DNA from: an uncultured Candidatus Saccharibacteria bacterium
Lineage (GTDB): Bacteria > Patescibacteriota > Minisyncoccia > UBA9983
Length of the DNA stretch: 64,000 nucleotides
Direction of reading: 5' to 3'
NCBI GenBank assembly: GCA_964372755.1
Contig: CAYJQX010000004.1
Location: 10,766-74,765 of the forward strand
The notes under the pieces are model-generated. The model was not told where the DNA came from. It did not search any database and was given only the letters and a program-made list of their open reading frames with translations. Both the position numbers and the translations under genes were made by a program. Shown here piece after piece: positions 1 to 64,000 of this stretch. The number at the start of each line of letters is the position of its first letter. Positions within the stretch are counted from its first letter, which is position 1.

Positions 1-710
1 ATGATGGTAAAAAATTATCTGTCGTTGTTTTAGGGAGGGATCCTTTGCAGGATATTGCCGTCCTCAAGGTTCAAGACAAGAATGCTCCAAAATCCTTTCC
101 TTTTATTCCTTTGGGAGATTCTAAAGATGTAAATGTTGGCCAAACGGTTATCGCTGTTGGGAACGCTTTGGGGGAATTTAGAAACACGGTGTCCGTGGGA
201 ATTGTTTCAGGTTTAAACAGGGATATTATTGCTCAAGGTTCTCCCTATGGGCCGGAGGATCTTGAGGACCTTATTCAGACCGACGCCGCGATCAACCCGG
301 GAAATTCAGGCGGACCTTTGGTCAACTTAAGCGGTGTGGTTATTGGAGTGAATACAGCGGTTGCTCAAGGGGGGCAAAATATCGGTTTTGCCCTGCCGAT
401 AAACTTGGCAAAGAAAGGAATAGAGGAAGTCAAAAACTTTGGGAAAATTCGTTATCCTTATATCGGTATAAGATACAAACAAACGGAAAAAGGGCTTTTA
501 GTTTCTCCGGGGAGTGAAGGCGAGCCGGCGGTGGAGCTTGGCAGTCCGGCAAGCAAGGCTGGAATACAGGAAGGAGATGTTATTTTGATGACAAGAGGCG
601 AACTCCTTGAGCTTTTAAATAGCAAGAAGGTGGGTGACACTATAGACTTGAAAATATTAAGAAAAAATGGTACAATTAGCGTGCAAGTGATTCTTGGGGA
701 GAGGGGATAA
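1..710 (+). CDS. htrA: Trypsin-like serine protease of the HtrA/DegP family (S1C) with a C-terminal PDZ domain. It is 5'-partial: the frame is open from window position 3, and the track start at 45 is an internal TTG.
   Basis: GNSGGPLVN catalytic-Ser motif and DIAVLKV Asp motif are present. A PDZ-like C-terminus follows (ASKAGIQEGDVIL). The frame upstream of 45 stays open to the window edge and encodes DGKKLSVVVLGRDPLQ, which is consistent with the protease domain. Confidence 0.85.
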   Translation, partial: DGKKLSVVVLGRDPLQDIAVLKVQDKNAPKSFPFIPLGDSKDVNVGQTVIAVGNALGEFRNTVSVGIVSGLNRDIIAQGSPYGPEDLEDLIQTDAAINPGNSGGPLVNLSGVVIGVNTAVAQGGQNIGFALPINLAKKGIEEVKNFGKIRYPYIGIRYKQTEKGLLVSPGSEGEPAVELGSPASKAGIQEGDVILMTRGELLELLNSKKVGDTIDLKILRKNGTISVQVILGERG

Positions 711-790
711 AAAACTCGTTTTTTTTGTTTCCCCATATAGGATGCTTCTTAATAGAACCTATTTAAATTTTTGATAAAAAAAGAAAGATT

Positions 791-3472
791 ATGAATCCAT
801 TTTCAAATTTTACCGTTAAAGCTCAGGAGGCCCTGCGCAAGGCGCATGAGTTGGCTATTGAGAGAGGACAAAACCAAATAGACCCGATGCATCTTCTAGC
901 TGCTCTTACCCTGCAGGACGATAGTCTGGTCCTCTCTATCTTAGAAAGACTAGAGATAGATGTTAATTTCCTCGCAGACTCTATTTTGGAAAATTTAGCT
1001 GAAGGAGAGTCGGCTACTTTGGCTTCGCCTGGTTTCCAAATTTATCTTTCCCCAGAACTTGGACGAATCTTGGAGTCCTCGCAGAAAATCGCTCAGTTTT
1101 TGAAGGATGATTATGTTTCTACCGAACATCTTTTTATGGCGCTTCTGGATGTTGCTTCTCCTGCCAAAGACTTGCTGGAACGTTTCAAGGTGGACAAGGA
1201 AAAGGTGATGAGAGTCTTGAAAGAATTTCGCGACGTGCGTTCTGCTGAAATAAAAGAGCCCAAAAAACTTCGCCTGATAGAAAAATATACTCGCAATCTT
1301 ACGGATTTGGCGAGAAGCGATAAACTTGATCCGATTATTGGGAGAGAAGAGGAAATTCGCAGGGTTATGCAGATTCTTTCTCGCCGAACAAAAAACAATC
1401 CGATTTTGATCGGTGAGGCGGGAGTGGGAAAAACGGCCATTGCCGAAGGCCTGGCTCTTCGCATTGGCAAGGGCGATGCCCCAGAATCTCTCAAAGAAAA
1501 AGAAATAGTTTCTCTTGATTTGGGACTTTTAGTTGCGGGAACAAAGTATCGCGGGGAATTTGAAGAGCGCCTAAAAGGCATAATGAAAGAGGTAGAGAGA
1601 GCGCAAGGTAAAATAATTTTGTTTGTGGATGAGATTCATACGATTGTGGGCGCCGGAGCGGCCGAGGGAGCTATTGATGCTTCCAATATGTTGAAGCCCG
1701 CTTTGGCCCGAGGAGAACTTAGAATGATAGGGGCTACCACCTTGAAAGAATATCAAAAGCATATAGAAAAAGATCCGGCTCTCACTCGCAGATTTCAACC
1801 AGTTTATGTGGAAGAGCCTTCGCAGGAAGATGCCATCGCTATTCTTCGCGGGTTAAAAGAAAAATACGAACTTTTCCATGGAGTGAAAATTACCGATGAA
1901 GCCATTCGAGCCTCCGTGCACCTTTCGAGGCGTTATATTACCGACAGATTTTTGCCGGACAAAGCGGTAGACTTGATTGATGAAGCCGCTTCGGCTTTGC
2001 GTTTGCAATTAGATAGCATGCCCGAGGAGCTTGAGAGAGTCCATCGGGAAATCATGAAGTTAGAAATTGAAAAAGAATCTTTGAAAAAAGATAAAGGTGA
2101 AGGTAAGAGGGTGAAAGAAATTGAAAAAGAAATCAGCAACTTAAAGGAAAAAACTTCTGGTTTGGAGATAAAATGGAAAAACGAAAAAGGTTCTCTTGCC
2201 AGCATCAATACTATGAAAAGAGAGATAGAAGCTTTGCGTTTTGAAGCTGAAAACGCCGAGCGTATGGCCGATTTTTCTCGAGTGGCGGAAATTAGATACG
2301 GCCAGCTGTCTTTCCTTGAAAAACAGGTTCAAGCGGAAGAGAAAAAACTTAAACGCCTTCAGTCATCGAGGCAAATTCTTAAGGAAGTGATTAACGAGGA
2401 AGATGTTGCCAGTGTCGTTTCCAAATGGACGGGTATTCCCGTTGTCAAAATGCTCCAAGAAGAAGCTCAAAAATTAATGTCTATGGAGACGGAGTTGAAG
2501 AAAAGAATTGTGGGTCAAGATGAAGCTATTTCTAAAATTTCAAACGCAGTCCGTAGATCTCGAGCAGGCGTGGGGGATGAAGACAGGCCAATCGGCTCCT
2601 TTATGTTTCTGGGGCCAACCGGAGTTGGAAAAACTTATTTGGCTCAAAGTTTGGCAGAGTTTATGTTTGCGAGCGAGAAAGCTTTGGTAAGGATTGACAT
2701 GTCCGAGTACATGGAAAAACACACAGTCTCCAAATTTATCGGCGCGCCGGCCGGCTATGTCGGCTATGAAGAAGGAGGCCAGCTTACGGAAATTATTCGT
2801 CACAGGCCGTATTCGGTGGTACTTTTTGACGAAATAGAAAAGGCTCACCCGGAGGTTTTCAACATTATGTTGCAAATTTTAGACAATGGCCATTTAACAG
2901 ACTCCAAAGGAAGAAAAGTGAATTTTAAAAACACTATTCTTATTATGACTTCAAATATCGGCTCGGAACATATCCGCCGGATGTCTTCAGTTGGTTTTCT
3001 GACGAACAATAGTTCCGAAGAAGCGCGTAGGGAAGGAGATTTGAAGGAAAAAATAAGGGAAGCATTAGAATCTAATTTTCGTCCGGAGTTTTTGAATCGT
3101 CTGGATGAGATTGTTATTTTCAACAGCCTAGCGCAAGAAAATGTCCAGGAAATAGCTAAACTTCAAATCGAGAAAACAAAGAAAAGATTACTGGATAAAG
3201 AAATAACACTTATTATTTCCCCGATTGCCTTGGAACAACTTGCTAAACAAGGATATGACCAGAATTATGGAGCTAGACCAATGAAGAGGTTTATTCAATC
3301 AAAAATTTTAAATCCCGTAGCGGAAGCCTTGATTTCTGGCAAAGCCATCTCTGGAGACTCGGTTTTTGTGGATTTCAAAGACGGGCAATTTGTTGTGGAG
3401 ACTCAAAAGAAGAAAAAAATTTCTAATACCAAAATTTCTCAAAAAACTCAAAAGGAAAAAATCCTCTCCTAA
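791..3472 (+). CDS. clpB: ATP-dependent chaperone ClpB (Clp N-domain, two AAA+ modules, coiled-coil middle domain)
   Basis: The protein is 893 aa. Walker [16 protein letters not shown] sits in NBD1 and LGPTGVGKT in NBD2. A long coiled-coil M-domain lies between them, and the C-terminus is Clp-like. Confidence 0.95.
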
Positions 3473-3588
3473 TCTTTCCATATGAGGATGTCGGACGGAG
3501 GCATAGGACGATATTAAGTTTTGACTCAGAGGAGTATCTTTAGTACTCTGATTTTGGGGTATATTGATTAATGTGGTTTAGAATTATT

Positions 3589-3672
3589 GCAGGGATGGTG
3601 GAGTGGTCAATCACAACAGACTGTAAATCTGTCGGCCTACGGCCTACGCAGGTTCAAATCCTGCTCCCTGCA
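3589..3672 (+). tRNA. tRNA-Tyr (anticodon GTA), with a long variable arm
   Basis: The 7-bp acceptor gcaggga/tccctgc and the anticodon loop ctGTAaa are hand-folded. There is a long variable arm (tcggcctacggcctacgc) and a T-loop ggttcaaatcc. Confidence 0.85.
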
Positions 3673-3719
3673 TTGAAATAAAAAGGAGATTCTCACAGCA
3701 CCTATGTTTTTAAAAAGGC

Positions 3720-3747
3720 TTGCTTCCTAGCTTCTTTTGTGTATAAT
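3720..3747 (+). promoter_or_regulatory. Putative sigma70-type promoter for rpmG (TTGCTT-16-TATAAT)
   Basis: TTGCTT at 3720-3725 and TATAAT at 3742-3747 are separated by a 16-nt spacer. The element ends 11 nt upstream of the rpmG ATG. Confidence 0.4.
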
Positions 3748-3757
3748 TTGGCTTGTT

Positions 3758-3916
3758 ATGTCACAAGACTTTCTAATCAAACTTCAGTGCGCTACCTGCA
3801 AACGGGTGAACTATTGGAGCCGTAAAAACAAGAAAAAAGTGGAGCGCAAAATTGAGCTCAAGAAGTTCTGTCGTTGGTGCAAAAAACAGACTATACACAA
3901 GGAGGGAAAGAAATAG
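3758..3916 (+). CDS. rpmG: 50S ribosomal protein L33 (52 aa). It is absent from the ORF track because it is shorter than 60 aa.
   Basis: The translation is MSQDFLIKLQCATCKRVNYWSRKNKKKVERKIELKKFCRWCKKQTIHKEGKK. It has the C-x2-C...C-x2-C zinc-ribbon pattern and the KHTxHKE tail typical of L33. The tRNA-Tyr / rpmG / tRNA-Trp order is a classical conserved arrangement. Confidence 0.85.
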   Translation: MSQDFLIKLQCATCKRVNYWSRKNKKKVERKIELKKFCRWCKKQTIHKEGKK

Positions 3917-4010
3917 GTTTCGAAAAAGAAGGGTTTCTGAAAATTTAGAAAAATCGTCAACATTATGGCGATTTTTTGATTTTTGGCTATAATAAAAGAG
4001 GCTAAAATAT

Positions 4011-4081
4011 GGGGGTTTAGTTAAGTGGTACCCGCCCGACTGAATGATCTCTAAGGCTTTAGTCGTTCGGGCGGGTAACGG
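4011..4081 (+). other. tRNA-like 5' fragment (pseudo-tRNA-Trp leader) interrupted by a GC-rich hairpin. It is not a foldable tRNA.
   Basis: gggggtttagttaagtggta (4011-4030) resembles the 5' acceptor/D region of the downstream tRNA-Trp (gggggtgtaggcttaacggtaa). An 8-bp stem cccgcccg/cgggcggg (4031-4038 and 4068-4075) follows. Then taacgg resumes the D-loop. No 3' acceptor partner exists. A TATAAT lies at 3988-3993. Confidence 0.4.
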
Positions 4082-4128
4082 CGGTCTCCGAACTTAGAAA
4101 TGAGTGAGTGATAGTTTTTAAAAAAAAT

Positions 4129-4203
4129 GGGGGTGTAGGCTTAACGGTAAACTGCCTCTCTCCAAAAGAGGATTTTCAGGTTCGAGTCCTGGCACCCCCG
4201 CCA
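4129..4203 (+). tRNA. tRNA-Trp (anticodon CCA), with the 3' CCA encoded
   Basis: The acceptor gggggtg/caccccc is 7 bp. The anticodon stem is cctct/agagg with loop ctCCAaa. The T-arm is tcagg-ttcgagt-cctgg. The sequence ends in a discriminator g plus CCA. Confidence 0.8.
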
Positions 4204-4329
4204 TTTTTTCTTAGATAGGAAAGAGGGAGAAATAAGTAGATAAACATCCCAAAGACCTCTATCTTTTTTTAGGATATAATTAATGAAACTAGGTCGAAAC
4301 AAAAAATTATCAAAATAATAAAATAAAAA

Positions 4330-4722
4330 ATGTCAGGAAAATTTTTGCGAAATTGGCTTATCGTTTCGGCACTGTGGTTTGTGATGGCTCTTTTGTGGCA
4401 CGCTGTTTTATTCGGCGCGCAATATGGAGAGCAATTAAAAAATATTGGCAGATATGTTGGAGACACCCCAACCCCTCTAATGGCTTACTTTATCATTGCT
4501 TGGATAATGGTGGGTTTTGCTTTTGTTATGTACTTGCCGGGCACGGTTAAAGGCAAATATGTTTCCGGCGGAGCGGTTATGGGTTTGGTTGTCGTGGGAA
4601 CATTTGCCGTATTAAGCCACGCCCTATTTTCTGGTTGGAGCCTTTGGCTCATGGAAATGGATCTTATTTTTGGCCTTGTCGGCGGAGCTGTCGCTGGATG
4701 GGTTACAAAAAAAATAGTATAA
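4330..4722 (+). CDS. Hypothetical small integral membrane protein with about 4 predicted TM helices
   Basis: The 130-aa protein is hydrophobic with several TM-like segments. It is not SecE-like: it lacks the SecE C-terminal motif and no nusG follows it. Confidence 0.5.
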   Translation: MSGKFLRNWLIVSALWFVMALLWHAVLFGAQYGEQLKNIGRYVGDTPTPLMAYFIIAWIMVGFAFVMYLPGTVKGKYVSGGAVMGLVVVGTFAVLSHALFSGWSLWLMEMDLIFGLVGGAVAGWVTKKIV

Positions 4723-4766
4723 CGAATCCTTTAAGATTTTAGAGGTTATTAAAAAATAAAAACTCC

Positions 4767-5726
4767 TTAGGAAATCCTAGGGGTTTTTATTTTTTCAAAG
4801 ATTTTCTCCACCTCCGTTTTATTTTGCGGATTAATCCACCAGATGTTCTTATTTCTCTTAAACCATGTCATTTGCCTTTTGGCGTAGGCAAAAATTTCTT
4901 TTTCCAAAAGGGCGGTCATTTCTTTCTTTGTTATTTTCTTTTGAAGGTATCTGGCGACATATCGGCACTCAAGTCCTAATTCCTCGCATCTTTTCCAAGT
5001 AATTTTTCTTGATAATCGCAGATTTTTTATCTCATCAATCATCCCCGTTTTTATCCGATGAAGAAGCCTTACATGAATTTTTTTCTTAAGAGTTTCTATC
5101 TCCGGTTTTAATCCGATAAATAAAACATTTTTCTTGCTTGAGGGATTTTTTGGAAGAGAAGGGGACTCCCCGATAGCTTTGGCGATTTCAATGGCTCTTA
5201 TAAGTCTTCTCGGGTTGTTCTCATCTATATTTTTTGCCCTTCTTGGATCTATTCTCTGAAGTTCTTTGAAAAGTTCTTGAGAAGATTTCTTTGTTAGGTT
5301 TTTTCGAAGTGTCCAGTTTGGTGGAACATTTGGAATAAAAGTTTTCCCCAAGATAGCGTCAAGATAAAGCCCTGTGCCGCCACAGACAATGGGTATATTG
5401 CCTCTTGAGGTGATTTCATTTAGCGCTTTTTCTCCATCTTTTTGAAAATCAGAGACAGAATATATTTTTTTCGGGGCCACAAAATCTATCAAGTGGTGGC
5501 GGACCCCTTTGTATAAAAATTGTTTTTTTTGAGAGTGGTTAGACCATTTCCCCTCTATTTTTCCACTAGTCAAATTCAAACCCTTGTATACTTGTCTTGA
5601 ATCAGCGGAAATTATTTCGCCTTTTTTCCCGAAAGGGAGACTTTTGGCGATTTTTATCGCCAGTTCGCTCTTGCCTGACGCTGTAGGGCCTAAAATAACG
5701 ATTATTTTGGTTTTTAGCACAACCAA
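4767..5726 (-). CDS. miaA: tRNA dimethylallyltransferase MiaA
   Basis: The P-loop IVILGPTASGKSELAIKIAK is present and MiaA-like architecture is found throughout. The track start is a TTG; a GTG two codons downstream is also possible. Confidence 0.9.
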   Translation of the reverse strand: MVVLKTKIIVILGPTASGKSELAIKIAKSLPFGKKGEIISADSRQVYKGLNLTSGKIEGKWSNHSQKKQFLYKGVRHHLIDFVAPKKIYSVSDFQKDGEKALNEITSRGNIPIVCGGTGLYLDAILGKTFIPNVPPNWTLRKNLTKKSSQELFKELQRIDPRRAKNIDENNPRRLIRAIEIAKAIGESPSLPKNPSSKKNVLFIGLKPEIETLKKKIHVRLLHRIKTGMIDEIKNLRLSRKITWKRCEELGLECRYVARYLQKKITKKEMTALLEKEIFAYAKRQMTWFKRNKNIWWINPQNKTEVEKIFEKIKTPRIS

Positions 5727-5758
5727 AGATTAGCTCATTTCGACTGACTTGAAAACCC

Positions 5759-5786
5759 TTGACAAATTATAGAATAGGTGTATAAT
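5759..5786 (+). promoter_or_regulatory. Near-consensus sigma70 promoter (TTGACA-16-TATAAT) driving a noncoding region
   Basis: TTGACA at 5759-5764 and TATAAT at 5781-5786 are separated by a 16-nt spacer. No protein gene lies downstream on this strand before the convergent PurD-like gene. Confidence 0.6.
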
Positions 5787-5792
5787 GCTAGC

Positions 5793-6237
5793 CAGATGAT
5801 TTAAATGCCTTTTTTCCAGCGGGAATCCGACTACGGATTCCCAGAAAGGAGGAAAAAATTTGAAAGTTTCTTTTTAAGCGCCACCGGCTAATGGGCGCAA
5901 TGACATAAATGAGCCGGAGTCGCAACCTTACGGGATCGGCAAGGTAGGTAGCTTGCACTCGTAAGGGATGTGGCTGAAGATTTTCAGGATAAAGTCCGAA
6001 ACGGGAGTGGCTTGATCGGCGCGACGGAGTTTCTCTCCATTTGCCATCGACACTCTACTTTATTCTGAAAATCTTCTTAAAAAATTTATAAATATTTTTT
6101 TGACCCCCGACGAAAGTCGCGGAGCCACGAGATCCACGTATTTATTCAGGATGGACTGCGCCAGAAGCGCGGCACTGGATAAATGGATACTCAAAGCTTC
6201 TCGATGATATAAAGTAGTCGGGGGTTTTGTTTTTTTA
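5793..6237 (+). ncRNA. Candidate structured noncoding RNA of unassigned family, about 440 nt, running from the promoter to a GC-stem plus U-run terminator
   Basis: There is no ORF above 28 aa on this strand. Structural elements are listed in order. A perfect 9-bp hairpin gggaatccg-actac-cggattccc sits at 5821-5843. A strong SD plus a 5-codon uORF follows (aaaggagg N7 TTG AAA GTT TCT TTT TAA). Nested helices ccttacg...cgtaagg and gcaag...cttgc are present. A GAAA-tetraloop hairpin cgac-gaaa-gtcg sits at 6108-6119. A long-range stem cccccgac/gtcggggg is followed by ttttgttttttt. Confidence 0.35.
6104..6237 (+). terminator. Putative Rho-independent terminator on the + strand (8-bp GC stem closing a large structured insert, then a U-run). 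It abuts the stop codon of the convergent gene.
   Basis: cccccgac at 6104-6111 pairs with gtcggggg at 6217-6224. The U-run ttttgttttttt follows at 6225-6236. On the minus strand the stem is not followed by a U-run. Confidence 0.45.
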
Positions 6238-7596
6238 ATAAGTCTGGAGATACCCCCAAGTGTGGAGCCTATCGCTATCATATGACCACTTGGCGCCAAT
6301 ATCGGTGCGATAGAGCATGTTTGGGATGACAATATTTTTGACTTTGGCGTAAACGCTTTTGCGGGCGTCCTCCACCGTGGTGCCGGTGTCGGCTACAACC
6401 ATCAAAACTCCCGATTGGCCGGCGATGCGCATAGTGCCATTATCGTACCAGACATCTTCTATGTGGATGCCTTCGTAGTCGGGATCATGTTTTTTAAAAA
6501 CAATAGCCAAATCTTTATAAACCTGAATAAGATCGCTGTTGCCTCCCGATTTGGCGAAATATGATGGCACCAAAATACGCACGCCTATCTGGAAGCCTTT
6601 TTTTGTTTTGAGCTCAAAATTTTCCCCTGAAGCCAGTTTGTAGAGCCATTCGCCGGCAGGCATGGAAATACCTTCTTGCTGTATTTGGATAGTCGGATAA
6701 CCGAAACGGGATGTCCATTCAAGAGGATAAATGCCTTTGCCGTTTACGATGCAGTTGATGTCTATATAGCCCACATATCCGGATTCGCGAAGAGCCGGAA
6801 GAGCTTTTTCTAAGGTGGCCTTAAAAATATTATTGGGTCTGCTCCAATACATCAGAGTGCCCATCTCGCCTGTCATCGGGCCGATTTCACCGGCAAAAAT
6901 TCTTTTGTGTTCGAAGTTGATGTTTATAGGGTAGATAAAATCATAGCCGTTGAAAAAAGCGCCGACGCCGATTTCCACGCCCGAGATAAATTTTTGAAGA
7001 ATAAATTTGGAAACCTTTTTTTCCCAGACATTTTTGTTTTGTTCAAAGAGCTCAATCATCTCCTTGCCGTCCTCGTCTTCACCGATAAAGAAAAGACCGC
7101 TTCCGCCCGGAGGGGTGAGACCGCTTGGTTTAAAAACATAACGGCCCGGATTGTCGCGGATAAAATTTATGGCTTCATTGTAGCTTTCGAAATTTTGATA
7201 GGGCAGAACATTGACCCCCAGTTTTTTTAACTCTGATTGGCCAAAATCTCTGTCGGCCTCCAAGCGATCGGTATAGACGCTTCCACCCACGACCTTCTTG
7301 CCTTTTTTTCGGAGCTTGTCGGCGATCTCGCCGAATTCAATATCGTCAAAAACAATCACATCGGCCCAATCCGCGTGTGATTCCCAATTGTCCACTTTTT
7401 GCACGAAGCCGTTATACACATCGGCATCGTCTTTGTTTTTTATATAAACTTTAACTTCGTTTCCTTCTTTTGCCACATGCCATGCCAAATCCCCACTTAA
7501 CGATTCCCACGAGACGAAAAGGAATTTTTTTGGCGCAGAAGGGCTTTTTCCGCCGTTGCCGTTTTCCTCCAGAGAAGCGCCGTTGCCGTTTGCCAT
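6235..7596 (-). CDS. PurD-family ATP-grasp protein (phosphoribosylamine--glycine ligase-like) with a divergent N-terminal motif and a low-complexity N-terminal tail
   Basis: The protein aligns by eye with E. coli PurD. EHKRIFAGEIGPMTGEMG corresponds to DHKRVGDKDTGPNTGGMG. IDINCIVNGKGIYPLEWTSRFGYP corresponds to [22 protein letters not shown]. The conserved N-terminal SGGREH is replaced by WESLSGD. The first 25 aa (MANGNGASLEENGNGGKSPSAPKK) are low-complexity. Confidence 0.7.
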   Translation of the reverse strand: MANGNGASLEENGNGGKSPSAPKKFLFVSWESLSGDLAWHVAKEGNEVKVYIKNKDDADVYNGFVQKVDNWESHADWADVIVFDDIEFGEIADKLRKKGKKVVGGSVYTDRLEADRDFGQSELKKLGVNVLPYQNFESYNEAINFIRDNPGRYVFKPSGLTPPGGSGLFFIGEDEDGKEMIELFEQNKNVWEKKVSKFILQKFISGVEIGVGAFFNGYDFIYPININFEHKRIFAGEIGPMTGEMGTLMYWSRPNNIFKATLEKALPALRESGYVGYIDINCIVNGKGIYPLEWTSRFGYPTIQIQQEGISMPAGEWLYKLASGENFELKTKKGFQIGVRILVPSYFAKSGGNSDLIQVYKDLAIVFKKHDPDYEGIHIEDVWYDNGTMRIAGQSGVLMVVADTGTTVEDARKSVYAKVKNIVIPNMLYRTDIGAKWSYDSDRLHTWGYLQTY

Positions 7597-7764
7597 TTTT
7601 GGTTTTTTTTGATTTAAGTTATTCGTTAAAACGAGAATAAGTTTATCTGACTAGAAAAAAACTTCCCGTAATTTTTATCATATTAGAGAAGGATAGAATG
7701 TCTAGGTGTGGATATGATTAGGGGACCAAATTCCAAATGAATCAAGAGATGGAATGCCAAGAGT

Positions 7765-8511
7765 TTAAGATGTTCCCGCGAAACGATATTTTTCAGATCT
7801 TAAAAAATTTTCAACTATGGGAACATCTTCCGGATTTCCAAAATCCAGCCAAGTTCCCAGGAGATTATGAGCCACGACATTGCCCTTTTTTGCCATTTGA
7901 GCGATCGCGTCGGTCAATTCATATTCGCCTCTGTTTGAAGGAGAGAGATTTTTGATGACATCAAAAATTTCCCGAGAGACGACATAAGCGCCCGAGGCGA
8001 CCCAGTTGGAAATAAAATTTTTCGGTTTTTCTATCAAATCTTTTACACGGCCATTTTCTATAATCGGCACGCCGTATTTTTCTGGAGTTTCTGTTTTATG
8101 AAGATATAAGTGGCACAGGCTATCTTTGCGCGAGCGCATATGAAGCAGGTCTTCGACCGAATAAAGATTGTCGCCGTAAATAGAGATAAAAGTTTTATTT
8201 TTTATTAAATCTTGGGCGCTTAAGATTGCCAGAGCGGTGCCGTACTTGTCTTCTCCCATTTTTTGAAACTGATTGATACAGATAAGATTGGGAAAAATTT
8301 CTTTGTGTTCTTCCACAAAATCAAAGATGGCTTCCACGTGATTGCCGGCGACAAGAATTATTCTTTTAAAGCCGGCTTTTTTCATGTTGTGGAGGAGATA
8401 AAAAAGGAACGGTTTTCCAGCCACAGGGATAAGATGTTTTGGCCGTGCTATCGCCAATTCTTTCATTCTTGTTCCTCGACCAGCGACGGGAATTACCGCG
8501 GTGGAGATCAT
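7765..8511 (-). CDS. Sugar-phosphate nucleotidyltransferase (NTP_transferase family; GalU/RmlA/GlmU N-domain-like)
   Basis: The N-terminal motif is VIPVAGRGTRMKELAIARPKHLIPVAGKPFLFY. The 248 aa form a Rossmann-like nucleotidyltransferase fold. Confidence 0.8.
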   Translation of the reverse strand: MISTAVIPVAGRGTRMKELAIARPKHLIPVAGKPFLFYLLHNMKKAGFKRIILVAGNHVEAIFDFVEEHKEIFPNLICINQFQKMGEDKYGTALAILSAQDLIKNKTFISIYGDNLYSVEDLLHMRSRKDSLCHLYLHKTETPEKYGVPIIENGRVKDLIEKPKNFISNWVASGAYVVSREIFDVIKNLSPSNRGEYELTDAIAQMAKKGNVVAHNLLGTWLDFGNPEDVPIVENFLRSEKYRFAGTS

Positions 8512-8550
8512 TAAAAAATAGAACAGAGCCGATGTTTTGTCGGTAACAAA

Positions 8551-8565
8551 TTTTGCCGGAGGTGG
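8551..8565. repeat. 15-nt direct repeat of the tRNA-Leu 3' end plus flank (ttttgccggaggtgg). It recurs at 8732-8746, where it overlaps the tRNA 3' end.
   Basis: The identical 15-mer occurs twice about 180 bp apart. In tRNA sense it spans the acceptor 3' strand, the discriminator and aaaa. Such arrangements are typical of att-site duplications at tRNA 3' ends. Confidence 0.45.
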
Positions 8566-8669
8566 TGGAAAATGACTTGGTCACAAGTTCCGCTTTCGTT
8601 GGCCACTCAAGCGGACTCGCGACCCCAGCTCGCCATTTTGTCCTGCTGGACAAAATATGGCTGCGCTTT

Positions 8670-8734
8670 TCAAGTCCCACGCGTTTCGCAAGTAGTTGCG
8701 AAACTCTCCGTCAAAAACTTACTTCGTTCTTTTT
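8670..8734 (-). repeat. Conserved tRNA 3' trailer module (hairpin gtttcgcaag-tag-ttgcgaaac plus an inverted partial T-arm copy ttcaagtcccac). It is shared with the tRNA-Glu locus.
   Basis: In tRNA orientation, about 30 nt after the 3' end comes the hairpin gtttcgcaactacttgcgaaac. Next is gtgggacttgaa, the reverse complement of the tRNA's own T-loop/stem. The trailer aligns with 51283-51348. Confidence 0.5.
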
Positions 8735-8815
8735 TGCCGGAGGTGGGACTTGAACCCACAAGCCTTGCGGCACACGATTTTGAGTCGTGCGTGTATACCA
8801 TTCCACCACTCCGGC
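8735..8815 (-). tRNA. tRNA-Leu (anticodon CAA), a type II tRNA with a long variable arm
   Basis: The reverse-complement fold has acceptor gccggag/ctccggc and a 3-bp D-stem. The anticodon stem is cacga/tcgtg with loop ctCAAaa. The variable hairpin is gccgcaaggc and the T-arm is gtggg-ttcaagt-cccac. Confidence 0.85.
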
Positions 8816-8900
8816 GATTATATCAAGATATATTTGAGGGCTTGATTCCAAAGACTATCTTATCTCCTATTTTCTATTTTTTCAATTTACTTTATAATAC

Positions 8901-9884
8901 GTGTATAAACAAAGAGATATGAATATTCCTCAAAATAACATCGATAATTTCGAAGAAAAATTTTCCAGAAGCATTTTTTTGATAGAAGTGGAAAAAATAA
9001 AACCGAATCCGATGCAACCAAGACGGGAGTTTGATCCGGAAGCTCTGGCTAATTTGTCCGAATCCATTCGCCAGTACGGCATTCTCCAGCCTCTTGTGGT
9101 GACAAGAAGAGAAACAGAGGTTGAGACTGGAACTTTGGTGGAATACGAACTTATCTCGGGAGAAAGAAGACTGCGGGCTTCTAAGCTGGCGGGCTTGTTG
9201 CAAGTGCCCGTTATCATCAGAAACGAGCACGGCAACAAAATGAAGCTGGAATTGGCCATTATAGAAAATCTTCAGCGCGAGGATTTGAACGCCATGGAGA
9301 GGGCTGAAGCTTTCCAAAAATTGGCCGAAGACTTTGACTTGCGCCACCACGAAATCGCCAACCGGGTGGGAAAGAGCCGAGTTTTTGTGACCAATACCAT
9401 CCGTCTCCTTACTTTGCCGGAAGACATGAAAGAAGCCTTGAGAAGGGGAGACATTTCGGAAGGGCATTGTCGTCCTTTGTTGATGCTGGTGGAGAGACCG
9501 CATGAACAATTAGCGTTATTTCAAGAAATGCTTGATCGGAAAATGACGGTAAGGGAAGCGGAGAGAATTTCTCGAAATATTGCCGTGGAGCGCTCAAAAA
9601 ACCATGGCAAAGAAAGCCCCATTGAGCTTCAAGCAAGAGAGGTGGCAAAAGAGTTGGCAGATTTTTTAGGGACGCGCGTTTTGGTTGAAGCTTTGGGAGA
9701 CAAAGGTGGCCGCATTCTGATTGATTTTTTTTCGCCGGAGGAGATGAGGTCTTTTTTAAATAGAGTCAAATTAGGAGGCAAAGAATCTATTCTTGATGAG
9801 GAGGTTGATCTTACGGAGGAAAACAAAAATGAATCCCAAGAAGAAAACAAGGGGCCCGATTATCTAACCTCTTTCTCCTTGTAA
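8901..9884 (+). CDS. parB: Chromosome partitioning protein ParB/Spo0J family
   Basis: The ParB N-domain is marked by ISGERRLRASKLAG. An HTH region follows, then a C-terminal acidic/dimerisation tail. TATAAT at 8888-8893 suggests the true start may be the internal Met (MNIPQ). Confidence 0.8.
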   Translation: MYKQRDMNIPQNNIDNFEEKFSRSIFLIEVEKIKPNPMQPRREFDPEALANLSESIRQYGILQPLVVTRRETEVETGTLVEYELISGERRLRASKLAGLLQVPVIIRNEHGNKMKLELAIIENLQREDLNAMERAEAFQKLAEDFDLRHHEIANRVGKSRVFVTNTIRLLTLPEDMKEALRRGDISEGHCRPLLMLVERPHEQLALFQEMLDRKMTVREAERISRNIAVERSKNHGKESPIELQAREVAKELADFLGTRVLVEALGDKGGRILIDFFSPEEMRSFLNRVKLGGKESILDEEVDLTEENKNESQEENKGPDYLTSFSL

Positions 9885-9889
9885 ATCTA

Positions 9890-11368
9890 TTATGAGGATT
9901 TTGGTTTTTTGGGTTTATCTTTGCGAAGGGAGGATTTGATGTGTCTTTTTGCCAGAGAAGTTGTTGCTTCTCGAATCCATTCCGGATTGGCTTTTTTGTT
10001 TTTTTGCGTTTTTATTTCCACCAAATCTCCGTTTTTAAGAGGCGTGATGAGGGCGCAATATTTATGATTTATGAAGGCTCCCGTGGCGGAATTGCCAATG
10101 TCGGAGTGGATTGCGTAGGCAAAATCTATGGCGGTGGCTCCTTCGGGCAGATCTATCACCTCACCTTTTGGTGTAAAACAAAAAACACGGTCATTGAAAA
10201 AATCGATTCGGAGGGAGTCCAAAAATTCTCTGGACTGAGTGGCATTTTTTTGAAGTTCAATCAACTGATTAACCCAGGCCATCTTTGGCTTTATTCGCGC
10301 TCCGTGTGAAGGTTTTCCTGATTCTTTATAACTCCAGTGGGCCGTGATGCCATGTTCGGCTTCTCTGTGCATTTCTTCCGTTCTAATTTGGATTTCCGTA
10401 ATCTTTCCGTCATTTGCAAAAACAGTTGTGTGAATGGATTGATACCCGTTTGGTTTAGGAATGGCGATATAATCTTTTATTTTCCCGGGAAGAGGTTTCC
10501 ATATTTTATGGACAACGCCCAAGGCTTTGTAACACTCTTCAATAGAAGGGACTATCACTCGAAGGGCAATCAGATCGTAAATGCGATTGATGTCCATTTC
10601 CTTTTCTGGTTCAAGTAATTTCTTGTAAACGCTGTATAGATGCTTTATTCTTGAATCTATTTCTAGGACCTTGACTCCTTCGACAAGAAGAGTGGCGTAA
10701 AGATTTTTCTTTATTTTCTCAAGAATTTTTTTCTGTGATTCCTCCTTTCCTTTTATTAGGTTTTTAACATAAATGAAATCTTTTGGATAAAGGTAAGCAA
10801 AAGCCAAGTCTTCCAGCTCGGCGTTTAGCTGACCCATACCAAGACGCTTGGCTAACGGAGCGTATATTTCGGATGTTTCCAGGGCGATACGTTTTTGTTT
10901 TTCATGAGGCAAGGCGGAGAGGGTCTTCATATTATGAAGACGGTCGGCAAGACGAATCAAAACGACTCGGATGTCCTCGGCCATGGCTAAGAACATCCTG
11001 CGAAGATTTTCCACCCGCCCTTCTTCACCTCGATATTTTAACTCGCCAAGCTTGGTTACCCCTTGAACTAAAAAAAGTATTTCATCGCCAAATTCTTTAC
11101 GGATGGCAAGCGTTGTATTGCCCAAAATCGGATGATCGGGAAAGTCTTCTATAACGTCATGAAGAAGGCCGGCAGATATAGTTTCGGCGTCCATCCCTAA
11201 TTCTGCTAAAGTTTTGGCGACAGAGGCAGGATGTTCAAAATATTTTTCTCCTGAAGCGCGAACTTGGTTTTTATGGGCAATCTCGGCGAATTTCCAAGCT
11301 TTGGTAATAAGCGGAATATCTTCCGGTTTAGAATTTTTCAGTGAGGACAGTATTTCTTCCAGGAGCAT
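9890..11368 (-). CDS. rel: (p)ppGpp synthetase/hydrolase of the RelA/SpoT family, short form (HD, synthetase and TGS domains; no ACT/C-terminal regulatory region)
   Basis: The HD motif is HPASVA...LLHDVIED. The synthetase motif is RIYDLIALRVIV...GYQSIHTTV. The TGS-like region is FTPKGEVIDLPEGATAIDFAYAIHSDIG. Only 492 aa are present. Confidence 0.88.
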   Translation of the reverse strand: MLLEEILSSLKNSKPEDIPLITKAWKFAEIAHKNQVRASGEKYFEHPASVAKTLAELGMDAETISAGLLHDVIEDFPDHPILGNTTLAIRKEFGDEILFLVQGVTKLGELKYRGEEGRVENLRRMFLAMAEDIRVVLIRLADRLHNMKTLSALPHEKQKRIALETSEIYAPLAKRLGMGQLNAELEDLAFAYLYPKDFIYVKNLIKGKEESQKKILEKIKKNLYATLLVEGVKVLEIDSRIKHLYSVYKKLLEPEKEMDINRIYDLIALRVIVPSIEECYKALGVVHKIWKPLPGKIKDYIAIPKPNGYQSIHTTVFANDGKITEIQIRTEEMHREAEHGITAHWSYKESGKPSHGARIKPKMAWVNQLIELQKNATQSREFLDSLRIDFFNDRVFCFTPKGEVIDLPEGATAIDFAYAIHSDIGNSATGAFINHKYCALITPLKNGDLVEIKTQKNKKANPEWIREATTSLAKRHIKSSLRKDKPKKPKSS

Positions 11369-11447
11369 AATAATGTTTTTTATGAGTAAATAGAGAGAGA
11401 CCAGAATCTGCAGTCCTATCAGAAATTGGCGCCTAATTTTTTAGAAT

Positions 11448-13517
11448 TTAAGTATTTTCTTCGGCGTTTTCTCCTTTTGGATTTTTCCAAGACGCGTATT
11501 TGCAATCCGGATATCGGGAACAGCCAAAAAACATTCTCTTATTTCTTGAAAATTTAATGACTACCTCTCCTTCTTTGCAATCTGGACACTGCATTCCGAT
11601 AGTCTTGGGAGGCTCTTTTACGGATTTGGTGTTTTTACATTCTGGAAAACCGGTACAAGCGAGAAATTTTCCGAACCGACCCCTTTTTAAAATCATCGGT
11701 TTACCGCATTTTTCGCAAACCTCGTCTGTTTCTTCCTCGGTGTTTGTTTTTTCAACCGATTCGTATTTTTTCTCTAGCAAGGCGCTGAAAGGACCATAAA
11801 ATTCGCCGATAGTTTTGGACCATTCTTTTTTCCCGAGAGAAATGTCGTCGAAATCCTCTTCTATCTTGGCGGTAAAACCAACGTCTACAATTTGCGGAAA
11901 ATGTTCCACCAAGAGATTGCTGACCATGGTTCCTACCTCTGTTGGCACAAACCTCCTATCGCTGTTTTTTTCGACGTAATTTCTGGCGCGGATAGTAGAA
12001 ATAGTCGGGGCGTAAGTAGACGGCCTGCCGATGCCGAATTCTTCCATTGTTTTTACCAGACTTGCTTCATTGTATCGCGCTGGTGGTTCGGTGAAATGCT
12101 GTTCCGGCAGGAGTTCAACAAGTTCCAACTTTTCTTTTTCTTCAAGCGGAGGCAAATTTTTCTCATTTATTTTTGCGGGATAGACTTTTAGAAATCCGTC
12201 ATATTTTAAGATATTGCCGGTGGCTTTAAAGCCATAATCTTTTGCTTCTATTATTACGGAGGTGGCGTCAAAAATAGCTTCTTTCATTTGACAGGCTATA
12301 AATCTTTTCCAGATGAGAGAATAAAGTTTTTGAGCGCGGGGCTCTAATTCCAGATTTTCCGGCAGTTTGCTTGGATCGGTCGGGCGGATAGCTTCATGAG
12401 CTTCTTGGGCTCCCTTGCTTTTATTTTTGAAAATCCTTGGCTCTTCCAAAACGTAGTCTTGTCCAAAAGAATCGGCGATAGTTTTGTTGGCCCCTTCAAT
12501 CGATTCTCTGGAAAGATTTACCGAGTCGGTGCGCATGTAAGTTATCAAACCATTTTCATAGAGAGATTGGGCAACCATCATTGTTTGCTTGGCGGAATAA
12601 CGGAGCTTGTTTGCCCCTTCTTGTTGGAGAGTGCTGGTTGTAAAAGGAGGTAGAGGCGATCGACGAACTTCTTTCTTTATTATTTTTGAAATTCTGTATT
12701 CTGCGTTTTTGAGATCTTCCAAAATTTTGTCCGCCCTTTCTTTATTTTTTATTTCCAATTTCTCGATATTTTTTTCTTGATGAGAAAAGAGAGACGCTTC
12801 GAATTTATCTTCATCTTTTTCTTTTTTTAAGGAGGCGGTTAATGACCAATATTCATCGGCCTTAAAGTCAGCGATCTCTTTTTCTCTATCGACGATAAGA
12901 CGAAGCGCGACAGATTGAACACGTCCGGCGGAAAGGCCTCGAAAGATTTTTTTCCATAAAAAAGGCGAAAGCTTATAGCCGACTAGCCTGTCTAGAACTC
13001 GGCGGGCTTGTTGGGCGTTAACCAAATTGATGTCTATCTCGCGGGGGTGTCCCAAGGCTTCTTCAATGGCTGTTTTGGTAATCTCATGAAAGACAATGCG
13101 CTTGACGGGTATTTTTTTTTCCTCTTGGGTTTCTTCAGACGAAACAGCTCCCTCGCTTGCGTTTTTGGCTTGAGATTTTTTGGATGTCTTTTTCTGGTTT
13201 TTAGGTTTAGATTTTAGTTTGTCGAGGCTTAGAGCTTGAACGAGATGCCAAGAAATGGCCTCACCCTCTCTGTCTTCATCGGTCGCTAAAATGATTTCTT
13301 CGGCTTTTGGAACTAATTTTTTTAATTCACCGATTCTTTTTTTGGATTTTACTGGAATAAGATATGAAGGCTCAAAATTATTTTCTATGTCTATGCCGAT
13401 TTTGGACTTTGGAAGATCACGAACATGCCCGTAGGATGATTCTACTTTATAATCCTTTCCTAGAAATTTTCCTATTGTATTAGCCTTTGTGGGGGATTCC
13501 ACGATTACAAGTTTCAT
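11448..13517 (-). CDS. topA: DNA topoisomerase I
   Basis: The TOPRIM N-terminus is MKLVIVESPTKANTIGKFLG. The topo IA core follows. C-terminal zinc ribbons are present (CEKCGKPMILKRGRFGKFLACTGFPECKNTK and CPDCKEGEVV...CSRYPDCKY). Confidence 0.95.
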   Translation of the reverse strand: MKLVIVESPTKANTIGKFLGKDYKVESSYGHVRDLPKSKIGIDIENNFEPSYLIPVKSKKRIGELKKLVPKAEEIILATDEDREGEAISWHLVQALSLDKLKSKPKNQKKTSKKSQAKNASEGAVSSEETQEEKKIPVKRIVFHEITKTAIEEALGHPREIDINLVNAQQARRVLDRLVGYKLSPFLWKKIFRGLSAGRVQSVALRLIVDREKEIADFKADEYWSLTASLKKEKDEDKFEASLFSHQEKNIEKLEIKNKERADKILEDLKNAEYRISKIIKKEVRRSPLPPFTTSTLQQEGANKLRYSAKQTMMVAQSLYENGLITYMRTDSVNLSRESIEGANKTIADSFGQDYVLEEPRIFKNKSKGAQEAHEAIRPTDPSKLPENLELEPRAQKLYSLIWKRFIACQMKEAIFDATSVIIEAKDYGFKATGNILKYDGFLKVYPAKINEKNLPPLEEKEKLELVELLPEQHFTEPPARYNEASLVKTMEEFGIGRPSTYAPTISTIRARNYVEKNSDRRFVPTEVGTMVSNLLVEHFPQIVDVGFTAKIEEDFDDISLGKKEWSKTIGEFYGPFSALLEKKYESVEKTNTEEETDEVCEKCGKPMILKRGRFGKFLACTGFPECKNTKSVKEPPKTIGMQCPDCKEGEVVIKFSRNKRMFFGCSRYPDCKYASWKNPKGENAEENT

Positions 13518-13564
13518 TTTGAGTTGGGTGTTTCTTTGAAGGAAACTATATATTTATACATCAT

Positions 13565-14449
13565 TTATCGATTCCTGTAAATTTTTCCGTTAGAGTTTTT
13601 AATAAGGCCTTTTATTTCCATAAAAGCAAGGGCCGGCAGAATTTCTTGAGAAGGCATTTTTAATTCTTGGATGAGCCGATCTTTTTCTAAAGGTTCGGTT
13701 AATTTTTGCCAAATCTGGTCTTCAAGACCTTCAAGATTTATTTCTTTTGAATCCTGATTTTTTTCAAAATCAACACCCCAAGCTTCTAAAATATCTTGCC
13801 CGCGAGTTACGGGGATCGCTCCTTCTTTGATGAGCTTGTTTGTTCCTTTGGAGTTTTCTGAAAAAATTGGTCCGGGCACGGCAAAAACTTCTCGATTAAA
13901 TTCTAGAGCAAAATTGGCTGTGATAAGCGCTCCGCTTTTCTCTGGCGCTTCTATAACCAAAATTCCACGCGAAAGACCTGCTATAATCCTGTTTCTTTGG
14001 GGGAATGTATAGGGGGCAGGAGGTTGTTCCCAATCAAATTCAGAAATCAAAGCGCCTTGTTTTTTTATTATTTCTTCGGCTAACTTTTGATTTTCTTTTG
14101 GATAGAGAACTTTGCTGTCCAAACCGGATCCCGGAACAGCGATAGTGCGGATGTTATTTTTTAAGGAAGTCCTGTGGACTATCGTGTCTATGCCATAAGC
14201 CAGTCCGCTTACTGTGACGAGCTGTTCTTTTAAGAGAAAAGAAAGCTCCTCAATGATTTTTTCCGTAACCTCTTCTCCATAATGGGAATTTTTTCTGGTG
14301 CCAACGATTCCCAAATATATCTCTGCTTTGGGTATTTCGCCAAGCAAAAAAAGTTCTTCCGGTGCTTTAGGGATTTCTTGCAAAGCTTCGGGAAAGTCTT
14401 TTTTGAGAAGAATTTTTCTTTCCATAATGCCAAGCTTAGTATAACCCAT
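13565..14449 (-). CDS. dprA: DNA processing protein DprA (Smf)
   Basis: The Rossmann-like DprA core is marked by GIDTIVHRTSL and VIEAPEKSGALITANFALEFNREVFAVPG. The dprA-topA synteny is conserved. Confidence 0.9.
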   Translation of the reverse strand: MGYTKLGIMERKILLKKDFPEALQEIPKAPEELFLLGEIPKAEIYLGIVGTRKNSHYGEEVTEKIIEELSFLLKEQLVTVSGLAYGIDTIVHRTSLKNNIRTIAVPGSGLDSKVLYPKENQKLAEEIIKKQGALISEFDWEQPPAPYTFPQRNRIIAGLSRGILVIEAPEKSGALITANFALEFNREVFAVPGPIFSENSKGTNKLIKEGAIPVTRGQDILEAWGVDFEKNQDSKEINLEGLEDQIWQKLTEPLEKDRLIQELKMPSQEILPALAFMEIKGLIKNSNGKIYRNR

Positions 14450-14532
14450 AAAAGATGTTTTTCATCTTGGGAAGTGGGTTTACATATCCTTTCATTGCGT
14501 CATGGCAGTGAAAGGGCTAAAATAAAATCACC

Positions 14533-15786
14533 ATGCTGGACATTAAATTCATTCGAGAAAATGCAGAATTGATTAAGCAGGCCGTTTCAAAAAAACGGAT
14601 GGATTTTAGTGTTCATGAACTTTTGTCTTTGGACGAAAAAAGATTGTCTCTTTTGAAAAGTGTGGAGGAGCTTCGTTCTGTCCAAAATGCCGAGTCGGAT
14701 ATGATTGCCAAAATGATGAACACGGAAGAGAAGTTCAAAGCCATTGAGAGGATGAAAATTCTGAAAGAAAATTTAACCGTCAAAGAAGGTGATTTAAGGA
14801 AGATTGAAGAAAAATGGAAAACTTTGATGTTGCAAGTACCGAACGTGCCGGACCCTTCTGTGCCAGAAGGCGAATCTGACGCGCAGAATGAAGAAGTGGA
14901 AAAGTGGGGTACTTTGCCCGTGTTTTCTTTTGAGCCCAAAAATCATATTGATTTAATGGAATCTTTAAAACTTGTTGATTTTGAAAGAGGCTCTAAAGTG
15001 GCTGGTTATAGAGGATATTTTCTCACTGGTGATGGCGCCCGTCTTAGCTTTGCACTGACAATGTTCACTTTGAATTTTTTGATTAAAAAAGGATTTATCC
15101 CAATCATTGCGCCTAGTTTGATTAGGGCAGAAAATTTCGTTGGTACTGGCTGGCTTCCTCAAGGGGAAGAGGAAGTTTATAAAACGCAGGATGAAATGTA
15201 TCTTGCGGGTACGGCGGAGGTTCCCCTTATGGGATTTCACGCTGGCGAAGTTTTGGAAGAGAAAGATTTGCCAAAAAAATATGTTGGCTTTTCGCCTTGC
15301 TTCAGGCGAGAGGCGGGAAGCCACGGCAAGGACACAAAAGGTGTTTATCGCGTTCATGAGTTTTATAAAATGGAACAAGTAGTTTTGTGCAAAGCCGACC
15401 ATCAGGAATCTGTTCGGATTCACGAGGAAATCTCACAGAACGCCAAAGAAATCATGCAAATACTGAAGATTCCTTATAGGGTTGTGGTTAATTGTGGCGG
15501 AGATCTCGGTTTAGGCCAAGTAAAAAAATATGACATTGAAGCTTGGGTGCCTTCCGAGGGTCGTTATAGGGAAACACACTCGGCTTCTTATTTCCATGAT
15601 TTTCAAACTAGGCGACTAAATATCCGTTATCGCGACGGGGAGGGAAAAATTCGTTTTACTCACTCTCTCAATAACACTGCTTTCGCGTCGCCGAGGATTC
15701 TCATTTCTCTCGTTGAAAATTATCAGGAATCGGATGGCTCCGTGCGTATTCCAGAAGCTCTAAAACCCTATTTTAATTTAAATTAA
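14533..15786 (+). CDS. serS: Seryl-tRNA synthetase
   Basis: There is an N-terminal coiled-coil tRNA-binding arm. The class II motifs FRREAGSHGKDTKGVYRVHEF and GLGQVKKYDIEAW are present. Confidence 0.95.
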   Translation: MLDIKFIRENAELIKQAVSKKRMDFSVHELLSLDEKRLSLLKSVEELRSVQNAESDMIAKMMNTEEKFKAIERMKILKENLTVKEGDLRKIEEKWKTLMLQVPNVPDPSVPEGESDAQNEEVEKWGTLPVFSFEPKNHIDLMESLKLVDFERGSKVAGYRGYFLTGDGARLSFALTMFTLNFLIKKGFIPIIAPSLIRAENFVGTGWLPQGEEEVYKTQDEMYLAGTAEVPLMGFHAGEVLEEKDLPKKYVGFSPCFRREAGSHGKDTKGVYRVHEFYKMEQVVLCKADHQESVRIHEEISQNAKEIMQILKIPYRVVVNCGGDLGLGQVKKYDIEAWVPSEGRYRETHSASYFHDFQTRRLNIRYRDGEGKIRFTHSLNNTAFASPRILISLVENYQESDGSVRIPEALKPYFNLN

Positions 15787-15789
15787 AAC

Positions 15790-16614
15790 ATGCCTCGCCC
15801 AGGCAAGAGAGATGTCTTAGAACGTTCTCGTCTTATTCGTTTACGTTCTCGCTTGCGAAAAATTTTTTGGTTTGTTTTTTTTATCGTTGCTTTGATTGTG
15901 GCGATGGTTTTTGTTTTTAAGCTGAATTATTTCGAGATAAAAAATATAGAAGTTTCCGGAAATCTGGATATAGAAAAAGATGATATAAAAAAAGAGGTCT
16001 ATGAGCAGTTGCAAGGGAAATATCTTCATTTTTTTCCCAAGAATGGATATCTTTTTCTATCCAGAGAAAAAATTGAGAGCAACTTAAAACAAAAATTTCC
16101 AAACGCTTTTTCTATTCTGGTTAGAAAAGAATTTCCGGATCGCTTGCGAATTTTTATTGTTGAGAGAAATATCAAAGCCGTATATTGCTCATTAGAAAGA
16201 GACAAATGTGGCTTTGTAGATAGTCGAGGATATGTTTTTGCGCCATCGCCGATTTATACGGATGGAGTTTACCTTGTTATAACCGCCTCTGCTTCCAATT
16301 CACCACAAAAACTTGAAAATTTTACGGGTTTTGATTTGCCAGAAAAAGAAAATCTCTCAAAAATTCTGACTTTTGTAGAGAATTTTCAAAAACTCGGGAA
16401 AGAAATTTATCGTGTGGATATTGGGCAAGACGGAGTTTATCGGTTTTATTTCTCTGAAGAATGGTATGCAGTAATGAAAAAAAGCGATAATTTTTTGGAA
16501 AATGCTCATAATCTCCGTGTTCTTCTTGAAGAAAAGCTTAAAGAGAAATCTCTCCTGCTTGAATATGTTGATTTACGATTGGGGAACAAGATATTTTATA
16601 AGTTTAAAAATTAA
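15790..16614 (+). CDS. ftsQ: Cell division protein FtsQ/DivIB-like (N-terminal TM plus POTRA)
   Basis: A single N-terminal TM helix is followed by a POTRA-like beta-alpha region (IKNIEVSGNLDI...RIFIVERNIKAV). Assignment is weak. Confidence 0.5.
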   Translation: MPRPGKRDVLERSRLIRLRSRLRKIFWFVFFIVALIVAMVFVFKLNYFEIKNIEVSGNLDIEKDDIKKEVYEQLQGKYLHFFPKNGYLFLSREKIESNLKQKFPNAFSILVRKEFPDRLRIFIVERNIKAVYCSLERDKCGFVDSRGYVFAPSPIYTDGVYLVITASASNSPQKLENFTGFDLPEKENLSKILTFVENFQKLGKEIYRVDIGQDGVYRFYFSEEWYAVMKKSDNFLENAHNLRVLLEEKLKEKSLLLEYVDLRLGNKIFYKFKN

Positions 16615-16646
16615 CAGGGAGAAAAGATAGAAAATGAAATTTTATT

Positions 16647-17729
16647 TTGCTATCGCCACAAGACGAATATGCTATAATCCCGTTTGATATGGCCCACCTT
16701 GCATTATATAGAAAATATAGACCGCAAAGTTTCAAGGAAATTTTAGGTCAAGATCATATTGTCAGAGTTTTAGAAAATGCTGTGCGCCTTGGTCGTATTG
16801 CTCATGCGTATCTTTTCTCTGGTCCGAGGGGGACAGGAAAGACCACTCTGGCAAGAATATTAGCCAAAGAAGCGGGATGTTTGGATATGGATTTGATAGA
16901 AATAGATGGAGCTTCAAACAGAGGAGTGGATGAAATCCGTGCTTTGCGTGAAGGCGTTCGTTCATATCCTATTCAGAGCAAAGTGAAAGTTTATATCATT
17001 GACGAGGTTCATATGCTCACGAAAGAAGCTTTTAATGCGTTGCTTAAAACTTTAGAAGAACCGCCCAGCCATGTTATTTTTATAATGGCAACGACGGATT
17101 CGGAGAAAGTTCCGGAAACTATTCTTTCTCGTTGCCAAATTTTTAACCTCAAGAGAATCCCTTTGGCGCTTGTGAGCAATACTTTGGAAAAGATAGCGAA
17201 AAAAGAGGGAATTCTTCTTGAGCCGGAGGGGGCTCTGGTTCTGGCTCTTTTTTCTGAAGGATCCCTAAGGGACGCTCAGGGCTTGCTTGATCAGGTTATT
17301 TCTCTTGATAGTGTTTCTCGAGATAAAAAAATAACGGAAAAAGAGATCAGGTTGTTTCTCTCCGCTCCGGAGGCGGAAACTGTGGAAATATTTACTTTGG
17401 CGATTTTGGAAAAAAACAGAGAAAAGGCTCTTGCTGTTGTGGAAAGCCTTTCTGAAAATAATTTAGATATTGAAATGTTCGGAAAACTTTTCCTGAGGAT
17501 TCTAAGGGGGATTCTTTTAATTTCTTCTTCACCAAAATTAAGCGAGGAGGTTGCTAAGACGTTCGGAGAAAAAGAGATGAATTTTATTCTTGAAAGATCT
17601 AGGGAAATTTCTCCCGAGAACCTAAGGCCTGTTTTGAGTCTTTTTTTGGAGAGTTTTGAGAAAGCCAAATTTTCCGAGGATCCGAATCTTTATCTGGAAC
17701 TTTCCGTGATAGAAGCGACTGAAGTTTAA
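16647..17729 (+). CDS. dnaX: DNA polymerase III subunit gamma/tau (short, gamma-like)
   Basis: YRKYRPQSFKEILGQDHIV and AHAYLFSGPRGTGKTT (Walker A) are present. The Walker B region is IIDEVHML and the sensor region is SRCQ. The track start is a TTG; the true start may be ATG 16689 (MAHLALYRKYRPQ), directly downstream of a TATAAT at 16672. Confidence 0.85.
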   Translation: MLSPQDEYAIIPFDMAHLALYRKYRPQSFKEILGQDHIVRVLENAVRLGRIAHAYLFSGPRGTGKTTLARILAKEAGCLDMDLIEIDGASNRGVDEIRALREGVRSYPIQSKVKVYIIDEVHMLTKEAFNALLKTLEEPPSHVIFIMATTDSEKVPETILSRCQIFNLKRIPLALVSNTLEKIAKKEGILLEPEGALVLALFSEGSLRDAQGLLDQVISLDSVSRDKKITEKEIRLFLSAPEAETVEIFTLAILEKNREKALAVVESLSENNLDIEMFGKLFLRILRGILLISSSPKLSEEVAKTFGEKEMNFILERSREISPENLRPVLSLFLESFEKAKFSEDPNLYLELSVIEATEV

Positions 17730-17974
17730 TGTAAAAACTTGGTTAATTCGCCGGCCAAGGAATTTTGAACTTTCTTCTGAGCTTGTTTTACGGCTCCAAG
17801 GACGGATTTTTCTTGAGTTTTAATATCTAGCTCGGGATTTAGGGATATGGATTCTATTTCCAGTTGACCGTTCATCACTACTTTTACACCGTTTTCCTCT
17901 CCCTCGGTCTTTTGAAGCTTCATTTTGTTTTGTATTTCTCTTACGGCGTTTAATTGTTTAAGTTTGTCAAACAT
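17726..17974 (-). CDS. ybaB: Nucleoid-associated protein YbaB/EbfC family
   Basis: The 82-aa protein has the YbaB-like pattern (NKMKLQKTEGEENGVKVVMNGQLEIESISLNPEL...GAVKQAQKK). It is convergent with dnaX and overlaps its stop. Confidence 0.65.
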   Translation of the reverse strand: MFDKLKQLNAVREIQNKMKLQKTEGEENGVKVVMNGQLEIESISLNPELDIKTQEKSVLGAVKQAQKKVQNSLAGELTKFLH

Positions 17975-17987
17975 TTTATTTTTTTGT

Positions 17988-18791
17988 TTATTTTCTAATT
18001 TCTGCCACCACAGCCATATGATCGCTTACCCCGTCTTTAATCCCCACATTTTCCACGATATATTTCGAAGTGGAGAAAAGAACATCAACCACGTATTGTA
18101 AATCTCCGGCACGATGGAGGTTTTTATCTATAGTTGTGGTAATTTCTGGGGGAATATTGTCTTTATAATTTGAAGCTAAAAGGTTGAAGATCTCTCGTCC
18201 GCGCGGAGCGTTCATGTCTCCGCACAAAATAATTTCTGGATATTTCTTGAGACAGTGAAGTAATGTAGCAATATCTCTCCTTTGCCAATCATCTATGTGA
18301 CCCTCGTGGGTCCAAGTGAAATGAGTGTTGGCTACAGAGAATTTTTTGCCGTTTTTTTCTATCACGCAAACAAGGAGCATCCTGTTGTAGGAACCAGGAT
18401 CTTCTTTGTTGAAATCAGGGACAAATTTTTCTGTGCCGTTGTAATAATGCACCTCATCTGAAAAAGGATACTTGGAAATGGTGGCAATGCCAGAGACTAC
18501 TTTTTGGGTGTATCCTCCAAAACTAGGCAAAACTCTGGTCATTGGAACATATTTTCCTCGCATTTCCATTTCTGACAAAAACAAAGGGAAATCTTCCTCC
18601 AGGATTTCTTGCAAGCAAACCACGTCCGGACCCTCTCTTTTTAAAAATTTCAATACGCGATCTATGTGTCGGTGTTTTTCAATGTTTACGGAAATAAGTT
18701 TGAGTGGCGGGTTGGTTAACACAAGAATTTGATTATAACGAACATCTCTGTTTGTTTCATCGATTATAACGAATATCTCTGTTTTCCTCAA
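17988..18791 (-). CDS. Endonuclease/exonuclease/phosphatase (EEP, DNase I-like) family protein
   Basis: The EEP fold is indicated by VVCLQEI...GDMNA...SDH-type motifs across 267 aa. Confidence 0.75.
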   Translation of the reverse strand: MRKTEIFVIIDETNRDVRYNQILVLTNPPLKLISVNIEKHRHIDRVLKFLKREGPDVVCLQEILEEDFPLFLSEMEMRGKYVPMTRVLPSFGGYTQKVVSGIATISKYPFSDEVHYYNGTEKFVPDFNKEDPGSYNRMLLVCVIEKNGKKFSVANTHFTWTHEGHIDDWQRRDIATLLHCLKKYPEIILCGDMNAPRGREIFNLLASNYKDNIPPEITTTIDKNLHRAGDLQYVVDVLFSTSKYIVENVGIKDGVSDHMAVVAEIRK

Positions 18792-18811
18792 TCTCTTTCA
18801 GTGCTCATCTT

Positions 18812-18851
18812 CCAGTGAGTAATTCTGACATATGTCAGAATTACTCACTGG
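18812..18851. promoter_or_regulatory. Perfect 40-bp palindrome (20-bp arms, no spacer) about 20 bp upstream of the EEP gene start. It is a candidate operator.
   Basis: ccagtgagtaattctgacat is followed by its exact reverse complement atgtcagaattactcactgg. Confidence 0.4.
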
Positions 18852-18998
18852 GGGTTTGGAGAAATATTTTAATAAATGCCGATTCTTGGAATAATTTCTG
18901 GAATAATTTACCATCAGTCTTCTTATGTGGTAGTGTAAAAAAGAGCTCTGCCTCGGATATTTTGTCGGGTAAGTTATGATAGAGCCTTTTAAAGAAAT

Positions 18999-19034
18999 TG
19001 GGGGATCGCCTGCCTGCGCAGGCAGGTCCAATGG
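18999..19034 (+). other. Pseudo-tRNA-Gln 5' leader: a copy of tRNA-Gln nt 1-10 plus an 18-nt GC palindrome plus the D-loop continuation
   Basis: tgggggatcg is identical to the first 10 nt of the tRNA-Gln 23 nt downstream. The palindrome cctgcctgc/gcaggcagg follows. Then tccaatgg matches the tRNA's tctaatgg. Confidence 0.4.
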
Positions 19035-19056
19035 ATGAATTTTAGATGTTTTTTTT

Positions 19057-19127
19057 TGGGGGATCGTCTAATGGTAGGACAGAGGCCTTTGAAGCCTTTA
19101 ATCGGGGTCCGAATCCCTGTCCCCCAG
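19057..19127 (+). tRNA. tRNA-Gln (anticodon TTG)
   Basis: The acceptor is tggggga/tccccca. The D-arm is gtct-aatggta-ggac. The anticodon stem is gaggc/gcctt with loop ctTTGaa. The T-arm is cgggg-tccgaat-ccctg and the discriminator is g. Confidence 0.85.
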
Positions 19128-19200
19128 AATTGGTTGGAAGTTAAAAATTAGTCGCCTCATCGGCGACCCGTTGAAGGGGTGGAGATAGGCGACATTATTT

Positions 19201-19527
19201 ATGTATAAAGGCACAATCATTGAGAATAGTTTAATTAATGGGAATATTATCGATAAGCTGAAAATCGAGAAGACTTGGTTGTCTGGGAGTTGGGTACTTC
19301 ATAATGTTTTAGTTACAGAGGAGCAAATTCCTCAACTATCAGAGTATTTAGCCGACGGTCCCTGGTATATACATTTATGGGAAGAGGGAAAGGATGGCAT
19401 AAAAGTAATTTTTAAAAATAAAATATTTGATATTAAATCTTCAGATAAATCCACATGGGTTGAAGCTGTAGCTTACGGTAAATCAATTGATATACCAGAA
19501 GAGCAACTAGATTTTCCTATAAATTAA
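19201..19527 (+). CDS. Hypothetical protein (108 aa)
   Basis: An ORF with SD-like ggagat upstream. No recognisable family. Confidence 0.45.
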   Translation: MYKGTIIENSLINGNIIDKLKIEKTWLSGSWVLHNVLVTEEQIPQLSEYLADGPWYIHLWEEGKDGIKVIFKNKIFDIKSSDKSTWVEAVAYGKSIDIPEEQLDFPIN

Positions 19528-19537
19528 ACCACAAAAA

Positions 19538-20137
19538 ATGATTGAAGTTGAGAAAAAATTTATACTCACCGAAGAAAGCAAGACTTTTCTCATAGAGGGT
19601 GCTGAGTTTATTAATGAACGGGTTTTTACTGATATTTATTATGACAATGAAGATTTCTCTCTAACTACCAAAGATATTTGGTTGCGTGCTAGGGAGGGAA
19701 AATGGGAATTGAAGATACCGCTCCAAAATTTGGGGGATCGGGTAGCAGACCAATATGAGGAGATTCAAGATGAGAATGAGATAAGGAAAGTGCTTAAAAT
19801 ATCTGAATCGGGAGACTTTCCTTTAGTTTTGGAGAAAAGCGGGTACTTGCCTTTTTGCGTATGCAAGACAACACGCAGAAAATATAAAAAAGAATCTTTT
19901 ACCATTGATCTGGATACTGTTGAATTCAAGGATTTCAATTACAATATTGCGGAGATTGAATTGATGGTAAACGATAAGTCAGAGGTGGGGGAGGCAGTGA
20001 AGAGAATTTTAGATTTTGCTAAAAATAAAAATTTAACAAATGTGCCAGTTAGGGGTAAGGTTGTTGAATACCTCAAAAGAGTGAAGCCAAATCACTACCA
20101 AGCCCTAGTTGAGGCTCGAGTAGTAAATGATTTTTAA
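19538..20137 (+). CDS. CYTH-domain protein (triphosphate tunnel metalloenzyme family)
   Basis: The N-terminal EVEKKF is the EXEXK motif. Alternating acidic beta-strand residues follow over about 199 aa. Confidence 0.7.
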   Translation: MIEVEKKFILTEESKTFLIEGAEFINERVFTDIYYDNEDFSLTTKDIWLRAREGKWELKIPLQNLGDRVADQYEEIQDENEIRKVLKISESGDFPLVLEKSGYLPFCVCKTTRRKYKKESFTIDLDTVEFKDFNYNIAEIELMVNDKSEVGEAVKRILDFAKNKNLTNVPVRGKVVEYLKRVKPNHYQALVEARVVNDF

Positions 20138-20189
20138 TGATAAAATGACGGGATAAAGAAACCTATCTAAAAATCAGGAGCATTAAATC

Positions 20190-20732
20190 ATGAGATCCCT
20201 CATATTTATCACCGGAAATCAGAGGAAGGCGGATTATTTATCCAAATATCTTGGACATACTATTGAACATGTAAAGATTGATTTAGACGAGATTCAGTCT
20301 CTTGATCTTAAAGAGGTTGTAAGACACAAAACTTTACAAGCCTATGAAAAGGTCGGGCGCCCTGTGTTGGTTGAAGATGTGTCATTGGAATTTAAAGCCC
20401 TTGGAAGATTGCCGGGCACCTTAATTCGCTGGTTTATAGACGAAATGTCTTTTGAAAATGTCTGCTCTCTTCTTAATGGGAAAGATCGGAGCGCCACAGC
20501 ACGTTGTGTATTCGGATATTTTGACGGGAAAGAGGAAAAATATTTTGAAGGGAGTATGAATGGTAAAATCGCTGAAAAACCGGCGGGTAGTGGGGGTTAC
20601 GGTTGGGACCCAATTTTTATTCCTGAAGGTTATAATGTAACTCGCGCTGAATTAAGCGAAGAAGATGACCGTGTGACTTATCTTAAAATAAAACCTTTGA
20701 GCAAATTAAAAATTTTCTTTCAGAGTAAATAA
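20190..20732 (+). CDS. Non-canonical purine NTP pyrophosphatase (Ham1/RdgB/ITPase family)
   Basis: ITGNQRKADYLSKYL corresponds to the xTGNxxKxxE motif. VLVEDVSLEFKALGRLPGTLIRWF corresponds to the AxDSGLxVxALxGxPGxYSAR motif. Confidence 0.72.
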   Translation: MRSLIFITGNQRKADYLSKYLGHTIEHVKIDLDEIQSLDLKEVVRHKTLQAYEKVGRPVLVEDVSLEFKALGRLPGTLIRWFIDEMSFENVCSLLNGKDRSATARCVFGYFDGKEEKYFEGSMNGKIAEKPAGSGGYGWDPIFIPEGYNVTRAELSEEDDRVTYLKIKPLSKLKIFFQSK

Positions 20733-20733
20733 T

Positions 20734-21327
20734 ATGCCTCGCGTAATATTATTTGATATAGACGGTATTGTGATGGTTGGGAGAAAAAAACTTTTTAGCG
20801 AAGCTCTGGCCGAGCACCAAGGGATTCTTCCTGAAAGTGTCCAGGAATTTTTTGCTAACGATTTTAAAAAATGTTCATTTGGGAGAGGGGATTTGAAAGT
20901 TGAAATTACTCCATATCTGGAGAAATGGAAATGGAACGGAAGTGTAGAAGATTTGTTGGAATTTTGGTTTAAGATTGATGGAGAAAAAAGTGCGGAAATC
21001 CTTGAAATTATTGCTAGTCTTCGGGAAAATGGAGTGAAGTGCTATATAGCTATACGGCAAGAAAAATATCGTCTGGACTATTTACTAAACACGGTTGGAC
21101 TAAAAAATTACTTTGATGGAGTTTTTTGCACTTGCGGTATTGGCTTCGACAAAGACGATCCACAATTTTTTAGATATGTTTTTAAAGAACTGGACATGAA
21201 GCCGGAAGAAATTATGTTTTTCGACGATAGGCAAGCGAATATCGATAATGCCAAGTCTCTTGGCATCCAAGCGTATTTTTACGAAAATGTTGAGACTCTA
21301 AAAGAAAGAATTAAAGACTTAACATAA
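20734..21327 (+). CDS. HAD-superfamily hydrolase
   Basis: The N-terminus ILFDIDGIVM carries the DxD motif I. Motif IV FFDD lies near the C-terminus. Confidence 0.75.
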   Translation: MPRVILFDIDGIVMVGRKKLFSEALAEHQGILPESVQEFFANDFKKCSFGRGDLKVEITPYLEKWKWNGSVEDLLEFWFKIDGEKSAEILEIIASLRENGVKCYIAIRQEKYRLDYLLNTVGLKNYFDGVFCTCGIGFDKDDPQFFRYVFKELDMKPEEIMFFDDRQANIDNAKSLGIQAYFYENVETLKERIKDLT

Positions 21328-21355
21328 ACACATCATTAATAAATAATTAAAATCC

Positions 21356-21589
21356 ATGAAAAAATTTACTTGCAAGGAGATTATGAACGGCGAAGGGGGA
21401 TGCGATACGGTATTTGAAGGTGTAGAAATGATGGACGTAGCGAGCCAGTGCGGTAAACATATTGCTAGGACGACCGATGACTTGCATAAACCGATGCGGG
21501 ATATGATGACAACCAGTCACACAGAGGAAGAAAAGAAAAAATGGTTTGAGTGGTTTCAAGGAGAGTGGGAAAAGAAGAAAGAGGAATAA
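21356..21589 (+). CDS. DUF1059-like small metal-binding protein
   Basis: The MKKFTCKEIMNGEGGCDTVFEG pattern is typical of the DUF1059 family (MxxFxCxD...GCDF). Confidence 0.55.
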   Translation: MKKFTCKEIMNGEGGCDTVFEGVEMMDVASQCGKHIARTTDDLHKPMRDMMTTSHTEEEKKKWFEWFQGEWEKKKEE

Positions 21590-21614
21590 AAAATTTTATT
21601 ATAATTGATCGCCA

Positions 21615-21947
21615 ATGTCTGTTTCTAACGAGTTTCTTCAATATGTTGTTGACATGCTTTCCTCTATTGGAGACATAAAAACAAAGCGGATGTTTAGCGG
21701 GGTTCTCTTGGAAATAAGAGGCAAGCAACTGGGTATTTTGTTTCAGGAGAAGCTGTATTTTAAAATCGTTGATCCAGATATGCAGATCTGGTATTTGAGC
21801 CAAGGATCAGAACAATTTTCTTATTTGAGAAAAGACAAAAAAGAGCCGATTGTTATAAAGAACTGGTGGCTGATTCCCGAGAGGTTTTTGGATGAAAGAG
21901 AGGGTCTTTGCTCTCTTGCTGTAAAAGTCTTGGCTCAATACAAGTGA
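21615..21947 (+). CDS. TfoX/Sxy N-terminal domain protein
   Basis: RMFSGVLLEIRGKQLGILFQEKLYFKI matches the TfoX_N signature (RMFGGxGLY...LYLK). Confidence 0.6.
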   Translation: MSVSNEFLQYVVDMLSSIGDIKTKRMFSGVLLEIRGKQLGILFQEKLYFKIVDPDMQIWYLSQGSEQFSYLRKDKKEPIVIKNWWLIPERFLDEREGLCSLAVKVLAQYK

Positions 21948-22011
21948 TTTAAAACAGCTCTATTTTGATCTTTTTTCCTCAAATGAGGCCTCTTTACTAA
22001 ATTATCCATTT

Positions 22012-23550
22012 ATGCTATTATATAGATATATGGAAAAGGCCTATTTTATCCAAGAATTAAAAAAACGGTTGATAGAGATATCCAATCTTTCCTCTGTTTT
22101 GGCGCTTCTTTCTTGGGATCAAAATGTCAATATGCCTAAAAAAGCTGTTACCTCAAGAGCCTTTGCAATAGCTGAAATAAATAGTTTAATTCATTCGCGA
22201 TTCTTGGCCATTGATAAAGATAATCTTCTCTCTGATCTTAAAAAAGAAGTTGATGAAAAAAAAATAAAAGGAGGCGATTCTGTCATTATTTCTGAAACAT
22301 GGAAAAGTTTTACGAGAGCCAAAAAACTTCCGGAAAGTTTTGTAAGAGAACTTGCGGAAACCACTTCCAGAGCTCACGCGGTTTGGGTGGAAGCCAGAGA
22401 AAAAAATGACTTTAATCTTTTTTTGCCCGTGCTTTCAAAAATAGTAGAGCTGAAGAAAAAAGAAGCGACCTACGCGGGGTATACGGACTCGCCTTATGAT
22501 GCTTTATTGGATGCCTTTGAACCGGACATGATCTCCAGGCAAGTAGAAAATATTTTAAGGGAACTAAAAAATTTCCTGATTCCTTTCTTGAAGAAAATAA
22601 AGAATGCCAAGAAAAAACCTGATCCCGCTTTGATAAAAGGTTTTTTTCCAATAGAAAAACAGGCATCTTTCAACGAAATGGTAGTTAAAAAAATAGGTTT
22701 TGATTTGGAAGCTGGAAGAATCGATAAAACCGTCCACCCGTTTGCAACTACGCTTCATCCTCTTGATGTGCGGATTACAACAAGATACGCGGAAGACGAC
22801 GTCCTGTATTCTCTAGGTTCCATTATTCATGAGGCCGGACATGGTTTGTATGAGCAAAGCTTGCCGGTTGAATATTTTGGCACTCCCTTGGGAGAGAGTA
22901 TTTCTCTAGGTATCCACGAATCACAATCTCGCATGTGGGAAAACCTGATCGGAAAAAGCAAGAACTTTTGGAAATATTTTTATCCAAAACTACAAGAAAC
23001 ATTTCCAATTCCATTTAAAAAAATTTCTCTTGAAAATTTTTACCAAACAATAAATGCCGTTTTTCCTTCACCAATTCGCACTGAGGCGGATGAGGTGACA
23101 TATAATCTTCATATTATTTTGAGATTCGAGATTGAGAAGGATTTGATAGAAGGAAAAATAGAAACAAAAGATCTGCCAAGAATATGGAAGTCAAAAATGA
23201 AAGAATATCTTGGTATTGAGAATAAAGACAGCGCCTCCGGCGTCTTGCAAGATGTGCATTGGTCTGAGGGGCTTTTCGGATATTTCCCGACTTATACTTT
23301 AGGCAATCTTTATGCGTCACAATTTTACGCCACGATGAAAAAAGAAATCCCTGACATAAACAAAAAGATTTCATCTGGCGATTTCCAAGAGATAAAAGAA
23401 TGGCTCAAGAAAAATATCCACATTCATGGAAAATTCTATACAGCTTCCTCTTTGACTAAAAAAGTAACGGGTGAAGATTTAAACAGCAAATATTTCATTG
23501 ATTATTTAAAAGAAAAATATACAAATCTTTTCGGGCTTGAACCAAGATAA
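22012..23550 (+). CDS. Carboxypeptidase Taq (M32) family metallopeptidase
   Basis: HEAGHGLYEQ is the HExxH zinc site. IHESQSRMWEN and DVRITTRY are M32-specific motifs. The likely true start is the internal Met at 22030 (MEKAYF). Confidence 0.85.
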   Translation: MLLYRYMEKAYFIQELKKRLIEISNLSSVLALLSWDQNVNMPKKAVTSRAFAIAEINSLIHSRFLAIDKDNLLSDLKKEVDEKKIKGGDSVIISETWKSFTRAKKLPESFVRELAETTSRAHAVWVEAREKNDFNLFLPVLSKIVELKKKEATYAGYTDSPYDALLDAFEPDMISRQVENILRELKNFLIPFLKKIKNAKKKPDPALIKGFFPIEKQASFNEMVVKKIGFDLEAGRIDKTVHPFATTLHPLDVRITTRYAEDDVLYSLGSIIHEAGHGLYEQSLPVEYFGTPLGESISLGIHESQSRMWENLIGKSKNFWKYFYPKLQETFPIPFKKISLENFYQTINAVFPSPIRTEADEVTYNLHIILRFEIEKDLIEGKIETKDLPRIWKSKMKEYLGIENKDSASGVLQDVHWSEGLFGYFPTYTLGNLYASQFYATMKKEIPDINKKISSGDFQEIKEWLKKNIHIHGKFYTASSLTKKVTGEDLNSKYFIDYLKEKYTNLFGLEPR

Positions 23551-23564
23551 CATTTAAAGCTATT

Positions 23565-24089
23565 ATGTCCTCTGTGCCAAAATCAACCAAATCGCCCTAC
23601 ATAACGGTTAAAAAATCCTCTATTCATAATAAGGGAGTTTTCGCGCGCAAAGATATTCCAAAAGGAACCAGGATTATAGAATATGTGGGAGAGAAAGTGA
23701 CAAAGGCCGAAGGAAACAGAAGGCAGTGGGCCTCTATGGATAAGTCTCGGAAGAATTCAAGAAACGGCGCAGTTTATATTTTTGAATTGAATAAAAAAAC
23801 TGACATAGACGGAGGAGTGAGATGGAATACCGCTCGCTTGATAAACCATTCTTGCGATCCAAATTGCGAAACTAAAATTACCAGAGGCCGTATTTGGATA
23901 GTGGCTATAAAAGACATAAAAAAGGGAGAAGAGATCTCTTATAATTATAATTACGACCTTGATGATTTTATTGAGCATCCTTGCCGGTGTAGATCAAGAA
24001 ATTGCGTCGGATATATTCTCAATGAAGACGAGTGGTGCAAAATCCCGTTTTTTCTAAAAAGAAATAAGGTGGCAGGAATAAAGAAATAA
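23565..24089 (+). CDS. SET-domain protein (putative lysine methyltransferase) with a post-SET Cys cluster
   Basis: RLINHSCDPNCE and EEISYNY are SET motifs. The C-terminal CRCRSRNC forms the post-SET cluster. Confidence 0.85.
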   Translation: MSSVPKSTKSPYITVKKSSIHNKGVFARKDIPKGTRIIEYVGEKVTKAEGNRRQWASMDKSRKNSRNGAVYIFELNKKTDIDGGVRWNTARLINHSCDPNCETKITRGRIWIVAIKDIKKGEEISYNYNYDLDDFIEHPCRCRSRNCVGYILNEDEWCKIPFFLKRNKVAGIKK

Positions 24090-24091
24090 AG

Positions 24092-25342
24092 GTGAAAAAA
24101 GAACCTGAAATTTATGATGTGATAGTTGTAGGAGGCGGAGCTTCCGGCATGATGGCCTCAGGAAGAGCGGGGGAGAAGGGAAAAAATGTTTTATTGATTG
24201 AAAAAAACAGAAACCTCGGAGAGAAGCTGAAAATTACGGGAGGAGGCAGATGCAATATCACAAACGCTGAATTTATCCCACAAACTTTTTTGGCTAATTA
24301 CGGCAAAGCCAGAGACTTTCTCTATTCATCTTTTTCTCAATTTGGAGTGAAAGAAACTTTTGATTTTTTTGAATCTCGAGGCTTGCCTTTGGTTGTGGAG
24401 GCAAGAAATCGGGTTTTTCCGAAAACCCAAAAAGCTTTGGATGTTTTTAGAATTCTTGAAAAATACTTAAGAGAAAACAAGGTAAAAATTTTAACGGGAA
24501 AGCCGGTAACAGGGGTTATCGCAAAAAACAAGAAAATAATAGCTGTTAGAAGCGGAAAAGAAGAATTTCGCGCTCGGCGTTTTATTTTTGCAACGGGAGG
24601 GTTGGCTCACCCGGAAACTGGTTCAACCGGTGATGGTTTAAAATGGTTGCAGAAATTAGGCCACACGATCGTAAAGCCTACGCCCACCATTGTGCCTCTT
24701 GCGGTAAAAGAAAAATGGGTCAAAAATTTATCTGGTGTTTCTCTTTCCTTTATGAAAATCACCTTTTTTCTGGATGGGAAAAAACAATTTTCTAAAACGG
24801 GAAAAATTCTTTTCACTCATTTTGGTTTGTCTGGGCCTTTAATCCTGAATCTGGCCGGCAAGGTGGGGGATATGCTCCATAAAGGAATCGTAACAGCCAC
24901 AATAAATGTTTTTCCGGATACGGATCTAGGCGCAGAAGACAAAAAAATTAGCAATATTTTAAATTTAAACAAAAATAAAACTTTGAGAAATATCGCCAAG
25001 GAGATCGCTCCAAAAGGTATGAGCGGGGCCTTACTTTCTTTGCTAAACCAAAATCTTTCACCGGAGACAAAAGCGCATAGCATTACAAGGGAGAAAAGAA
25101 AGGAGATATCGCGCATTCTGTGCTCAATGCCTGTTACCATTACCGGACTTATGGGTTATGATAGAGCTGTTGTGGCAGATGGAGGAATACCTCTAGAAGA
25201 AATAGATACAAAGTCTATGCGTTCAAAAATTTTTGAAAATCTGTATTTGACGGGAGACCTGTTACACATAAATCGCCCTTCGGGAGGATATTCGCTTCAA
25301 CTTTGCTGGACAACTGGCTACGTGGCGGGCAATCAAAATTAA
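24092..25342 (+). CDS. FAD/NAD(P)-binding flavoprotein, HI0933/BaiN (aminoacetone oxidase-like) family
   Basis: YDVIVVGGGASGMMAS is a Rossmann GxGxxG. ITGGGRCNITN is the family signature. Confidence 0.85.
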   Translation: MKKEPEIYDVIVVGGGASGMMASGRAGEKGKNVLLIEKNRNLGEKLKITGGGRCNITNAEFIPQTFLANYGKARDFLYSSFSQFGVKETFDFFESRGLPLVVEARNRVFPKTQKALDVFRILEKYLRENKVKILTGKPVTGVIAKNKKIIAVRSGKEEFRARRFIFATGGLAHPETGSTGDGLKWLQKLGHTIVKPTPTIVPLAVKEKWVKNLSGVSLSFMKITFFLDGKKQFSKTGKILFTHFGLSGPLILNLAGKVGDMLHKGIVTATINVFPDTDLGAEDKKISNILNLNKNKTLRNIAKEIAPKGMSGALLSLLNQNLSPETKAHSITREKRKEISRILCSMPVTITGLMGYDRAVVADGGIPLEEIDTKSMRSKIFENLYLTGDLLHINRPSGGYSLQLCWTTGYVAGNQN

Positions 25343-25362
25343 ATTTTAAATCATTATAGACA

Positions 25363-25926
25363 ATGATCATTATTGGTATCACAGGAACAATCGGGGCGGG
25401 GAAAGGAACGATCGTGGAATATTTAAAAAATAATTATAATTTTACTCATTATTCGGCGAGGGATATTATAACAGAAGAAATTATAAGACGGGGTTTACCG
25501 GTAAACAGAGAGGTTATGGTGGAAGTAGCCAATGACATAAGATCAAAACACAACCCTGGATTTATTATTGAGGAACTTTATAACAGAGCGGTGCGAGATA
25601 GAAAAAACGCTATTATTGAATCCATAAGGACGCTTGGTGAAATAGAATTTTTAGCAAAAAAAGATAACTTCTTTCTTCTTTCGGTAGATGCAGAACCAGA
25701 GATAAGATATGCGAGGATAAAAATGAGACGAAGTTCCACAGATAATATTTCTTTTGAACAATTCTTAAAAGATAATGAAGAGGAATTTGAGTCAAGTGAT
25801 CCGAACAGGCAAAATATTTTAGCCTGTATGAAGTTGGCCAAATTTAAACTTACGAACGATGGAAGCAGAGAAGATTTAGAAAGGCACGTGGATGGAATAA
25901 TGAGCAAAATAAAATTAAATTTATAA
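25363..25926 (+). CDS. P-loop nucleotide kinase (dephospho-CoA kinase-like)
   Basis: IIGITGTIGAGKGTIVEY is a Walker A. It is followed by ARDII, similar to the CoaE D-x-D/I region. Substrate assignment is uncertain. Confidence 0.45.
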   Translation: MIIIGITGTIGAGKGTIVEYLKNNYNFTHYSARDIITEEIIRRGLPVNREVMVEVANDIRSKHNPGFIIEELYNRAVRDRKNAIIESIRTLGEIEFLAKKDNFFLLSVDAEPEIRYARIKMRRSSTDNISFEQFLKDNEEEFESSDPNRQNILACMKLAKFKLTNDGSREDLERHVDGIMSKIKLNL

Positions 25927-25968
25927 TTTTTTGTGTTATTATGGGGATAATATTAAAATAATAAAGAA

Positions 25969-26667
25969 ATGAAAAACATCATCTATTTTGTCATTTTCTT
26001 GGTTGTTATTTTCGGGGCCTATTTTCTTGTAAAAAGAAACAAGGAATCAGAAAAGATTCTGGAAAACATTAACACTGCGCAAAATATTGTTTTGCGTGAA
26101 AATCTTTCGCTGGGTTCTTACAACGTTTCTACCACAGAAAGCGTGATCAACTGGTCCGGTAAAAGACCATTGATTGAAGGCTATTTGGATAGCGGGATTG
26201 TTAATTTAAAAAACGGCCAAGCAATTGTTGCTGAAGATAATATTAGCGGAAATTTCGTCATAGATTTAAACACCATTAAAGTCATAAATACTTCGAAAGT
26301 TCCTGGAGGAGAAGGCAATTTAGAGAAACATTTAAAATCGGCCGATTTTTTTGATGTCGCCAAATTTCCGGAAGCGAAATTTGAAATAATGGGCAGTAAG
26401 GCCTATGAGGATGTGGCAAATTTCTTTATGTACGATATTACCGGCAAGTTAACAATAAAGGATACGACGAATGAAATTGTATTTCCAGCCAAAATATACG
26501 AAAGAGAAGATGGAAAGGTGATGGTGGAAGCGGACATCAAAATAGACAGAACCAAATGGGGGGTTAAATATGGTTCCGGCAGTTTCTTTAAAAACTTGGC
26601 GGATAAGGTGATAGACGATGAAGTCTCCTTAGGGGTGCGCTTGGTGGCGGAGAAAGCGGAAAATTAG
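25969..26667 (+). CDS. YceI-like periplasmic/anchored protein
   Basis: An N-terminal TM/signal is followed by the YceI-type motif KHLKSADFFDVAKFPEAKFE. Confidence 0.65.
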   Translation: MKNIIYFVIFLVVIFGAYFLVKRNKESEKILENINTAQNIVLRENLSLGSYNVSTTESVINWSGKRPLIEGYLDSGIVNLKNGQAIVAEDNISGNFVIDLNTIKVINTSKVPGGEGNLEKHLKSADFFDVAKFPEAKFEIMGSKAYEDVANFFMYDITGKLTIKDTTNEIVFPAKIYEREDGKVMVEADIKIDRTKWGVKYGSGSFFKNLADKVIDDEVSLGVRLVAEKAEN

Positions 26668-26689
26668 TCAAAAAGTAAGGGCAAAAAGA

Positions 26690-26730
26690 AAAAAAGCGAA
26701 GACAAGAGTTGTCTTCGCTTTTTTGTTTTT
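26690..26730. terminator. Bidirectional Rho-independent terminator between convergent genes
   Basis: An A-run precedes the stem gcgaagaca/tgtcttcgc (loop agagt), and ttttttgttttt follows. Confidence 0.6.
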
Positions 26731-27284
26731 TACCTTGAAGAGAGAGAGAGCCAGTCAAAAAACTCTTTTTTGCGGACAAAATATGTCCGCTTTTTTCCGT
26801 TGCCCCAGTCCACATGGGCAAAGCATCCCATTTTAAAATGGATTGGGAGAATTTCTCTCATTCCTTGCTTGCCTTCCAAAGCGAGCTTAATGCTCTCATG
26901 GGCTTTGAGACCCGACCCTCTTGCCGCTCCGCAAGGGGCGTGCACGTGGTAGGCCAAAGTGTCAATTCCCTTGATTTCGCAACCGGCAATTATATGCCGG
27001 ATCATTACCTCCTTATCGGGATATTTTAAGTTCGGAAGGTAATTTTTCGATAAAATCATGGCTCCGCCATTTAAGGCGATTGTATGCACCACCGCGCCAG
27101 AGCCGTTTCTTGAGCATATCGACTCCTGATGCCGGAATATATCAGCCATATGATGGCCATCGGCGCAGGTGACGAGTAAGACTTTCAAAGGATCTTGTAG
27201 ACGATGGGGATCTATATCGTCCAAGATCCTTTTCTCTCTGAGCTCCGAGAGAATTTCTCTTTCCTCCGGATCTAAAATTAGCAT
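26730..27284 (-). CDS. Hypothetical Cys/His-rich protein (184 aa)
   Basis: A clean ORF between divergent and convergent neighbours. No recognised family. Confidence 0.45.
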   Translation of the reverse strand: MLILDPEEREILSELREKRILDDIDPHRLQDPLKVLLVTCADGHHMADIFRHQESICSRNGSGAVVHTIALNGGAMILSKNYLPNLKYPDKEVMIRHIIAGCEIKGIDTLAYHVHAPCGAARGSGLKAHESIKLALEGKQGMREILPIHFKMGCFAHVDWGNGKKRTYFVRKKEFFDWLSLSSR

Positions 27285-27379
27285 GTTTTAATTCTCCTTT
27301 GGGTAGAAGGTTTTAAAATAAAAAAAACGCCAACGAACTAGCTGATAATGATTATACCAAAATTTAAGCCCTGGTCAAT

Positions 27380-28732
27380 TTGAGTTGGAGAGTTATTTCT
27401 TGTAAGGGAAACAAAGTGTATAATAATATCATGCTTGATGTAATAATTTTTAAGGATAAAAATGATAAGAAGGAGACAGAGGAATTAGGCCGGATCGCCA
27501 GTGTTTTCAGTGAAAAGATTAAGAACACAAAAAATTCTTTGCCGGATAACTTCGTTAATATTATTGACGATAAAGAAACCCTAGAGAAAATTAAGAGTCT
27601 GCAGAAAGAAAAGATTTCAGAAAAACTTAAATACATTTTTGTTTGCGGAATGGGAGGTTCCATAACTGGAGCTAAAGCGGTTTATGACGGCCTTCGAGGA
27701 TGTCTTAACGATATAAATACAGACAAATTCCCGAAAATTATTTTTATAGATTTTCTGGAACAAAAATTTTTCTCTGATTTAGAAAAACTTGTTGAGAACT
27801 CTTTGCAAAGCGCGGAAGAATTCCTTCTTGTCCTTGTAAGCAAGTCGGGCTCCACGATTGAAGTTCTTACTCAGGCGGAAATAATCTCTGGATATTTGAA
27901 AAGCGTGAGTGAAGATTATCCAGACAGGATCGTGATTATTACCGGAGAGGCTTCTCCTCTAGATAAGTTCTCGCAAGAGAATAATATTTCTAAGCTGTTA
28001 ATTCCTGATACAGTAGGCGGAAGATATTCGGTTTTCTCGAGCGCTGGCCTTTTCCCTCTAGCTTGCGCCAAAATTGACATAGAAAATTTTTTAGAAGGGG
28101 CTCGTGAGGCGAGAGACAACGCCTTGTCGGAAAACCCAAGGAATAACCAAGCTTTAAAGTTGGCAAATTTTGCTTATGAGGCGGTTCAGACGGGGAAAAA
28201 TATCCACGATATTTTCTTTTTCAGCCCCAGAATGGAATCTTTAGGGAAATGGGCGCGGGCGCTTTATTCAGAAAGTTTGGGCAAACGGGAGAATCAAAAC
28301 GGAGAAGAAATCAGAAACGGCTTTACCACATGTATTTCAATCGCTCCCCCCGACCTGCATTCCGTTTTACAACTTAATCTTGCTGGTCCCTTGGATAAAT
28401 TCACTACGTTTGTCACGATCAAAAGGATCTCAGAAAAAAAGATAATTAATAATCTAGGTCTTTTTGAAAGAAGTTCTTCGTTTTATAGTACCGATACAAG
28501 GGAGATCTTGTCTGCCATAGAAACAAGCATTATAGAAAATTATAAAAAGGAAGCGTTGACTATGGCTTTGGTGAAAATGGAAGAAATTTCCGAAAAATCA
28601 TTAGGCGCTTTTATGATGACAAAAATGATTGAAGTTGTTTATTTGGCTGAAGTGATGAATATTAACGCTTTCAATCAGCCCGAAGTGGAGTATTATAAAG
28701 AAGAAACAAAAAGGATTCTTGGCCTTGCTTAA
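27380..28732 (+). CDS. pgi: Glucose-6-phosphate isomerase (SIS-domain PGI)
   Basis: FVCGMGGSITGAK and LVLVSKSGSTIEVL are SIS motifs. The C-terminal region is PGI-like. The track start is TTG. ATG 27431 (MLDVIIF) lies 7 nt after a TATAAT (27419-27424), suggesting a leaderless mRNA and a true start at 27431. Confidence 0.8.
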   Translation: MSWRVISCKGNKVYNNIMLDVIIFKDKNDKKETEELGRIASVFSEKIKNTKNSLPDNFVNIIDDKETLEKIKSLQKEKISEKLKYIFVCGMGGSITGAKAVYDGLRGCLNDINTDKFPKIIFIDFLEQKFFSDLEKLVENSLQSAEEFLLVLVSKSGSTIEVLTQAEIISGYLKSVSEDYPDRIVIITGEASPLDKFSQENNISKLLIPDTVGGRYSVFSSAGLFPLACAKIDIENFLEGAREARDNALSENPRNNQALKLANFAYEAVQTGKNIHDIFFFSPRMESLGKWARALYSESLGKRENQNGEEIRNGFTTCISIAPPDLHSVLQLNLAGPLDKFTTFVTIKRISEKKIINNLGLFERSSSFYSTDTREILSAIETSIIENYKKEALTMALVKMEEISEKSLGAFMMTKMIEVVYLAEVMNINAFNQPEVEYYKEETKRILGLA

Positions 28733-28759
28733 TTTTATTAATTTTTTTGACAAATATAT

Positions 28760-29140
28760 ATGAAAAACACAAACACAGAACATGCAGGCCGTTTGCGAAA
28801 AGGAGAAAAGCTGGCGATCATGGTTACAAAGAAGATCGGCACCATGGGCTTTTTTCTTGTTCTTGTAATCTGGACTTTTTTATGGATAATTTGGAATTCT
28901 TTCGGTCCCGAAAATTACAACTTTGATCCTTACCCCGCTTTTGTCCTCTGGCTTTTTATTTCCAACATGCTCCAGTTATTTTTTCTTCCTCTTATCATGG
29001 TTGGACAAAACTTACTTGGCCGGCACGCTGAAATTAGAGCCGAAGCTGATTTTGAAATAAATAAAGAGGCGGAGGAAAAAATAGAAGAGGCCTTGAGAAT
29101 ATTGAGAAGACTGGAGAAAAATATCAAAGATACTCTTTAA
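28760..29140 (+). CDS. DUF1003-like small membrane protein
   Basis: Two TM helices are followed by an amphipathic charged tail. Confidence 0.5.
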   Translation: MKNTNTEHAGRLRKGEKLAIMVTKKIGTMGFFLVLVIWTFLWIIWNSFGPENYNFDPYPAFVLWLFISNMLQLFFLPLIMVGQNLLGRHAEIRAEADFEINKEAEEKIEEALRILRRLEKNIKDTL

Positions 29141-30003
29141 ATTCCATTTAGAGATGGGAATATTTTTTTGAAGTCTTGCCAAGACATTTCTTTTCCTCCT
29201 TCTGGCTTTACTTTTTCTATTTCTAAAATATCCTTGTTTATTTTAGCCTTTGTGATGATGACGCGAAAAGGCTTGTTGTTTTTTATGACAAAAAAATAAA
29301 CATTGGGCCACCTTCTGAAGGCCCTAATTTTTCTGTCAATCGATTGAGGGGTATTTTTTTTGAGATTTATCTCTCCGTCCTGTTTTTTTATTAATTTAGT
29401 GTATGAGGCTTCCTGGTGGTTTTGAGGGATCGGAGTTATTTGTCCAAGGATGTATTTTGGAGCAATTTCCATGAATTCTTCTGCTCCCAGAAAGGCCAGC
29501 GTTTTTTCCATTTCTTCATAATCCATATTTTCTCGGATTAGAAAATATTTCTGAGAAATAATGGGCCCATGATCCACTTTCTCATCCATTAACATGATAG
29601 TTATTCCTGTTTCCTTATCTCCATTTAAAATGGCTGATTGAATAGGGGAGGGACCGCGATATTTAGGCAGAAGAGAAGGGTGAATGTTTAAAACTCCATA
29701 TTTGGGTATATCAAGTATTTTTCGAGGCAATATTTTCCCATAGGAGGCTACTAGAAAAATCTCATTTTCTTTTGCTATGGCTTCTGCTTCTGAAATATTC
29801 GTAAAGACAGGGATATTTTTTTCTAAAGCCCATTTTTTTACGGGGGTTGGAGAAAGGCGAAGATGCCGTCCACGAGGTTTGTCTTCTGTGGTTATAATCA
29901 GAAAAGGTTTAATATTTTCTTCAGCCAACCTTTGCAAGACAAAAACAGAAAATTCAGATGAACCAAAAAAGGCAAATTTCGGAAAAATATTATTTGTTTC
30001 CAT
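29137..30003 (-). CDS. fmt: Methionyl-tRNA formyltransferase
   Basis: NIHPSLLPKYRGPSPIQSAILNGDKETGITIM is the formyltransferase core. The def-fmt operon order is conserved. Confidence 0.9.
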   Translation of the reverse strand: METNNIFPKFAFFGSSEFSVFVLQRLAEENIKPFLIITTEDKPRGRHLRLSPTPVKKWALEKNIPVFTNISEAEAIAKENEIFLVASYGKILPRKILDIPKYGVLNIHPSLLPKYRGPSPIQSAILNGDKETGITIMLMDEKVDHGPIISQKYFLIRENMDYEEMEKTLAFLGAEEFMEIAPKYILGQITPIPQNHQEASYTKLIKKQDGEINLKKNTPQSIDRKIRAFRRWPNVYFFVIKNNKPFRVIITKAKINKDILEIEKVKPEGGKEMSWQDFKKIFPSLNGI

Positions 30004-30535
30004 TCTCTTCTTTCTCTATGCGTATGGTATTTACGGCTTTATCAATAAAGAGAATTCCATTCAGGTGATCTATTTCATGCTGAATAATTTGGGCTAAAAG
30101 CCCGGAAGTGCTTCGGCGAAATTTTTTACCTTTTTCATCAAACGCTTCTACCAAGACTTTCTCGCTTCTCTCCACTGTGCCGTAAATGTTTTCTACGCTC
30201 AAACAACCTTCACTCAATGGATATTTTTTCTTTGATTGCTTTATGATGCTGGGATTTATAAAAACAATATAAGGCCCCTTGTTTCTCTTGGGATCCGTGG
30301 ATTCTTTATTTGGAGGCAGTTGGGCTTGATCGGCTATGAAAATTTGGAGTGAATGACCGATTTGAGGGGCCGCCAAGGCCACGCCATTTGAAGTAACAGA
30401 TAAGGAATTTTTCATCTCTTCAATAATCTTTTTTATTTTTACCGAAGTTATTTCTTCAAGAGACACTTCTTTCGCTTTTTTTCTGAGAACAGAATGACCT
30501 TCCTGAACGATATTTTTTATAGATTCTTTTTTCAT
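29990..30535 (-). CDS. def: Peptide deformylase
   Basis: GVALAAPQIG, EGCLSV and HEIDHLNG are the three PDF motifs. Confidence 0.92.
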   Translation of the reverse strand: MKKESIKNIVQEGHSVLRKKAKEVSLEEITSVKIKKIIEEMKNSLSVTSNGVALAAPQIGHSLQIFIADQAQLPPNKESTDPKRNKGPYIVFINPSIIKQSKKKYPLSEGCLSVENIYGTVERSEKVLVEAFDEKGKKFRRSTSGLLAQIIQHEIDHLNGILFIDKAVNTIRIEKEENGNK

Positions 30536-30564
30536 TTTAGGATTTTTGCCGAATTTATTATGAT

Positions 30565-32460
30565 TTATAGCAAACTTTCTGGATCGATATCAACTTTCCA
30601 ATAATTCGGTAAATTACGAATTTTTTCAAAAAGAGCCATTTCCTTGTTTGGCCATTTCCGCGGAGGTAATTTTAAGAGAATATGGGAAGTGTAAAGACCT
30701 TTTATTTTTGGCATGAAGGCGGTATAAGGCATTGGCTCCCAGGCGGAGAGATCTTTCGCGGTGTTTTCTATTTCTTCTTTTAGTTTATTTTTATCGGAGG
30801 AAGCGCATGAAAGTTTGATGAGTTGCTTGAAAGGAGGATAATCCAAAACCTTTCTTTCTGCTATTTCTTCTTGATAAAAACCGGAAATATTTCCACGAAG
30901 CGCATAATCGAAGACAGGATTTTCTCTCAGGCGGGTCTGGATAAAAAACGTTTTCTTGGCCAAGAGTCTTAAGCGCGTCAGAAGTTGAAAAATTTTTTCA
31001 TTCATATTGAAATCAGGAAAAGCAAACAAGGTGTCTATAGAAGCCACCACCACTCTTTCGACAGGTTCTTTGATAAAACTAAAAATCATCTCTGTTCCTA
31101 TTAGGATACTGCCGGGATTTTTTAAGAAATTTTGGGCGGTGGTCTCTCCTTGTTTTTGAGTTTTTATCGCGTCGCTGTCTATTTTAAAGATAGAGATGGT
31201 TGGGAAAAATTGCAGTAGGGAATCTTTGACCGTGTCTATACCAATACCATAAGATTGCATATTCCAACTCCCGCAGTAGGGGCAGTTTTGGGGAATATTT
31301 TTCTCTTCAAGACATTTATGGCAAAGCAAGTCGCTTTGTCCTTTTTCATTTTTATGTGTTACCAAAGGCGCGCTACATTTTTCACAAATTAGTGTTTTGT
31401 AACAATCATGGCAAACAATGGCAGTGGAAAGACCTCGACGATTAACAAAAATAACGATGTTTTCATTTTGAGATCTTGCTTCGTTGATTAACTCTTGAAG
31501 CTCTCCGCTGATAATGGAGAAAGGTTTTTTTTCTCCGTTTTTTTGTTTTTTCATGTCCACTATTTCTTGGTCTGCCTCGGACAACAGCCGAGAAGGTGAG
31601 AGTATGGCAGGGAGCATTTCGCCGGTTTCTTCGCGATAAAAAGTTTCTACACGAACGGCGATATCGCCAAAAATTAATTTTATATCTAAATTTTTGGCGA
31701 TAAACTCGGAAGCTCGGCGAGCGTCGATATAAGGTCTTGTCTGGCCGATATAAGAGTTTGAGCTTTCTCCTTCCACTATTAAGGTGGAATAATTTACTGG
31801 TATGGATAGAAATGTTTTTGTGCCAAGAATAAGGACAGGATGTTTTTGCGAGGTTGCTTTTTTCCAGTTTTCTCTAATGTTTTTGGCAGTGATTTGAGAG
31901 TGGAGGATGTGGGTATATTCTTCAATGCCTTTTTCCAGATACAGGGAAAATTCTTTAAGAGAACTGACGGTTGGGAATAAAACAAAGACAGAATTTCCGC
32001 GGGCAAATTCTTCTCTTATGATTGCTCTGTAGCTTTGTATTCTTTCTGTTGTTCTGGCCTGAATAAGGCTGATGGAGAAATGGATCTGTGTTTTTTCTGT
32101 TTTCTTTTTTCTCTCGAAGGCTTGTTTTCCTGAAAGAATTGCTTCCGGCAAAAAATCTCTAATTACTTGGCCTAGTGGCGAAGCATAATATTTTGATAAT
32201 TCCTTCATTCCTTCGATAAAAAGAGGAGAGAGGAGATCGTTGGAAACAACAGATTTTATTGAACGCAGTTTGAAATCGGCTGATTTGACATTGATTTTTT
32301 CTGTTTCAGCGTCTCTGACGGAAGTAACTAAGGCTGGAATTATTCTTGAACGGCTAGGCACATTTACAAGTGTTCCTTCAGATACGGGTTTGCTGGTAAA
32401 ATACGAAAAAACTTCCTCTTTAAATCCTTTCGTTATTGGAACAACGTCTATTATTTTCAT
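30565..32460 (-). CDS. priA: Primosomal protein N' (PriA) homologue with degenerate helicase ATPase motifs
   Basis: A Cys-rich region is present (CHDCYKTLICEKCSAPL...CHKC...CPYCGS). The N-terminal domain is 3'BD-like and the C-terminal domain is PriA-like. The priA-def-fmt order is conserved. No GxGKT Walker A is found, and DEEH is replaced by VEGES. Confidence 0.75.
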   Translation of the reverse strand: MKIIDVVPITKGFKEEVFSYFTSKPVSEGTLVNVPSRSRIIPALVTSVRDAETEKINVKSADFKLRSIKSVVSNDLLSPLFIEGMKELSKYYASPLGQVIRDFLPEAILSGKQAFERKKKTEKTQIHFSISLIQARTTERIQSYRAIIREEFARGNSVFVLFPTVSSLKEFSLYLEKGIEEYTHILHSQITAKNIRENWKKATSQKHPVLILGTKTFLSIPVNYSTLIVEGESSNSYIGQTRPYIDARRASEFIAKNLDIKLIFGDIAVRVETFYREETGEMLPAILSPSRLLSEADQEIVDMKKQKNGEKKPFSIISGELQELINEARSQNENIVIFVNRRGLSTAIVCHDCYKTLICEKCSAPLVTHKNEKGQSDLLCHKCLEEKNIPQNCPYCGSWNMQSYGIGIDTVKDSLLQFFPTISIFKIDSDAIKTQKQGETTAQNFLKNPGSILIGTEMIFSFIKEPVERVVVASIDTLFAFPDFNMNEKIFQLLTRLRLLAKKTFFIQTRLRENPVFDYALRGNISGFYQEEIAERKVLDYPPFKQLIKLSCASSDKNKLKEEIENTAKDLSAWEPMPYTAFMPKIKGLYTSHILLKLPPRKWPNKEMALFEKIRNLPNYWKVDIDPESLL

Positions 32461-32462
32461 TT

Positions 32463-33308
32463 TTATTCAATAAAAAGACGATGAAGAACTCCTTCATCTA
32501 AGACGTAAATAAAACTTTCCCCGGGAGTGACAAGAAAAGACGGTTTTATGCCCTTGTAAACCGGCTGGATATTTCTCCCGCCACGATTATCAATTTCCAT
32601 AGCGTAAATATCACTACTGAAAGAGACAATCACAACATCTCGGCGACCGGGGAAGAAAGAAAAATCTCTGATCATCCCCCCTTTTGCGATAACAGTCGAG
32701 GTAGCATTACAGCTCTTGTCGCTACAAAAATAATAAGGCATGTCTTTTTCGTCTCCCAACCATTCGGCTTTGAGAATTTGGCGCTTAATATCAAGAGTTA
32801 ATTTTTGCTTATTGCCACTGGCGAAGTGCACAACAGTGCTTGTGGCCAATTTTGCTTGGGCGGTAAAAAGTTTAACGACATTTTTATATTCTTCTGATTT
32901 TTTCTCCACCAAAATCGTCTCTGGTTTTTCTGGAAGCATCATCGCGCGGGCTTCGGTGACTAAACCTTCTTCAACAAACAAGTTCTTTATCCAAGGATGA
33001 CGCCCTTCTTTTTTTGTGGCAACGGTGTATTTTTGGGGCTTGAGATTTTGGATAAGGAATCCGCTTTGTAAGATGTTTGTTTTTCTGACCGGATTGCCAT
33101 CCAATTCTATAAAAGCCCCCGTAACGGGAGCCCATACGTAAAACCCTCCTGTTTTAACTATTTGATAATCAGAAGACAGGCGATAGCCCATTGTGTAATA
33201 AGCCAAAATGGGCAGGATAGCCAAAAAAACCAAGGTACATAAAATTAAAAAAAATCTTCTTTTTCTAACGGAAAGGGGAGTCATTTCTCTTTCTCTATAT
33301 GTTTGCAA
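32463..33308 (-). CDS. Hypothetical membrane-anchored protein (281 aa)
   Basis: An N-terminal TM helix after a basic stretch. No family recognised. Confidence 0.45.
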   Translation of the reverse strand: MQTYREREMTPLSVRKRRFFLILCTLVFLAILPILAYYTMGYRLSSDYQIVKTGGFYVWAPVTGAFIELDGNPVRKTNILQSGFLIQNLKPQKYTVATKKEGRHPWIKNLFVEEGLVTEARAMMLPEKPETILVEKKSEEYKNVVKLFTAQAKLATSTVVHFASGNKQKLTLDIKRQILKAEWLGDEKDMPYYFCSDKSCNATSTVIAKGGMIRDFSFFPGRRDVVIVSFSSDIYAMEIDNRGGRNIQPVYKGIKPSFLVTPGESFIYVLDEGVLHRLFIE

Positions 33309-33341
33309 AAAAAGGGTTAAAAGTCTAGAGTAGGAGAGACG

Positions 33342-34355
33342 ATGAATTTTTTCTCAAAAAAACTCGGTATCGACCTTGGTACTGCCAATACCCTTGTTTT
33401 TATTCCCGGACGCGGAGTTATTTTAAACGAGCCTTCCGTGGTGGCTGTTTCCGAACAAGAGAATAAGGTTTTGGCTGTCGGAGTGGAAGCTAAGGAGATG
33501 GTAGGAAAAACCCCTGATGCTATCGTGGCTTATCGTCCGATGAAAGATGGGGTAATTGCTGATTATCGCGTGACGGAAGCAATGCTTCGTTATTTTATCG
33601 GTAAAGCCATGGGCGGATGGACTTTTTTTAAGCCCGAAGTTTTAATTTCTGTGCCTGCTGGAGTTACTTCCACCGAAAGACGATCGGTGGTTGAGGCGGC
33701 GGTAAAAGCTGGCGCCAAATCTGCTTATGTGGTTAAAGAGCCAATTTTAGCGGCTATCGGCGCTGGTATCCCAATTCACGAACCTTCTGGACACATGATA
33801 GTAGATATTGGCGGAGGAACATCGGATGTGGCGGTCATTTCTTTGGGAGGGATTGTGTCGGCAATTTCTGTTAAAGTGGCTGGTAATAAACTTGATGCGG
33901 CTATCGGTGATTATATAAAGAAAAATTTTAACTTAGCTATCGGAGAGAGGACAGCTGAGGATATAAAAATAGAAATTGGATCGGCTGTGCCGGTTGAGGA
34001 AGAACTTACCTACAGAATAAAAGGCAGAGATTTTATGACCGGCTTGCCAAGAGGAGCAGAAGTAACCACTAATGAAATAGTAAAAGCGGTGGAGCCCGAA
34101 CTGAAAGAAATCATGAGAGCCATAAAAACTGTCTTGCAAGATACTCCTCCGGAACTCGCTTCGGATATTATTGACAACGGCATTGTCATGACCGGCGGAT
34201 CTTCCCTGTTGCGTAATTTTGACGAGCTCGTTTATCGTTCCACAGGCGTTAAAGCCAGAGTGGCTGATGATGCTCTTCTTTGCGTGGCTAAAGGCACAGG
34301 TATTGCCTTAGAACACTTAGATGTCTATAAAAAGAGTATTATTGCCAAAAGGTAA
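33342..34355 (+). CDS. mreB: Rod shape-determining protein MreB (first copy)
   Basis: GIDLGTANTLVFIPGRGVILNEPSVVAV is the actin-like phosphate-1 motif, and DIGGGTSDVAVISLGG is phosphate-2. Confidence 0.92.
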   Translation: MNFFSKKLGIDLGTANTLVFIPGRGVILNEPSVVAVSEQENKVLAVGVEAKEMVGKTPDAIVAYRPMKDGVIADYRVTEAMLRYFIGKAMGGWTFFKPEVLISVPAGVTSTERRSVVEAAVKAGAKSAYVVKEPILAAIGAGIPIHEPSGHMIVDIGGGTSDVAVISLGGIVSAISVKVAGNKLDAAIGDYIKKNFNLAIGERTAEDIKIEIGSAVPVEEELTYRIKGRDFMTGLPRGAEVTTNEIVKAVEPELKEIMRAIKTVLQDTPPELASDIIDNGIVMTGGSSLLRNFDELVYRSTGVKARVADDALLCVAKGTGIALEHLDVYKKSIIAKR

Positions 34356-34381
34356 AAACAAAATTTTGTTATAACTAAAAG

Positions 34382-35074
34382 ATGGTTTCTCTTGCAGAAT
34401 TATCCATAAAAAACAATCGTTTCCACCACGGGTATTTTCTTCTGGGCGACAAGAAAGATGGTTTTGCTTATGGCAAGAACTCGGCGAAGACAATTCTCGA
34501 TGTTTTGAATGTGGAAAGTCATCCTGATTGTGCCATTTTGGAACATGACACTTTTGGCGTAGGAGAAAGCCACGAGTTAGCGAGAAAAATATTTCAACGG
34601 CCTGTTCAAGGCGATAAAAAGGTTTTTATTATTCTTGCCGGAAGTCTTACCCGTGAAGCAGCAAACGCGCTTCTTAAAATTTTTGAAGAACCGCCACTGG
34701 GCACCTATATTTTTTTTTCACTGCCTAATCAAGTCGGCATACCCAAAACCCTTCGTTCAAGATTCGTAGTTCGTTATGTAACGAAAAATGAATCAAAGGC
34801 GATAATGAGTGATGACGGTTTAGAATTTCTTAGAGCGTCTCTGTCAGACCGATTAAAAAAAATTAAGAACACAGGTAAAGATCGTTTAGCCAATCAAGCT
34901 TTGTTTTTTTCTTTAATAAATGCTTTCTTTTCTTGTCGGATGTATAAAAAAGTTACAGAACCCCTGGTTATTTTATCTATAAAAGATGGCTTGAATTACA
35001 TAAATGACAAAGGTTCTATGCCATCTATGTTTTTAGAAAACCTTGCGCTGATTCTCCCTCGCCATGTAGAATAG
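34382..35074 (+). CDS. holB: DNA polymerase III clamp-loader subunit delta'/delta-like (no P-loop)
   Basis: KVFIILAGSLTREAANALLKIFEEPP corresponds to the delta' consensus xADxMNxxAxNALLKTLEEPP. RSRF corresponds to the SRC-like box. Confidence 0.5.
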   Translation: MVSLAELSIKNNRFHHGYFLLGDKKDGFAYGKNSAKTILDVLNVESHPDCAILEHDTFGVGESHELARKIFQRPVQGDKKVFIILAGSLTREAANALLKIFEEPPLGTYIFFSLPNQVGIPKTLRSRFVVRYVTKNESKAIMSDDGLEFLRASLSDRLKKIKNTGKDRLANQALFFSLINAFFSCRMYKKVTEPLVILSIKDGLNYINDKGSMPSMFLENLALILPRHVE

Positions 35075-35087
35075 AAGCAAGGAGTTA

Positions 35088-35639
35088 ATGAAATACGATT
35101 TTTCGGTTTTACAAAATAAAGGCAAAGAAACAATTTCTTGGCTCAAAAACGAGCTGGTTTCTTTGCGCTCGGGTCGAGCAACCCCGGTCTTGCTTGATTC
35201 TATTATGGTAGAATCTTATGGCGCACGGATGCCTCTAAAACACATATCGGCCATCAGCGTTGAAGACGCAAAAACTTTACGCATTACGCCGTGGGATACG
35301 GGAAACTTAAAATCTATAGAGTCGGCCATTTTTGCTTCTCCCTTGGGGATTTCACCGGTGACGGATAAAAATAGTATCCGTTTGTCTGTTCCCGAGCTGA
35401 CGGATGAAAGAAAAAAAATTCTTTTAAAACTTATCTCTGAAAAATTGGAAGACGCCAGAATTACTATGAGAAAAGAACGGGACGAAGTATGGAAAGATAT
35501 CCAGGAAAAAGAAAGAGAGGGAAAAATCCCGGAAGATGATAAATTTCGTTTTAAAGAAGAGATGGAAAAAATAATTAGTGATTTTAATGCTGAAATGGAA
35601 TCTCTCGCGGAGAGAAAGAAAGAAGAAATCACCTCATAA
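35088..35639 (+). CDS. frr: Ribosome recycling factor
   Basis: Typical Frr length and pattern (LRSGRATPVLLDSIMVESYG...RKERDEVWKD). Confidence 0.92.
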   Translation: MKYDFSVLQNKGKETISWLKNELVSLRSGRATPVLLDSIMVESYGARMPLKHISAISVEDAKTLRITPWDTGNLKSIESAIFASPLGISPVTDKNSIRLSVPELTDERKKILLKLISEKLEDARITMRKERDEVWKDIQEKEREGKIPEDDKFRFKEEMEKIISDFNAEMESLAERKKEEITS

Positions 35640-35651
35640 CTCTTTCTATTT

Positions 35652-36716
35652 ATGTCCGTAATTATTTTCCTTATTGTTTTGGCTGTCTTGGTTTTAGCCC
35701 ACGAGTTGGGGCATTTTCTTGTGGCGAGGAGAGAGGGAGTAAGAGTGGAAGAATTTGGTTTTGGTTTTCCACCAAGAATTTTTTCCAAAAAGAAGGGGGA
35801 GACAATCTATAGTTTGAACGCCATTCCTTTTGGCGGTTTTGTGAAAATGAAAGGAGAAGACGGAGACGAAGAACATCTTCGTGATCCTAAAAGTTTTTCG
35901 GCTAAATCTTTCAGAGCCAGAGCCTTGATTGTGGTGGCGGGAGTAGTTTTTAACCTCATTTTGGCGTGGATGATTATCTCCGTTAATCTTTTTATTGGTA
36001 TGCCTACCCATCCGTCTTTAATTTCGGAGGAGGATTTAAAAACAGCCACTAGAAAAATCATCGTTGTAAACGTTGTCAAAGAATCACCCGCAGAGAAAAT
36101 GGGTCTAAAAATCGGAGATGAAATAATTGGCTATTCAAGCATTGAGGAATTTCAGAAATTTGTCCGTCTTCATTTAGGAGAGGATATAAAAATTAATTAC
36201 AACAGAAATAAGGAAAAATTTGGCACTTTAGTTCACGCTCGAGAAAATCCTCCTCAAAATGAAGGAGCTTTGGGGATTGCCATGAATGAAGAGATCTCTC
36301 TTCATTACTTATGGTATAAAGCTCCGATAAAAGCTTTAGAAATTACGGCCTCTTTCACATGGCTTACCACAAAAGGAGTCTTTTCTTTCTTTGGAGGCAT
36401 TTTAAGGGGGAATGGACAATTCAACGAAGTAATTGGTCCGGTTGGCATTGTTAGCGCCACTGGTTCGGCAGTCAGCCTTGGCTTTTCTTATCTGTTGGCT
36501 TTTACCGCCCTGCTTTCAATTAACTTGGCTGTTTTGAACATTCTTCCTTTTCCTGCTTTGGATGGAGGAAGATTATTGCTCATGACAATAGAAAAAATAA
36601 GAGGAAAGAATTTTAACGCAAAAGCGGTCGGTATGGTTCACGCGATAGGTTTCAGTTTGCTGGTTTTCTTAATGCTTCTTGTCACTTACAAAGACATCAA
36701 TCGGTTTTTTCAATAA
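35652..36716 (+). CDS. rseP: RIP zinc metalloprotease RseP (site-2 protease, M50) with PDZ
   Basis: LAHELGHFLVARR is the HExxH site in TM1. A PDZ insert is present. The C-terminal motif is LNILPFPALDGG. Confidence 0.88.
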   Translation: MSVIIFLIVLAVLVLAHELGHFLVARREGVRVEEFGFGFPPRIFSKKKGETIYSLNAIPFGGFVKMKGEDGDEEHLRDPKSFSAKSFRARALIVVAGVVFNLILAWMIISVNLFIGMPTHPSLISEEDLKTATRKIIVVNVVKESPAEKMGLKIGDEIIGYSSIEEFQKFVRLHLGEDIKINYNRNKEKFGTLVHARENPPQNEGALGIAMNEEISLHYLWYKAPIKALEITASFTWLTTKGVFSFFGGILRGNGQFNEVIGPVGIVSATGSAVSLGFSYLLAFTALLSINLAVLNILPFPALDGGRLLLMTIEKIRGKNFNAKAVGMVHAIGFSLLVFLMLLVTYKDINRFFQ

Positions 36717-36762
36717 ATTTTGAATTTTTGACTTAAGTTCCAAGCCCTATTAGAATAGGGCT

Positions 36763-38022
36763 ATGCTTTTGAACTCGCTTATTCCTAAGCCTCTAAAAAA
36801 TGCCCCGAAAGGAGAGATTGCCAGAAATGCGATTCTTCTTGAGCAAGGCGGATATATAGAGAAATTAGTGGCAGGGGTTTATTCGTATTTACCACTGGGT
36901 TTGATTGTTTTAAGAAAAATAGAGGAGATTGTTCGCGGGGAGATAAAAAAAAGCGGTTCGCTTGAGATCCTCATGCCGGCTTTGCAACCAAAAGAAAATT
37001 GGGAAAAAACCGGAAGGTGGGAGAGTCTGGACGTTTTGTTTAAAATTTTAAACAAAGAGGGGGGGCAACCAGAACTGGCGCTTGGTCCTACCCATGAAGA
37101 AATAGTTACTCCTCTTGCGGGCAAAAATCAACTCTCATATAGAGATTTTCCTTTTTCATTTTTCCAAATTCAAAATAAGTTTCGCGAGGAAAAAAGAGCT
37201 AAATCCGGTATTTTGCGCGGACGAGAATTTTTAATGAAAGACCAGTATTCTTTTCATCCCGATGCTTTGAGTGCTGAAGATTTTTATAAAAAAATGCGAG
37301 GCCATTATGAAAAAATTTTTGAGATAGCCGGTATTGGAGAAAAAACCATTTATACTTATGCTTCTGGAGGTTCCTTTTCTGAATATTCACATGAGTTTCA
37401 AATGATTAATAAATTTGGAGAGGATACCATTTTCGTTTGTAAAAAATGCAAAGTCGGGGTTAACGAAGAAATAGTGAAAAATGATTCCCCAGAGTGTCCG
37501 GAATGTCATTCCACCAATCTGGAAAAAGAGTCGGCTATCGAAGTAGGAAACATTTTTCCCTTGAAAACAAAATTTTCAGAAGCTTTCAATCTTAGATATA
37601 AAACCAAAGAGGGAGAGGAAAAACTCGTGGAGATGGGTTGCTACGGAATAGGCATTAGCCGTTTAATGGGGGCGATTGTGGAAAATTGCAATGATGAAAA
37701 AGGTATTATTTGGCCGAAATCGGTAGCGCCTTTCTTGGCCCATGTCATTCCTTTGGGTTTTGAGAAATCTGAAATAATGGAAGCTTCGGAAGATTTGTAC
37801 AAAAAACTTACTCGGGCGGGTGTTGAAACTATTTATGATAATCGGGAAGGAAAAAATGCTGGAGAAAGATTTGCCGATGCGGATTTGATCGGAGCTCCTT
37901 ATCGGATTGTCATCAGTGAAAAAACCTTGAAGGAAGACAAATACGAATTGAAAAAAAGGGGAGAGGAAACAGTAGTGATGCTCACTCACAGCCAGTTATT
38001 GGAATATGTTCAAAAAACTTAA
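36763..38022 (+). CDS. proS: Prolyl-tRNA synthetase, short form without an INS editing domain and with a Cys4 insertion
   Basis: YSYLPLGLIVLRKIEEIVR, LGPTHEEIVT and FREEKRAKSGILRGREFLMKDQYSFH match ProRS motifs 1 and 2. The Cys4 cluster is CKKCKV...CPECHS. Confidence 0.9.
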   Translation: MLLNSLIPKPLKNAPKGEIARNAILLEQGGYIEKLVAGVYSYLPLGLIVLRKIEEIVRGEIKKSGSLEILMPALQPKENWEKTGRWESLDVLFKILNKEGGQPELALGPTHEEIVTPLAGKNQLSYRDFPFSFFQIQNKFREEKRAKSGILRGREFLMKDQYSFHPDALSAEDFYKKMRGHYEKIFEIAGIGEKTIYTYASGGSFSEYSHEFQMINKFGEDTIFVCKKCKVGVNEEIVKNDSPECPECHSTNLEKESAIEVGNIFPLKTKFSEAFNLRYKTKEGEEKLVEMGCYGIGISRLMGAIVENCNDEKGIIWPKSVAPFLAHVIPLGFEKSEIMEASEDLYKKLTRAGVETIYDNREGKNAGERFADADLIGAPYRIVISEKTLKEDKYELKKRGEETVVMLTHSQLLEYVQKT

Positions 38023-39058
38023 TGCATTATTCAGGAAAGATATTGGTATAGACCTTGGTACGGCAAACACCTTAGTTTATGTTCGTGGCAAAGGAATAGT
38101 TATCAATGAACCGTCTGTCGTAGCCGTTAATAAAAAGACGGGGCGTGTTGTCGCTATTGGAGTGGAGGCTCGTCGAATGCTTGGCCGTACTCCGGGCCAT
38201 ATTGAAGCGGTTAGGCCTCTAGTTGAAGGCGTTATCTCTAATTTTGAAGTTACGGAAGAGATGCTGGCCTATTTTATTCGTTTGGTTCAAAAAGAAGATT
38301 CTAGATTTTTCTCGCGATCAAGAGTGGTCATTGGAGTTCCTTCAGGGATTACCAACGTGGAAATCAGGGCGGTAAGAGACGCTACTTACAGCGCTGGAGC
38401 GAAAGATGTTCATATTATTGAAGAGCCGATGGCTTCTGCTATTGGCGCTCGTTTGCCTATAAACGATCCCGTGGGAAGCATGATTATTGATGTGGGCGCA
38501 GGGAAAACCGATATCGCCGTAATTTCATTAGGGGGCATTGTGGTATCTAAAAACCTTCGCGTGGCCGGAGATAAATTGGATCAAGATATTATAAATTATG
38601 CCAGAGATGAATTTAAAGTGCTTCTAGGAGAAAAAACAGCGGAAGACGTCAAAATTCATATTGGCTCGGTGGGAAAACCGGACAAGGGTTCCGAATCTGT
38701 GATAAGAGGCAGGGATCTTGTGAGTGGTTTACCGAGGGAAGTAACGGTGACAGAAGCTGATGTGAGGGAAGCCATCATTAAATCTGTTCGGGTAATTGTG
38801 CGTTCGGTAAAAGAAATAATAGAAGAAACTCCGCCTGAACTAATCTCTGATATCATGAGAAACGGCATTGCTTTATCCGGAGGAGGTTCAAATTTAAAAG
38901 GTTTAGGCGAAATGATCTCGGCAGAAACAAAAATGTCTGTTTATGTGGTTGAAGAACCACTGACGGCCGTGGTAAGAGGCACGGGTGTTGTCCTTGAGGA
39001 CATGGATTTCTATAAAGATATTCTAATAGCTCATGAAGACGATCTTCCCCCGAAATAA
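38006..39058 (+). CDS. mreB: Rod shape-determining protein MreB (second copy)
   Basis: IGIDLGTANTLVYVRGKGIVINEPSVVAV and IDVGAGKTDIAVISLGG are the actin-like motifs. It is followed by mreC, mreD and mrdA. Confidence 0.92.
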   Translation: MFKKLNALFRKDIGIDLGTANTLVYVRGKGIVINEPSVVAVNKKTGRVVAIGVEARRMLGRTPGHIEAVRPLVEGVISNFEVTEEMLAYFIRLVQKEDSRFFSRSRVVIGVPSGITNVEIRAVRDATYSAGAKDVHIIEEPMASAIGARLPINDPVGSMIIDVGAGKTDIAVISLGGIVVSKNLRVAGDKLDQDIINYARDEFKVLLGEKTAEDVKIHIGSVGKPDKGSESVIRGRDLVSGLPREVTVTEADVREAIIKSVRVIVRSVKEIIEETPPELISDIMRNGIALSGGGSNLKGLGEMISAETKMSVYVVEEPLTAVVRGTGVVLEDMDFYKDILIAHEDDLPPK

Positions 39059-39848
39059 AAGTTTCTTTGGTGACAAAAGAAAGCAAAAGTTTTTTGTGAG
39101 TATTATTTTCTTAATAATGCTCTATTTGACTTTTTTCCAGAGGGGCGATTCTTTTAAATTTTTAAGAAATTTCGGAATAACTCTTGCTAAACCTGTTTTT
39201 GAGAGCAGTAATTTCCTCCGCGATTATTTTTCTTCTTTGGGAGCTTATTTTAAGTCCAAAAATTCATTGCAAGAAGAAATTAACAGTGAAAGATTAAAAA
39301 TAGAAGAACTTAAATTAAAGCTTGAAGATTATGAAAAAATTTTTAAGCAAAGGGAGGAGTTGTTAAATATTTTTGGCCGACTGGAGAAACCGAGTGATTA
39401 TATCTTAGGAGGCGTACTCTCTGCTCCTCCTCGTTCGCCATATGATATTCTTATTTTGGATGCTGGAGAAAAGGAAGGAATCGTTGAAGGAATGGAAGTT
39501 TTCTCCAGCGAGCGTTCGATAATTGGCAAAATAAAAGACGTTTTTCCCGACTCTAGCATCGTGAAGTTATTATCTTTTCCTGGAGAATCTCTGGATGTTC
39601 ACTTTATACAATCAAATATTTTAGCTGTTGCAACTGGTCTGGGAGGAGGTAATTTTAGCGTTAAAGTGCCGAGTTCTTCAAAAATTGAAGAAGGTGAACT
39701 AATAGAAACCGTAGGGATAAAATCTTTTGTTTTAGGGCGTGTGGGTAAAATTACCAAGGACTCGGCAAACCCTTTTCACTTAGTCCGGTTCAGACTTTCA
39801 GAAAATATCCAAGATTTAAGATTTATTTTGGTAAGAAAAAATCATTAG
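39033..39848 (+). CDS. mreC: Rod shape-determining protein MreC
   Basis: An N-terminal TM is followed by a coiled-coil (LQEEINSERLKIEELKLKLEDYEK) and C-terminal beta domains. The position after mreB fits. The start overlaps the mreB end by 26 nt. Confidence 0.7.
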   Translation: MKTIFPRNKSFFGDKRKQKFFVSIIFLIMLYLTFFQRGDSFKFLRNFGITLAKPVFESSNFLRDYFSSLGAYFKSKNSLQEEINSERLKIEELKLKLEDYEKIFKQREELLNIFGRLEKPSDYILGGVLSAPPRSPYDILILDAGEKEGIVEGMEVFSSERSIIGKIKDVFPDSSIVKLLSFPGESLDVHFIQSNILAVATGLGGGNFSVKVPSSSKIEEGELIETVGIKSFVLGRVGKITKDSANPFHLVRFRLSENIQDLRFILVRKNH

Positions 39849-39850
39849 AA

Positions 39851-40111
39851 ATGAAACGTATTTTTTTAAACATTTTTATCTTTTTCTCTTTATTTTTTCT
39901 TCCTTGGTATCTAAGCGTAACCCTTGTTTTTCTTGCTATAATTTTGCGGGAAAATTATCTTGAATCTATTTTCTGGGGTCTATTGATAGATTCTGTTTAC
40001 GCCGTTTCCAGTCCCGCAATGATTTCCGGACGTTTTGGTTTCTGGACGGTTTTGTTCTTTGGCCTTCTTATTATAAGAAGCGATTTAAGAGAAAGAATTT
40101 TTATCAGATGA
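39851..40111 (+). CDS. mreD: Rod shape-determining protein MreD-like small membrane protein
   Basis: An 86-aa polytopic membrane protein between mreC and mrdA. Confidence 0.5.
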   Translation: MKRIFLNIFIFFSLFFLPWYLSVTLVFLAIILRENYLESIFWGLLIDSVYAVSSPAMISGRFGFWTVLFFGLLIIRSDLRERIFIR

Positions 40112-41787
40112 AAGAAAAGAATTCTTTTATTTTTCCAGACGAGATTTTTTTGGATTCTAAAAATTCACCGTCTTTTAATGTTGAACAATTTGAGGGGCAA
40201 ATAGAAAAACCGATAAAAAGAGGAATTTTTATCGGAGCGTCGGTGATTTTTATTCTAATACTTTTTATTTTTAGCGTCAGACTTTTTAATCTGCAAATTG
40301 TACGCGGAGAATATTTTAGGGAAAGGAGTGAAAAAAATAGTTTGCGAGCAGAGATTATTTTTCCAGATAGAGGGGTTGTTTACGACCGATTCGGCATTCC
40401 GCTTGTATGGAATGATGACACGAAAAGAGTTTACACCGAACGCAACGGATTCTCTCACATTTTGGGCTACATAGGATTGCCAAACGAAAAGGAAATCACT
40501 CGTCCCGACATTGTCTCTCCCGAGATGAAGATAGGAAAAAATGGCATAGAACAATCTTATAGCAGTATTTTAAGCGGTAGTCCGGGAACCAAGCTCACGG
40601 AAAGGGATTCTCTGGGGGGTGTTGTTTCAGAAAGCTTTTCCAATGAAGCTAAGCATGGGAAAAAGATTGGTTTAACCATTGACGCGGAGCTTCAATCAGA
40701 AGTCTACCGTGCCATAAAGTCTGTTGTGGACGAGAGAGGATTTACCGGAGGAGCCGGAATTATTATGGATGTGAAAAACGGCGAGCTTCTTTCTTTGGTT
40801 TCTGTGCCAGAATATGATTCCCAAGTTATGTCTTTGGGACAACCTGCCGATAAAATAAAATCCCTCCTTGAGGATAAGAGAAAAGTTTTTTTAAATAGAG
40901 CCATTTCGGGTATCTATGAACCTGGTTCAACCATCAAACCTCTTGTTGCTGTCGGAGCTTTAAATGAAAAAATCATTGCTCCAGAGAAAGGAATTTTTAG
41001 TTCTGGCAGTATTTCTATACCCAATCCTTTCAGGCCCGGCGAAAAAACCGTTTTCAAAGATTGGAAAGCTCATGGCTGGGTGGACATAAAGCATGCGCTG
41101 GCTGTTTCTTCAAATGTTTATTTTTACGAAGTGGGCGGTGGATTTGAAGAGCAGGCGGGTTTGGGAATAAAAAAAATAAAAGATTACGCAACCCTTTTTG
41201 GTTTTAATGAAGAAACAGGGGTTGATATTCCGGGCGAATCGGTGGGGGTTATACCAAGTCCGGAGGAAAAAGCAAAATCAGAACCAAATGATCCCATTTG
41301 GAGAATAGGAGACACATATCATACCTCTATCGGACAGGGTCTTTTTAGGACAACTCCCATAAGAATGGCGGTTTATGCATCAGCAATTGCCAACTACGGC
41401 AAGATATTAAAACCCCATGTTTTCTTATCAGAAGAAGACAAAAAAAACCCTGACGAAAAATATTTTGTAAGAGACGTGGAAATTCCAAAAAATATCTTCA
41501 ATACCATCCACGATGGAATGAGATTGGCTGTCTTGGAAGGAACAGCCAAAGCTTTGGATTTGCCGGGAGTGGAAATTGCCGCTAAAACAGGAACGGCTCA
41601 ACTTGGAGTTGCAAAGGCGAGTGTCAACTCATGGATAATCGGCTTTTTCCCTTATAAAGAACCGAAATATGCTTTTACGATTGTTCTTGAGAAAGGCAGT
41701 TCAAGTAACTTAGTGGGTGCGCTTTATGCCTCTTCGCAAATTATGAATTGGATGACAATTTACAGACCGCAATATTTGAGACCATAG
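40108..41787 (+). CDS. mrdA: Penicillin-binding protein 2 (elongasome transpeptidase)
   Basis: An N-terminal TM plus dimerisation domain is present. GSTIKP is the SxxK motif, SSN the SxN motif and KTGTA the KTG motif. Confidence 0.88.
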   Translation: MKEKNSFIFPDEIFLDSKNSPSFNVEQFEGQIEKPIKRGIFIGASVIFILILFIFSVRLFNLQIVRGEYFRERSEKNSLRAEIIFPDRGVVYDRFGIPLVWNDDTKRVYTERNGFSHILGYIGLPNEKEITRPDIVSPEMKIGKNGIEQSYSSILSGSPGTKLTERDSLGGVVSESFSNEAKHGKKIGLTIDAELQSEVYRAIKSVVDERGFTGGAGIIMDVKNGELLSLVSVPEYDSQVMSLGQPADKIKSLLEDKRKVFLNRAISGIYEPGSTIKPLVAVGALNEKIIAPEKGIFSSGSISIPNPFRPGEKTVFKDWKAHGWVDIKHALAVSSNVYFYEVGGGFEEQAGLGIKKIKDYATLFGFNEETGVDIPGESVGVIPSPEEKAKSEPNDPIWRIGDTYHTSIGQGLFRTTPIRMAVYASAIANYGKILKPHVFLSEEDKKNPDEKYFVRDVEIPKNIFNTIHDGMRLAVLEGTAKALDLPGVEIAAKTGTAQLGVAKASVNSWIIGFFPYKEPKYAFTIVLEKGSSSNLVGALYASSQIMNWMTIYRPQYLRP

Positions 41788-41788
41788 G

Positions 41789-42295
41789 TTGCCATCTTAT
41801 GTTTTTAAGCCTATAATTAAATCTATTATGCTAGAACCAGTTGAATATTTAAGCGAGGAAAGATTGGCCGAAATAAAGGCGGAATTACAAAAACTAAAAA
41901 CAGAAGACATTGCCGAAGTGGCCGAGAGGGTGGCTCACGCTAGAAGTTTGGGAGATTTAAGAGAAAATGCGGAATATCATAAAGCCAAAGACGATCAAGC
42001 GTGGCTTTTTAGCCGTATTTCTGATCTGGAAGGAATTCTAAAAAGAGCTTCTGTTGTAAAAAAAGGCAACACAGATGTTGTTTCAATGGGTAGTAGAATT
42101 GAGCTATTAAAAAGCGGAGCGGAAGAAAAAATTGTTTATGTTATTGTGAGCCAAGCCGAAGCCAATATAGAAGAAGGTAAACTCTCAAATACTTCGCCGC
42201 TCGGCGCGGTTCTTATCGGGAAAAGAGAAGGCGAAAATGTAACACTGGAAACTTCCAAAGGAAAAAATGTTTATAAAATAGTTTCAATAACTTAG
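41789..42295 (+). CDS. greA: Transcription elongation factor GreA
   Basis: An N-terminal coiled coil is followed by an FKBP-like C-domain (LGDLRENAEYHKAKDDQ). Confidence 0.9.
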   Translation: MPSYVFKPIIKSIMLEPVEYLSEERLAEIKAELQKLKTEDIAEVAERVAHARSLGDLRENAEYHKAKDDQAWLFSRISDLEGILKRASVVKKGNTDVVSMGSRIELLKSGAEEKIVYVIVSQAEANIEEGKLSNTSPLGAVLIGKREGENVTLETSKGKNVYKIVSIT

Positions 42296-42412
42296 GGTCA
42301 TGCGAACCTACGAATGCGCGCGAATGACGCGAATTAAGAAAGAAGGGATAGGAGGCAATTTTTGTCATCCGTAATATTCGCATACATTCACGCATTCGCA
42401 TTATACTTTTAA
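42296..42412. repeat. Hairpin-forming intergenic repeat, a diverged member of the family also found at 47690 and 61968
   Basis: It shares the cgaatg(a/c)cgc(g/t)aat core and an inverted-repeat structure (cgaatgcgcgcgaatgacgcgaatta ... taatattcgcatacattcacgcattcgcatta). Confidence 0.45.
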
Positions 42413-42414
42413 AT

Positions 42415-43884
42415 ATGTCCACATTTGATGAAATTAGAGAAGAAAGAATAAAAAAATTAAATGCTCTTAAAGAACATGGGCTTGATGCTTATCCGGCCAG
42501 AGTAGGAAAAATTTCTTCCATAAAAGAAATAGAGTCTTCTTTTATGGCACTGGTGGAATCAGAAAAAGAGATAAGCGTTGTTGGCCGTATCATGGCTTTG
42601 CGCGCCCATGGCGGGTCTATTTTTTTTGATATTTTTGACGGCTCGTCAAATGAGGCTTTCCAAGCTTATTTAAAGAAAGACGCGATAGAAGAAGAGACTT
42701 TTTCTTTTTTTGAAAAGTTTGTTGATATTGGTGACTTTATTTTTTTGACTGGGAAAGTTTTTCTTACGAAAAAAAATGAAAAAACTATTTTGGTTTCCAA
42801 ATGGGTTATGGTGGCAAAAAGTTTGAGACCTCTTCCAGAAAAATGGCATGGCCTGCAAGATGTGGAAGAGCGCTACCGCAAAAGATATCTGGACATCTTG
42901 TTAAATAAAGAAGTGAGAGAGAGCGTATATAAAAAATCAATTTTCTGGAATGCTTTTCGTAGCTATCTTTTGGAAAAAGGCTTTGTGGAAGTGGAAACTC
43001 CAATTTTGGAGAATATAACAGGCGGAGCCGACGCTAGGCCTTTTATTACCCACCACAACGCCCTTGACATAGATGTTTATCTCCGTATTTCCGCGGGAGA
43101 GCTTTGGCAGAAAAAATTAATGGTCGCGGGCGTTCCTAAAACCTTTGAAATAGGACGCATATTTAGAAACGAGGGTATTTCTCCGGAACATCTTCAGGAC
43201 TATACTCAACTGGAATTTTATGAATCCTACAAAGATTATGAAGAGGGTATGAAAATGGTGAAGGAACTCTATTGTGAAGTGGCGCAAAAAACTTTTGGCA
43301 CCCTGCGTTTTTCTATTAATGGCTTCGATATTGACCTGAATAATGATTGGCAAACATACGATTATGTTTCCTTACTGAAAGAAAAATACGGACTCAATGT
43401 CTTAGAGGCTTCGAGCGAAGAAATTAGAGAAACGGTTAGAAAGGAAGGTATCAAGCACGAAGAAAAAGAGATAAACAAAGAACGAGGCACCGACTTGCTC
43501 TGGAAAGCGATACGAAAAACCATTGCCGGACCGGGTTTCCTTATTAATGTGCCTGTTTATATGGAGCCTTTGGCAAAAAAATCAAATAAAGATCCAAGAG
43601 TAGTGGAAAGATTTCAAGTCATTTTAGCTGGAAGCGAAATGGGTAAAGGTTTTAGCGAATTAAACGATCCTCTTGATCAAGCGGAAAGATTTGCCCACCA
43701 AGACGCGCTTAGAGAGTCAGGAGATGACGAGGCGCAGATGAATAATCCAGATTTTGTGGAAGCTATGGAGTACGGCATGCCACCAAATTTTGGTTTTGGT
43801 GTCTCAGAACGCTTGTTTAGTTTTCTATCTGGTAAATCAGTGAGGGAAACCCAAATTTTCCCGCTCTTGAGGCCCAAAAATTAA
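42415..43884 (+). CDS. lysS: Lysyl-tRNA synthetase (class II)
   Basis: An OB-fold N-domain is present. Class II motifs are GRIFRNEGISPEHLQDYTQLEFY and GFGVSERL. Confidence 0.95.
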   Translation: MSTFDEIREERIKKLNALKEHGLDAYPARVGKISSIKEIESSFMALVESEKEISVVGRIMALRAHGGSIFFDIFDGSSNEAFQAYLKKDAIEEETFSFFEKFVDIGDFIFLTGKVFLTKKNEKTILVSKWVMVAKSLRPLPEKWHGLQDVEERYRKRYLDILLNKEVRESVYKKSIFWNAFRSYLLEKGFVEVETPILENITGGADARPFITHHNALDIDVYLRISAGELWQKKLMVAGVPKTFEIGRIFRNEGISPEHLQDYTQLEFYESYKDYEEGMKMVKELYCEVAQKTFGTLRFSINGFDIDLNNDWQTYDYVSLLKEKYGLNVLEASSEEIRETVRKEGIKHEEKEINKERGTDLLWKAIRKTIAGPGFLINVPVYMEPLAKKSNKDPRVVERFQVILAGSEMGKGFSELNDPLDQAERFAHQDALRESGDDEAQMNNPDFVEAMEYGMPPNFGFGVSERLFSFLSGKSVRETQIFPLLRPKN

Positions 43885-43914
43885 GCCGTTTTCTTATTTT
43901 TAAATTTTAATCAT

Positions 43915-43945
43915 TATCCCCATTTTGGGGGTTTTTATTTTATCC
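43915..43945 (+). terminator. Rho-independent terminator after lysS
   Basis: The stem cccca/tgggg with loop ttt is followed by gtttttatttt. Confidence 0.55.
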
Positions 43946-43966
43946 ACAGAGATTTTAGGTCTTTAT

Positions 43967-44013
43967 TGGGTCTGGGTGGTGTATAGTAGTAAGTATGTGG
44001 GGAAAAGTGGGGA
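43967..44013 (+). promoter_or_regulatory. Direct GTGGG(G) repeats upstream of mraZ, a candidate MraZ operator
   Basis: TGGG repeats lie at 43967-43976 (tgggtctgggtg). GTGGGG sits at 43997 and again at 44008, 11 nt apart. MraZ proteins bind GTGGG direct repeats with 10-bp spacing (from E. coli and B. subtilis studies). Confidence 0.4.
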
Positions 44014-44119
44014 AATAGAATAAATCCTATTTTGTCACCCTCCTTCGCTCAAGAGAGCTTCGGCGGGGTGCTCAAAAATTATGGTTCGACAAGGCTCACC
44101 ACAAGTAATTTTCTAACCT

Positions 44120-44554
44120 ATGTTTATCGGCGAATACAGACATAATTTAGACAACAAAAACCGTCTTGCCTTGCCCGCGAAATTCAGAAAAGATTTGGGT
44201 AAAAAGGTGGCGGTTACAAGAGGGCTTGATTCCTGCTTGTTTGTTTATCCTTGGAGAGAATGGGAAAAGGTGGCGGAAAAATTAGGAGAGCTCCCGACCG
44301 GTCAGAGTGATTCTAGAGATTTTGTGAGATTAATGTTGTCTGGAGCGGTGGAGGCGGAGATTGACAGCGCGGGGCGTATTCTTGTGCCGGATTATTTAAA
44401 AGAATTTGGAGGCCTGAAAGAGACGGTGGTTGTTGCCGGCTTATACAAAAGAATAGAGCTTTGGGAAGAAGGTCGTTGGAATACTTATAAGTCAAAAGTA
44501 GAGAAACAAACCGATTCGCTAGCAGAAAAACTTGGACAAGTCGGAGGCTTCTAA
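44120..44554 (+). CDS. mraZ: Transcriptional regulator MraZ
   Basis: The tandem SpoVT/AbrB-like repeats carry the DNKNRLALPAKFR motif. Confidence 0.92.
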   Translation: MFIGEYRHNLDNKNRLALPAKFRKDLGKKVAVTRGLDSCLFVYPWREWEKVAEKLGELPTGQSDSRDFVRLMLSGAVEAEIDSAGRILVPDYLKEFGGLKETVVVAGLYKRIELWEEGRWNTYKSKVEKQTDSLAEKLGQVGGF

Positions 44555-44589
44555 CCAAGACGGGAAACTTGCGAAACGAACGCAAAAAA

Positions 44590-44745
44590 AGAAATAAATC
44601 ATAAATCCGAATATCGAAATCCGAAACAATGATTAAATTTTTCCTCGACAAAGCCTCGGAATGAATAAAATTTAGAAATAATTAGGATTTACTTGTTTCG
44701 TTCGCCAACTGGCGAATTCGTGCTTCGGATTTAAGTTAATTGTTT
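44590..44745. repeat. About 150-nt TIR-bearing intergenic repeat (copy 1 of 3; nearly identical copy at 53715-53870)
   Basis: aaatccgaaacaatgattaaatttttcctcgacaaagcctcggaatgaataaaatttagaaataattaggatttacttgtttcgttcgccaactggcgaattcgtgcttcggatttaagttaatt. The terminal inverted repeats are aatccgaaaca and tg(c/t)ttcggatt. Confidence 0.7.
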
Positions 44746-44770
44746 TTCAGGGGTTACACAATAAAAAAAG

Positions 44771-45661
44771 ATGCACATACCAGTTTTACCAAAAGAAACA
44801 TTAGAAGCATTAAACCCAAAAATGGGCGAGGTTATTGTTGATGCGACGGTAAATGGTGGAGGGCATGCTGAAATGATTTGCGAAAAATTAGGCCAAGAGG
44901 GAACTCTTGTTGCAATAGACGAAGACAAAGACATCCTTCGCGAGACAACTCAGCGTCTTTCTAAAATCGGCCCCAAAATTGTTTCCATTCAGGGTAATTT
45001 TAGAAAAATAGAAGATCTTGTCGGCCAAAATAAGATCAATGCCGTTTCAGGCGTTTTGTTCGATTTTGGAATGAGTTCCAACCAAATAGAAAATTCTGGC
45101 AGAGGATTTTCCTTCAACCGCGATGAACCACTGGTCATGACTTACAATCCTTCGCCCAAAGAGGAAGATCTTACGGCTTATCAGATTGTGAATAGCTGGA
45201 GTCAAGAAGATTTGGCCGAGATAATTTTTCGATATGGAGAAGAGAGGCATTCCCGAAAAATAGCAAAAGCCATAGTTTGCGCGCGGGAAGAAAAATCCAT
45301 TCTTTCAACAACTGATTTGAAAAAAATAATTGAAGAAGCTGTCCCCGCTGGATACAGGAAAGGGAAAATTCATCCAGCCACAAAGACTTTTCAAGCCTTA
45401 AGAATTGCCGTAAACGACGAATTAAATGCCATAAAAGAAGGACTGGTGGGAGCATGGTCTCTTCTTTCTCCAGAGGGAAGATTGGTGGCCATTTCTTTTC
45501 ATTCTCTCGAGGACAGAATAGTCAAGCATTTTTTAAAAGACAAGCACTTATCCGGTGAAGGCATTATTTTAACAAAAAAACCCAGTATTGCTGATCGGGA
45601 AGAAACGACAAAAAATAATCGCGCAAGAAGCGCCAAGTTAAGAGCGATAGTAAAAAAGTAA
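44771..45661 (+). CDS. rsmH: 16S rRNA (cytosine1402-N4)-methyltransferase RsmH (MraW)
   Basis: HIPVLPKETLEAL is the N-terminal motif. DATVNGGGHA and LFDFGMSSNQI are SAM-binding motifs. Confidence 0.92.
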   Translation: MHIPVLPKETLEALNPKMGEVIVDATVNGGGHAEMICEKLGQEGTLVAIDEDKDILRETTQRLSKIGPKIVSIQGNFRKIEDLVGQNKINAVSGVLFDFGMSSNQIENSGRGFSFNRDEPLVMTYNPSPKEEDLTAYQIVNSWSQEDLAEIIFRYGEERHSRKIAKAIVCAREEKSILSTTDLKKIIEEAVPAGYRKGKIHPATKTFQALRIAVNDELNAIKEGLVGAWSLLSPEGRLVAISFHSLEDRIVKHFLKDKHLSGEGIILTKKPSIADREETTKNNRARSAKLRAIVKK

Positions 45662-45662
45662 A

Positions 45663-45977
45663 ATGACTAAAATAATAAAAGCTATCACAAGAGAAGAGAG
45701 CATTCGCATAAAAATCTTTTTTATACTCTTGGTTTTTCTTTCAGTGACATTTTTGGCGTATGGATATTTTTTCGTTTCTATTTTTGTGGACGCTTCAATT
45801 TCAGAACAAGCGAGAAAAGAACTTAGTGTGCTACATTCCGAGTATCAGGAAATAGAAGGCCAATATTTGAAAGTTGTTTCCGGTCTTGACATTGAAACTG
45901 CTTACGCCATGGGGTTTATTGACGAGGGAAAGAGAGAGGTGGTAAAAACCGATATTGCTCTTTTGGTTAGGCGGTAG
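45663..45977 (+). CDS. ftsL: Cell division protein FtsL-like (small bitopic)
   Basis: The 104-aa protein has one TM and a coiled coil. It is positioned between rsmH and ftsI. Confidence 0.5.
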   Translation: MTKIIKAITREESIRIKIFFILLVFLSVTFLAYGYFFVSIFVDASISEQARKELSVLHSEYQEIEGQYLKVVSGLDIETAYAMGFIDEGKREVVKTDIALLVRR

Positions 45978-45988
45978 GGATTTTTAGT

Positions 45989-47689
45989 ATGACTGGTCGT
46001 TTTCGATTAATTTTTACGCTCATACTCGGGTTAGGTTGCCTGCTTGTGGTGAGGCTTTTTTTGTTGCAAATTGTCCATGCCAATTACTATAAAAATTTAG
46101 CGGAAAAGCAATATAACCAGACTTCTGCCAAGGATTTTTCAAGGGGCAACATATATCTTACTCAAAAGGACAGTAAAATAATTTCTGTGGCTGGCACAAA
46201 AAAGGGTTACCTTGTTTCTATAAAGCCAAAATCTATTGTCAATGAGGAAGAAACATATCAAAAACTTTCTTCTGTCATTGTTAATTTAAATAAAGATGAT
46301 TTTTTAACCAAGGCTTCAAAAAAGGATGATCCTTATGAAGAAATTGCCCACTATATTTCGGAAGAACAAGCGGAGAAAATAAAGAATTTAAAAATCCAAG
46401 GGGTCAGTTTGTTTGCCGAGTCGTGGCGATATTATCCGGCCGACCGGCTTGCTTCAAAAGTTTTGGGTTTTGTTGGATGGAAAGAAAAAGATTTAACGGG
46501 TCTCTATGGCATAGAAAAATCAAAAGAATTAATTTTAAGCCGTCTGAATTCAAAACCAGAAAACACCAATTCATTTTTTGAAATTTTCTTGGAAGCCAAA
46601 AGAAAAATTTTTTCAAACAGCGAGGAAGAGGGTGATGTTGTTTTGACTATCGAACCGCAAGTACAGCTTTCTTTGGAAAAAGAAGTGCAAGGAGTTTTAG
46701 AAAAGTATTCGGCCCAGTCGGCCGGAGGGATTGTGATCGAGCCAAAAACGGGAAAGATTCTTGCCATGACCGGCAAACCTGATTTTGATCCGAATAAATA
46801 CGGCGAGGAAAAAAACCATTCCGTTTTTTTAAACCCCCATGTCCAGAGCGTTTTTGAAATGGGTTCTATTGTGAAGCCTCTTACGATGGCTTCCGCTATT
46901 GATGCCGGAGCGGTTTTGCCGGAGACAGAATATATCGATGAGGGTTCTGTCACTGTTGACGGCCGGCTTATTTCAAATTTTGATGGAAAAGCTCGGGGGC
47001 GAGCCACCATGCAAGATGTTCTTAATAATTCACTAAATACAGGAGTAGTTTTTGTGATGAAAAAAATGGGTAAAGATGCTTTCCGCAACTATTTTAAAAG
47101 TTTTGGTTTTGGAGAAAAAACAGGAATAGACTTGCCCGATGAATTATCGGGTATAATCAAAAATCTTGACAGTCCAAGAATGGTTGAATATGCCACGGCT
47201 TCTTTCGGGCAGGGTATTGCCATGACGCCTATTCAAATGGTAACGGCTCTTTCGGCTTTGGGTAACGGGGGTTTGTTGATGCGTCCTTATGTGATAGAAA
47301 GATTGGAGTTTAAAGGAGGTTTAGATAAACAAACAAAACCGACAGAGATTAGGCGAGTTTTGAAGCCCGAAACTTCAAAGACAATTAGTGATATGCTGGT
47401 AACCGTGGTGGACAAGGCACTTTTAGGGGGAACTGTTAAACTGGAACACTATAGTATCGCGGCTAAAACAGGCACTGCCCAGATTAAAGGTCAAAATGAA
47501 GGATACTCGGAAGATCAATTCCTACATACTTTTTTTGGTTATGCTCCCGCTCGCGATCCCAAATTTTTGGTTTTTCTTTATGTTGAAAAACCGCAAGGAG
47601 TGGAATACGCTTCTCATTCACTCACTCCATTTTTTATAAACGAAATTAAATTTCTTTTGAATTACTATGATGTTCCGCCAGATCGATAG
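45989..47689 (+). CDS. ftsI: Penicillin-binding protein 3-like transpeptidase (FtsI)
   Basis: An N-terminal TM is present. SIVKP is the SxxK motif, SLNTG the SxN motif and KTGTA the KTG motif. The dcw-cluster position fits. Confidence 0.88.
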   Translation: MTGRFRLIFTLILGLGCLLVVRLFLLQIVHANYYKNLAEKQYNQTSAKDFSRGNIYLTQKDSKIISVAGTKKGYLVSIKPKSIVNEEETYQKLSSVIVNLNKDDFLTKASKKDDPYEEIAHYISEEQAEKIKNLKIQGVSLFAESWRYYPADRLASKVLGFVGWKEKDLTGLYGIEKSKELILSRLNSKPENTNSFFEIFLEAKRKIFSNSEEEGDVVLTIEPQVQLSLEKEVQGVLEKYSAQSAGGIVIEPKTGKILAMTGKPDFDPNKYGEEKNHSVFLNPHVQSVFEMGSIVKPLTMASAIDAGAVLPETEYIDEGSVTVDGRLISNFDGKARGRATMQDVLNNSLNTGVVFVMKKMGKDAFRNYFKSFGFGEKTGIDLPDELSGIIKNLDSPRMVEYATASFGQGIAMTPIQMVTALSALGNGGLLMRPYVIERLEFKGGLDKQTKPTEIRRVLKPETSKTISDMLVTVVDKALLGGTVKLEHYSIAAKTGTAQIKGQNEGYSEDQFLHTFFGYAPARDPKFLVFLYVEKPQGVEYASHSLTPFFINEIKFLLNYYDVPPDR

Positions 47690-47800
47690 TTCGACACCAA
47701 TACGCGAATGGACACGAATGACGCTAATGTAATACCAAGTCTTAACTTATTTCTTTATTAGTGACATTCGCGCGTATTATTTGTGTATTAGTGTCGGGTA
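47690..47800. repeat. About 110-nt hairpin/TIR intergenic repeat (family shared with 61968-62076 and 42296-42412)
   Basis: cgacaccaatacgcgaatggacacgaatgacgctaatgtaataccaagtcttaa...cattcgcgcgtattatttgtgtattagtgtcg. The termini cgacac(c/t)aatac and gtattagtgtcg are reverse complements. Confidence 0.7.
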
Positions 47801-47803
47801 AAT

Positions 47804-49111
47804 ATGATTAAATCAATTTTAAAAAAAATAATTTCTACAGTCCTCACTTTAGAGGCCCGTTTGGTTTTAAAAAAATACAAGCCGAAAATTATCGGTATAA
47901 CGGGAACGGTGGGAAAAACCTCTGTTAAAGACGCTATTGCCCATGTTTTGGCACTGAAATACCGAGTTGGCAAAAGCGAGAAAAGTTATAACAGCGAAAT
48001 AGGCGTGCCGCTTGCCATATTAGGGGAACAATCGGCATGGGGGAATGTCTTAGGTTGGGCGAATATTTTTTTGAAAGGCTTATCTCTTTTGATAAAAAAG
48101 AATAAATATCCGGAATACCTTGTTCTTGAAATGGGAATAGACAGGCCTGGCGACATGGATTCTCTTGTCCGTTGGGTAAAACCGCATATCGCAGTGGTAA
48201 CCGCCATTGGCGAAGTGCCCGTCCATGTTGAATTTTTTGAAAATGCCGAAGCGGTAGCTACGGAAAAGTCTAAAATAATAGAAGGACTTCCGAAAGAAGG
48301 TTTGGCCATTTTAAACGCCAATGATCAAGAAGTTTTATCCATGCGCAGAAAAACCTACGCCAGAGTGATGACCTACGGCTTAAGAGGAGAAACCACCGGA
48401 GCAAAAGGAGCGGATGTGGAAGCTTCTAATTACTCGTTAATGGAAGAAAAAGGCCGGCCGGCCGGTATTTCTTTCAAGGTTGAATATAACGGCAATATTG
48501 TCCCACTGAAAATAGATGGCATGTTTGGTTTACAAGCGGTTTTAAGTGTTTTGCCAGCTATTGCTGTTGGATTAGAGGAGGAAATTAACTTAGTCAGCAT
48601 AGTTCAAGCTTTAAGCGAGGTAAAACAACCGCCAGGCAGGCTTTTTCTTCTTGATGGAAAAGACGAAACTCTGATTATAGATAGTACGTATAATTCCTCG
48701 CCCCTTGCTCTTCAATCAGCTCTAGATGTTCTCTCTGAAATGAAAGCAAAAAGAAAATTGGCTGTTTTGGGGGATATGTTAGAACTAGGAAAATATACGG
48801 CCGAAGAGCACAGAAAAATAGGGATATATGCCAAGGGTAAAGCAGATATTTTGATCACTGTCGGTTTGAGAGCTAAGCTTACGGCTGATGAAGCCAAGAG
48901 GGTGAGACTAGGAGTAAAAAATATCCATAGTTTTAAAAATACAGAGGAAGCCATAATAAATCTGCCAAAAATTATCAAAAAAGGAGATTTGATTTTAGTG
49001 AAAGGTTCTCAGGGTATGAGAATGGAAAAAATTGTTGAAAGTTTGATGGCAAATCCAGAGAAGGCAAAGGAGTTGCTTTGCAGACAGGAAAAGGAGTGGA
49101 AGGGAAGATAA
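47804..49111 (+). CDS. murF: Mur ligase, most likely MurF (UDP-MurNAc-tripeptide--D-Ala-D-Ala ligase)
   Basis: IGITGTVGKTSVKD is the P-loop. IDSTYNSSPLAL corresponds to the MurF DDSYNANP motif. The dcw position fits. No separate murE is present here. Confidence 0.7.
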   Translation: MIKSILKKIISTVLTLEARLVLKKYKPKIIGITGTVGKTSVKDAIAHVLALKYRVGKSEKSYNSEIGVPLAILGEQSAWGNVLGWANIFLKGLSLLIKKNKYPEYLVLEMGIDRPGDMDSLVRWVKPHIAVVTAIGEVPVHVEFFENAEAVATEKSKIIEGLPKEGLAILNANDQEVLSMRRKTYARVMTYGLRGETTGAKGADVEASNYSLMEEKGRPAGISFKVEYNGNIVPLKIDGMFGLQAVLSVLPAIAVGLEEEINLVSIVQALSEVKQPPGRLFLLDGKDETLIIDSTYNSSPLALQSALDVLSEMKAKRKLAVLGDMLELGKYTAEEHRKIGIYAKGKADILITVGLRAKLTADEAKRVRLGVKNIHSFKNTEEAIINLPKIIKKGDLILVKGSQGMRMEKIVESLMANPEKAKELLCRQEKEWKGR

Positions 49112-49186
49112 ATGGATAAAAAACTAAAAATTTGCTATAGTGAAAACTGACCTGATTTTCGCATATTATTAAAAAATAAAGAAAAT

Positions 49187-51181
49187 ATGTATAAAAAATT
49201 GATTGTTGCTGGTTTTTTGATAGCGGGATTCGCCTTTTTTTCTACTGCAAATGCGCAGGCTCTTACAACGGCGCAAATCGATGCGATAATTAGCCTTCTG
49301 CGTTCTTTTGGGGCTGAAGAAAACGTGATTGCCAATGTTGAAAATAATCTTTATGGCCGTTCCTCGGGTTCGGGCGGTTCTGACTATCCAAATTATTGTC
49401 CGCAACTGAATTACAACTTGTATCTTGATTTAGTGGATGAAGGAACGGAAGGAGAAGTATCAAAACTTCAAAAATTTCTTGCCCAATACAGTAATATTTA
49501 CCCAGAAGGAAATATTACTGGCTTCTTTGGCCCATCTACAGAACGAGCTGTGCAGAGATGGCAAGCGCAAAACGGAGTAGTGTCTTCTGGTTCTCCGGAG
49601 ACTACCGGATATGGCGTGGTTGGACCTAAGACAAGAGAAGCGATTAATAAATTGTGCGGAAAAGTTACAAATCCCAATCCTATACCTGTTACAGAAAGTC
49701 CTTATATAACCTCTACCGGGGCTAAAGCCGCTGGTAATTTTGAGATGGATGCAGGGGGTGAGCTTTGGATTTATGGAACAAATTTAGTGGGAAAAAATTC
49801 TGTTTTGCCTAAAGTATTTATTGGAAACACTGAGTCCGTTGTGAAATCTGCAAGCAAAGAATCTTTAACCGTAAGCGTGCCTGTTTCATTAACCTCTGGT
49901 TTGACCTACAATGTTTATATTTCAAATGAAAACGGGGTAAGTAATACGGTGTATGTGAAAGTTTTAGGCAAATCAGGTTCTCCACCCCCAGTTACTTCGG
50001 CGTATCCGTCAATTACAGTGATTTATCCTAACGGAGGAGAAATTCTTACGTTCACGAAGGATAAAGATCTGGGTCTGGATTTTATGGCAAAATGGAAATA
50101 TGTAGATCTTGTGGGTAATGTGACAGCTTATCTGAAATTTACGGATGGTTTGACATGTAAAATAAAAACAGTGCCTGTTTCCGAAAACTATATGACTGCT
50201 AGTTTGGGAGAAAATTACAAATGCCCGAATGCAAACAGGAATGTGACCCCGGGTCAATACAAAGTTCTTTTAGAGCCAGATAACGGGGATTCCTCAAAGC
50301 CAAACAAGTATAGTGATGAAAGCGATAATTATTTTGTTGTTAATCATCCTACGCAACAGCAAACACAGGCAACCTTCCGTGTGTCTTCCGACCCAAGAAT
50401 GGTTTTTAGTGATACCGCTTATGCCGGACAGGAGAAGGTGATGCTTGGACGTTACAATCTAACTGCGGAGAGTAAAGACATAAAAATTACTTCCTTTAAA
50501 GCTCTAAGTTCAGCCTCGGTTTTAAAGATGTTCAAAAATATCATTCTTTTTAACTCGGAAGGTAATGTTGTTATAGGTCATGGAAATATTACGAATGTCA
50601 ACGCCACAGGAACACCGTCGCAATCACAGGTAGATTTTAATATTTCTTTTATCGTGCCTGCGGGGACCACAAAAAATGTGTTTTTCTTGGGCGATTTAAG
50701 TGAAAATGCTCCTTCGGAGACATTAAATTTCAATTTCTTTAATCTGGGACTTTCGGATAAGAACGCAAAGATTGAATACTCAAATGCGCGTTCTCTTACT
50801 CTCAAAGTTGAACCCAAAACATGTCTGACTGATAGCGCTCAATTTGTAAGCCAGGACAGTATTCCTACGAGTATTACTGCCGGCAAAGAATTTACGGTGA
50901 CATTAAAAATGAAAAATACCGGATGTTCAACGTGGGTAAAAGACAACAACAACCCATTTTCTCTGGGAGTACGCCCTGTTGATAATTATACTTGGAGACT
51001 TGGAAGAATAAGCGCTATGGAAAAAGAGGTAAAACCGGGTGAAATTGGCACTTTCACCGCCACCCTTGCCGCCCCTAAAATCGCGGGTACATATCAGTTT
51101 CAATGGCAAATGGTAAAAGAATATTTCCGCTGGTTTGGCGAGCTCACAAAATCTGTGATGGTTACGGTGACGAATCCTTAA
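49187..51181 (+). CDS. Secreted or anchored large protein with an N-terminal peptidoglycan-binding (PG_binding_1-like) domain and beta-rich repeats
   Basis: A signal/TM is present at MYKKLIVAGFLIAGFAFFSTANA. LQKFLAQYSNIYPEGNITGFFGPSTERAVQRWQAQNGV matches the PG-binding consensus (LQ..L...DG.FG..T..AV..FQ...GL). The rest is Ser/Thr/Asn-rich and predicted beta. Confidence 0.65.
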   Translation: MYKKLIVAGFLIAGFAFFSTANAQALTTAQIDAIISLLRSFGAEENVIANVENNLYGRSSGSGGSDYPNYCPQLNYNLYLDLVDEGTEGEVSKLQKFLAQYSNIYPEGNITGFFGPSTERAVQRWQAQNGVVSSGSPETTGYGVVGPKTREAINKLCGKVTNPNPIPVTESPYITSTGAKAAGNFEMDAGGELWIYGTNLVGKNSVLPKVFIGNTESVVKSASKESLTVSVPVSLTSGLTYNVYISNENGVSNTVYVKVLGKSGSPPPVTSAYPSITVIYPNGGEILTFTKDKDLGLDFMAKWKYVDLVGNVTAYLKFTDGLTCKIKTVPVSENYMTASLGENYKCPNANRNVTPGQYKVLLEPDNGDSSKPNKYSDESDNYFVVNHPTQQQTQATFRVSSDPRMVFSDTAYAGQEKVMLGRYNLTAESKDIKITSFKALSSASVLKMFKNIILFNSEGNVVIGHGNITNVNATGTPSQSQVDFNISFIVPAGTTKNVFFLGDLSENAPSETLNFNFFNLGLSDKNAKIEYSNARSLTLKVEPKTCLTDSAQFVSQDSIPTSITAGKEFTVTLKMKNTGCSTWVKDNNNPFSLGVRPVDNYTWRLGRISAMEKEVKPGEIGTFTATLAAPKIAGTYQFQWQMVKEYFRWFGELTKSVMVTVTNP

Positions 51182-51282
51182 TTAAGGATTTACTTTCGCG
51201 ACCCGCCTCGCCATTTTTGCCTTGCCTTAATGTTCTTCAAAATCTGCTAATTTTGAAGCGATTTTTACGCTTAAAAATCGGG

Positions 51283-51348
51283 TATTCGATTCCCCGACGT
51301 CTCGCAAGCAGTTGCGAGACTTGTGTTCAAATACTCGCAGACTCGTTT
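51283..51348 (-). repeat. Conserved tRNA 3' trailer module at the tRNA-Glu locus (hairpin gtctcgcaag-cag-ttgcgagac plus an inverted partial T-arm copy)
   Basis: In tRNA orientation, about 30 nt after the 3' end comes the hairpin gtctcgcaactgcttgcgagac. Next is gtcggggaatcgaataccc, an imperfect reverse complement of the tRNA T-arm. It aligns with the tRNA-Leu trailer (8670-8734). Confidence 0.5.
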
Positions 51349-51420
51349 TGACCCCACGGGGAATCGAACCCCGATTACCGCCTTGAGAAGGCGATGTCCT
51401 AACCGTTAGACGATAGGGCC
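51349..51420 (-). tRNA. tRNA-Glu (anticodon CTC)
   Basis: The reverse complement ggccctatcgtctaacggttaggacatcgccttctcaaggcggtaatcggggttcgattccccgtggggtca closely resembles E. coli tRNA-Glu. The anticodon loop is ttCTCaa and the T-arm is cgggg-ttcgatt-ccccg. Confidence 0.8.
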
Positions 51421-51476
51421 AATATTTTGTTTTTAAAATACTTTTTTCCAAAATCGTTCTTGAAATATTTTTCACG

Positions 51477-51525
51477 ACCGTTACCCGCCCGCGCGTACTC
51501 GGAAGCAGGCGGGGACGATAGGGCC
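51477..51525 (-). other. Pseudo-tRNA-Glu 5' leader: a copy of tRNA-Glu nt 1-12 plus a GC-rich hairpin plus the D-loop continuation
   Basis: On the minus strand, ggccctatcgtc is identical to the tRNA 5' end. The hairpin cccgcctgc...gcgggcggg follows. Then taacggt matches the tRNA D-loop. It lies 56 nt upstream of the tRNA. Confidence 0.4.
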
Positions 51526-51852
51526 AATGATTCATTAATCTGCTCAAAATGAGCATAGCAAAATAAACCCCTCCGCTCAATAATTAAGAGCCTCCCATAA
51601 AACAAAATAACTCCGCGTTCCTTATGTTTTAAAAAGGAAAACTAGGGGTTTGACTTATTCTCTGCTATTGCAGATAATCTAGGGTAGAGATGGATTTTAT
51701 AGGTTTACTGGTGGCGGTTGTTAGGAGGAAATACCCCCGTTTCCTTTTGTTCCTTATTTTATCATCAGTTGTATATTGTTTGCTTTTGGCGACGCCAGCT
51801 GATGACCTGCCGATTTAATAAGGAGTCTTTTTGAACTTCCGCCACCTTTTCT

Positions 51853-51890
51853 AAAAAAATCGACAGTTTATCTCACTGTCGATTTTTATT
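51853..51890. terminator. Putative bidirectional terminator
   Basis: aaaaaaat precedes the stem cgacagt/actgtcg (loop ttatctc), and atttttatt follows. Confidence 0.45.
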
Positions 51891-51928
51891 CCATAAACCT
51901 TATCTCCAAATACAAAAAGAGGTGAAAA

Positions 51929-52120
51929 ATGATACCCGTTAATGTATTGGATAAATACAAGAATCGGAAAGTAATCTCTGCCTGTATTGAAGATCATGTG
52001 GAAATAAAAAAAGAGGATGGGTCTATCGCAAAGACTCCTCTGATCCTTTTGTTTTTGGAAGACGGCACTTCAGAAACTATTCTAGGTTCTGAAGTGCGAT
52101 GGCAAAGGCTATACAGATGA
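51929..52120 (+). CDS. Hypothetical small protein (63 aa)
   Basis: A strong SD aagaggtga lies 6 nt upstream. An ORF plus a terminator follows. Confidence 0.45.
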   Translation: MIPVNVLDKYKNRKVISACIEDHVEIKKEDGSIAKTPLILLFLEDGTSETILGSEVRWQRLYR

Positions 52121-52127
52121 AAAATTT

Positions 52128-52165
52128 TTAAACCGCCCCTAGATTTTTTGGGCGGTTTTTTTCTT
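52128..52165 (+). terminator. Rho-independent terminator
   Basis: The stem accgccc/gggcggt is followed by ttttttt. Confidence 0.5.
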
Positions 52166-52194
52166 TTCCGGTTTTTTTAAGGTAGAATGAATAC

Positions 52195-53232
52195 ATGATT
52201 ACGCCTATTCTGCTTACATTGGTAATAATCTTCCTCGCCTTTATTGCCTGGTTTTTGATTAACGATAGGCGAAAAAGGGAAGATGTTGCGCCAGACCAGT
52301 CTCTCTTAATGCTTCAAGAGCAGTTAAGGGAAATGCGTTCCACGCTGGATAATAAGGTAGGGGAATCTAATCGCGCTTTTCAGGAACATTCTCATAGAAG
52401 CATCGAACTTATCCGCTCTATTACGGAGGAACTCACCAAAGTAGGGGAAGGCCAAAAACAAGTTTTGGGTTTTACCGATCAGTTAAAAAATTTGCAGGAT
52501 ATCTTAAAAAATCCGAAGCAGCGAGGGATTCTTGGCGAATATTATTTGGAAACTTTGCTCAAAAACGTTTTACCTCCCGGATCATATCAAATGCAGTATC
52601 CATTTTCAGATGGCACCATCGTGGATGCCGTGGTTTTCGTAAAAGATAAAATTATCCCGATCGACTCAAAGTTTTCGCTTGAAAATTATAATCGTTTAGT
52701 GGGCGAGCGCGATGAAGCAGAGAGAGAAAAGCTGGAGAAATTATTTAAAGCAGATTTGAAAAACCGCATTGACGAAACATCAAAATACGTAAAGCCGTCT
52801 GAAGGCACGATGGATTTTGCCATGATGTTTATTCCTCACGAAGCCATTTATTATGATTTGCTTGTGGCGGAAGTGGGCGGGATGAAAATAAACACTCGAG
52901 ATCTAATAGAGTATGCCTTTAAAGACAGGCATGTGATTATTGTCTCGCCAACCTCTTTTTTGGCTTATCTCCAGACGGTCTTACAAGGCTTGCGGGGCAT
53001 GCAAATAGAAGAATCAGCCAAAGAGATAAGAAAGAACGTGGAAGCCCTTGGTAAGCATCTTACGGCCTATGACGAGTATTTTAAGAAGCTAGGAGGGCAT
53101 TTAGGCACGGCGATCAATACCTATAATCTAGCCTCAAAAGAGCTTGGGAAGGTAGATAAAGACGTGATGCGGATTACTGGGGCTACCCTAGGTATTGAGC
53201 CGGAATTGTTGGATAGGCCAAATGACGAATAA
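52195..53232 (+). CDS. rmuC: DNA recombination protein RmuC
   Basis: An N-terminal TM and a long coiled coil are present. The RmuC C-terminal nuclease-like region is FAMMFIPHEAIYYDLL. Confidence 0.85.
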   Translation: MITPILLTLVIIFLAFIAWFLINDRRKREDVAPDQSLLMLQEQLREMRSTLDNKVGESNRAFQEHSHRSIELIRSITEELTKVGEGQKQVLGFTDQLKNLQDILKNPKQRGILGEYYLETLLKNVLPPGSYQMQYPFSDGTIVDAVVFVKDKIIPIDSKFSLENYNRLVGERDEAEREKLEKLFKADLKNRIDETSKYVKPSEGTMDFAMMFIPHEAIYYDLLVAEVGGMKINTRDLIEYAFKDRHVIIVSPTSFLAYLQTVLQGLRGMQIEESAKEIRKNVEALGKHLTAYDEYFKKLGGHLGTAINTYNLASKELGKVDKDVMRITGATLGIEPELLDRPNDE

Positions 53233-53403
53233 ATATATTAGATGTTGAACGCCTAATGTCCGTATTTTTCAAAAAAACTTGATTTTTACAGATTAATATG
53301 AGAATATGAGCAGGTTATGGCAAAAGACACTAAAGTAATTAAGAAAGTCCCACTTCGCTCTAAAAGCTCCGCGGGACAGGTCTCAAAAAAAGAGGTTTCT
53401 GAC

Positions 53404-53709
53404 ATGTTAGCCGTTATCAAAACTGGCGGTAAGCAATATATCGTTACTCCCGGAATGAAGCTTGAAGTAGAAAGACTAAAGAGGCCTTTGGGAGAAGAAT
53501 TTTCTTTTGACGAGGTTTTGCTTGTGGCAAAAGGCGATGATGTAAAAGTGGGAAGTCCTCTTGTGGAAGGCGCTAAGGTAATGGCCGTTTCAAATGGAGA
53601 AAAAAGATCTAAGAAAGTTAATATTGTAAAATTTAAGTCTAAAGTGCGCTATCACAAGACCCAAGGACATCGTCAAATAAAGACCGTTGTGGCGATAAAG
53701 GCGATTTAG
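53404..53709 (+). CDS. rplU: 50S ribosomal protein L21
   Basis: MLAVIKTGGKQYIVTPGMKLEVERL is the canonical L21 N-terminus. AAGAGG lies 8 nt upstream of ATG 53404. The ORF-track start at 53317 would add an atypical 29-aa extension. Confidence 0.82.
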   Translation: MLAVIKTGGKQYIVTPGMKLEVERLKRPLGEEFSFDEVLLVAKGDDVKVGSPLVEGAKVMAVSNGEKRSKKVNIVKFKSKVRYHKTQGHRQIKTVVAIKAI

Positions 53710-53714
53710 GATAA

Positions 53715-53870
53715 AAAATAAATCAAAATTCGAATATCAAAATCCGAAACAAAGATTAATTTTTTCCTCGACAAAGCCTCGGAGTGAATAAAATTTAGAA
53801 ATAATTAGGATTTATTTGTTTCGTTCGTCAACTGGCGAATTCGTGTTTCGGATTTAGCTTAATTTTATCT
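53715..53870. repeat. About 150-nt TIR-bearing intergenic repeat (copy 2 of 3). It fills the convergent rplU|recR gap.
   Basis: Near-identical to 44590-44745 (aaatccgaaacaaagattaattttttcctcgacaaagcctcggagtgaataaaatttagaaataattaggatttatttgtttcgttcgtcaactggcgaattcgtgtttcggatttagcttaatt). Confidence 0.7.
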
Positions 53871-54491
53871 TCTTCCTTCCATCGCGGCGGCAATTGTATC
53901 GCGGTCGCTGTATTCTAATTCAGACCCTGTAGAAAGCCCTCGCCCTAAACGGGTGATTTTTATTTTCGGAAATTTAGAAATAATAATCGGGGCAATAGTT
54001 TGATCCTCAATGACGCGGGCTGTTAATTCTCCTTCAAGCGTGGCGCTGGTGGCCAGGATGATTTCTTCCAAGTCTTTACCGGATTTTTGAATTCGATTAG
54101 CCAATTCTTTCAGGCGAATAGATTCTCTGGATTTTCGCGAACTTAAGCTGGTTGGCATAGCTCCACCCAAGACAAAATATAACCCTTTGTAAGCTCCGGA
54201 AGCTTCTATGACTTCTAGATCGGCGTCTTTTTCCAAAATCATGAGAGTATTTTTTTCTCGGTCTGGGTTTGCGCAAATTGGGCATAGATAAGCTTCGTTG
54301 TCTTTCTTGCCGAATATTTTGAAACACATCCGACAGCGTCCCACTTCGCTTTTTATTTTTGTAATCAGCGAGGAAAGTTCGTTTATATATTCGTTGTCCG
54401 CGGAGAAAATAAAATTAGCAAAGCGTTTGGCTTGTCTAGGGCCGATGCCGGGGAATTTTAAAAATAGTTCCGTAAGACGGTCTAAAATCAT
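53865..54491 (-). CDS. recR: Recombination protein RecR
   Basis: The HhH region is LKFPGIGPRQAKRFA. The C4 zinc finger is CRMC...CPICAN. A Toprim domain is present. Confidence 0.92.
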   Translation of the reverse strand: MILDRLTELFLKFPGIGPRQAKRFANFIFSADNEYINELSSLITKIKSEVGRCRMCFKIFGKKDNEAYLCPICANPDREKNTLMILEKDADLEVIEASGAYKGLYFVLGGAMPTSLSSRKSRESIRLKELANRIQKSGKDLEEIILATSATLEGELTARVIEDQTIAPIIISKFPKIKITRLGRGLSTGSELEYSDRDTIAAAMEGRR

Positions 54492-54527
54492 TTTTTATTG
54501 TGTAATCTCTGAAAAACAATTAACTCA

Positions 54528-54590
54528 AAAGGATTTATTTGTTTCCTTCGCCAACTGGCGAATTCGTGCTTCAGATTTTGATTTGTTATT
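54528..54590. repeat. Partial copy (3' half) of the 150-nt repeat family
   Basis: ggatttatttgtttccttcgccaactggcgaattcgtgcttcagattttgatttg matches the 3' half of the copies at 44590 and 53715. Confidence 0.5.
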
Positions 54591-54599
54591 TTTTTACTT

Positions 54600-55958
54600 T
54601 TATAATTCGTTAAATTCGCTTTTTTCTAAGGTAGAAAAGCTCACTTTTTCAGGCGTGAAATAAAGATCTACTTTTCCGGTCGGGCCATTGCGGTGCTTTT
54701 CTATCAAAATTTCCACGATATTAGAACGCTCTTCTGGCGCTTTGTGTTTGTCTTCGCGATGGATAAACATTACCACGTCTGCATCCTGCTCGATGCTGCC
54801 ACTGTCGCGAAGGTCAGAAAGTCTTGGGCGTCCGCCTCTTTGCTCTACCGCGCGGGAGAGCTGTGAGAGGGCTAAAACGGGCACATTGAGCTCACGGGCG
54901 AGGCTTTTTAATGAACGTGAAATTTCCGTAATTTGCTGAACGGTGCTGTCGTTTTGTTTTCTGGGCACCATCAATTGCAAATAATCCACGATAATGAGCC
55001 CGAGCCCGTGTTCGGCCTGCAGACGGCGGGCCATAGCGCGCATTTGCATAATGTTGTTTGAAGGTTCGTCGTCAATATAGATAGGCGCGGTGGCAAGAGA
55101 ACTTAAAGCGTCTTGCAAGCGTTGGAATTCATTTTCATTTGAGAGTTGGCCGGTGCGAAGTTTCCAAGAATCAACGTGGGCTTCGGCGGAGAGAAGCCTG
55201 TCTACGAGTTGTTGGGAAGACATTTCAAGAGAAAAAATGCCGACAGGGATAGAATGCCTGCAAGCCACATTTCTGGCAATATCCAAGGCGAGAGCCGTTT
55301 TTCCCATAGAAGGTCTTGCCGCCAAAATAACAAGATCCGCTTTTTGAAAGCCGGCTAATTTGGCATCCATGTCTTTAAATCCTGTCGGCACACCGCGAAT
55401 CTCTCCTTTATTTTTATGTAAGCGGTCGATTCTCTCCCAAGCTTCTTCCAGAGCGTGTTTGACACTCAAAAATCTTTGCTTTAGAGACATTCTGGTTATG
55501 CCGAATATTTTTTTCTCGGCTGTGTCCAACACTTCATCCAGCTCGTTTTCTTCTTCATAACCGAGCTGGGAAATATGGTTTGAGGAATCTATGAGATTTC
55601 TTAAAACGCTTTTTTTGTAAACCAATTCGGCATAATGCTTGGCGTTGGCGGCGGTGGGTACGGAATTAACCAGTTCGCTTAAATAAGCTTTTCCACCAAT
55701 TGAATCAAGCTGTTTTTTTTCGGTTAAACGCGCCGAAAGGGTGAGGATGTCTATCGGTTCTTTTTTCTCGTTTAACTCCAACATTGCCTCATAAATAATG
55801 CCGTTTTTACCGGTATAAAAATCTTCGGGACGCAAAACGTCCATCACCACATAAATAGCGTTCGGGTCTATCATCACAGACCCCAAAACGGACTTTTCGG
55901 CGTCCACATTTTGCGGCGGTACTCGGAGGGCGCTGTTTTTTGACGAAACGAATTCCAT
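54600..55958 (-). CDS. dnaB: Replicative DNA helicase DnaB
   Basis: An N-terminal DnaG-interaction domain is present. The Walker A is ARPSMGKTALALDIA. The Walker B is LIIVDYLQLM. The RecA-like core shows no intein. Confidence 0.95.
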   Translation of the reverse strand: MEFVSSKNSALRVPPQNVDAEKSVLGSVMIDPNAIYVVMDVLRPEDFYTGKNGIIYEAMLELNEKKEPIDILTLSARLTEKKQLDSIGGKAYLSELVNSVPTAANAKHYAELVYKKSVLRNLIDSSNHISQLGYEEENELDEVLDTAEKKIFGITRMSLKQRFLSVKHALEEAWERIDRLHKNKGEIRGVPTGFKDMDAKLAGFQKADLVILAARPSMGKTALALDIARNVACRHSIPVGIFSLEMSSQQLVDRLLSAEAHVDSWKLRTGQLSNENEFQRLQDALSSLATAPIYIDDEPSNNIMQMRAMARRLQAEHGLGLIIVDYLQLMVPRKQNDSTVQQITEISRSLKSLARELNVPVLALSQLSRAVEQRGGRPRLSDLRDSGSIEQDADVVMFIHREDKHKAPEERSNIVEILIEKHRNGPTGKVDLYFTPEKVSFSTLEKSEFNEL

Positions 55959-56192
55959 AGGTAATTGGATTATAGCATAATGGAGATTGTAGTATGTGGA
56001 ATATCCCGAAATTTAAGACCAGAGTCTATAAATTTCGAGGATCCTCGATTTTGTTAGGGCCGACTACGGCCGACAAAATCGGGATAGGTGAAGCAACGAA
56101 AGAAAAGGGGTAATATTCTTCTATTTAGATATTAATATTAAAAACCCTAGTAAATATAGGGCTTTTAATATCCAGAAAGATTTTTTTTAAAA

Positions 56193-57899
56193 TTACCTTG
56201 TACTACGCGGGGAAAGAAGCTCCAAAATCGGCCATAGGACTGTTCCTAGCAGGGAAGGAGACGACCACGATGCAGGCTCACTTGGGGCAGGAGGAGCTTG
56301 TTGTTCAAAAGATGGGGAAGAGGGTTGAGAAGGCATAGTTTCAAAAGAGGACGGCATCATAGTGGGTTCGCTCGTCATATTTGCGGGTGGGGCAAATGAA
56401 CCAGAAGAAGGAGGAATATTTCCTTGCATATCCCGAAAATCTCCGGTTGCAGGTATCATATTTCTCTCTTCCATCATTCTCTTTTCTTGTTCAAACCTCA
56501 TCATGTCATTAGTCTGAAACTCCTCCTCGGAAGGCATTCTCTCACCTTCTCTCATCATTCTTTCTTTTTCATCTCGCATCATATCATTCATCTGAAAATC
56601 TTTTTGTTGTTGGAATTGAGGCGGGAGGTTTCTATTTTGGTTCTCAAACATCCGCCCTCTCATTTCCATCTCCATATTTTTTTGTCTTTCTTTTGGAAAA
56701 GAAGGGAAATCTCTTTTCATCTTTTCGTTGCTTTGATTTTCTTGCATGGCTCGGCTATTTAAAGATTCGCGAATGCACTCCTCCACTTTTCTATGAATTT
56801 CTTCTCTTGCGTTTTCATCTTTAGCTTCGGCGGCTATCCTGCCACATTCCTCCGCGCCCGGAACATTTGTTGGGAAATTTGGTCGGTCCCCCTTATTTTC
56901 TTTTTCAGGTCCGCCAAAAAATCTACCTTCGTTAAATTCTCCTTTTTCAAATCTTTCTTGAACATCGCTGAAGCTCTTAATCCTTTTTTCTAGACCATGG
57001 TTTTTGGAAAACTGAAGACATGTTTGAATGTTTTCCGGGGCTGAACAAAAATCAGAACAAGATTGGGCGGAATCACAACCCCCCGGACCAGCTGGCCTGC
57101 TTTGATTTCCGTTGCCACTCATTTGGGGAGGGGAAAATCCGAGTTTTTCGCCAAAAGCTCGACATTCTTCAAAATGGTCGCTACTGGAGCAATAAGCCTC
57201 ACAAGCTTGTTTAGATTGGCAGGCTCCCGGAGTCTCTCCTTTTTTGGACAGTTCAATAAATTTCCTGATACCTTCGCGTGGCAACGGTGCCGTATTGTTG
57301 CTTTCCTCGTTTATATCGTGGTCTATGCCTGCTGCCTCGGCGAAAGCAAGACATTCTTCAGCGTGGGTGAAATCGGAGCAATAAGCCTCACATTCTCCTC
57401 TAGATTTACAACTGCCCGGAGTGGTGCCTCCTTTTTTCAAAAATTCTTGCATTTTTCTACCGGACTCAATATGTTTTCCTTCCACTCCTTGTTTTTTTGC
57501 AAAGTCCATGCATTCATCCATGTGGTCTAAGTTTTCACAGTAAGCTTCACAAGCCTTCGGGGAATCGCATTGGCCCGGACCGTTTTTATCGCGGATGGCT
57601 TTAGAAAACTTCTTGGCTTTCTCCGCTTCCTCACTTTTCATAAGCCCCTTTTTTTCGGCAAAAGCAATACAACTTTCTATATTTGAGGGATCATCGCAAT
57701 AAGCTTTACAAGCCTTTTTGTCTTCACAGTTTCCCAGTTCTTTAATAGGAAAAACAATGCCGGCGCTTGCAATCTGCTCCTCGCTTGGTTCTTCGGGAAT
57801 ATTCGTTTCTTCCTCTGCCCTAACACTCAAAGCCCCGACAATCATCAGACTGGAGATAAAAACGGATACGAAAAAAACTTTTTTATTATTTCTGTGCAT
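56193..57899 (-). CDS. Secreted cysteine-rich repeat protein (five tandem C-x5/6-C-x3-C-x10/11-C modules, then an M/R/E/Q-rich low-complexity region and a P/S-rich tail)
   Basis: The signal peptide is MHRNNKKVFFVSVFISSLMIVGALSVRAEE. The five repeats run CEDKKACKAYCDDPSNIESCIAF, CDSPKACEAYCENLDHMDECMDF, CKSRGECEAYCSDFTHAEECLAF, CQSKQACEAYCSSSDHFEECRAF and CDSAQSCSDFCSAPENIQTCLQF. Confidence 0.65.
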   Translation of the reverse strand: MHRNNKKVFFVSVFISSLMIVGALSVRAEEETNIPEEPSEEQIASAGIVFPIKELGNCEDKKACKAYCDDPSNIESCIAFAEKKGLMKSEEAEKAKKFSKAIRDKNGPGQCDSPKACEAYCENLDHMDECMDFAKKQGVEGKHIESGRKMQEFLKKGGTTPGSCKSRGECEAYCSDFTHAEECLAFAEAAGIDHDINEESNNTAPLPREGIRKFIELSKKGETPGACQSKQACEAYCSSSDHFEECRAFGEKLGFSPPQMSGNGNQSRPAGPGGCDSAQSCSDFCSAPENIQTCLQFSKNHGLEKRIKSFSDVQERFEKGEFNEGRFFGGPEKENKGDRPNFPTNVPGAEECGRIAAEAKDENAREEIHRKVEECIRESLNSRAMQENQSNEKMKRDFPSFPKERQKNMEMEMRGRMFENQNRNLPPQFQQQKDFQMNDMMRDEKERMMREGERMPSEEEFQTNDMMRFEQEKRMMEERNMIPATGDFRDMQGNIPPSSGSFAPPANMTSEPTMMPSSFETMPSQPSSPSFEQQAPPAPSEPASWSSPSLLGTVLWPILELLSPRSTR

Positions 57900-57904
57900 A
57901 TTTT

Positions 57905-58138
57905 TTATTCAAATGGGTTTTTATACGTTCCTTTAATGGGATTTGGAATTGGGGCAACTGTCTCCGGCAGAGCGTCTTGAACGGGATTAGAGATGTTTCC
58001 ATAAATCTCGCTTCCCAAATTTTTTGCCGAATCAGACTCGTTTTTTTCTTCGGGTTTTGGTTTTTTCCAATAAAAAAAGATAAGGCCGACAATTAAAATA
58101 ATTACTCCTATTGAGATGATATATTTTGCTTTTTCCAT
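57905..58138 (-). CDS. Hypothetical small membrane-anchored protein (77 aa)
   Basis: An N-terminal TM (IISIGVIILIVGLIFFYW) is followed by a Pro-rich tail. It lies 5 nt downstream of the preceding gene. Confidence 0.4.
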   Translation of the reverse strand: MEKAKYIISIGVIILIVGLIFFYWKKPKPEEKNESDSAKNLGSEIYGNISNPVQDALPETVAPIPNPIKGTYKNPFE

Positions 58139-58254
58139 ATACTCTCATTTTAGATAATCTCTATATCTAGACAAGAATAAAGATGATACTTGTGGATAAC
58201 CTTAACCCCACTCTAAAGAAGACCGACTTCGTTAGAGTGGGGTGGGGTTTGACT

Positions 58255-59643
58255 TTAGTCAATTTTAGTTACCAAATATTTTGTTCCATTATCTCGAATA
58301 GAATATCCAAGCGCTTCTATTTTATCCCGCAGTTCATCCGATTTTTGCCAGTCTTTGTTTTTGCGGGCGAGTTCGCGTTCTTTTGCAAGCGCAATTACTT
58401 CCGTTGGAATTTCGGCAGGGGACTCGGAAGCGATTTTATCAAATCCGAGCCCTAAAACTTTATCAAAATCCAAAACGGTTTCCAGCGTGCTGGTTTTTAG
58501 GCTTTCCTCCAAAACCGCTAAGGCCGCTGGGGTATTAAAATCATCTTCTAGTGCTTCTCTAAACTTCTTAGATAATATTTCATCAACTTTTCCGTAAGAC
58601 AGGGAAGTGATTTTATTTTTAATTCTTTTTAGCCCACTTGAAGCGGATTCAAGCGCTTCCCAAGTGAAATTTTGTTTTGACCTGTAATGTGCTTGAAGAA
58701 AAAAATATCGCAAATCTTCTGGCAAAAACCCTTTGCTTGTAATTTCATCGAGCGTAAAACCCGTCCCTTCGGATTTGGCCATTTTTTTGCCTTCAATAAG
58801 CAGATGTTCGTTGTGCATCCAATAATTTACAAAAGGTTTGCCGTTTGCGGATTCGCTTTGGGCGATTTCGTTTGTGTGATGGATACTGATATGTTCCACG
58901 CCCCCCATATGAATATCTATGGTCTCGCCTAAAAATTTTTTGATCATAGCAGAGCATTCTATGTGCCAGCCGGGAAAGCCTTCTCCGTTTGGAGCGAGAG
59001 AGGAGTGAAAAGGGGATCCCCATGTTTGCAGGGCGTTTTTATGGTCGCCGGCTTTGAAAAACCATACAGCAAAATCCTGTAAGTTTCTTTTTTTTGTATC
59101 TTTAACACGCCCTAGGCCCGCGCCAGACTCTTGTTTACTTAAATCTTGGCCGGAAAGAGCGGAGTAATTTTTGGCTTTTCCCGTGTCAAAATAAACGGCA
59201 AGAGGAGTTTCGTAGGCATATCCCTTGTCTATTAAAATTTTTACCATTTCTATAATTTCGGGAATAGTTTCGGTGGCGCGAGGCTTACGCGTTGGCTCCA
59301 AAATATTTAAGGCATTTACGTCGCGCTCAAATTGAGTGATGTATTTATTAGCGATTTCATTAGGTGATAAGCCTTCTCGCTTAGCCCCTTTCTCCATTTT
59401 GTCTTCACCCTCATCTTCATCGGAGACCAAATGCCCAACATCGGTGTAATTTCGCACGTAACTAACGTTGTAGCCAAAATACATAAGTGCTCGCCTCACG
59501 ATATCGCCCATAACCATAGCGCGCATATTGCCGATATGTTGAGTCCAATAGACCGTCGGCCCGCATTGGTAAAAAGAAATCTCTTCTTTTCTAAGAGGAG
59601 AGAATGTTTCTTTTTGACGGCTTAAAGTGTGGAATATTCGCAT
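58255..59643 (-). CDS. cysS: Cysteinyl-tRNA synthetase
   Basis: MRIFHTLSRQKETFSP...FYQCGPTVYWTQHIGNMR corresponds to the CysRS N-terminus and HIGH region. KMAKSEGT is the KMSKS motif. Starting at ATG 59643 avoids overlap with the upstream gene; the track start at 59751 is probably an over-extension. Confidence 0.9.
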   Translation of the reverse strand: MRIFHTLSRQKETFSPLRKEEISFYQCGPTVYWTQHIGNMRAMVMGDIVRRALMYFGYNVSYVRNYTDVGHLVSDEDEGEDKMEKGAKREGLSPNEIANKYITQFERDVNALNILEPTRKPRATETIPEIIEMVKILIDKGYAYETPLAVYFDTGKAKNYSALSGQDLSKQESGAGLGRVKDTKKRNLQDFAVWFFKAGDHKNALQTWGSPFHSSLAPNGEGFPGWHIECSAMIKKFLGETIDIHMGGVEHISIHHTNEIAQSESANGKPFVNYWMHNEHLLIEGKKMAKSEGTGFTLDEITSKGFLPEDLRYFFLQAHYRSKQNFTWEALESASSGLKRIKNKITSLSYGKVDEILSKKFREALEDDFNTPAALAVLEESLKTSTLETVLDFDKVLGLGFDKIASESPAEIPTEVIALAKERELARKNKDWQKSDELRDKIEALGYSIRDNGTKYLVTKID

Positions 59644-59656
59644 AAGAAGAATTCTT

Positions 59657-60577
59657 CTAAATCCATCTTTTATGTTTAAAAAATATATAAATGCCAAAAC
59701 CGGAAAGAGCAGTAATTGCAAGAATAATCCAGAAATCTCCGGTTGTCCCAAGAATGGGGACAGATTTAGCCGGAACGATAAAAAGATTCAAAATAATCAT
59801 TAAAGGAAAAGTGGCAAAAGCCATCATGGTTAAAGTTTTCATAATCTCGTTTGCTCTATAGGATACCAGAGAATCGTTGGTTGCCTGCAGAGATTCAATT
59901 GTATCTTTATTTGTTTCTAGGGCGTTAAAAAGTCTAGAGTAGTCGCTGTGTAAAAAGCTCATGTAAACGGAAAAATCTTTTCCAAAAAGTTTTCCCCCAT
60001 GATTTTTTAAGGTATGTAAAATTTCTTGATGAGGATGGATTATACGGCGAAAATCCAGAATATCTCTTCTCACGTGGGATATTTTTCTCACTAAGTCGTG
60101 TTTATTATTATGCTGGGAGAAGATTTCTTCTTCCACGGAGAGAATTTTTGTCTGGATTTCATTGAGCTCGTTGATAGACAAGGCATATATTTCTTTGACC
60201 ACCTGAAAAAAAAGCAATCCGGTATCGGTGGGTTGTTTATTTTCTCCGGAGAGAGTGTTTGTTTCAAACATGCGAGCAATTTCGTGCAATATGTTGAAAT
60301 CCCGATAATGGGTGGTGATAAAAAAGTTTTTACCGATAATAAAATCTATTTCTGATTCGGAAAAAATTTTCCTATTTTTGTCGAAATTAGGAAAATGAAG
60401 AATAAGGTAGATTATGTTTTCGTAAGCATCAATTCTTGAACGCGGAGTTTGATAAACCAGCTCGTCGGCTACAAGCGGGTGAATAGGATATTTTTTCATC
60501 AGGTCTCTAACCTCATCGGAGGAAGGATTATCTAAATCTATCCAAACAATTTTTTTCGTCTTATAAATATTAACCAT
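59657..60577 (-). CDS. CorA-family divalent cation transporter-like protein (no canonical GMN motif)
   Basis: A cytoplasmic alpha/beta domain plus long helices is followed by two C-terminal TM helices (MMAFATFPLMIILNLF... and FWIILAITALSGFGIYIFF). The likely start is ATG 60577 (MVNIYKTKKIVWIDL). Confidence 0.65.
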   Translation of the reverse strand: MVNIYKTKKIVWIDLDNPSSDEVRDLMKKYPIHPLVADELVYQTPRSRIDAYENIIYLILHFPNFDKNRKIFSESEIDFIIGKNFFITTHYRDFNILHEIARMFETNTLSGENKQPTDTGLLFFQVVKEIYALSINELNEIQTKILSVEEEIFSQHNNKHDLVRKISHVRRDILDFRRIIHPHQEILHTLKNHGGKLFGKDFSVYMSFLHSDYSRLFNALETNKDTIESLQATNDSLVSYRANEIMKTLTMMAFATFPLMIILNLFIVPAKSVPILGTTGDFWIILAITALSGFGIYIFFKHKRWI

Positions 60578-60698
60578 TGATCGAATAATAACATATTTAA
60601 AAAGAGAATCCGACTCACAGGATGTGGAGTGCGATGTTGCCAATACTAGAATTTTAAGCCTTAAAGATTCTGTATAAAACGTCATAAGTTATAAACTT

Positions 60699-61964
60699 GT
60701 GTGGATAGCTACTCTTTGCAATAATAGGGAAGTGAAAATCTGGAAGAAAATCAGCCAAACAATCCTCATCTCTATTTTAGTCGCCTCCTCATTTGTTGGG
60801 GGCGTTTATTTGGGATATTCAAACAGGCCAAGTACCCAAAAAATTTTGAATATCGTTGGCAAGGAACCCCCAAAAATTTCAGAAACAAATGTAGATTTTA
60901 CTCCGTATTGGGATGTCTGGGGTGAGGTTAAAGAAAAATATGTTGACCACGAAAACATAAAAGACGACAAACTCTTGTGGGGTTCTATAGAAGGAATGGT
61001 GAAATCTCTAGGGGATTCTTACTCTGTTTTTTTCCCGCCACAGGAAGCCAAGGAATTTCAAGAAACTGTTGCTGGTAATTTTCAGGGAGTAGGGATGGAG
61101 ATTAGCACCAAAGAAAACGTTTTGACGGTAGTAGCTCCAATAAAAAATTCCCCGGCCTACAGGGCAGGTATTAGACCGGGTGATAAAATTATTAAAATAG
61201 ATGATATTCCGTCGGCAGATTTTTCCTCCGAAAAAGCCGCCAGACTTATAAAGGGCGCTCAAGGAACAAAGGTGCGCCTTACCATTTTTCGTGAGGGAGT
61301 AGACGAACCGTTTGAAGTTTCGATTATTAGAGATTTTATTGAAATACCGATTATTGATACAGAAAAAAAAGACGAAGGTGTTTTTGTTATTCGGCTTTAT
61401 AGTTTTTCGGCCAATGCCGGAAATGCTTTCAGGGGCGCTCTGAGAGAATTTGTAGAATCCGGAAGCAATAAATTGATTCTTGATTTGAGAGGCAATCCGG
61501 GAGGTTATCTAGAAAACGCCATTGATATTTCCAGCTGGTTTTTGCCTTTAGGGGAGGTGATTGTTAGAGAAAAATTTGCCGATGGCCGTGAAGAATTGTA
61601 CAAAAGCCGTGGATATAATATTTTTAAGAGTCTGCCTATTGTGATTCTTATAGACGGCGGTTCTGCTTCGGCTTCAGAAATTTTGACGGGAGCGCTGACT
61701 GAACACGGGAAAGCGAAAACAGTGGGAGAAAAAACTTTTGGAAAAGGTTCCGTGCAAGAACTTGTTCCGTTTGCAAATGGGACATCTTTAAAAATCACCA
61801 TTGCCAAATGGTTTACTCCCAAAGGAATTTCTCTTTCAGAAAATGGCTTAAAACCTGATTTTGAGGTAAAACCCGCAAAGGATAGTGGCAAAGTAGGGCA
61901 ATATGGAGACAGACTAGTTGATCCGCAGATGGATAAGGCGTTGGAATTATTAAAGAGTAAATAA
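60699..61964 (+). CDS. ctpA: Carboxyl-terminal processing protease (S41 family) with PDZ
   Basis: An N-terminal TM is present. The PDZ region is GIRPGDKIIKIDD. The S41 catalytic-region motifs are LDLRGNPGGYL and IDGGSASASEI. Confidence 0.85.
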   Translation: MWIATLCNNREVKIWKKISQTILISILVASSFVGGVYLGYSNRPSTQKILNIVGKEPPKISETNVDFTPYWDVWGEVKEKYVDHENIKDDKLLWGSIEGMVKSLGDSYSVFFPPQEAKEFQETVAGNFQGVGMEISTKENVLTVVAPIKNSPAYRAGIRPGDKIIKIDDIPSADFSSEKAARLIKGAQGTKVRLTIFREGVDEPFEVSIIRDFIEIPIIDTEKKDEGVFVIRLYSFSANAGNAFRGALREFVESGSNKLILDLRGNPGGYLENAIDISSWFLPLGEVIVREKFADGREELYKSRGYNIFKSLPIVILIDGGSASASEILTGALTEHGKAKTVGEKTFGKGSVQELVPFANGTSLKITIAKWFTPKGISLSENGLKPDFEVKPAKDSGKVGQYGDRLVDPQMDKALELLKSK

Positions 61965-61967
61965 ATA

Positions 61968-62076
61968 ACCCGACGCCAATACACAAATGAATACGAATGA
62001 TACTAATGTAATACCAAATCTTAATTTTCCCAGATTCGTGTCATTCGTGCGTGTTATTTGCGTATTAGTGTCGTTA
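61968..62076. repeat. About 110-nt hairpin/TIR intergenic repeat (same family as 47690-47800)
   Basis: ccgacgccaatacacaaatgaatacgaatgatactaatgtaataccaaatcttaa...cattcgtgcgtgttatttgcgtattagtgtcg aligns along its length with the 47690 copy. Confidence 0.7.
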
Positions 62077-62078
62077 TT

Positions 62079-62522
62079 ATGAAATTAATTTTAATTCAAG
62101 ACGTGCCGAAAATAGGCCGAAAATATGAAATAAAAGAAGTAAAAGACGGATTTGCCAGAAATTTTCTTATGGCAAGAAATTTAGCAATTCCTTGGACTCT
62201 TGAAGCGGAAAAAAGTTTTTCTTTAAAAATCAAGCAAGCAGAAGAAACGAAAAAATCTAGAGAAAATGATCTAGAAAAAAATCTTGATCTTTTGAATGAT
62301 TTTAAAATTATTTTTTCCCGCAAGGCCAACAATGAAGGCCATCTTTTTGCCGGTATAAAGTCCGAAGACATCGTGAAATTTCTGGAAAAAGAGAAGGGAA
62401 TTATTATCCCGGAAAACATCTTAGAGATGTCTCAGCCGATAAAAACGCTGGGAGAACATAAAATAAAGGCAAGGAACAAAATTTTAACAGTAGAAGTTCA
62501 AAACGAAAAAACAACCAAATAA
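62079..62522 (+). CDS. rplI: 50S ribosomal protein L9
   Basis: MKLILIQDVPKIGRKYEIKEVKDGFARNFL is the canonical L9 N-domain. ATG 62079 directly follows the repeat. The track start at 62058 lies inside the repeat. Confidence 0.88.
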   Translation: MKLILIQDVPKIGRKYEIKEVKDGFARNFLMARNLAIPWTLEAEKSFSLKIKQAEETKKSRENDLEKNLDLLNDFKIIFSRKANNEGHLFAGIKSEDIVKFLEKEKGIIIPENILEMSQPIKTLGEHKIKARNKILTVEVQNEKTTK

Positions 62523-64000
62523 ATGGCTAAATATATTTTTGTCGTAGGCGGAGTGATGAGCGGGGTGGGGAAGGGTATTGCTTCTGCTTCTATTGGCAAA
62601 ATTCTTCAAGCGAGAGGTCTTGAGGTGACGGCTATTAAAATAGATCCTTATGTAAATGTCGACGCGGGGACAATGAATCCCACTGAGCATGGTGAAGTTT
62701 TTGTTTTAAACGATGGTATGGAATGCGATCAGGATATGGGCAATTATGAGAGATTTCTTGATCGTGAGCTGACAAGAGATAACTACATGACAACAGGCAG
62801 TGTTTATCTGTCTGTTATAGAGAAAGAGAGGGCATTGGAATATGGAGGGAAATTTGTAAGCGTTGTTCCTTATATTCCTCTTGAAGTCATCGATCGCATA
62901 AACAAAGCGGCCAAGAAAAATAAAGCTCAAGTGGTGATAACGGAAATTGGAGGAACTGTAGGAGAATACGAAAATCTTCTTTTTCTTGAGGCTATAAAGA
63001 TGTTGAAAATTAAAAAACCAAGAGACGTGGTCTTGGTTTTGGTTAGCTACTTGCCTCTGCAAGGATCTGATACGGAACTGAAAACCAAACCGACCCAGCA
63101 TGCCGTGCGCGCCCTAAACGCGGCGGGACTTCAGCCGGATTTTATTCTGGCGAGGGCCAAAGTGGGTATAGACAAAAAAAGGAAGGAAAAAATCGCTTTC
63201 CATTGCTCTCTTATGGAAGAGGATGTTATCTCGGCTCCGGATATAGAGAGTATTTACGAAGTGCCGTTAAATTTTGAAAAAGACAATTTGAGCGATAAAA
63301 TTTTAAAAAAATTACACATAAAACCAAAAAGCCGAGATTTGAACGAGTGGAGAAATTTTGTGAAAAATATTGAAGAGAGCAAAGATGAAGTGAGAATAGG
63401 CATTGTGGGGAAGTATTTTGGGACAGGCTCTTTCACTTTGGCTGATTCTTACATATCCGTAATAGAAGCGGTAAAACATGCCGCTCATTATCTAAAAAAG
63501 AAACCTGTTTTAGAGTGGCTAAATGCTGAAGATTATGATCCTGATCTTGCTCCGGACTATAGAAAAAATATGCTAAAGCTGTCCGATTTTGATGGGGTGG
63601 TGGTGCCGGGGGGATTTGGTTCAAGAGGAGTGGAGGGTAAGATACAGGTCATTAACTATTTAAGAAAAAATAAAATTCCTTTTTTGGGACTTTGTTATGG
63701 AATGCAATTAGCCGTTATAGAGTCTTTGAGAGCCGTAAAGGGATATGAAGTGGCTCACACGACGGAAATCGATCAGAAAACAATTCATCCGGTGATAGAT
63801 ATTTTGCCGGAACAAAAAAAGAATCTCTCCGCAAAACACTTTGGAGCAACTATGCGTTTAGGAGCTTATCCCGCAATTTTGACGAAAAACACCATAGCTT
63901 ATAAAGCATACGGTGGGGAAAATATTTCAGAAAGACACAGACATCGATATGAAGTGAATCCGGATTATATAGAGATTATAAAGAAAGAAACGGACTTAAT
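62523..64000 (+). CDS. pyrG: CTP synthase, 3'-partial (it runs off the window end, so it is absent from the ORF track)
   Basis: MAKYIFVVGGVMSGVGKGIASASIGKILQARGLEVTAIKIDPYVNVDAGTMNPTEHGEVFV is the canonical PyrG N-terminus. The frame is still open at 64000 and reads ...HRHRYEVNPDYIEI, which is the glutaminase-domain motif. Confidence 0.9.
   Translation, partial: MAKYIFVVGGVMSGVGKGIASASIGKILQARGLEVTAIKIDPYVNVDAGTMNPTEHGEVFVLNDGMECDQDMGNYERFLDRELTRDNYMTTGSVYLSVIEKERALEYGGKFVSVVPYIPLEVIDRINKAAKKNKAQVVITEIGGTVGEYENLLFLEAIKMLKIKKPRDVVLVLVSYLPLQGSDTELKTKPTQHAVRALNAAGLQPDFILARAKVGIDKKRKEKIAFHCSLMEEDVISAPDIESIYEVPLNFEKDNLSDKILKKLHIKPKSRDLNEWRNFVKNIEESKDEVRIGIVGKYFGTGSFTLADSYISVIEAVKHAAHYLKKKPVLEWLNAEDYDPDLAPDYRKNMLKLSDFDGVVVPGGFGSRGVEGKIQVINYLRKNKIPFLGLCYGMQLAVIESLRAVKGYEVAHTTEIDQKTIHPVIDILPEQKKNLSAKHFGATMRLGAYPAILTKNTIAYKAYGGENISERHRHRYEVNPDYIEIIKKETDL

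Follow-up and report, generated by a model that had tools for sequence, protein, structure and literature searches.

Just upstream of the tRNA-Gln gene of the window, by which we mean the whole 64-kb stretch of DNA analyzed here, lies a short module that is likely to be the relic of a tRNA-nested element, composed of a GIY-YIG nuclease gene and a GC-rich palindrome, which has lost its open reading frame (ORF) and is now carried in the tRNA-Gln leader. On this reading the module is a retained piece of tRNA 5′ end, adjoining a place occupied by a mobile nuclease gene. The left copy of the tRNA follows the acceptor 5′ strand as far as G10, is interrupted by the palindrome, and resumes for eight nucleotides before a spacer that leads to the real gene:

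18975–18980, + strand: –10-like hexamer TATGAT, the probable promoter of a unit comprising the 5′ copy, the hairpin, and tRNA-Gln
18999–19008, + strand: copy of tRNA-Gln nt 1–10, the retained left copy (TGGGGGATCG), with 10/10 identity to 19057–19066
19009–19026, no strand assigned: perfect GC palindrome of 18 nt, CCTGCCTGCGCAGGCAGG, made of two 9-nt arms, CCTGCCTGC and GCAGGCAGG
19027–19034, + strand: resumption of the left copy, D-stem/D-loop nt 11–18, TCCAATGG versus TCTAATGG in the tRNA, with one mismatch
19035–19056, + strand: spacer of 22 nt between the module and tRNA-Gln, with a T-run at its end
19057–19127, + strand: intact tRNA-Gln (UUG) without encoded CCA (Rfam RF00005, 60.3 bits; 19056–19128 according to ARAGORN)

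The original prediction had described this layout, and its details are confirmed: the exact copy of the first ten nucleotides of tRNA-Gln, the perfect 18-nt palindrome that follows, the one-base difference where the copy resumes, the distance of 22 nt to the tRNA, and the T-run in front of it. Chance is no explanation for the module. Even with up to three mismatches allowed, the palindrome occurs once in the window, where 0.01 occurrences are expected, and the 10-mer TGGGGGATCG has three exact occurrences, in the module, in tRNA-Gln, and at 19731, the last being within coding sequence, without a hairpin, and taken as chance. An Rfam scan of the window returned five tRNAs only and no family for the module or the palindrome at the gathering threshold. 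We considered and rejected an intrinsic terminator as the function of the hairpin: the T-run begins 22 nt past the stem, and a terminator scan of 18600–19300 was silent there. A separate GC hairpin at 19150–19168, just 3′ of tRNA-Gln, has a T-run on the minus strand only, and its terminator score accordingly applies to the opposite direction. After this hairpin comes cccgTTGAAgggg, with a loose likeness to the Gln anticodon arm.

The window contains three modules in which a tRNA 5′ copy is joined to a GC hairpin, at tRNA-Trp, tRNA-Gln, and tRNA-Glu, and none was found at its tRNA-Tyr and tRNA-Leu genes. The earlier view of the Gln module as the second instance of a recurring pattern, which came with no mechanism, thus holds, with a third instance at tRNA-Glu. 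The module is not a pseudo-tRNA if that term means an entire gene that has decayed; only a 5′ piece is retained. The two siblings are built as follows:

51422–51526, – strand: Glu module, beginning with a copy of nt 1–13 at 51526–51514 (13/13 identical) and a GC hairpin of 30 nt at 51513–51484
51483–51477, – strand: continuation of the Glu module with TAACGGT, equal to nt 14–20, then at 51476–51423 a remnant of the GIY-YIG C terminus (REKYFKNDFGKKYFKNKI)
4011–4128, + strand: Trp module, with a diverged 5′ copy at 4011–4029, a hairpin at 4030–4076, and a spacer reaching to the tRNA at 4129

A TATAAT hexamer is found at 3988–3993, 17 nt upstream of the Trp 5′ copy. For the arm motif CCYGCCYG the window has 11 occurrences where 3.5 would be expected; 6 of the 11 are arms of the three modules. 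A dispersed repeat of the REP or MITE type was rejected as an explanation, there being only three copies in 64 kb, each inside a tRNA 5′ copy; among the relatives described below, one stray palindrome copy outside a tRNA was seen, in locus L123.

Loci of the same build were found with a pattern for the tRNA-Gln 5′ end, searched in one genome per species. The pattern was too general, with many unrelated phyla among the matches listed, and about 40 low-GC loci among these matches were usable (38 plus the window were tabulated), many of them labelled Patescibacteria. A hairpin-split tRNA-Gln 5′ copy stands shortly upstream of the intact gene in L006, L007, L038, L075, L082, and L105. The closest match among the loci listed is L038 (tggagtatcg-CCTGCCTACACCGGCAGGCAGG-tctaatggtggga), in which the hairpin comes after G10, as it does in L124, L153, and the window; TCTAATG(G) directly follows the hairpin in L038, L124, L153, and L183, and the tRNA-Gln(CUG) locus L124 reads tgccggatcg, then the hairpin, then tctaatgatATG. 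In L015, L098, and L067, the gap between the split copy and tRNA-Gln is occupied by a small ORF with a GIY-YIG signature, and the same ORF-bearing architecture is present at tRNA-Gln in L124 and L153 and at tRNA-Asn in L121. The module is absent from most of the Patescibacteria tRNA-Gln loci sampled. ORFs of the UPF0213 type of GIY-YIG protein also lie 100–150 nt downstream of tRNA-Gln in L009, L014, and L081, a set that includes non-Patescibacteria (an Enterousia MAG and a GC-rich proteobacterium), and in L014 a tRNA fragment (GTGTCGTC) separates tRNA-Gln from the ORF.

A metagenome scan with the alignment of the GIY-YIG protein returned at least 547 relatives, and the best 80 loci were analyzed. 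A same-strand tRNA lies within 200 nt downstream of the ORF in 63 of these 80, mostly at 3–50 nt, and two more of the 80 contigs end too early to show one. The downstream tRNAs in the best 80 loci represent 13 amino-acid isotypes plus one tRNA with a TTA anticodon. By an automatic test 49 of 61 loci (drawn from the best 80 of at least 547) have the first nine tRNA bases copied upstream of the ORF, and in most of the remaining loci a diverged copy is visible by eye. Left copies usually begin exactly at tRNA +1, are broken after nt 7–13 or nt 18–23 (twice in the anticodon loop), resume for a stretch of 5–17 bases ahead of the ATG of the ORF, and collect mismatches; the palindrome sits in the D-arm and rarely in the anticodon loop. 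The order of an intact element is promoter, tRNA 5′ copy, GC palindrome, 5–17 tRNA bases, 78-aa GIY-YIG ORF, 3–50 nt, and complete tRNA. We did not find this tRNA-nested architecture of GIY-YIG gene and palindrome described in the literature searched. The TTA-anticodon tRNA, which lies 33 nt past the ORF in L198 and is labelled "tRNA-Stop" by ARAGORN, could be a suppressor or reflect a reassigned UAA codon.

The palindromes of these loci form a GC-rich family of 36–60 nt with the outer pattern CCYGCCYGC...GCRGGCRGG, and their consensus is an imperfect palindrome, CCCGCCCGCC-A-CGCAAGCC-nn-GCTTGCG-nAGGCG-TT-GCGGGCGGG. Where position 7 is a T, an A stands three bases from the 3′ end, and a CCTGCC/GGCAGG helix is thereby preserved in a shifted register, so that pairing is maintained. 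A covariance model, R1, was built from the metagenomic palindromes only, and in about 67 of the 80 loci (manual count; best 80 of at least 547 relatives) an R1 match closely precedes the ORF, which links palindrome and ORF. Relative to the ORF and the tRNA both orientations of the palindrome occur, at 30:14 among classifiable cases, and the position, length, and orientation of the hairpin vary freely among loci. When the palindromes from six related loci were searched against Rfam, nothing was returned, even with E values as high as 1 admitted.

In an unfiltered search of the window, R1 ranked the three modules first: Glu with an E value of 0.008, Trp (4031–4075) with 0.015, and Gln with 0.078 (17.3 bits), the next match having an E value of 4.5. 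The Gln palindrome matches only through its 9-nt arms, the interior being missing; comparison with R1 places it as the outer arms of the 36–60-nt family palindrome. No intact GIY-YIG ORF was found in the 64-kb window with a motif regular expression, a three-sequence hidden Markov model (HMM), or a profile of 45 GIY-YIG homologues searched against 3,664 six-frame fragments. The sole significant match of the profile in the window is in the Glu spacer (E value 0.0011), where NGREKYFKNDFGKKYFKNKILA corresponds to profile positions 60–81, the C terminus; this remnant was detected by the 45-sequence profile and missed by the other two methods. The Glu module evidently once held the ORF. The Trp spacer ("SFGR...") and the Gln spacer gave no significant protein match to the profile. 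The Gln spacer, ATGAATTTTAGATGTTTT, aligns over a short segment with the ORF start, ATGTTTTATTACAC..ATGTT, of the Gln elements L153, L124, and L183, which is suggestive only; it may be the decayed 5′ end of a lost GIY-YIG ORF fused to the tRNA.

The Gln locus thus has a copy that starts at +1 and ends in the D-arm, a palindrome (arms only) that interrupts the copy and is followed by its next bases, and a same-strand tRNA within about 200 nt, and it is a relic rather than an intact member of the family because its 22-nt spacer holds no ORF. At this locus the case for ORF loss draws on the architecture, on a weak alignment of the spacer, and on the Glu module as a sibling. The nuclease gene would have been almost wholly deleted and the palindrome cut down to its outer arms, and 18999–19056 would now be carried as part of a pre-tRNA-Gln 5′ leader of about 70 nt that is probably neutral or slightly costly. 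Several observations speak against the relic reading: the window holds no intact GIY-YIG ORF, the Gln spacer yields no significant protein remnant, a perfect GC palindrome in a genome of 39% GC could signify recent origin or selection, the 18-nt palindrome meets the family through its arms only (17 bits), and family palindromes are also seen with no ORF beside them.

It is unlikely, as we judge it, that a nuclease gene was never present at this locus, the hairpin being an independent palindromic mobile or recombinogenic sequence that inserted into a duplicated tRNA-Gln 5′ fragment; in a variant of this explanation the module arose without an ORF, for example by gene conversion from another module. 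Family palindromes do occur without an adjoining ORF, at L123 962–1041 and as downstream copies in L196 and L186, and the second module of L183 has a spacer of 13 nt; palindromes occupy other loop positions of tRNAs as well, namely the anticodon loop in L140 and, within the 3′ copies that lie downstream in L196 and L186, the D-loop and T-loop. The occurrence of both orientations (30:14), the nested or doubled palindromes of L152, L153, and L196, and the lack of a significant ORF remnant in the Gln spacer point the same way. Against an independent hairpin, all three palindromes of the window are inside tRNA 5′ copies and one of the three is accompanied by an ORF remnant, the sequence after the Gln hairpin aligns with the ORF start of its relatives, and in the metagenomic loci (about 67 of the best 80 of at least 547) the palindrome stands just upstream of the ORF. 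The stray copy at L123 962–1041 is a nested family palindrome that lies away from tRNA genes, where an HD-domain gene ends, and in L123 the arms CCCGCCCGCC and GGCGGGCAGGGG flank the GIY-YIG ORF instead of preceding it.

The genes of the window near tRNA-Gln encode DprA, SerRS, FtsQ, DnaX, an Exo_endo_phos protein, a CYTH protein, Ham1, and an HAD hydrolase. This gene set, a GC content of about 39%, tRNAs without encoded CCA, and SerRS relatives named Patescibacteria or Candidatus Tagabacteria identify the window as chromosomal DNA of an ultra-small bacterium of the Patescibacteria (CPR) and not of a phage. For the 108-aa ORF adjoining tRNA-Gln, no identical protein is on record. The order DprA-SerRS-FtsQ-DnaX-Exo(–)-tRNA-Gln is kept in L210, whose DnaX is 65% identical to that of the window, and the approximately 190 nt before tRNA-Gln in L210 are AT-rich, with neither a 5′ copy nor a GC hairpin. 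The Gln module is therefore dispensable and lineage specific, and the orthologous site is polymorphic for its presence in a comparison that is between species (L210, DnaX 65%) rather than within a population. The closest relative, L209 (DnaX 75% identical), has TATGATAG where the window has TATGAT, and its sequence stops just before the tRNA; in the SerRS-anchored loci L206–L208 synteny is lost past FtsQ, so that tRNA-Gln is not reached. The window has a perfect 40-nt palindrome at 18812–18851 (CCAGTGAGTAATTCTGACAT/ATGTCAGAATTACTCACTGG), in the interval that separates the divergent Exo_endo_phos gene from the tRNA-Gln promoter, and L209 has a perfect palindrome of other sequence in the same place (2728–2775). 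This points to a structure that is conserved and that might serve as an operator or a bidirectional terminator. Two direct repeats at 18728–18785 (tgattataacgaaCatctctgttt and tgattataacgaaTatctctgttt), each promoter-like on the minus strand, coincide with the start of the Exo_endo_phos ORF or immediately precede it.

Transcription of the module probably starts upstream of it. The original prediction had raised an overlap of the palindrome with the tRNA-Gln promoter, which is not supported: the interval from the module to the tRNA accommodates no sigma-70-like pair of hexamers, spaced 16–18 nt apart, that would start transcription at or just before 19057, and neither a consensus scan nor a relaxed –10 search detected a promoter-like site on the + strand of 18999–19056. 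The relaxed –10 search places TATGAT 18 nt upstream of the Gln 5′ copy, and there is no matching –35 element because the consensus scan gives no complete two-hexamer site on the + strand. In L126, L134, L143, L151, and L161, a near-consensus TTGACn-17-TATAAT lies 10–30 nt upstream of the left copy, and only the final codons of the ORF (...AGA ATA TAA) precede the right-hand tRNA in the metagenomic loci. Because promoters lie upstream of the copy and none lies between module and tRNA, the Gln module is probably a transcribed leader rather than a promoter. The simplest reading would be a single transcription unit of promoter, split 5′ copy, ORF, and tRNA, in which the nuclease mRNA and the tRNA may be made from one upstream promoter and RNase P would free the tRNA. 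Transcription from the tRNA promoter together with an intact downstream tRNA would mean that the element borrows a strong promoter while sparing an essential single-copy gene.

Nearest-neighbor folding of 18988–19130, which ignores tertiary structure and folding order, gives –52.3 kcal/mol for a structure in which the leader copy pairs with the 3′ acceptor strand and –49.1 kcal/mol for the native one, which hints at a possible cost if the leader copy out-competes the real 5′ strand. The same energies, with a module that is probably cotranscribed and a palindrome that is perfect, speak for a functional element of the pre-tRNA-Gln leader, in which the copied acceptor strand would compete with the real 5′ strand for the 3′ acceptor strand and the hairpin would tune folding, RNase P processing, or stability, tRNA-Gln output being regulated in this way. 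We regard such a function as improbable. The module is absent from the syntenic L210 and from most Patescibacteria tRNA-Gln loci sampled, its hairpin is freely variable in position, length, and orientation, left copies gather mismatches, and the architecture is accounted for by the neighboring selfish ORF of the relatives; the folding model, moreover, is one without tRNA tertiary structure or cotranscriptional order.

The product of the family's ORF is a single-domain GIY-YIG protein of 78 aa (Pfam PF01541, precomputed). In the family alignment Y16, G18, R26, H30, and E62 of the GIY-YIG core are invariant and Y5 is nearly so. By profile comparison the nearest solved structures are UPF0213 proteins (1zg2, E value 3.5e-11; 1ywl, 6e-9), followed by SLX1 (1e-3), with I-TevI distant, and NCBIfam gives a subthreshold match to a group I intron endonuclease model. 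A protein of 78 aa has no room for a separate DNA-reading domain. The tight linkage of palindrome and ORF, the free orientation of the palindrome, and the presence of palindromes at other tRNA loops make it plausible that the predicted nuclease acts structure-specifically on the palindrome. Alternatively, the palindrome might simply disable the retained copy, which would then be safe both from being cut and from an exchange with the real tRNA in which the ORF would be lost.

We propose, tentatively and with rather less confidence than for the relic itself, that these loci represent an undescribed class of tRNA-parasitic mobile element in Patescibacteria, the following parts being taken jointly. 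A structure-specific GIY-YIG nuclease of 78 aa would be paired with a GC palindrome that it recognizes or deposits. The element would insert at loop-coding positions of tRNA genes and restore the tRNA through a duplication of the 5′ portion that begins at +1. It would be expressed from the tRNA promoter within the pre-tRNA, with RNase P splitting the parasite mRNA from the host tRNA. The three modules of the window would be fossils, and the elements would be a main driver of rearrangement at the tRNA loci of these reduced genomes, including tandem pseudo-tRNA arrays and split copies. Spread may proceed by nuclease-induced breakage and recombinational repair, in which the palindrome would be either the structure on which the nuclease acts or an insertion that guards the 5′ copy from cutting or from recombination with the real tRNA. 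A difficulty for a homing model is that, if the enzyme recognizes tRNA-gene sequence, the intact right-hand tRNA should remain a target.

The closest known kind is that of free-standing GIY-YIG endonuclease genes associated with tRNA genes, and the element itself was not found described in the literature searched. SegB of phages T4 and T6, a free-standing GIY-YIG homing endonuclease, recognizes a conserved motif of tRNA genes, the T-psi-C stem-loop (PMC2330249), and SegB homologues are significantly colocated with tRNAs of many isotypes, while SegB drives the segmental amplification of tRNA-containing segments (PMC13096335). The element resembles SegB in having a GIY-YIG gene among tRNA genes, and the tandem arrays in L031, L140, and L174 are comparable to SegB amplification. 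SegB is, however, a phage protein with a DNA-binding part, and its gene, which lies between tRNA genes, is accompanied neither by a retained tRNA 5′ copy nor by a palindrome, whereas the element is chromosomal in Patescibacteria, lies between a hairpin-split 5′ copy and an intact tRNA, and encodes a 78-aa protein with a catalytic domain only that is nearest to UPF0213 and SLX1. Proteins of the UPF0213/YhbQ type and SLX1 are the best structural matches, are of similar small size, and likewise have no separate DNA-reading domain. By analogy, a structure-specific nuclease beside a conserved DNA palindrome would be a natural pairing. The UPF0213 group is held to consist of cellular proteins, whose role is uncertain, and not of mobile genes, and we know of no association of them with split tRNA copies or palindromes.

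In fungal mitochondria, homing-endonuclease ORFs carry a duplicate of the part of the gene that they invade, as in the atp6 element of Allomyces, and partial duplications of this kind are mentioned in mitogenome papers. The likeness is that a GIY-YIG ORF lies in or beside an essential gene whose function is kept by partial duplication, a displaced fragment being left behind; the mitochondrial cases differ in that they concern organelle protein-coding genes with a duplicated 3′ end, whereas here a bacterial tRNA is duplicated at its 5′ end from +1, with a palindrome inside the copy. Double-hairpin elements and the GC clusters of yeast mtDNA provide examples of GC-rich palindromes that spread in an AT-rich reduced genome. 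tRNA genes are also classic integration sites, and partial tRNA copies are the usual trace. A partial copy next to an intact gene is what integrase att duplications look like, and some non-Patescibacteria loci do carry 3′ fragments with CCA of the att kind, but an attL/attR-type scar of a lost tyrosine-integrase element (prophage or island) using tRNA-Gln is highly improbable here, as the 5′ rather than the 3′ end is duplicated, the distance from copy to gene is in the tens of nucleotides (58 nt) and nothing lies in that interval, an integrase is absent from the vicinity (the neighbors encode DnaX, Exo_endo_phos, CYTH, and Ham1 proteins), and the hairpin family, the GIY-YIG ORF of the relatives, and the ORF remnant tie the module to the GIY-YIG element. 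Three further candidates were dropped: a BHB-type intron or a tRNA that is split or permuted, the organism being bacterial and the intact tRNA present; a retroviral-type primer-binding site, as the copy includes nt 8–10, for which the 3′ end of the tRNA has no complement; and a T-box-like sensor.

The Gln module, as a probable fossil, is of modest interest in itself, and the family is of considerable interest. For annotation, it accounts for puzzling recurrent pieces of tRNA 5′ ends with GC hairpins in Patescibacteria, which pipelines ignore and which may break assemblies, and in scale it goes with a small nuclease gene that is very abundant, having at least 547 relatives. If the proposal is true, it describes a selfish gene that uses a tRNA promoter and RNase P for its expression while an essential single-copy gene is kept intact, and a minimal pair of nuclease and palindrome that is open to biochemical testing.

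Apparent signs of repeated recombination are common at these tRNA loci. In L031, at 6354–6743, 3.7 tandem copies of a 106-nt pseudo-tRNA-Val unit stand directly before the real tRNA-Val within a cluster of 11 tRNAs, and L140 has ORF-tRNA repeats. About 30–150 nt past tRNA-Met in L174, there are three tandem mimics of the tRNA 3′ end, each consisting of AAGGTCG, the hairpin tcccgagccactcggga, and CTGCTGACAC. Downstream 3′ tRNA copies are present in L038, L075, L105, L186, and L196; the left copy derives from a different allele or tRNA type than the right-hand gene in L194, L196, and L129; and the duplication reaches 5–22 nt upstream of +1 in L007, L015, L124, and L142. The units of L031 are each interrupted by two hairpins of another type (TCCCG...CGGGA), a type shared with the L174 hairpin. 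Downstream of tRNA-Gln in the Saccharibacteria loci L105, L117, and L038 are broken second copies of tRNA-Gln that have a conserved T-loop insertion of 75–150 nt (..gagcgcacttagt..gggtgac, followed by CGAATCC) as well as other insertions. Inverted repeats of 10–18 nt occur in the leader and trailer of the intact tRNA in L105, L152, and L186 (for example, AACTCCTTCACC and GGTGAAGGAGTT in L186), and these would form a stem that encloses the tRNA in its precursor.

Follow-up and report, generated by a model that had tools for sequence, protein, structure and literature searches.

Intercistronic repeats that preserve the stop and start contexts of their neighbors are exemplified by MIRU of mycobacteria and ERIC/IRU of enterobacteria, and examples of prokaryotic MITEs are Correia/NEMIS of Neisseria and RUP of pneumococcus. 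The prokaryotic MITE has been defined previously (PMC10969869, PMC11602168), and MITEs have been described as clustering and as losing their direct repeats with age (PMC10969869). REP and REPIN elements are mobilized by RAYT transposases (PMC3116915, PMC3337134). In pneumococcus, the SPRITE is a repeat that resembles an intrinsic terminator (PMC10969869).

We analyzed a 64-kb stretch of DNA (the window) that is compact, AT-rich, and gene-dense and whose RsmH matches Patescibacteria/Paceibacterota proteins. The upstream regions of ∼53 of its genes mostly lack a Shine-Dalgarno motif and are A-rich before the start codon instead, and 4-nt overlaps were seen in several gene pairs. At three junctions, the window carries a non-coding repeat of ∼153 nt with inverted ends, referred to here as family 1. 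Its copies and their flanking genes are as follows:

44120-44554: MraZ (NCBIfam)
44589-44741, + strand: full copy 1, downstream of mraZ (stop 44554) and upstream of rsmH (start 44771); nhmmer E, 3e-55
44771-45661: RsmH (NCBIfam)
53317-53709: L21, encoded by rplU (NCBIfam)
53713-53864, + strand: full copy 2, between the convergent rplU (stop 53709) and recR; found by BLASTN and by the nhmmer profile
53865-54491, − strand: RecR (NCBIfam)
54530-54578, + strand: copy 3 module, a solo 49 nt, AGGATTTA...TTCRGATTT, with the inner hairpin included; repeat family D2
54600-55958, − strand: DnaB (NCBIfam)

A first-pass annotation of this DNA had placed the copies in gaps at gene ends, and the confirmed flanking genes bear this out at mraZ/rsmH, at the convergent pair rplU/recR, and at recR/dnaB. 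Copy 2 directly abuts the recR stop codon (53865-53867).

Family 1 resembles MITEs in being shorter than 500 bp, AT-rich, and non-coding, with subterminal inverted repeats (the MITE range is 10 to 30 nt); in its intergenic location by gene ends; in its presence or absence at orthologous sites; in clustering with other small repeat families; and in the possible formation of a hairpin in transcripts. It differs in having no detectable target-site duplication and no known parent IS or transposase, in being known from three copies, one of which comes with flanking DNA, and in showing no similarity to anything in the collections searched. Because old MITEs can lose their duplications (PMC10969869), a missing target-site duplication does not exclude a MITE.

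A possible likeness to REPINs lies in short motifs paired in inverted orientation about a spacer, with a hairpin of ∼100 to 150 nt, in the extragenic location without a target-site duplication, and in the solo copy 3, which recalls a REP singlet. In contrast to REPINs, the left arm of family 1 shares only ∼12 to 26 nt with the right module and has no inner hairpin, weak AT-rich stems replace GC-rich ones, and no RAYT gene lies in the window; REPINs occur in tens to hundreds of copies, versus the three known for family 1. Like MIRU and ERIC, family 1 is found between operon genes or at gene ends, and its insert gives dnaB a TAA stop and recR an initiation region. However, it is not arranged in tandem as MIRU is, and it has no sequence relation to either repeat and is confined to one uncultured Patescibacteria population. 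With SPRITE it shares a hairpin with T-rich sequence downstream and, for one copy, a location between convergent genes, but its stem is weak (6 bp in the inner part and 9 to 12 AT-rich bp in the outer part) and is followed by no tight T-run.

We favor, with a probability of roughly 55%, the reading that family 1 is a lineage-specific, non-coding, interspersed palindromic repeat of ∼153 nt and of the MITE/REP type, which spread at the DNA level in a Paceibacteria-like host. Since its size, lack of coding sequence, inverted repeats, and presence/absence pattern agree with a MITE and a target-site duplication was not found, we liken it to MITEs and REPINs only: judged by its sequence, it appears to work like one or the other, and it is not filed here as a proven member of either. 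The MITE- or REP-like behavior proposed in the first-pass annotation thus holds for a non-coding inverted-repeat family inserted at junctions, but not for the hallmarks of a target-site duplication and a transposase in the window.

Copies and architecture of family 1

When the window was compared with itself by BLASTN, copies 1 and 2 matched at 92.2% over 153 nt (E, 3e-57). The two ∼150-nt copies described earlier as near-identical therefore both exist, but with 12 differing positions they do not deserve that term. Copy 3 (54530-54578) matched positions 44684-44732 of copy 1 at 93.9% over 49 nt (E, 9e-14), and the third site overall spans 54487-54599. This site had been regarded as a partial copy; it does contain the 49-nt module, but as part of a rearranged composite and not as a plain half-copy. 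An nhmmer profile of family 1 gave exactly three matches in the window, and a family-1 22-mer occurs there three times and a 33-mer twice, with none expected (100 shuffles). The three copies in 64 kb all lie inside 10 kb, and both full copies share one orientation. The inverted repeats and the inner hairpin are located as follows:

44617-44629 (copy 1) and 53740-53752 (copy 2), + strand: left subterminal inverted repeat AAATCCGAAACAA
44602-44611, + strand: second, partial left repeat TAAATCCGAA
44720-44733, + strand: GTGCTTCGGATTTA, right inverted repeat, complementary to the left one
44701-44716, 53824-53839, and 54547-54562, + strand: inner hairpin TTCGCC-AACT-GGCGAA

Read from the left, the element has an A-rich end (AAAAAAGAAATAAATCA) followed by two AAATCCGAA motifs, an AT-rich core that includes CCTCGACAAAGCCTCGGA, a right part consisting of the 49-nt module AGGATTTAYTTGTTTCSTTCGCCAACTGGCGAATTCGTGYTTCRGATTT with its 6-bp hairpin TTCGCC/GGCGAA, and finally a T-rich right end. 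The core is thus GC-poor, as had been noted. The inverted repeats aatccgaaaca/tgyttcggatt, which had been called terminal, are both present but are subterminal, with the repeated unit extending ∼28 nt further to the left and ∼10 nt further to the right. The complement of AAATCCGAAACAA lies at 44720-44732 with two mismatches and at 53843-53855 with one, and the 12-nt pair AAATCCGAAACA/TGTTTCGGATTT is perfect in copy 2 and matches at 11 of 12 positions in copy 1. Imperfect pairing of the arms extends over ∼26 nt, a result equaled or beaten by 2 of 500 shuffles. The left arm lacks the inner hairpin of the right module, and the idea that inversion of the entire 49-nt module produced it was rejected because only 12 to 26 nt align; the palindrome is accordingly weak.

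All six reading frames of the element contain stops, the longest open stretch being ∼37 codons, in agreement with the earlier statement that it has no coding capacity. Peptides from the six frames matched nothing at an E of up to 10 among 5.8 billion predicted proteins.

Junctions in relatives and other hairpin families

Relatives with the same gene order were taken from the RsmH search, and L numbers denote contigs. In L007 (RsmH, 57% identical), the gaps measure 0 nt at mraZ/rsmH, 3 nt at PBP/murF, and 21 nt at L21/recR, and recR and dnaB overlap by 4 nt; the corresponding lengths in the window are 216, 114, 155, and 108 nt. The dnaB stop and the recR start overlap as ATGA both in L007 and in L004/L005 (75% identical). 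Relative to L004, window positions 54492-54599 form a clean insertion of ∼108 nt between AATCAT and AATTCG. At mraZ/rsmH, the window and L004 have in common the left flank ACT(A)TGCGAAACRAACGC and the right flank TGTTTYTCARGGSTTACACAATAAAAA, which lies just before the ATG. Homology between family 1 and the interior of this gap in L004 was considered and rejected (236 of 500 shuffles). In L006 (69% identical), the L004-type junction before the leader (see below) has no family-1 element, and the L21/recR gap of L004 holds a different, AT-rich palindrome (family X). A profile search of the relatives' loci found no copy of family 1.

Since the junctions of these relatives are empty or otherwise filled, the family-1 copies are lineage-specific insertions, and on this comparison family 1 arrived in the window's own lineage. 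The same empty or differently filled junctions in same-order relatives show that the copies are not a reflection of duplicated flanking genes, the alternative raised in the first-pass annotation. At mraZ/rsmH, L007, L008, and L009 have no gap, and L010, a more distant relative (positions 124 to 273; RsmH, 57% identical), has a 149-nt gap with a 9-bp hairpin, CCCGCCTAA/TTAGGCGGG. Because that hairpin is unrelated and the other three contigs are gapless, this junction has been filled independently.

Two other families of hairpin repeats were found at junctions of the window or its relatives:

47690-47803: family 2, at PBP/murF
61965-62075: family 2, before the L9 gene
42296-42414: family 2, at greA/aspS (diverged; 0 of 500 shuffles)
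L004, 4427-4552: family X, an AT-rich palindrome, at PBP/murF
L004, 8476-8601: family X, at L21/recR
L015, 225-340: family X

Family 2 is unrelated to family 1. It has the ends CGACACYAATAC/GTATTAGTGTCG and repeated CGAATG motifs, and its hairpins are strong (RNA fold z, −6.1 and −5.1); positions 3080 to 3190 of L006 are an orthologous copy. L015 is a JGI contig, and its family-X copy abuts the stop of a NusB-NUDIX gene, which brings family X to three loci in the L004-type organism; in two of three cases, the terminal TAA of family X is the stop codon of the neighboring gene. Common termini of families 1 and X (GATTTAAGTTAAT-like) were rejected, since 18 of 300 shuffles did equally well or better. 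Families 1 and 2 have all six of their copies within ∼20 kb (42000-62100) and none in positions 1 to 42000, although intergenic gaps exist there too. The presence of different families at the same orthologous junctions argues for repeated arrivals rather than one duplication; junction-filling hairpin repeats thus come and go in this clade.

Target-site duplications, which the first-pass annotation had proposed to look for, did not emerge. At copies 1 and 2, none was found at any plausible boundary, and comparison of copy 3 with the empty site of L004 gave as its sole candidate a 2-bp AT, such as chance alone might produce. No transposase, RAYT, or integrase was found among the ∼60 window ORFs by Pfam or NCBIfam, the ORFs being housekeeping or without a match. 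The most conserved 22-mer of family 1, TTCGYCAACTGGCGAATTCGTG, had 0 matches in GTDB genome contigs (one genome per species), JGI metagenomes, and IMG/VR (CCTCGACAAAGCCTCGGARTGAATAAAATTTAG is an example of a family-1-specific k-mer). BLASTN of family 1 against phage and plasmid collections returned only one 28-nt chance match. In the GTDB contigs, relatives of the window's RecR were found only in Kuenenbacteria, at 31 to 32% identity.

Copy 3, its leader, and the spread of family 1

At the third site, the 49-nt module is accompanied by a T-rich tail and by a second copy of the leader that precedes rsmH:

44730-44772, + strand: 43-nt leader before the rsmH ATG; from 44741 on, ancestral flank outside the element
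54487-54529, − strand: second leader copy, before the recR ATG (inverted repeat I1, 43 nt, 91%; BLASTN E, 2e-9)
54579-54599, + strand: T-rich tail of copy 3, which supplies a new dnaB TAA stop

The leader is kept before rsmH in L004, L005, L006, L016, and L017, all of which lack the element, and is therefore ancestral at rsmH from 44741. Upstream of recR, it is missing in L004 and L007. The recR leader copy also spans the junction between element and leader, GAGTTAATTG; copy 3 therefore derives from the region upstream of rsmH at a time when the element was already present in it, and it was made from the right part of the element plus the adjoining leader. Because copy 3 carries the ancestral rsmH leader, at least one spread event took flanking DNA along. 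The leader and the 49-nt module are joined at copy 3 in inverted relative order, and the site aligns with copy 1 equally well in either orientation (100.9 and 99.7). Read as its reverse complement, the A-rich left terminus found in the full copies bears a weak resemblance to the tail of copy 3 (local alignment scores of 27 to 28, reached by 4 to 10 of 500 shuffles). The outcome at dnaB/recR is a new TAA stop for dnaB and an A-rich region upstream of recR that replaces the ATGA coupling.

An interpretation of the leader as a general promoter or RBS motif was rejected, as the window has just these two occurrences of it and a search for sigma-70-like sites found none. In L004 (positions 1404 to 1496), a perfect 19-bp hairpin (z, −8.0) has the leader as its 3′ arm; the C>T/G>A difference that L016 shows in this hairpin is compensatory, and L017 has the mismatched intermediate.

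The carry-over of the leader points to recombinational or read-through copying over clean cut-or-copy transposition. Under the favored reading of a MITE/REP-type repeat, family 1 would spread by DNA-level copying over short distances. One possibility is that the element is mobilized in trans, by an enzyme whose gene lies elsewhere, and that copying at times runs on into the flank; another is template switching or ectopic recombination from one junction to another. Copies would survive because the genes tolerate an insertion that falls exactly at their ends. In this genome, with its limited use of Shine-Dalgarno sequences, the copied leader may serve recR as a separate A-rich initiation region where the gene was formerly coupled to dnaB through ATGA, and any effects on transcripts, such as those of a modest hairpin on 3′ ends or on processing, would be a by-product.

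Purely local segmental copying within one 10-kb region, by ectopic recombination, gene conversion, or template switching and with no mobility machinery, is a serious though less probable explanation of the same data, under which the genome would have only these three copies and family 1 would not be a mobile element family. It would account for the confinement of all three copies to 10 kb, for the shared orientation of the full copies, and for the ancestral rsmH leader in copy 3, which simple transposition does not predict. The lack of a target-site duplication, of a transposase in the window, and of family-1 copies in the other searchable collections fits it as well, and it explains equally well that the six copies of families 1 and 2 are all at 42 to 62 kb. 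However, two other hairpin families fill junctions in the same way, and family X is also present at a separate locus, by the NusB-NUDIX gene. The orthologous junctions of different lineages also hold different families, and the inverted-repeat architecture is left unexplained by plain duplication. These observations argue against purely local copying.

Folding, RNA roles, and streamlined genomes

In RNA folding, the left motif pairs with TTCGGATTT and the inner hairpin forms too. Fold z scores were −2.0 and −2.2 for copy 1, and for copy 2 they were −2.4 on the + strand and +0.5 on the − strand (−30.8 versus −20.8 kcal/mol). For DNA folding of the element, z was −0.7, and the whole mraZ-rsmH gap folded no better than shuffles (z, −0.3). 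The long imperfect hairpin that had been predicted does fold, but its stability is modest, with a z of about −2 as RNA. Copies 1 and 2 show no covariation: C-to-T changes on one side only account for all three of their stem differences.

A scan with the intrinsic terminator consensus gave no match for copy 1 and, on the inner hairpin of copy 2, one weak terminator-like match with three GC pairs and the tail TCGTGTTTCG. Family 1 lacks the GC-stem and T-run design of the window's canonical terminators, and the earlier suggestion that it may act as a terminator found little support in these results. Canonical intrinsic terminators of the window were seen at 26680-26734, where one is bidirectional and lies between convergent genes, and at ∼52130-52160. 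Rfam 15 gave no match to family 1; across the whole window, only tRNAs were detected at the gathering score and at an E of up to 0.1, and near copy 1 an E of up to 10 added only chance snoRNA matches (E about 5).

Against this background, it is quite improbable that family 1 is a selected structured RNA or DNA element whose copies are homogenized by concerted evolution, whether as a bidirectional terminator or attenuator, an mRNA 3′-end stabilizer, an RNase processing site, or a small RNA gene. Such a role would suit copy 2, which lies between convergent genes with its hairpin flanked by A-rich sequence on the left and T-rich sequence on the right and which bears the weak terminator-like match, but the clear terminators of this genome look different. 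The better folding of the + strand of copy 2 would also fit, yet folding is only modestly above shuffles, not at all so for the whole mraZ-rsmH gap, and Rfam offers no match even at an E of up to 10. All three C-to-T substitutions in stems keep a G.U pair on the + strand, as a selected RNA might require; however, two-sided covariation is absent, and mutation in an AT-rich genome is expected to be biased toward C-to-T. Some hairpin is retained at these gaps in relatives, including the rsmH hairpin of L004 with its compensatory change in L016, whereas L007 has none at any of these junctions. Orientation relative to transcription is inconsistent too, copy 1 being in sense in the dcw operon and copy 3 rearranged.

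An assembly or binning artifact, such as a chimeric or collapsed repeat, is vanishingly improbable: Logan contig L001 ends inside copy 2, but independent assemblies of three runs give all copies in place at 100% identity (copy 1 in Logan contigs of ERR4904391 and ERR4904390; copy 2 in contig L011 of ERR4904391, which reads through it; and copy 3 in ERR4904392). The break in L001 was also considered as a sign of extra copies, which was rejected because a contig of another run spans copy 2.

Genomes of the candidate phyla radiation are among the most compact known and are usually called poor in repeats and mobile DNA. We found no paper tying MITEs or REPINs to Patescibacteria or to the candidate phyla radiation. 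In the window, five junctions in 14 kb each gained 100 to 216 nt of hairpin-forming repeat DNA relative to the compact relative, and the junction-filling families differ between close lineages. Speculatively, and at fairly long odds, streamlined Patescibacteria may host an undescribed class of junction-filling hairpins, in which unrelated families replace one another at the same junctions (greA/aspS, mraZ/rsmH, PBP/murF, L21/recR, and recR/dnaB), carry A-rich initiation leaders, uncouple overlapping genes, and rewire operon expression in organisms that make little use of Shine-Dalgarno sequences. If this pattern were general, such repeats would mark very recent genome dynamics in uncultured symbionts, would be one reason why symbiont MAGs break during assembly, and would offer a possible route from overlapping, translationally coupled genes to separately initiated ones. 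Family 1 alone is of descriptive value, as one more small repeat family of the known palindromic intergenic class.

Several further features of the window were recorded. An 86-nt direct repeat (57148-57233 and 57337-57422; 72% identity) lies within a 568-aa ORF (56193-57899, − strand) for which neither Pfam nor NCBIfam gave a match. Three intergenic regions, 5967-6086, 55999-56118, and 58139-58254, fold strongly (z, about −5.4 to −5.6) and have no Rfam match; one of them has a ∼28-bp stem inside a 508-nt gap. Just upstream of tRNA-Gln, positions 18812-18851 form a perfect 40-nt palindrome, CCAGTGAGTAATTCTGACAT/ATGTCAGAATTACTCACTGG, with a fold z of −7.6.

Follow-up and report, generated by a model that had tools for sequence, protein, structure and literature searches.

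The window, a 64,000-nt stretch of contig CAYJQX010000004.1 from an uncultured Candidatus Saccharibacteria bacterium, contains three related palindromes, designated copies A, B, and C, each lying between two genes of the same strand. The palindromes and the codons that border them are as follows.

42293-42295, plus strand: TAG stop codon of greA, upstream of copy C
About 42303-42405, plus strand: copy C, a decayed member of the family, with its left arm at 42310-42334 and its right arm at 42376-42401
42415-42417, plus strand: ATG of lysS, downstream of copy C
47687-47689, plus strand: TAG stop codon of the FtsI/SpoVD-type penicillin-binding protein (PBP) gene (45989-47689); 2 nt separate it from copy A
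47692-47796, plus strand: copy A, a 105-nt imperfect palindrome, from sequence, arm HMM, and RNA fold
47692-47730, about 47731-47754, and 47755-47796, plus strand: left arm, loop, and right arm of copy A
47804-47806, plus strand: ATG of murF, 7 nt after copy A
61962-61964, plus strand: TAA stop codon of the gene for the S41 CtpA-like protease; 6 nt separate it from copy B
61971-62073, plus strand: copy B, a 103-nt imperfect palindrome, from sequence, arm HMM, and RNA fold
61971-62008 and 62034-62073, plus strand: left and right arms of copy B
62079-62081, plus strand: true ATG of rplI (L9), 5 nt after copy B

The gene assignments of the preliminary description agreed with NCBIfam: GreA and LysS flank copy C, a SpoVD/FtsI-type PBP and MurF flank copy A, and an S41 CtpA-like protease and L9 flank copy B. 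Since the match to the L9 family begins at residue 8 of an ORF that opens with TTG (62058-62522), the real rplI start is the ATG at 62079. The spacer ahead of copy B, ATAACC, is the usual left flank of the family, TAAC-N, and copy B contains a 31-codon mini-ORF running from an ATG in the arm to a TGA overlapping the ATG of rplI. Any Shine-Dalgarno (SD)-like 4-mer was found ahead of only about 10 of 58 genes; because this host scarcely uses SD sites, the lack of one beside the hairpins is uninformative. At gathering scores, Rfam detected only five tRNAs in the window and no curated family for the elements, and in E-value mode it returned only chance hairpin matches far below those scores. A Logan contig encoding an identical MurF begins inside the right arm of copy A, marking an assembly break at the repeat.

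Each arm of the family consists of four tandem units of 9-10 nt, CGACACYAAT-ACACGAAT-nnCACGAAT-GACACGAAT, and the opposite arm is the complement. The repeats first reported at 47690-47800 and 61968-62076 proved to be real, with cores at the positions listed above, and both match this four-unit pattern, which also defines the arms of the GxxExxY cassettes described below, over the full arm. In the repeat alignment, the left halves of copies A and B were 84% identical (57 nt) and the right halves 88% identical (40 nt). Their termini, CGACRCCAATAC and GTATTAGTGTCG, had been described as mutual reverse complements, which holds except for one C/A position. Secondary-structure prediction, which had been proposed as a check, folded both into long hairpins with stable stems of about 35 bp, at -39.7 kcal/mol for copy A (z = -5.9 against dinucleotide shuffles) and -32.6 kcal/mol for copy B (z = -5.2); the two strands folded about equally well. 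The site near 42296-42412 had been taken for a more diverged relative, and arms were indeed found there. The outermost CGACACYAAT unit of copy C is gone, only units 2-4 match the arm pattern, and the fold z-score was only -1.9 to -2.6.

The arms were also searched with a hidden Markov model (HMM) trained on 138 arms from other organisms and on no window sequence. The two arms of copy A gave E-values of 6e-12 and 6e-9, those of copy B 2e-10 and 8e-9, and the left arm of copy C 4e-5, with no other match anywhere in the 64 kb. No GxxExxY ORF was present in the copies or elsewhere in the window, so the three copies represent the gene-less form. Local alignment of their loops with six full cassettes yielded no consistent trace of the gene's interior.

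A lack of further copies and of structural conservation had been named as what would refute the repeats; instead, structure is conserved and copies number in the hundreds in other genomes. When species-representative genomes were searched with a two-terminus pattern, five clear elements, in five genomes of Saccharibacteria, Paceibacterota, and one unclassified MAG, and one partly similar element (L005) were obtained. A gammaproteobacterial MAG (L006) also matched the terminus pattern, yet the sequence there is a perfect palindrome unrelated to the family. A one-arm pattern matched at least 120 metagenome contigs and no viral contig. In the loci examined, 86 two-armed elements could be paired; most apparently solo arms belong to elements with a diverged second arm, and arm-pattern matches in genomes and metagenomes each had a complementary partner. 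The elements are mostly 73-118 nt long with mutually complementary arms of ~39 nt, and several loci (L023, L073, L051, L118, and L129) carry two to four copies each; the window has three. Complementarity is maintained by compensatory A-U/G-C changes at the R position of each unit, and primary sequence, not structure alone, is conserved between Saccharibacteria and Paceibacterota. Transition differences between the arms favor G.U pairing on the antisense strand over the mRNA strand (173 vs 108, p = 1e-4). These results show that the window copies are members of a widespread palindrome-armed family in candidate-phyla-radiation (CPR; Patescibacteria) genomes.

The same arms enclose, or directly abut, a GxxExxY gene of 125-133 aa in at least 10 loci (L087, L128, L089, L091, L065, L129, L132, L031, L117, and L110). 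The encoded proteins matched TIGR04256 with E-values of 1e-21 to 1e-23 and PF13366, a PD-(D/E)XK nuclease family, with E-values of 2e-21 to 2e-23. A full cassette is about 420-450 bp long and comprises two inverted arms of ~39 nt and this single gene. The arms are part of the coding sequence: the ATG of the nuclease gene lies inside the left arm (..CGAATGA..), and the right arm encodes the last beta-strand (IRVIR), an ANS tail, and the TAA stop codon. An alignment of 42 sequences showed almost no variation in the C-terminus, ..NFRNKYLKPIRVIRANS, for which the right-arm units ATT CGT GTT ATT CGT code. An AlphaFold model (pLDDT 85) places residues 124-128 in a strand of the fold and leaves the arm-encoded N-terminal tail disordered. 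Since the right arm encodes a structural strand, the arm sequence is constrained by coding, and the hairpins that keep this sequence without coding for anything would be the derived form.

GxxExxY/PF13366 is a large and often multi-copy protein family. Among the 335 homologues found, the named ones were from Parcubacteria-group (CPR) bacteria. A PDB sequence search with the nuclease gave no match, and a fold search returned only generic PD-(D/E)XK relatives (best E-value, 3e-3; TM up to 0.51). Outside the CPR, inverted repeats flanked the gene in two of the three GxxExxY cases examined, on a Bernardetia plasmid (28 nt, 86% complementary) and a Treponema plasmid (16 nt, 88% complementary). The function of GxxExxY/PF13366 is listed as unknown (PMC3424549).

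The position of the elements relative to genes was compared with ordinary junctions. A long ORF begins within 20 nt of one end in 70 of 81 elements, most often at 5-8 nt. Among the 66 elements with one such start, a co-directional ORF stops upstream in 47, and in 41 of these 47 the stop codon lies 0-8 nt before the element. The spacer that remains has a median of 11 nt, compared with 57 nt for background co-directional spacers. Gene-bearing cassettes are nested as well: in the seven examined at their right end (the first seven loci named above), the next gene starts 2-8 nt after the right arm. Location at co-directional junctions within operons, as emphasized in the preliminary description, is real but not preferred: 51 of 60 junctions with an element are co-directional, as are 320 of 409 without one, and divergent and convergent junctions are also occupied, roughly in proportion to their frequency. 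What sets the elements apart, whether or not they carry the gene, is how exactly they fit between a stop and a start codon.

Most elements are oriented like the flanking genes. At the asymmetric position 7 (C in the left arm, A in the right arm), 32 elements have the orientation of the gene-bearing cassette and 11 the opposite one. A further polarity marker, the GTAA stop in the right arm, gave 12 vs 4 (p = 0.08), and AATG counts showed no bias. Polarity is therefore a bias of about 3:1 and not a rule. The flank consensus is itself palindromic, TAAC-N on the left and N-GTT(T/A) on the right, and could belong to the element or to the target; no target-site duplication was found in the flanks, in copy pairs within a genome, or at two empty sites. 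In one case, an arm lies in frame inside a YebC-like gene.

Orthologous junctions were occupied in some lineages and empty in others. At pilT/pilC, L023 and L073 carry an element and L002 has none; at rpsL/rpsG, L060 and L068 carry one and L050 has none; and groES/groEL is filled in L007 and not in L010. At the filled rpsL/rpsG site, S12 is extended by six codons into the arm. Because flank identity between the lineages compared is only ~72-75%, exact boundaries are not readable from these sites. At pilB/pilT, the element is kept in three lineages whose flanking DNA is ~73% identical. The greA/lysS element of the window is decayed, and it is also found in decayed form, though less so, in two relatives whose LysS proteins are 79% and 76% identical. 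Presence and absence at orthologous junctions, with decay of old copies, is thus observed directly, and persistence at one junction across lineages could reflect either host function or slow decay.

Taken together, we regard it as probable that all three sites in the window belong to a large CPR family of palindrome-armed cassettes, as MITE-like members lacking the nuclease gene that the full form bears. Judged from sequence, the window hairpins are best read as internally deleted cassette derivatives. The cassette would be a selfish unit without a promoter of its own, transcribed by read-through of the host operon and translated in series with the neighboring genes. Its GxxExxY nuclease would drive its spread, and loss of that gene from between the arms would have left the hairpin copies. 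Pairing of the arms in the mRNA would place the stop codon on one side and the start codon on the other only a few nucleotides apart, which would explain why insertion is tolerated in essential operons (ftsI/murF, rpsL/rpsG, groES/groEL, and nusG/rplK). The window copies would then be inert passengers, and their sole possible effect would be exerted through the ~35-bp stem, which might be cut by RNase III, modulate translational coupling, or form a partial barrier. Like MITEs, they are short and non-coding, with terminal inverted repeats, dispersed copies, and filled and empty sites; the target-site duplication of MITEs is missing. A MITE is also expected to have a longer relative with the same ends that encodes its mobilizing enzyme; here the arms enclose the GxxExxY gene in at least 10 loci, and a part of its product in mobilization is putative.

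An alternative is that the hairpin is kept by the host as an RNase III processing site, a stop-start coupling device, or a partial attenuator, and that the link with GxxExxY is secondary, for example through insertion of the gene into a pre-existing hairpin. Such a function agrees with the stability of the stems, with the compensatory changes at each unit's R position, with the stop and start codons held at the foot of the stem with a spacer far below background, and with the retention of elements at pilB/pilT and greA/lysS; in an SD-poor host, local structure may set the choice of start site. The mini-ORF of copy B, with its TGA overlapping the rplI ATG, would also fit a coupling device; however, such ORFs are inconsistent among the 66 one-start elements, ending near the start in 25, ending earlier in 28, and lacking an ATG in eight. 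The preference for G.U-type mismatches on the antisense strand weakens the case for selection of an mRNA hairpin. Primary sequence is conserved beyond structure across Saccharibacteria and Paceibacterota, occupancy of orthologous junctions is patchy, old copies decay, and divergent and convergent junctions are used about as often as in the background. The role as attenuators suggested earlier was not supported by an intrinsic-terminator scan, which flagged none of the three sites, although its loop limit of 3-8 nt makes it a weak test for composite stems. In a terminator test by G+C-rich stem, short loop, and U tract, the hairpins are followed by the tails GGTAAAT and TTATTAT. A scan for the sigma-70 promoter consensus left the elements unflagged. 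Finally, the right arm encodes a structural strand of the nuclease, an argument that the cassette came first and gave rise to the hairpin. Because a nuclease gene lies between these arms at other loci, the copies are explained as remnants of a selfish cassette and not as a host-built device, and we consider a host-serving element unlikely.

Recombination sites and other repeat classes were also considered. The attC sites of integrons carry R''/R' boxes, RYYYAAC and GTTRRRY, and extrahelical bases on the bottom strand, and the palindromes could in principle be attC-type or other tyrosine-recombinase sites, that is, folded single-stranded DNA marking cassette boundaries. Most elements have an attC-like size (73-118 nt), the flanks ..AAC-N[core]N-GTT.. 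resemble the attC boxes, the bottom strand pairs better, and the form with the gene is compact, comprising that gene and no promoter. By contrast, the flanking genes are core operons with conserved synteny (the dcw cluster, rpsL-rpsG, groES-groEL, nusG-rplK, and pilB-pilT-pilC) and not cassette arrays, and the elements are dispersed singletons, whereas attC sites are expected 3' of each cassette ORF in tandem arrays near intI/attI. Their primary sequence is conserved across phyla, as that of attC sites generally is not, and the only gene seen in association with the arms encodes a PD-(D/E)XK protein and not an integrase. We consider this explanation very improbable. The preliminary description had called the repeats REP-like, which is apt in the loose sense of dispersed, palindromic, intergenic repeats. 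Descent from REP/BIME-type or IS200/IS605-derived palindromes moved by a Y1 (HUH) transposase such as RAYT would also be consistent with the missing target-site duplication and with the orientation bias relative to gene direction. The definition of REP elements does not fit, however: the elements form one hairpin of ~80-105 nt with four tandem units per arm, compared with 20-40 nt for REP, their termini read CGACAC.. without the GTAG head of REP, and the gene enclosed by the arms encodes a PF13366 (PD-(D/E)XK) protein and not a Y1 transposase. We find this origin even harder to credit. Chance similarity or low complexity without any true family might be suspected in an AT-rich genome (39.7% GC) with 344 short inverted-repeat pairs. 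This view, to which virtually no probability remains, is refuted by the copies outside the window, each with its complementary second arm, and by the scores that the window-free HMM assigned to the arms of copies A and B (6e-12 to 8e-9).

Among known systems, the closest in form are the bacterial MITEs and co-transcribed intergenic palindromes ERIC/IRU of enterobacteria, Correia/NEMIS of Neisseria, and RUP/BOX of pneumococci. Like ERIC-, Correia-, and RUP-type elements, the present ones are imperfect palindromes of the same order of size (about 75-150 bp) with terminal inverted repeats and many dispersed copies; they occupy transcribed intergenic DNA, can fold in mRNA, and are best explained as internal deletions of a gene-bearing element. 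They differ in that they show no relation in sequence and no target-site duplication, TA or other, the arms consist of four tandem 9-10-nt units nested at stop and start codons, and the gene-bearing form encodes only a PD-(D/E)XK protein of ~125 aa and no known transposase family. Rickettsia palindromic elements (RPE) can sit in frame within coding regions, as do the arm in the YebC-like gene and the six arm-encoded codons of S12; the present copies, unlike RPE, are mostly intergenic, are unrelated in sequence, and have a gene-bearing form. Free-standing homing endonuclease genes are known, and I-Ssp6803I is a homing enzyme of the PD-(D/E)XK type. A small nuclease gene between host genes, patchily distributed at orthologous sites, is common to both systems. 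Homing, however, copies a gene to one allelic site, whereas the present family occupies many unrelated junctions per genome and has long inverted arms and gene-less hairpin derivatives.

The complementary ends of intervening sequences (IVS) in 23S rRNA form a stem that is cut by RNase III, and the host product still works. The present elements differ from IVS in lying between protein-coding genes and not in an rRNA helix, and their ORF belongs to PF13366 (GxxExxY), whereas that of IVS encodes an S23p/four-helix-bundle protein. The 23S rRNA IVS of Coxiella burnetii carries a small ORF, S23p (PMC4990558). The likeness is one of a selfish element of ~430 nt in an essential transcription unit with one small ORF. 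TIGR arrays of TIGR-Tas systems are common in CPR bacteria, and one array type forms palindromic stem-loops; the arrays are tandem, lie beside a Tas gene, and have variable 8-12-nt spacers flanked by box C/D (PMC12045711). The present elements are dispersed singletons with conserved units and have no spacers, box C/D, or Tas gene, and identification as TIGR arrays was therefore rejected.

A bolder proposal, which we advance tentatively as a possibility, is that the arms and the GxxExxY gene constitute an unrecognized class of mobile or self-excising element of ~430 bp whose only protein is a minimal PD-(D/E)XK nuclease. In one version, this would be a very small new type of transposon that targets stop-start junctions in operons. 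In the other, the cassette would be removed at the RNA level, the arms serving as the substrate for cleavage by its own nuclease or by RNase III. The same logic may extend to the GxxExxY family across bacteria, given the flanking repeats in Bacteroidota and Spirochaetota.

In the open-access literature on CPR palindromes and MITEs and on GxxExxY/PF13366, we found no description of these elements, and the cassette is apparently undescribed. GxxExxY/PF13366 thereby gains a concrete context as the sole gene of a palindrome-armed cassette. The family also accounts for repeats that interrupt CPR assemblies and mislead gene callers, with starts called inside arms and arm-encoded residues in S12 and YebC-like proteins. 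Moreover, reduced and tightly packed CPR genomes tolerate inserts in operons such as ftsI-murF, rpsL-rpsG, groES-groEL, and nusG-rplK, provided that these lie exactly between stop and start codons, and the hand-over of translation across such inserts in SD-poor bacteria becomes directly testable.

The three repeats recorded in the preliminary description (47690-47800, 61968-62076 and 42296-42412) agreed in sequence with that account. The cores of the two stronger ones, copies A and B, are as follows.

47692-47796: core of copy A
61971-62073: core of copy B

In the repeat alignment, copies A and B agreed at 84% in their left halves and 88% in their right halves, and their termini, CGACRCCAATAC and GTATTAGTGTCG, were reverse complements save at a single C/A position. 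Secondary-structure prediction, proposed earlier as a check, gave long RNA hairpins for both (copy A, -39.7 kcal/mol, z = -5.9; copy B, -32.6 kcal/mol, z = -5.2; against dinucleotide shuffles), and the opposite strand folded with about equal stability. The repeat at 42296-42412, noted as a diverged relative, proved to be a weaker family member (copy C) without the terminal unit and with a fold z of only about -2. No fourth copy was found in the 64-kb window by nhmmer. The window copies belong to a wider family: a hidden Markov model (HMM) trained on arms from other organisms alone recovered the four arms of copies A and B (E = 6e-12 to 8e-9) as well as copy C's left arm (E = 4e-5).

The neighbouring genes had been named correctly, with NCBIfam agreeing on GreA|LysS, SpoVD/FtsI-type PBP|MurF and S41 CtpA-like protease|L9. 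In the TTG ORF as listed, the L9 family match begins only at residue 8, so the true rplI start is the ATG at 62079, 5 nt downstream of copy B. The murF ATG lies 7 nt downstream of copy A; upstream, the stop codons of the ftsI-like gene and ctpA precede copies A and B by 2 nt and 6 nt, respectively. A Logan contig encoding an identical MurF starts within the right arm of copy A, indicating that assemblers break at the hairpin repeat. Similarity of LysS places the window organism itself in the candidate phyla radiation; the closest named match was from Gribaldobacteria, followed by Paceibacterota at ~60-63% identity. An ATG in the left arm of copy B opens a 31-codon ORF (61987-62082) across the whole hairpin, and its TGA overlaps the rplI ATG (ATGA). 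Mini-ORFs through the hairpin were inconsistent across the family, ending near the downstream start in 25 of 66 elements.

The search for further copies was extended beyond the window, to elements in other genomes and to metagenome contigs (loci with L numbers). When one representative genome per species was scanned with a two-terminus pattern, five clear elements were obtained (two and one in two Saccharibacteria MAGs, and a single element each in a Paceibacterota MAG and an unclassified MAG), together with a partly similar element, L005; L006 also matched and was rejected as an unrelated palindrome. A one-arm pattern matched at least 120 metagenome contigs, many of those among the matches listed apparently being from groundwater, going by contig names, and matched no viral contig. 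Pairing of arm HMM matches gave 86 two-armed elements among the collected loci, and the leftover solo matches were mostly elements with a diverged second arm. Element length was mostly 73-118 nt, the shortest consisting of two ~39-nt arms with the loop almost absent, and the arm is made of four tandem units, CGACACYAAT, ACACGAAT, nnCACGAAT and GACACGAAT. Within one genome, locus L023 carries two almost identical 109-nt copies with unrelated flanks. The repeat family is real and widespread, and it is large and restricted to genomes of the candidate phyla radiation (CPR) type.

The same arms also enclose a nuclease gene. Five elements of 418-450 nt each contained an ORF of ~126-131 aa matching GxxExxY TIGR04256 (E = 1e-21 to 1e-23) and PF13366 PDDEXK_3 (E = 2e-21 to 2e-23), and further gene-bearing loci came from a six-frame scan (L031, L117 and L110) and contig look-ups (L129 and L132). 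The ORF starts at an ATG within the left arm (..CGA ATG AAA ACG AAT GAC ACA AAT..) and mostly ends at a TAA within the right arm (..ATT CGT GTT ATT CGT GCC AAT TCG TAA). A protein collection search returned 335 homologues of 125-133 aa, the named ones from the Parcubacteria group (CPR). In an alignment of 42 sequences the C-terminus, NFRNKYLKPIRVIRANS, was nearly invariant, and in an AlphaFold model (pLDDT 85, pTM 0.77) residues 124-128 (IRVIR) formed a strand of the fold, with the arm-encoded N-terminal tail disordered. The right-arm units are therefore codons for a structural part of the protein, and non-coding hairpins that keep them most simply derive from the gene-bearing cassette, not the reverse. 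No sequence relatives of the nuclease were found in the PDB, and structural matches were weak and generic for PD-(D/E)XK folds (lambda exonuclease, Cas4 and tRNA-splicing endonucleases; best E = 3e-3). The function of PF13366 was listed as unknown in a 2012 superfamily survey (PMC3424549).

Armed GxxExxY genes may be general beyond CPR. On Bernardetia plasmid NZ_CP147018.1 (L137, 1451-1901), the gene lies between inverted repeats of 28 nt (86% complementary) made of CACAGAGA units, the left one including its AAGGAG ribosome-binding site, and on Treponema plasmid NZ_AP025289.1 (L136, 1449-1909) between inverted repeats of 16 nt (88% complementary). Both genes sit between co-directional genes. 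No flanking inverted repeats were found around the GxxExxY gene of a Persicobacter plasmid.

We surveyed placement in 81 non-redundant short elements. A long ORF started within 20 nt of one element end in 70 of them (mode, 5-8 nt), with starts at both ends in 4; among the 66 with a single start, a co-directional ORF stopped upstream in 47, and in 41 of these the stop lay 0-8 nt before the element (mode, 2 nt). The flank consensus is palindromic, TAAC-N ahead of the core and N-GTT(T/A) behind. In the seven gene-bearing cassettes inspected at the right end (L087, L128, L089, L091, L065, L129 and L132), the next gene began 2-8 nt past the right arm, as in nusG-TAA-CT-cassette-ATGTA-ATG-rplK of L129. 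The earlier emphasis on co-directional junctions did not hold as a preference, since junctions with an element were co-directional, divergent and convergent in 51, 5 and 4 cases, compared with 320, 36 and 53 without one. Tight stop-start nesting is real. Random intergenic insertion would favor long spacers; instead, the residual spacer, summed over both sides of the element from the upstream stop to the downstream start, had a median of 11 nt and did not exceed 17 nt in 40 of 45 cases, against a median of 57 nt, from crude gene calls, for co-directional spacers without an element.

Occurrence at orthologous junctions was patchy. Three pilB-pilT-pilC loci (L002, L023 and L073) with 72-76% flank DNA identity all carried an element at pilB|pilT. 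At pilT|pilC, L002 was empty (AGA TAA CAT ATG) and the other two were filled, with the same last PilT residue in all three. The rpsL|rpsG junction was empty in L050 (..GAA AAA TAA CAATTTCTAATTT ATG, a 13-nt spacer) and filled in L060 (3449-3486) and L068 (7913-7950), where S12 has lost its own stop and ends six codons into the left arm (..KKEK-ATPIRE*). At groES|groEL, L007 was filled; L010 had a different hairpin there and a family element upstream of groES. Old copies decay: the greA|lysS orthologues of copy C in two relatives (LysS 79% and 76% identical) kept more terminal units, indicating an old, eroding insertion. The PBP2|greA junction spans 130 and 220 nt in these relatives versus 1 nt in the window, and the spacer in L139 visibly contains another hairpin family.

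Other repeats and inserts were also noticed. The first family of the preliminary description is a different palindromic repeat with units such as AAATCCGAA and TTCGGATTT, located at the mraZ/rsmH junction and on both flanks of a recR-like gene (53865-54491, minus strand), near rplU and dnaB. Further families of like plan, with tandem short units (e.g., ATTCGCGAAT or TGAATCA/TGATTCA), occupy stop-start junctions in related CPR genomes, and one such hairpin is nested in the decayed greA|lysS element of L139.

44603-44741: first-family repeat, window
53726-53864: first-family repeat, window
54530-54593: first-family repeat, window
44730-44772 and 54487-54529: first-family inverted pair, window
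5178-5248 of L010: other hairpin family
9265-9394 of L139: other hairpin family
loop of 9870-9990 of L139: other hairpin family

The mreB|holB junction measures 26 nt in the window versus a 535-nt insert in the close relative L139 (1303-1837); that insert encodes two CxxC motifs in a short ORF and has no arm of the hairpin family.

A Shine-Dalgarno (SD)-like 4-mer preceded only ~10 of the 58 called window genes, and upstream regions were A/T-rich. Translation initiation in this organism thus appears to be mostly SD-independent, and a missing SD between hairpin and start is unremarkable. Solo left arms were seen directly after a stop codon in L129 (17506-17545) and L106 (910-942), with the arm's own ATG (CGAATGACACGAAT) as the start of argS, as annotated, and of a GatB/YqeY-like gene, judged by eye, respectively. 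The left arm acts as a portable region for starting translation. A putative YebC-like gene, so judged by its C-terminus (..LEDADLEKL..NEEVHEVVTNAE), contains a single in-frame arm at three related loci (L040, 1301-1339; L108, 9214, minus strand; L029, 691, minus strand); the arm contributes residues such as LDTNTRMGANDANGE, recalling Rickettsia palindromic elements.

The preliminary description had suggested REP-like elements creating RNA processing sites or attenuators. RNAalifold on 23 short elements gave 23 pairs, 6 with compensatory A-U/G-C changes, all at the unit R position. These partly follow the ACAC and ACGC subfamilies; they show that complementarity is maintained, though not the level at which this happens. 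Transition mismatches between arms gave G.U pairs more often for the antisense strand (173 cases) than for the mRNA strand (108 cases; p = 1e-4), so the mRNA hairpin is not the better-paired strand. Position 7 was C on the left and A on the right in 32 elements and the reverse in 11, indicating that elements are polar relative to genes, with the polarity of the gene-bearing cassettes; the GTAA stop in the right arm, a second marker, showed the same trend (12 versus 4, p = 0.08). RNase III cleavage or attenuation is possible as a side effect of the ~35-bp stem. As to identity, the family fails the defining tests of REP/RAYT, integron attC arrays and TIGR arrays and membership of any Rfam family. 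Among known elements it is closest to co-transcribed palindromes of the MITE type, for example ERIC and Correia elements. A classical MITE should have a target duplication, and none is visible here. The terminal stem of 23S rRNA intervening sequences is excised by RNase III. Those with an ORF are another analogue, being selfish elements with a small ORF (PMC4990558). No description of the arms or the hairpin family was found in open-access literature on GxxExxY, PDDEXK_3, PF13366 or CPR palindromes and MITEs.

The window copies are most likely what is left, in MITE-like form, of a selfish single-gene cassette after internal deletion; this is the best-supported reading. Such a cassette would have no promoter of its own and depend on operon transcription, its ORF would be translated serially with the neighboring genes, and the nuclease would mediate its spread. 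In the transcript, paired arms would bring the upstream stop next to the downstream start, so that insertions in essential operons could be tolerated. The window copies themselves are probably functionally ordinary, inert remnants; what makes them informative is their origin, which points to an apparently undescribed nuclease cassette nested between stop and start codons.

Follow-up and report, generated by a model that had tools for sequence, protein, structure and literature searches.

The short module that lies upstream of tRNA-Glu in the window (the whole 64-kb stretch of DNA that was analysed here) is very probably an internally deleted remnant of a small selfish GIY-YIG element that colonises tRNA genes. 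This reading is based on a coding remnant of a GIY-YIG nuclease gene between the module and the tRNA, on intact elements that have the same layout, on the recurrence of this layout at six of six nuclease homologues, on the hairpins of the window, which are variants of a palindrome that the intact elements carry, and on an empty site in the closest relative.

The module upstream of tRNA-Glu

The module, the spacer that follows it and the intact tRNA-Glu(CUC) are all read on the minus strand (Table 1). The original prediction described a pseudo-tRNA 5' piece, a GC hairpin and a D-loop piece followed by the real tRNA, with identity over nt 1-12 of tRNA-Glu and a distance of 56 nt to the gene, and all of this is found in the sequence (51525-51477 and 51420-51349). 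The arms of the hairpin, CCCGCCTGC and GCGGGCGGG, form a 9-bp stem with one T.G pair around a 12-nt loop, and the hairpin is the sole exact match of CCCGCC-N18-GGCGGG in the window. The 12-mer with which the tRNA begins is present in two copies in the 64 kb, where 0.1 are expected, and none of the shuffled sequences contained two. The identical module is found in a second, independent assembly of this strain (L155, Logan ERR4904391), which stops inside the tRNA, so the module is not an assembly artefact. The intact tRNA-Glu(CUC) has no encoded CCA and contains a U6.G67 wobble pair.

At this locus ARAGORN and Rfam call only the tRNA at 51349-51420 and do not call the module as a tRNA; across the whole window, Rfam at gathering thresholds finds five tRNAs and nothing else. 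The hairpin does not qualify as an intrinsic terminator, since TAACGGTCGTGAAAAA comes next and the terminator scan made no call. Nor does the module resemble a group I intron, as there is no Rfam intron match and the insert is in the D-arm of a truncated copy with no 3' exon after it. The DNA fold energy of the hairpin and its flanks (-11.3 kcal/mol, z = -0.83) is unexceptional for the base composition, and the significance of the hairpin thus rests on homology and context and not on thermodynamics.

Two promoter-like sequences flank the module. The one upstream of the pseudo copy (TTGAGC-17-TATGCT, 51580-51552) falls below the threshold in a sigma-70 consensus scan and is probably the ancestral tRNA-Glu promoter. 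The other, TTCAAG-18-TATTTT between the module and the tRNA, was proposed earlier as a plausible promoter; it is present as sequence, but it fails a simple sigma-70 consensus scan. It sits inside the coding remnant of the GIY-YIG gene and could at most be a weak internal promoter in the spacer.

Table 1. Position of the modules and related features in the window
Feature	Position	Strand	Remark
Trp module: diverged tRNA-Trp 5' piece, 45-nt hairpin, TAACGG	4011..4081	+	fold energy z = -3.77
Candidate 3'-type remnant behind tRNA-Leu(CAA)	8554..8734	-	layout parallels L072, L128, L150
Gln module: TGGGGGATCG, palindrome CCTGCCTGCGCAGGCAGG, TCCAATGG	18999..19034	+	real tRNA-Gln starts at 19057
tRNA-Glu(CUC), intact, begins GGCCCTATCGTCTAACGGT	51349..51420	-	ARAGORN; Rfam tRNA 59.2 bits
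Spacer, 56 nt, AT-rich	51476-51421	-	between module and real tRNA
GIY-YIG nuclease gene remnant, last 18 codons (REKYFKNDFGKKYFKNKI)	51423..51476	-	profile match
Copy of tRNA-Glu nt 13-19, TAACGGT (D-loop)	51477..51483	-	
Hairpin CCCGCCTGCTTCCGAGTACGCGCGGGCGGG, between tRNA nt 12 and 13	51484..51513	.	minus-strand reading 51513-51484
Pseudo copy of tRNA-Glu nt 1-12, GGCCCTATCGTC	51514..51525	-	identical to real gene
Promoter-like TTGAGC-17-TATGCT, upstream of pseudo copy	51552..51580	-	L001 flank aligns best here

The nuclease remnant in the spacer

The translated remnant REKYFKNDFGKKYFKNKI matches RKREKYLKSGIGKEFLKSLK and the stop that follows it, the C-terminus of stand-alone GIY-YIG nucleases of about 78 aa, and it ends 2 nt before +1 of tRNA-Glu. 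The frame of the spacer reads N G R E K Y F K N D F G K K Y F K N K I, and the C-terminus of the family reads ..A R K R E K Y L K S G I G K E F L K S L K and then the stop, which in the 5' type of element (described below) is 2-7 nt before the tRNA +1. The best six-frame match of the GIY-YIG family profile in the 64-kb window is at 51402-51641 on the minus strand and spans the module. The spacer alone gives 12.3 bits, a score that was reached by none of 4000 dinucleotide shuffles (maximum 8.7). The remnant has a length of just 18 residues, which is a point against reading it as the relic of an element. A six-frame profile search of the 64-kb window found no intact GIY-YIG ORF. Unlike its full-length relatives, the window copy does not encode a GIY-YIG nuclease, and because it retains only the 18 C-terminal codons it is a relic and not a functional homing-type element. 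The profile search found no GIY-YIG remnants in the Trp spacer, the Gln spacer or the other ORF-less spacers, so that the origin of those modules is deduced from layout and hairpin only.

Filled and empty sites in close relatives

The contig closest to the window (L001) has an RmuC that is 92% identical and keeps the order MurF, tRNA-Glu(CTC), RmuC; the window genes near the module include MurF, RmuC, L21 and RecR, and these proteins, together with the RmuC homologues, assign the window to Patescibacteria/Parcubacteria. The tRNA-Glu(CTC) of this relative (5483-5554) has no module, and TTGAGT-17-TATGCT is found directly upstream of it. A global MAFFT alignment of the window with L001 put the gap arbitrarily in AT-rich sequence and was replaced by local alignment with a random-window control. 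In this alignment the flank of L001 reaches a score of 28 upstream of the pseudo copy as opposed to 14 on the spacer, and 2 of 3000 random window segments score at least that high. Because the flank aligns upstream of the pseudo copy, the window has about 105 extra nt relative to L001, made up of the hairpin, nt 13-19, the spacer and nt 1-12, within what was formerly a single tRNA gene. The window is the filled site and L001 the empty one, and the difference can be either an insertion in the window or a loss in L001 by recombination of direct repeats of 12-19 nt. It had been suggested that the module travels with the tRNA; this does not hold in so simple a form, as presence and absence differ between close relatives at the same tRNA.

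The acceptor stem of the module-bearing tRNA-Glu has U6.G67 where the L001 ortholog has C6-G67. This is compatible with a 5' end that was imported with the element, and it could be a simple mutation. An ORF of 664 aa with an N-terminal hydrophobic segment (49187-51181, plus strand) lies between MurF and tRNA-Glu in the window and is absent from L001, and its absence is a second indel beside tRNA-Glu. On a related Parcubacteria contig (L002, 3019-5655) there is a DnaB helicase gene with an intein that has a LAGLIDADG endonuclease domain.

Sister modules in the window

The module at tRNA-Glu was described as a third instance, and both sister modules, at tRNA-Trp and tRNA-Gln, are real. The arms of the Trp hairpin are CCCGCCCGA and TCGGGCGGG, the real tRNA-Trp starts at 4129, and the Trp pseudo copy retains an anticodon-loop-like TCTCCGAA. 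The palindrome of the Gln module, CCTGCCTGCGCAGGCAGG, is exact and identical to that of a tRNA-Glu module on another contig (L007). The 5' module is found at three of the five tRNAs of the window, with tRNA-Tyr and tRNA-Leu being without it. Together with its occurrence at many tRNAs elsewhere, this bears out the statement that the module recurs at tRNA genes and does not follow the chromosome strand. Between 150 and 300 nt upstream of the Gln module we also see a perfect 40-bp palindrome (CCAGTGAGTAATTCTGACAT/ATGTCAGAATTACTCACTGG, 18812-18851) and a direct repeat, GATTATAACGAAYATCTCTGTTT, in two copies at about 18730-18790.

Behind tRNA-Leu(CAA) there is an insert of 169 nt with two hairpins, followed by a decayed T-arm and a copy of the last 12 nt of the tRNA (8554-8565). 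This copy is exact, and the 12-mer occurs twice in the window as against 0 expected. A GIY-YIG profile search found no ORF remnant in the insert. The region is probably what remains of a 3'-type element of this kind. A 22-nt hairpin, GTYTCGCAACTRCTTGCGARAC, is present downstream of both tRNA-Glu (51299-51320) and tRNA-Leu (8680-8701). Its two copies differ by one compensatory C-G/T-A change, the T-arm of the respective tRNA comes after each of them in inverted form (CGGGGAATCGAAtaCCCG; GTGGGACTTGAA), and the Glu copy scores as terminator-like on the plus strand.

The same layout at tRNA-Glu in metagenomes

Metagenome contigs were searched for the pattern tRNA-Glu nt 1-12, 10-40 nt, TAACGG, 25-55 nt, tRNA-Glu nt 1-18, which was matched by eight contigs. 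In seven of them the tRNA-Glu pseudo copy is split exactly between nt 12 and nt 13 by a perfect GC palindrome, either CCTGCCTGCCGGCAGGCAGG, CCTGCCTGCGCAGGCAGG, CCTGCCCGGGCAGG or CCTCGGCC..GGGCGAGG, with five distinct hairpin sequences among the modules. The pseudo copies reach nt 19-27 and are followed by an AT-rich spacer of 22-50 nt. On the eighth (L012) there is no hairpin, and the upstream copy of tRNA-Glu is decayed and nearly full-length. In one metagenome an identical 68-nt ORF-less module is found at both tRNA-Glu(TTC) and tRNA-Glu(CTC) (L005, 13900-13997; L010, 6145-6242). In these two modules a C/T variant at position 6 is swapped between the pseudo and the real copies, as expected after reciprocal recombination between them.

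Intact elements and their proteins

Elements of the 5' type consist of a partial tRNA copy with a palindrome (PAL, see below) in its D-arm, an ORF or a short spacer, and the intact tRNA. The partial copy extends to about nt 25-45, or to about nt 25-40 where the element is intact, and the ORF has about 240 nt. Such an ORF is found in Chitinophagales (L110, tRNA-Leu), Omnitrophota (L118, tRNA-Arg), Roizmanbacteria (L124, tRNA-Leu) and WWE3 (L046, tRNA-Lys), and a short spacer is found in loci L013, L029, L040, L125 and L128. The 3' type is the mirror image, with the tRNA, the ORF and a partial 3' copy that has PAL in its T-loop, as seen in Algoriphagus (L072), L128 and L150. Intact elements with a layout like that of the window are L110, L118, L124, L046, L128 and L072, and intact copies span Bacteroidota, Omnitrophota and Patescibacteria. 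In L128 a CCA still ends the pseudo 3' copy and the working tRNA runs directly into the ATG, which suggests that the pseudo piece is the original tRNA end and that the working end arrived with the element.

The element ORFs encode proteins of about 78 aa that contain the GIY-YIG catalytic domain only (PF01541, E 1e-14 to 1e-17). The closest solved structures are the UPF0213 proteins 1zg2 (E 8.5e-9) and 1ywl (1.1e-8), followed by SLX1, 6seh (2.5e-4); judged by these closest matches, the element nucleases would belong to a UPF0213/SLX1-like branch. A search with a family profile built from the six ORFs gave at least 7,811 protein clusters at 90% identity, almost all of 77-90 aa and annotated as no more than 'putative endonuclease' or 'GIY-YIG nuclease family protein'. 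From the homologues we picked six solely for their long contigs, with the palindrome playing no part in the choice. All six adjoin tRNA-Leu, with a partial tRNA copy that bears PAL or a PAL variant; four are of the 5' type, one is of the 3' type and one is nested or complex.

The insertion recurs at a defined target: the junction or hairpin is in the D-arm (nt 9-24) or in the T-loop, and it is always beside a tRNA gene. Junctions are found in the D- or T-loops of tRNA-Leu, Glu, Gln, Trp, Val, Lys, Arg and Met. A decay intermediate is seen in Saccharibacteria (L071), where a pseudo tRNA-Gln of nt 1-45 and a degenerate GIY-YIG ORF precede the real tRNA. With it the decay series runs from the intact element through the degenerate ORF, the 18-codon remnant and the bare hairpin module to the clean tRNA. 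A scan of viral contigs gave one marginal locus, at a contig edge, and carriage by phages is thus not supported.

The palindrome PAL

PAL is the palindrome CCTGCCTGC..GCAGGCAGG, which was scanned as CCTGCCTGC-N0-6-GCAGGCAGGT in one genome per species. The scan gave at least 120 loci in many phyla, and among the matches listed 14 of 131 PAL sites are within 400 nt of a tRNA. In tRNA orientation these loci share the layout described above. In the elements PAL sits in the D-loop (5' type) or in the T-loop (3' type) of the partial tRNA copy. Compared with PAL, the Glu hairpin of the window has one compensated pair, C-G in place of T-A, as well as one T.G pair, and the arms of the Trp hairpin differ by three compensated pairs. 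Since the differences are mostly compensated pairs, all three hairpins of the window are PAL variants, and the stem is under some constraint. Hairpins of the PAL type occur in the window only three times, always within the pseudo-tRNA pieces. With these three copies, and with no structure of terminal inverted repeats or target-site duplications, they do not belong to the REP or MITE class.

Solo copies (CCTGCCTGC-N0-6-GCAGGCAGG) number more than 100 and are found in Bacteroidota, Patescibacteria, Planctomycetota, Omnitrophota, Proteobacteria and others, for the most part at a distance from tRNAs and from GIY-YIG genes. On a cursory inspection they often read A-PAL-T, 54 of the 131 sites are in long stop-free frames, and most solo sites have no extended palindrome. 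From this abundance it follows that the hairpin may be a separate entity which merely associates with GIY-YIG elements. When PAL is removed, ARAGORN finds a callable tRNA at one of the 131 sites (L040), and PAL loci are thus not tRNAs with a D-loop intron. The identical palindrome of 18-20 bp is kept across phyla. In some loci a single decayed tRNA copy contains several nested PAL-type hairpins, with its D-loop and its T-loop both occupied (L154, 1-1437; L156, 240-380), which suggests repeated hits on the same pseudo-tRNA.

Other explanations for the module

One option is that the module is a decayed tandem duplicate of tRNA-Glu with an unrelated palindrome in its D-loop, either mobile or generated by slippage, and with no nuclease element involved. 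The nearly full-length upstream copy without a hairpin in L012 is of this kind, solo PAL copies exist in many contexts, and the Trp pseudo copy is diverged and keeps its anticodon-loop-like part. Yet the spacer matches the C-terminus of a GIY-YIG nuclease and not the rest of tRNA-Glu, and the pseudo copies stop at nt 19-45, which is where the nuclease gene starts in intact elements. The stop of the nuclease gene abuts the tRNA +1 in a fixed junction, and the layout is found at all six of the GIY-YIG homologues, so we regard such a duplicate as unlikely. The spacer is also unlike the sequence upstream of the pseudo copy, so the module is not a simple tandem duplication; a tandem duplication of the upstream flank was dropped on the basis of the empty site of L001 and the nuclease genes. 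A guide RNA or leader mimic, a split or permuted tRNA and a hairpin end of the IS200/IS605 type were dropped for the same two reasons. The module could instead be a functional pre-tRNA leader, an RNA selected to regulate the maturation of tRNA-Glu as a decoy or competitor for the acceptor 3' strand, as a modulator of RNase P or as a stabiliser. The promoter-like sequence upstream of the pseudo copy fits such a leader, since the module is then probably transcribed as one; so do the compensatory changes in the hairpin arms, the T.G pair of the Glu hairpin, which would be tolerated in RNA, and the recurrence of the layout at three tRNAs of the window and in many genomes. This recurrence, however, is explained by the same layout with an intact nuclease gene and needs no RNA function. 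The module is missing at the orthologous tRNA of the closest relative, its spacer is what is left of a protein-coding sequence, the geometry is variable, with hairpins at nt 9-24 and pseudo copies that end anywhere within nt 19-45, and no Rfam family matches. We consider a leader function to be quite improbable.

Integration classically takes place at tRNA genes and leaves part of the tRNA in duplicate. For this reason, and in view of the 664-aa ORF beside the tRNA that L001 lacks, one might see in the module the scar of an integrase-type island or prophage attachment site at tRNA-Glu. But the duplicated part is the 5' end and is separated from the gene by just 56 nt, the repeat is broken up by the hairpin, and there is no integrase or recombinase ORF and no island between the repeats or nearby. 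The architecture is common to elements that bear a nuclease and not to those that bear an integrase, which makes a scar of this kind highly improbable. Finally, one might attribute the module to chance or to faulty assembly, given the unexceptional fold energy of the Glu hairpin and its flanks. The two copies of the 12-mer against 0.1 expected, the identical sequence in the independent assembly L155 and the presence of the layout in seven further contigs from several independent metagenomes leave next to no room for this.

A possible mechanism of spread and decay

If the module is a deleted GIY-YIG element, the deletion in the window would have removed nt 20-40 of the pseudo-tRNA together with nuclease codons 1 to about 57, leaving nt 1-12, the hairpin, nt 13-19 and the last 18 codons. 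An insertion of this type would be tolerated because the duplicated tRNA end keeps the tRNA working. In the intact element, the nuclease may cut the DNA of a tRNA gene at the D- or T-arm, and repair from a copy that bears the element would then spread it, as in homing. Given that the proteins have no DNA-binding domain, that they resemble the SLX1-like branch and that junctions are found in many tRNAs, recognition based on structure is our preferred guess. The target could be extruded hairpins or a cruciform of the tRNA gene, or PAL itself. A point against this scheme is that the presumed target is still present in the intact tRNA copy, so that the scheme does not account for the immunity of element-bearing alleles.

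The tight junction between the stop and the tRNA, together with the position of the promoter-like sequence, suggests expression by read-through with separation by RNase P. The tRNA promoter would then drive the nuclease gene, and RNase P (5' type) or 3' processing (3' type) would separate it from the tRNA. Regarding the hairpin, one explanation is that it marks the outer junction of the element. Another is that it keeps what is left of the pseudo-tRNA from folding, or from pairing or recombining with the working copy, and both may apply; it might also stabilise the message. The relic in the window is now most likely functionless beyond lengthening the pre-tRNA leader, and it could be lost cleanly via recombination of its 12-19-nt direct repeats.

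Comparison with known systems

tRNA-targeting integrative elements also leave a partial direct duplication of the tRNA beside the intact gene. Unlike them, the elements described here have no integrase, their repeats are tens to about 300 nt apart and not kilobases, duplications of both the 5' and the 3' end occur, and a hairpin is found in the D- or T-loop. REP/RAYT sequences, Rickettsia palindromic elements and MITEs are short GC-rich palindromes that are repeated in a genome, sometimes inside genes, and PAL resembles them in its many solo copies. It differs from them in having no terminal inverted repeats or fixed target duplications, in keeping the same arms across phyla, and in its associated protein, which is a GIY-YIG nuclease and not a RAYT or DDE transposase.

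The organellar mobile ORFs of fungal and algal mitochondria insert into a gene, bring a replacement for its end and leave a pseudo fragment. The tRNA elements are similar in that the duplicate replaces the displaced part, so that the gene stays functional with a truncated pseudo copy alongside. The organellar ORFs are found in protein-coding host genes and encode LAGLIDADG or long GIY-YIG enzymes. Here, in contrast, the host is a tRNA gene, the duplicate has only 12-45 nt, there are 5' and 3' versions, and the pseudo copy is interrupted by a palindrome.

The Seg proteins of phage T4 are free-standing GIY-YIG homing endonucleases, one of which, SegB, is encoded in a tRNA gene cluster (PMC2330249). 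The tRNA elements share with them the GIY-YIG domain, a selfish gene that is located beside or between tRNA genes and not in an intron, a patchy distribution among relatives and presumably also the spread by cutting a naive allele and repair from the carrier. Seg proteins and I-TevI have 200-250 aa with a separate DNA-binding domain, whereas the proteins of the tRNA elements have about 78 aa with the catalytic domain only and are closer to UPF0213/SLX1. Unlike T4 Seg, the tRNA elements are found in bacterial chromosomes of several phyla, with one marginal match in a viral contig, and they split the tRNA gene, duplicate its end and carry a conserved palindrome.

Stand-alone bacterial GIY-YIG proteins were placed in a 'Slx1 non-Eukaryota' group (PMC1564403). 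The element proteins are like the UPF0213/YhbQ-like group and the structure-specific nuclease SLX1 (1zg2, 1ywl, 6seh) in their best structure matches, in size and in their single-domain build. In the literature searched we found neither a mobile-element role nor a tRNA linkage for the UPF0213/YhbQ-like group. A search that included the palindrome string, with most subscription journals outside its scope, likewise turned up no account of this element family, in which a minimal GIY-YIG gene, accompanied by a conserved palindrome, sits within a bacterial tRNA gene.

Significance of the findings

Based on these data we tentatively propose, with a little less than even confidence, a large mobile family that crosses phyla. 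Its minimal GIY-YIG nucleases would invade the D- or T-loops of tRNA genes, possibly by recognising the structure of the DNA and not its sequence, supply new tRNA ends, be expressed from the tRNA promoter, be released by tRNA processing and bear PAL, which is kept from Bacteroidota to Patescibacteria. Its ORF-less derivatives would litter the tRNA genes of reduced genomes, as at three of five in the window, where they would exchange tRNA segments from one lineage to another and seed rearrangements.

The odd tRNA-like fragments and GC hairpins that are seen beside the tRNAs of Patescibacteria (the candidate phyla radiation) can be read as decay products of mobile elements and not as new RNAs or regulators. 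Their direct repeats, and the identical modules at different tRNAs, can drive deletions, rearrangements and the replacement of tRNA ends, and the elements break assemblies at tRNAs, as in L155. Some carriers are cultured Bacteroidota (Algoriphagus taiwanensis, Christiangramia antarctica and Ekhidna lutea), which makes the question of how a nuclease without a DNA-binding domain finds a tRNA gene approachable. The findings also give tiny, unannotated GIY-YIG proteins, whose family is very large with at least 7,811 clusters, a likely role as selfish elements directed at tRNA genes. If the reading as a mobile family is true, thousands of annotations as 'GIY-YIG nuclease family protein' would gain a function.
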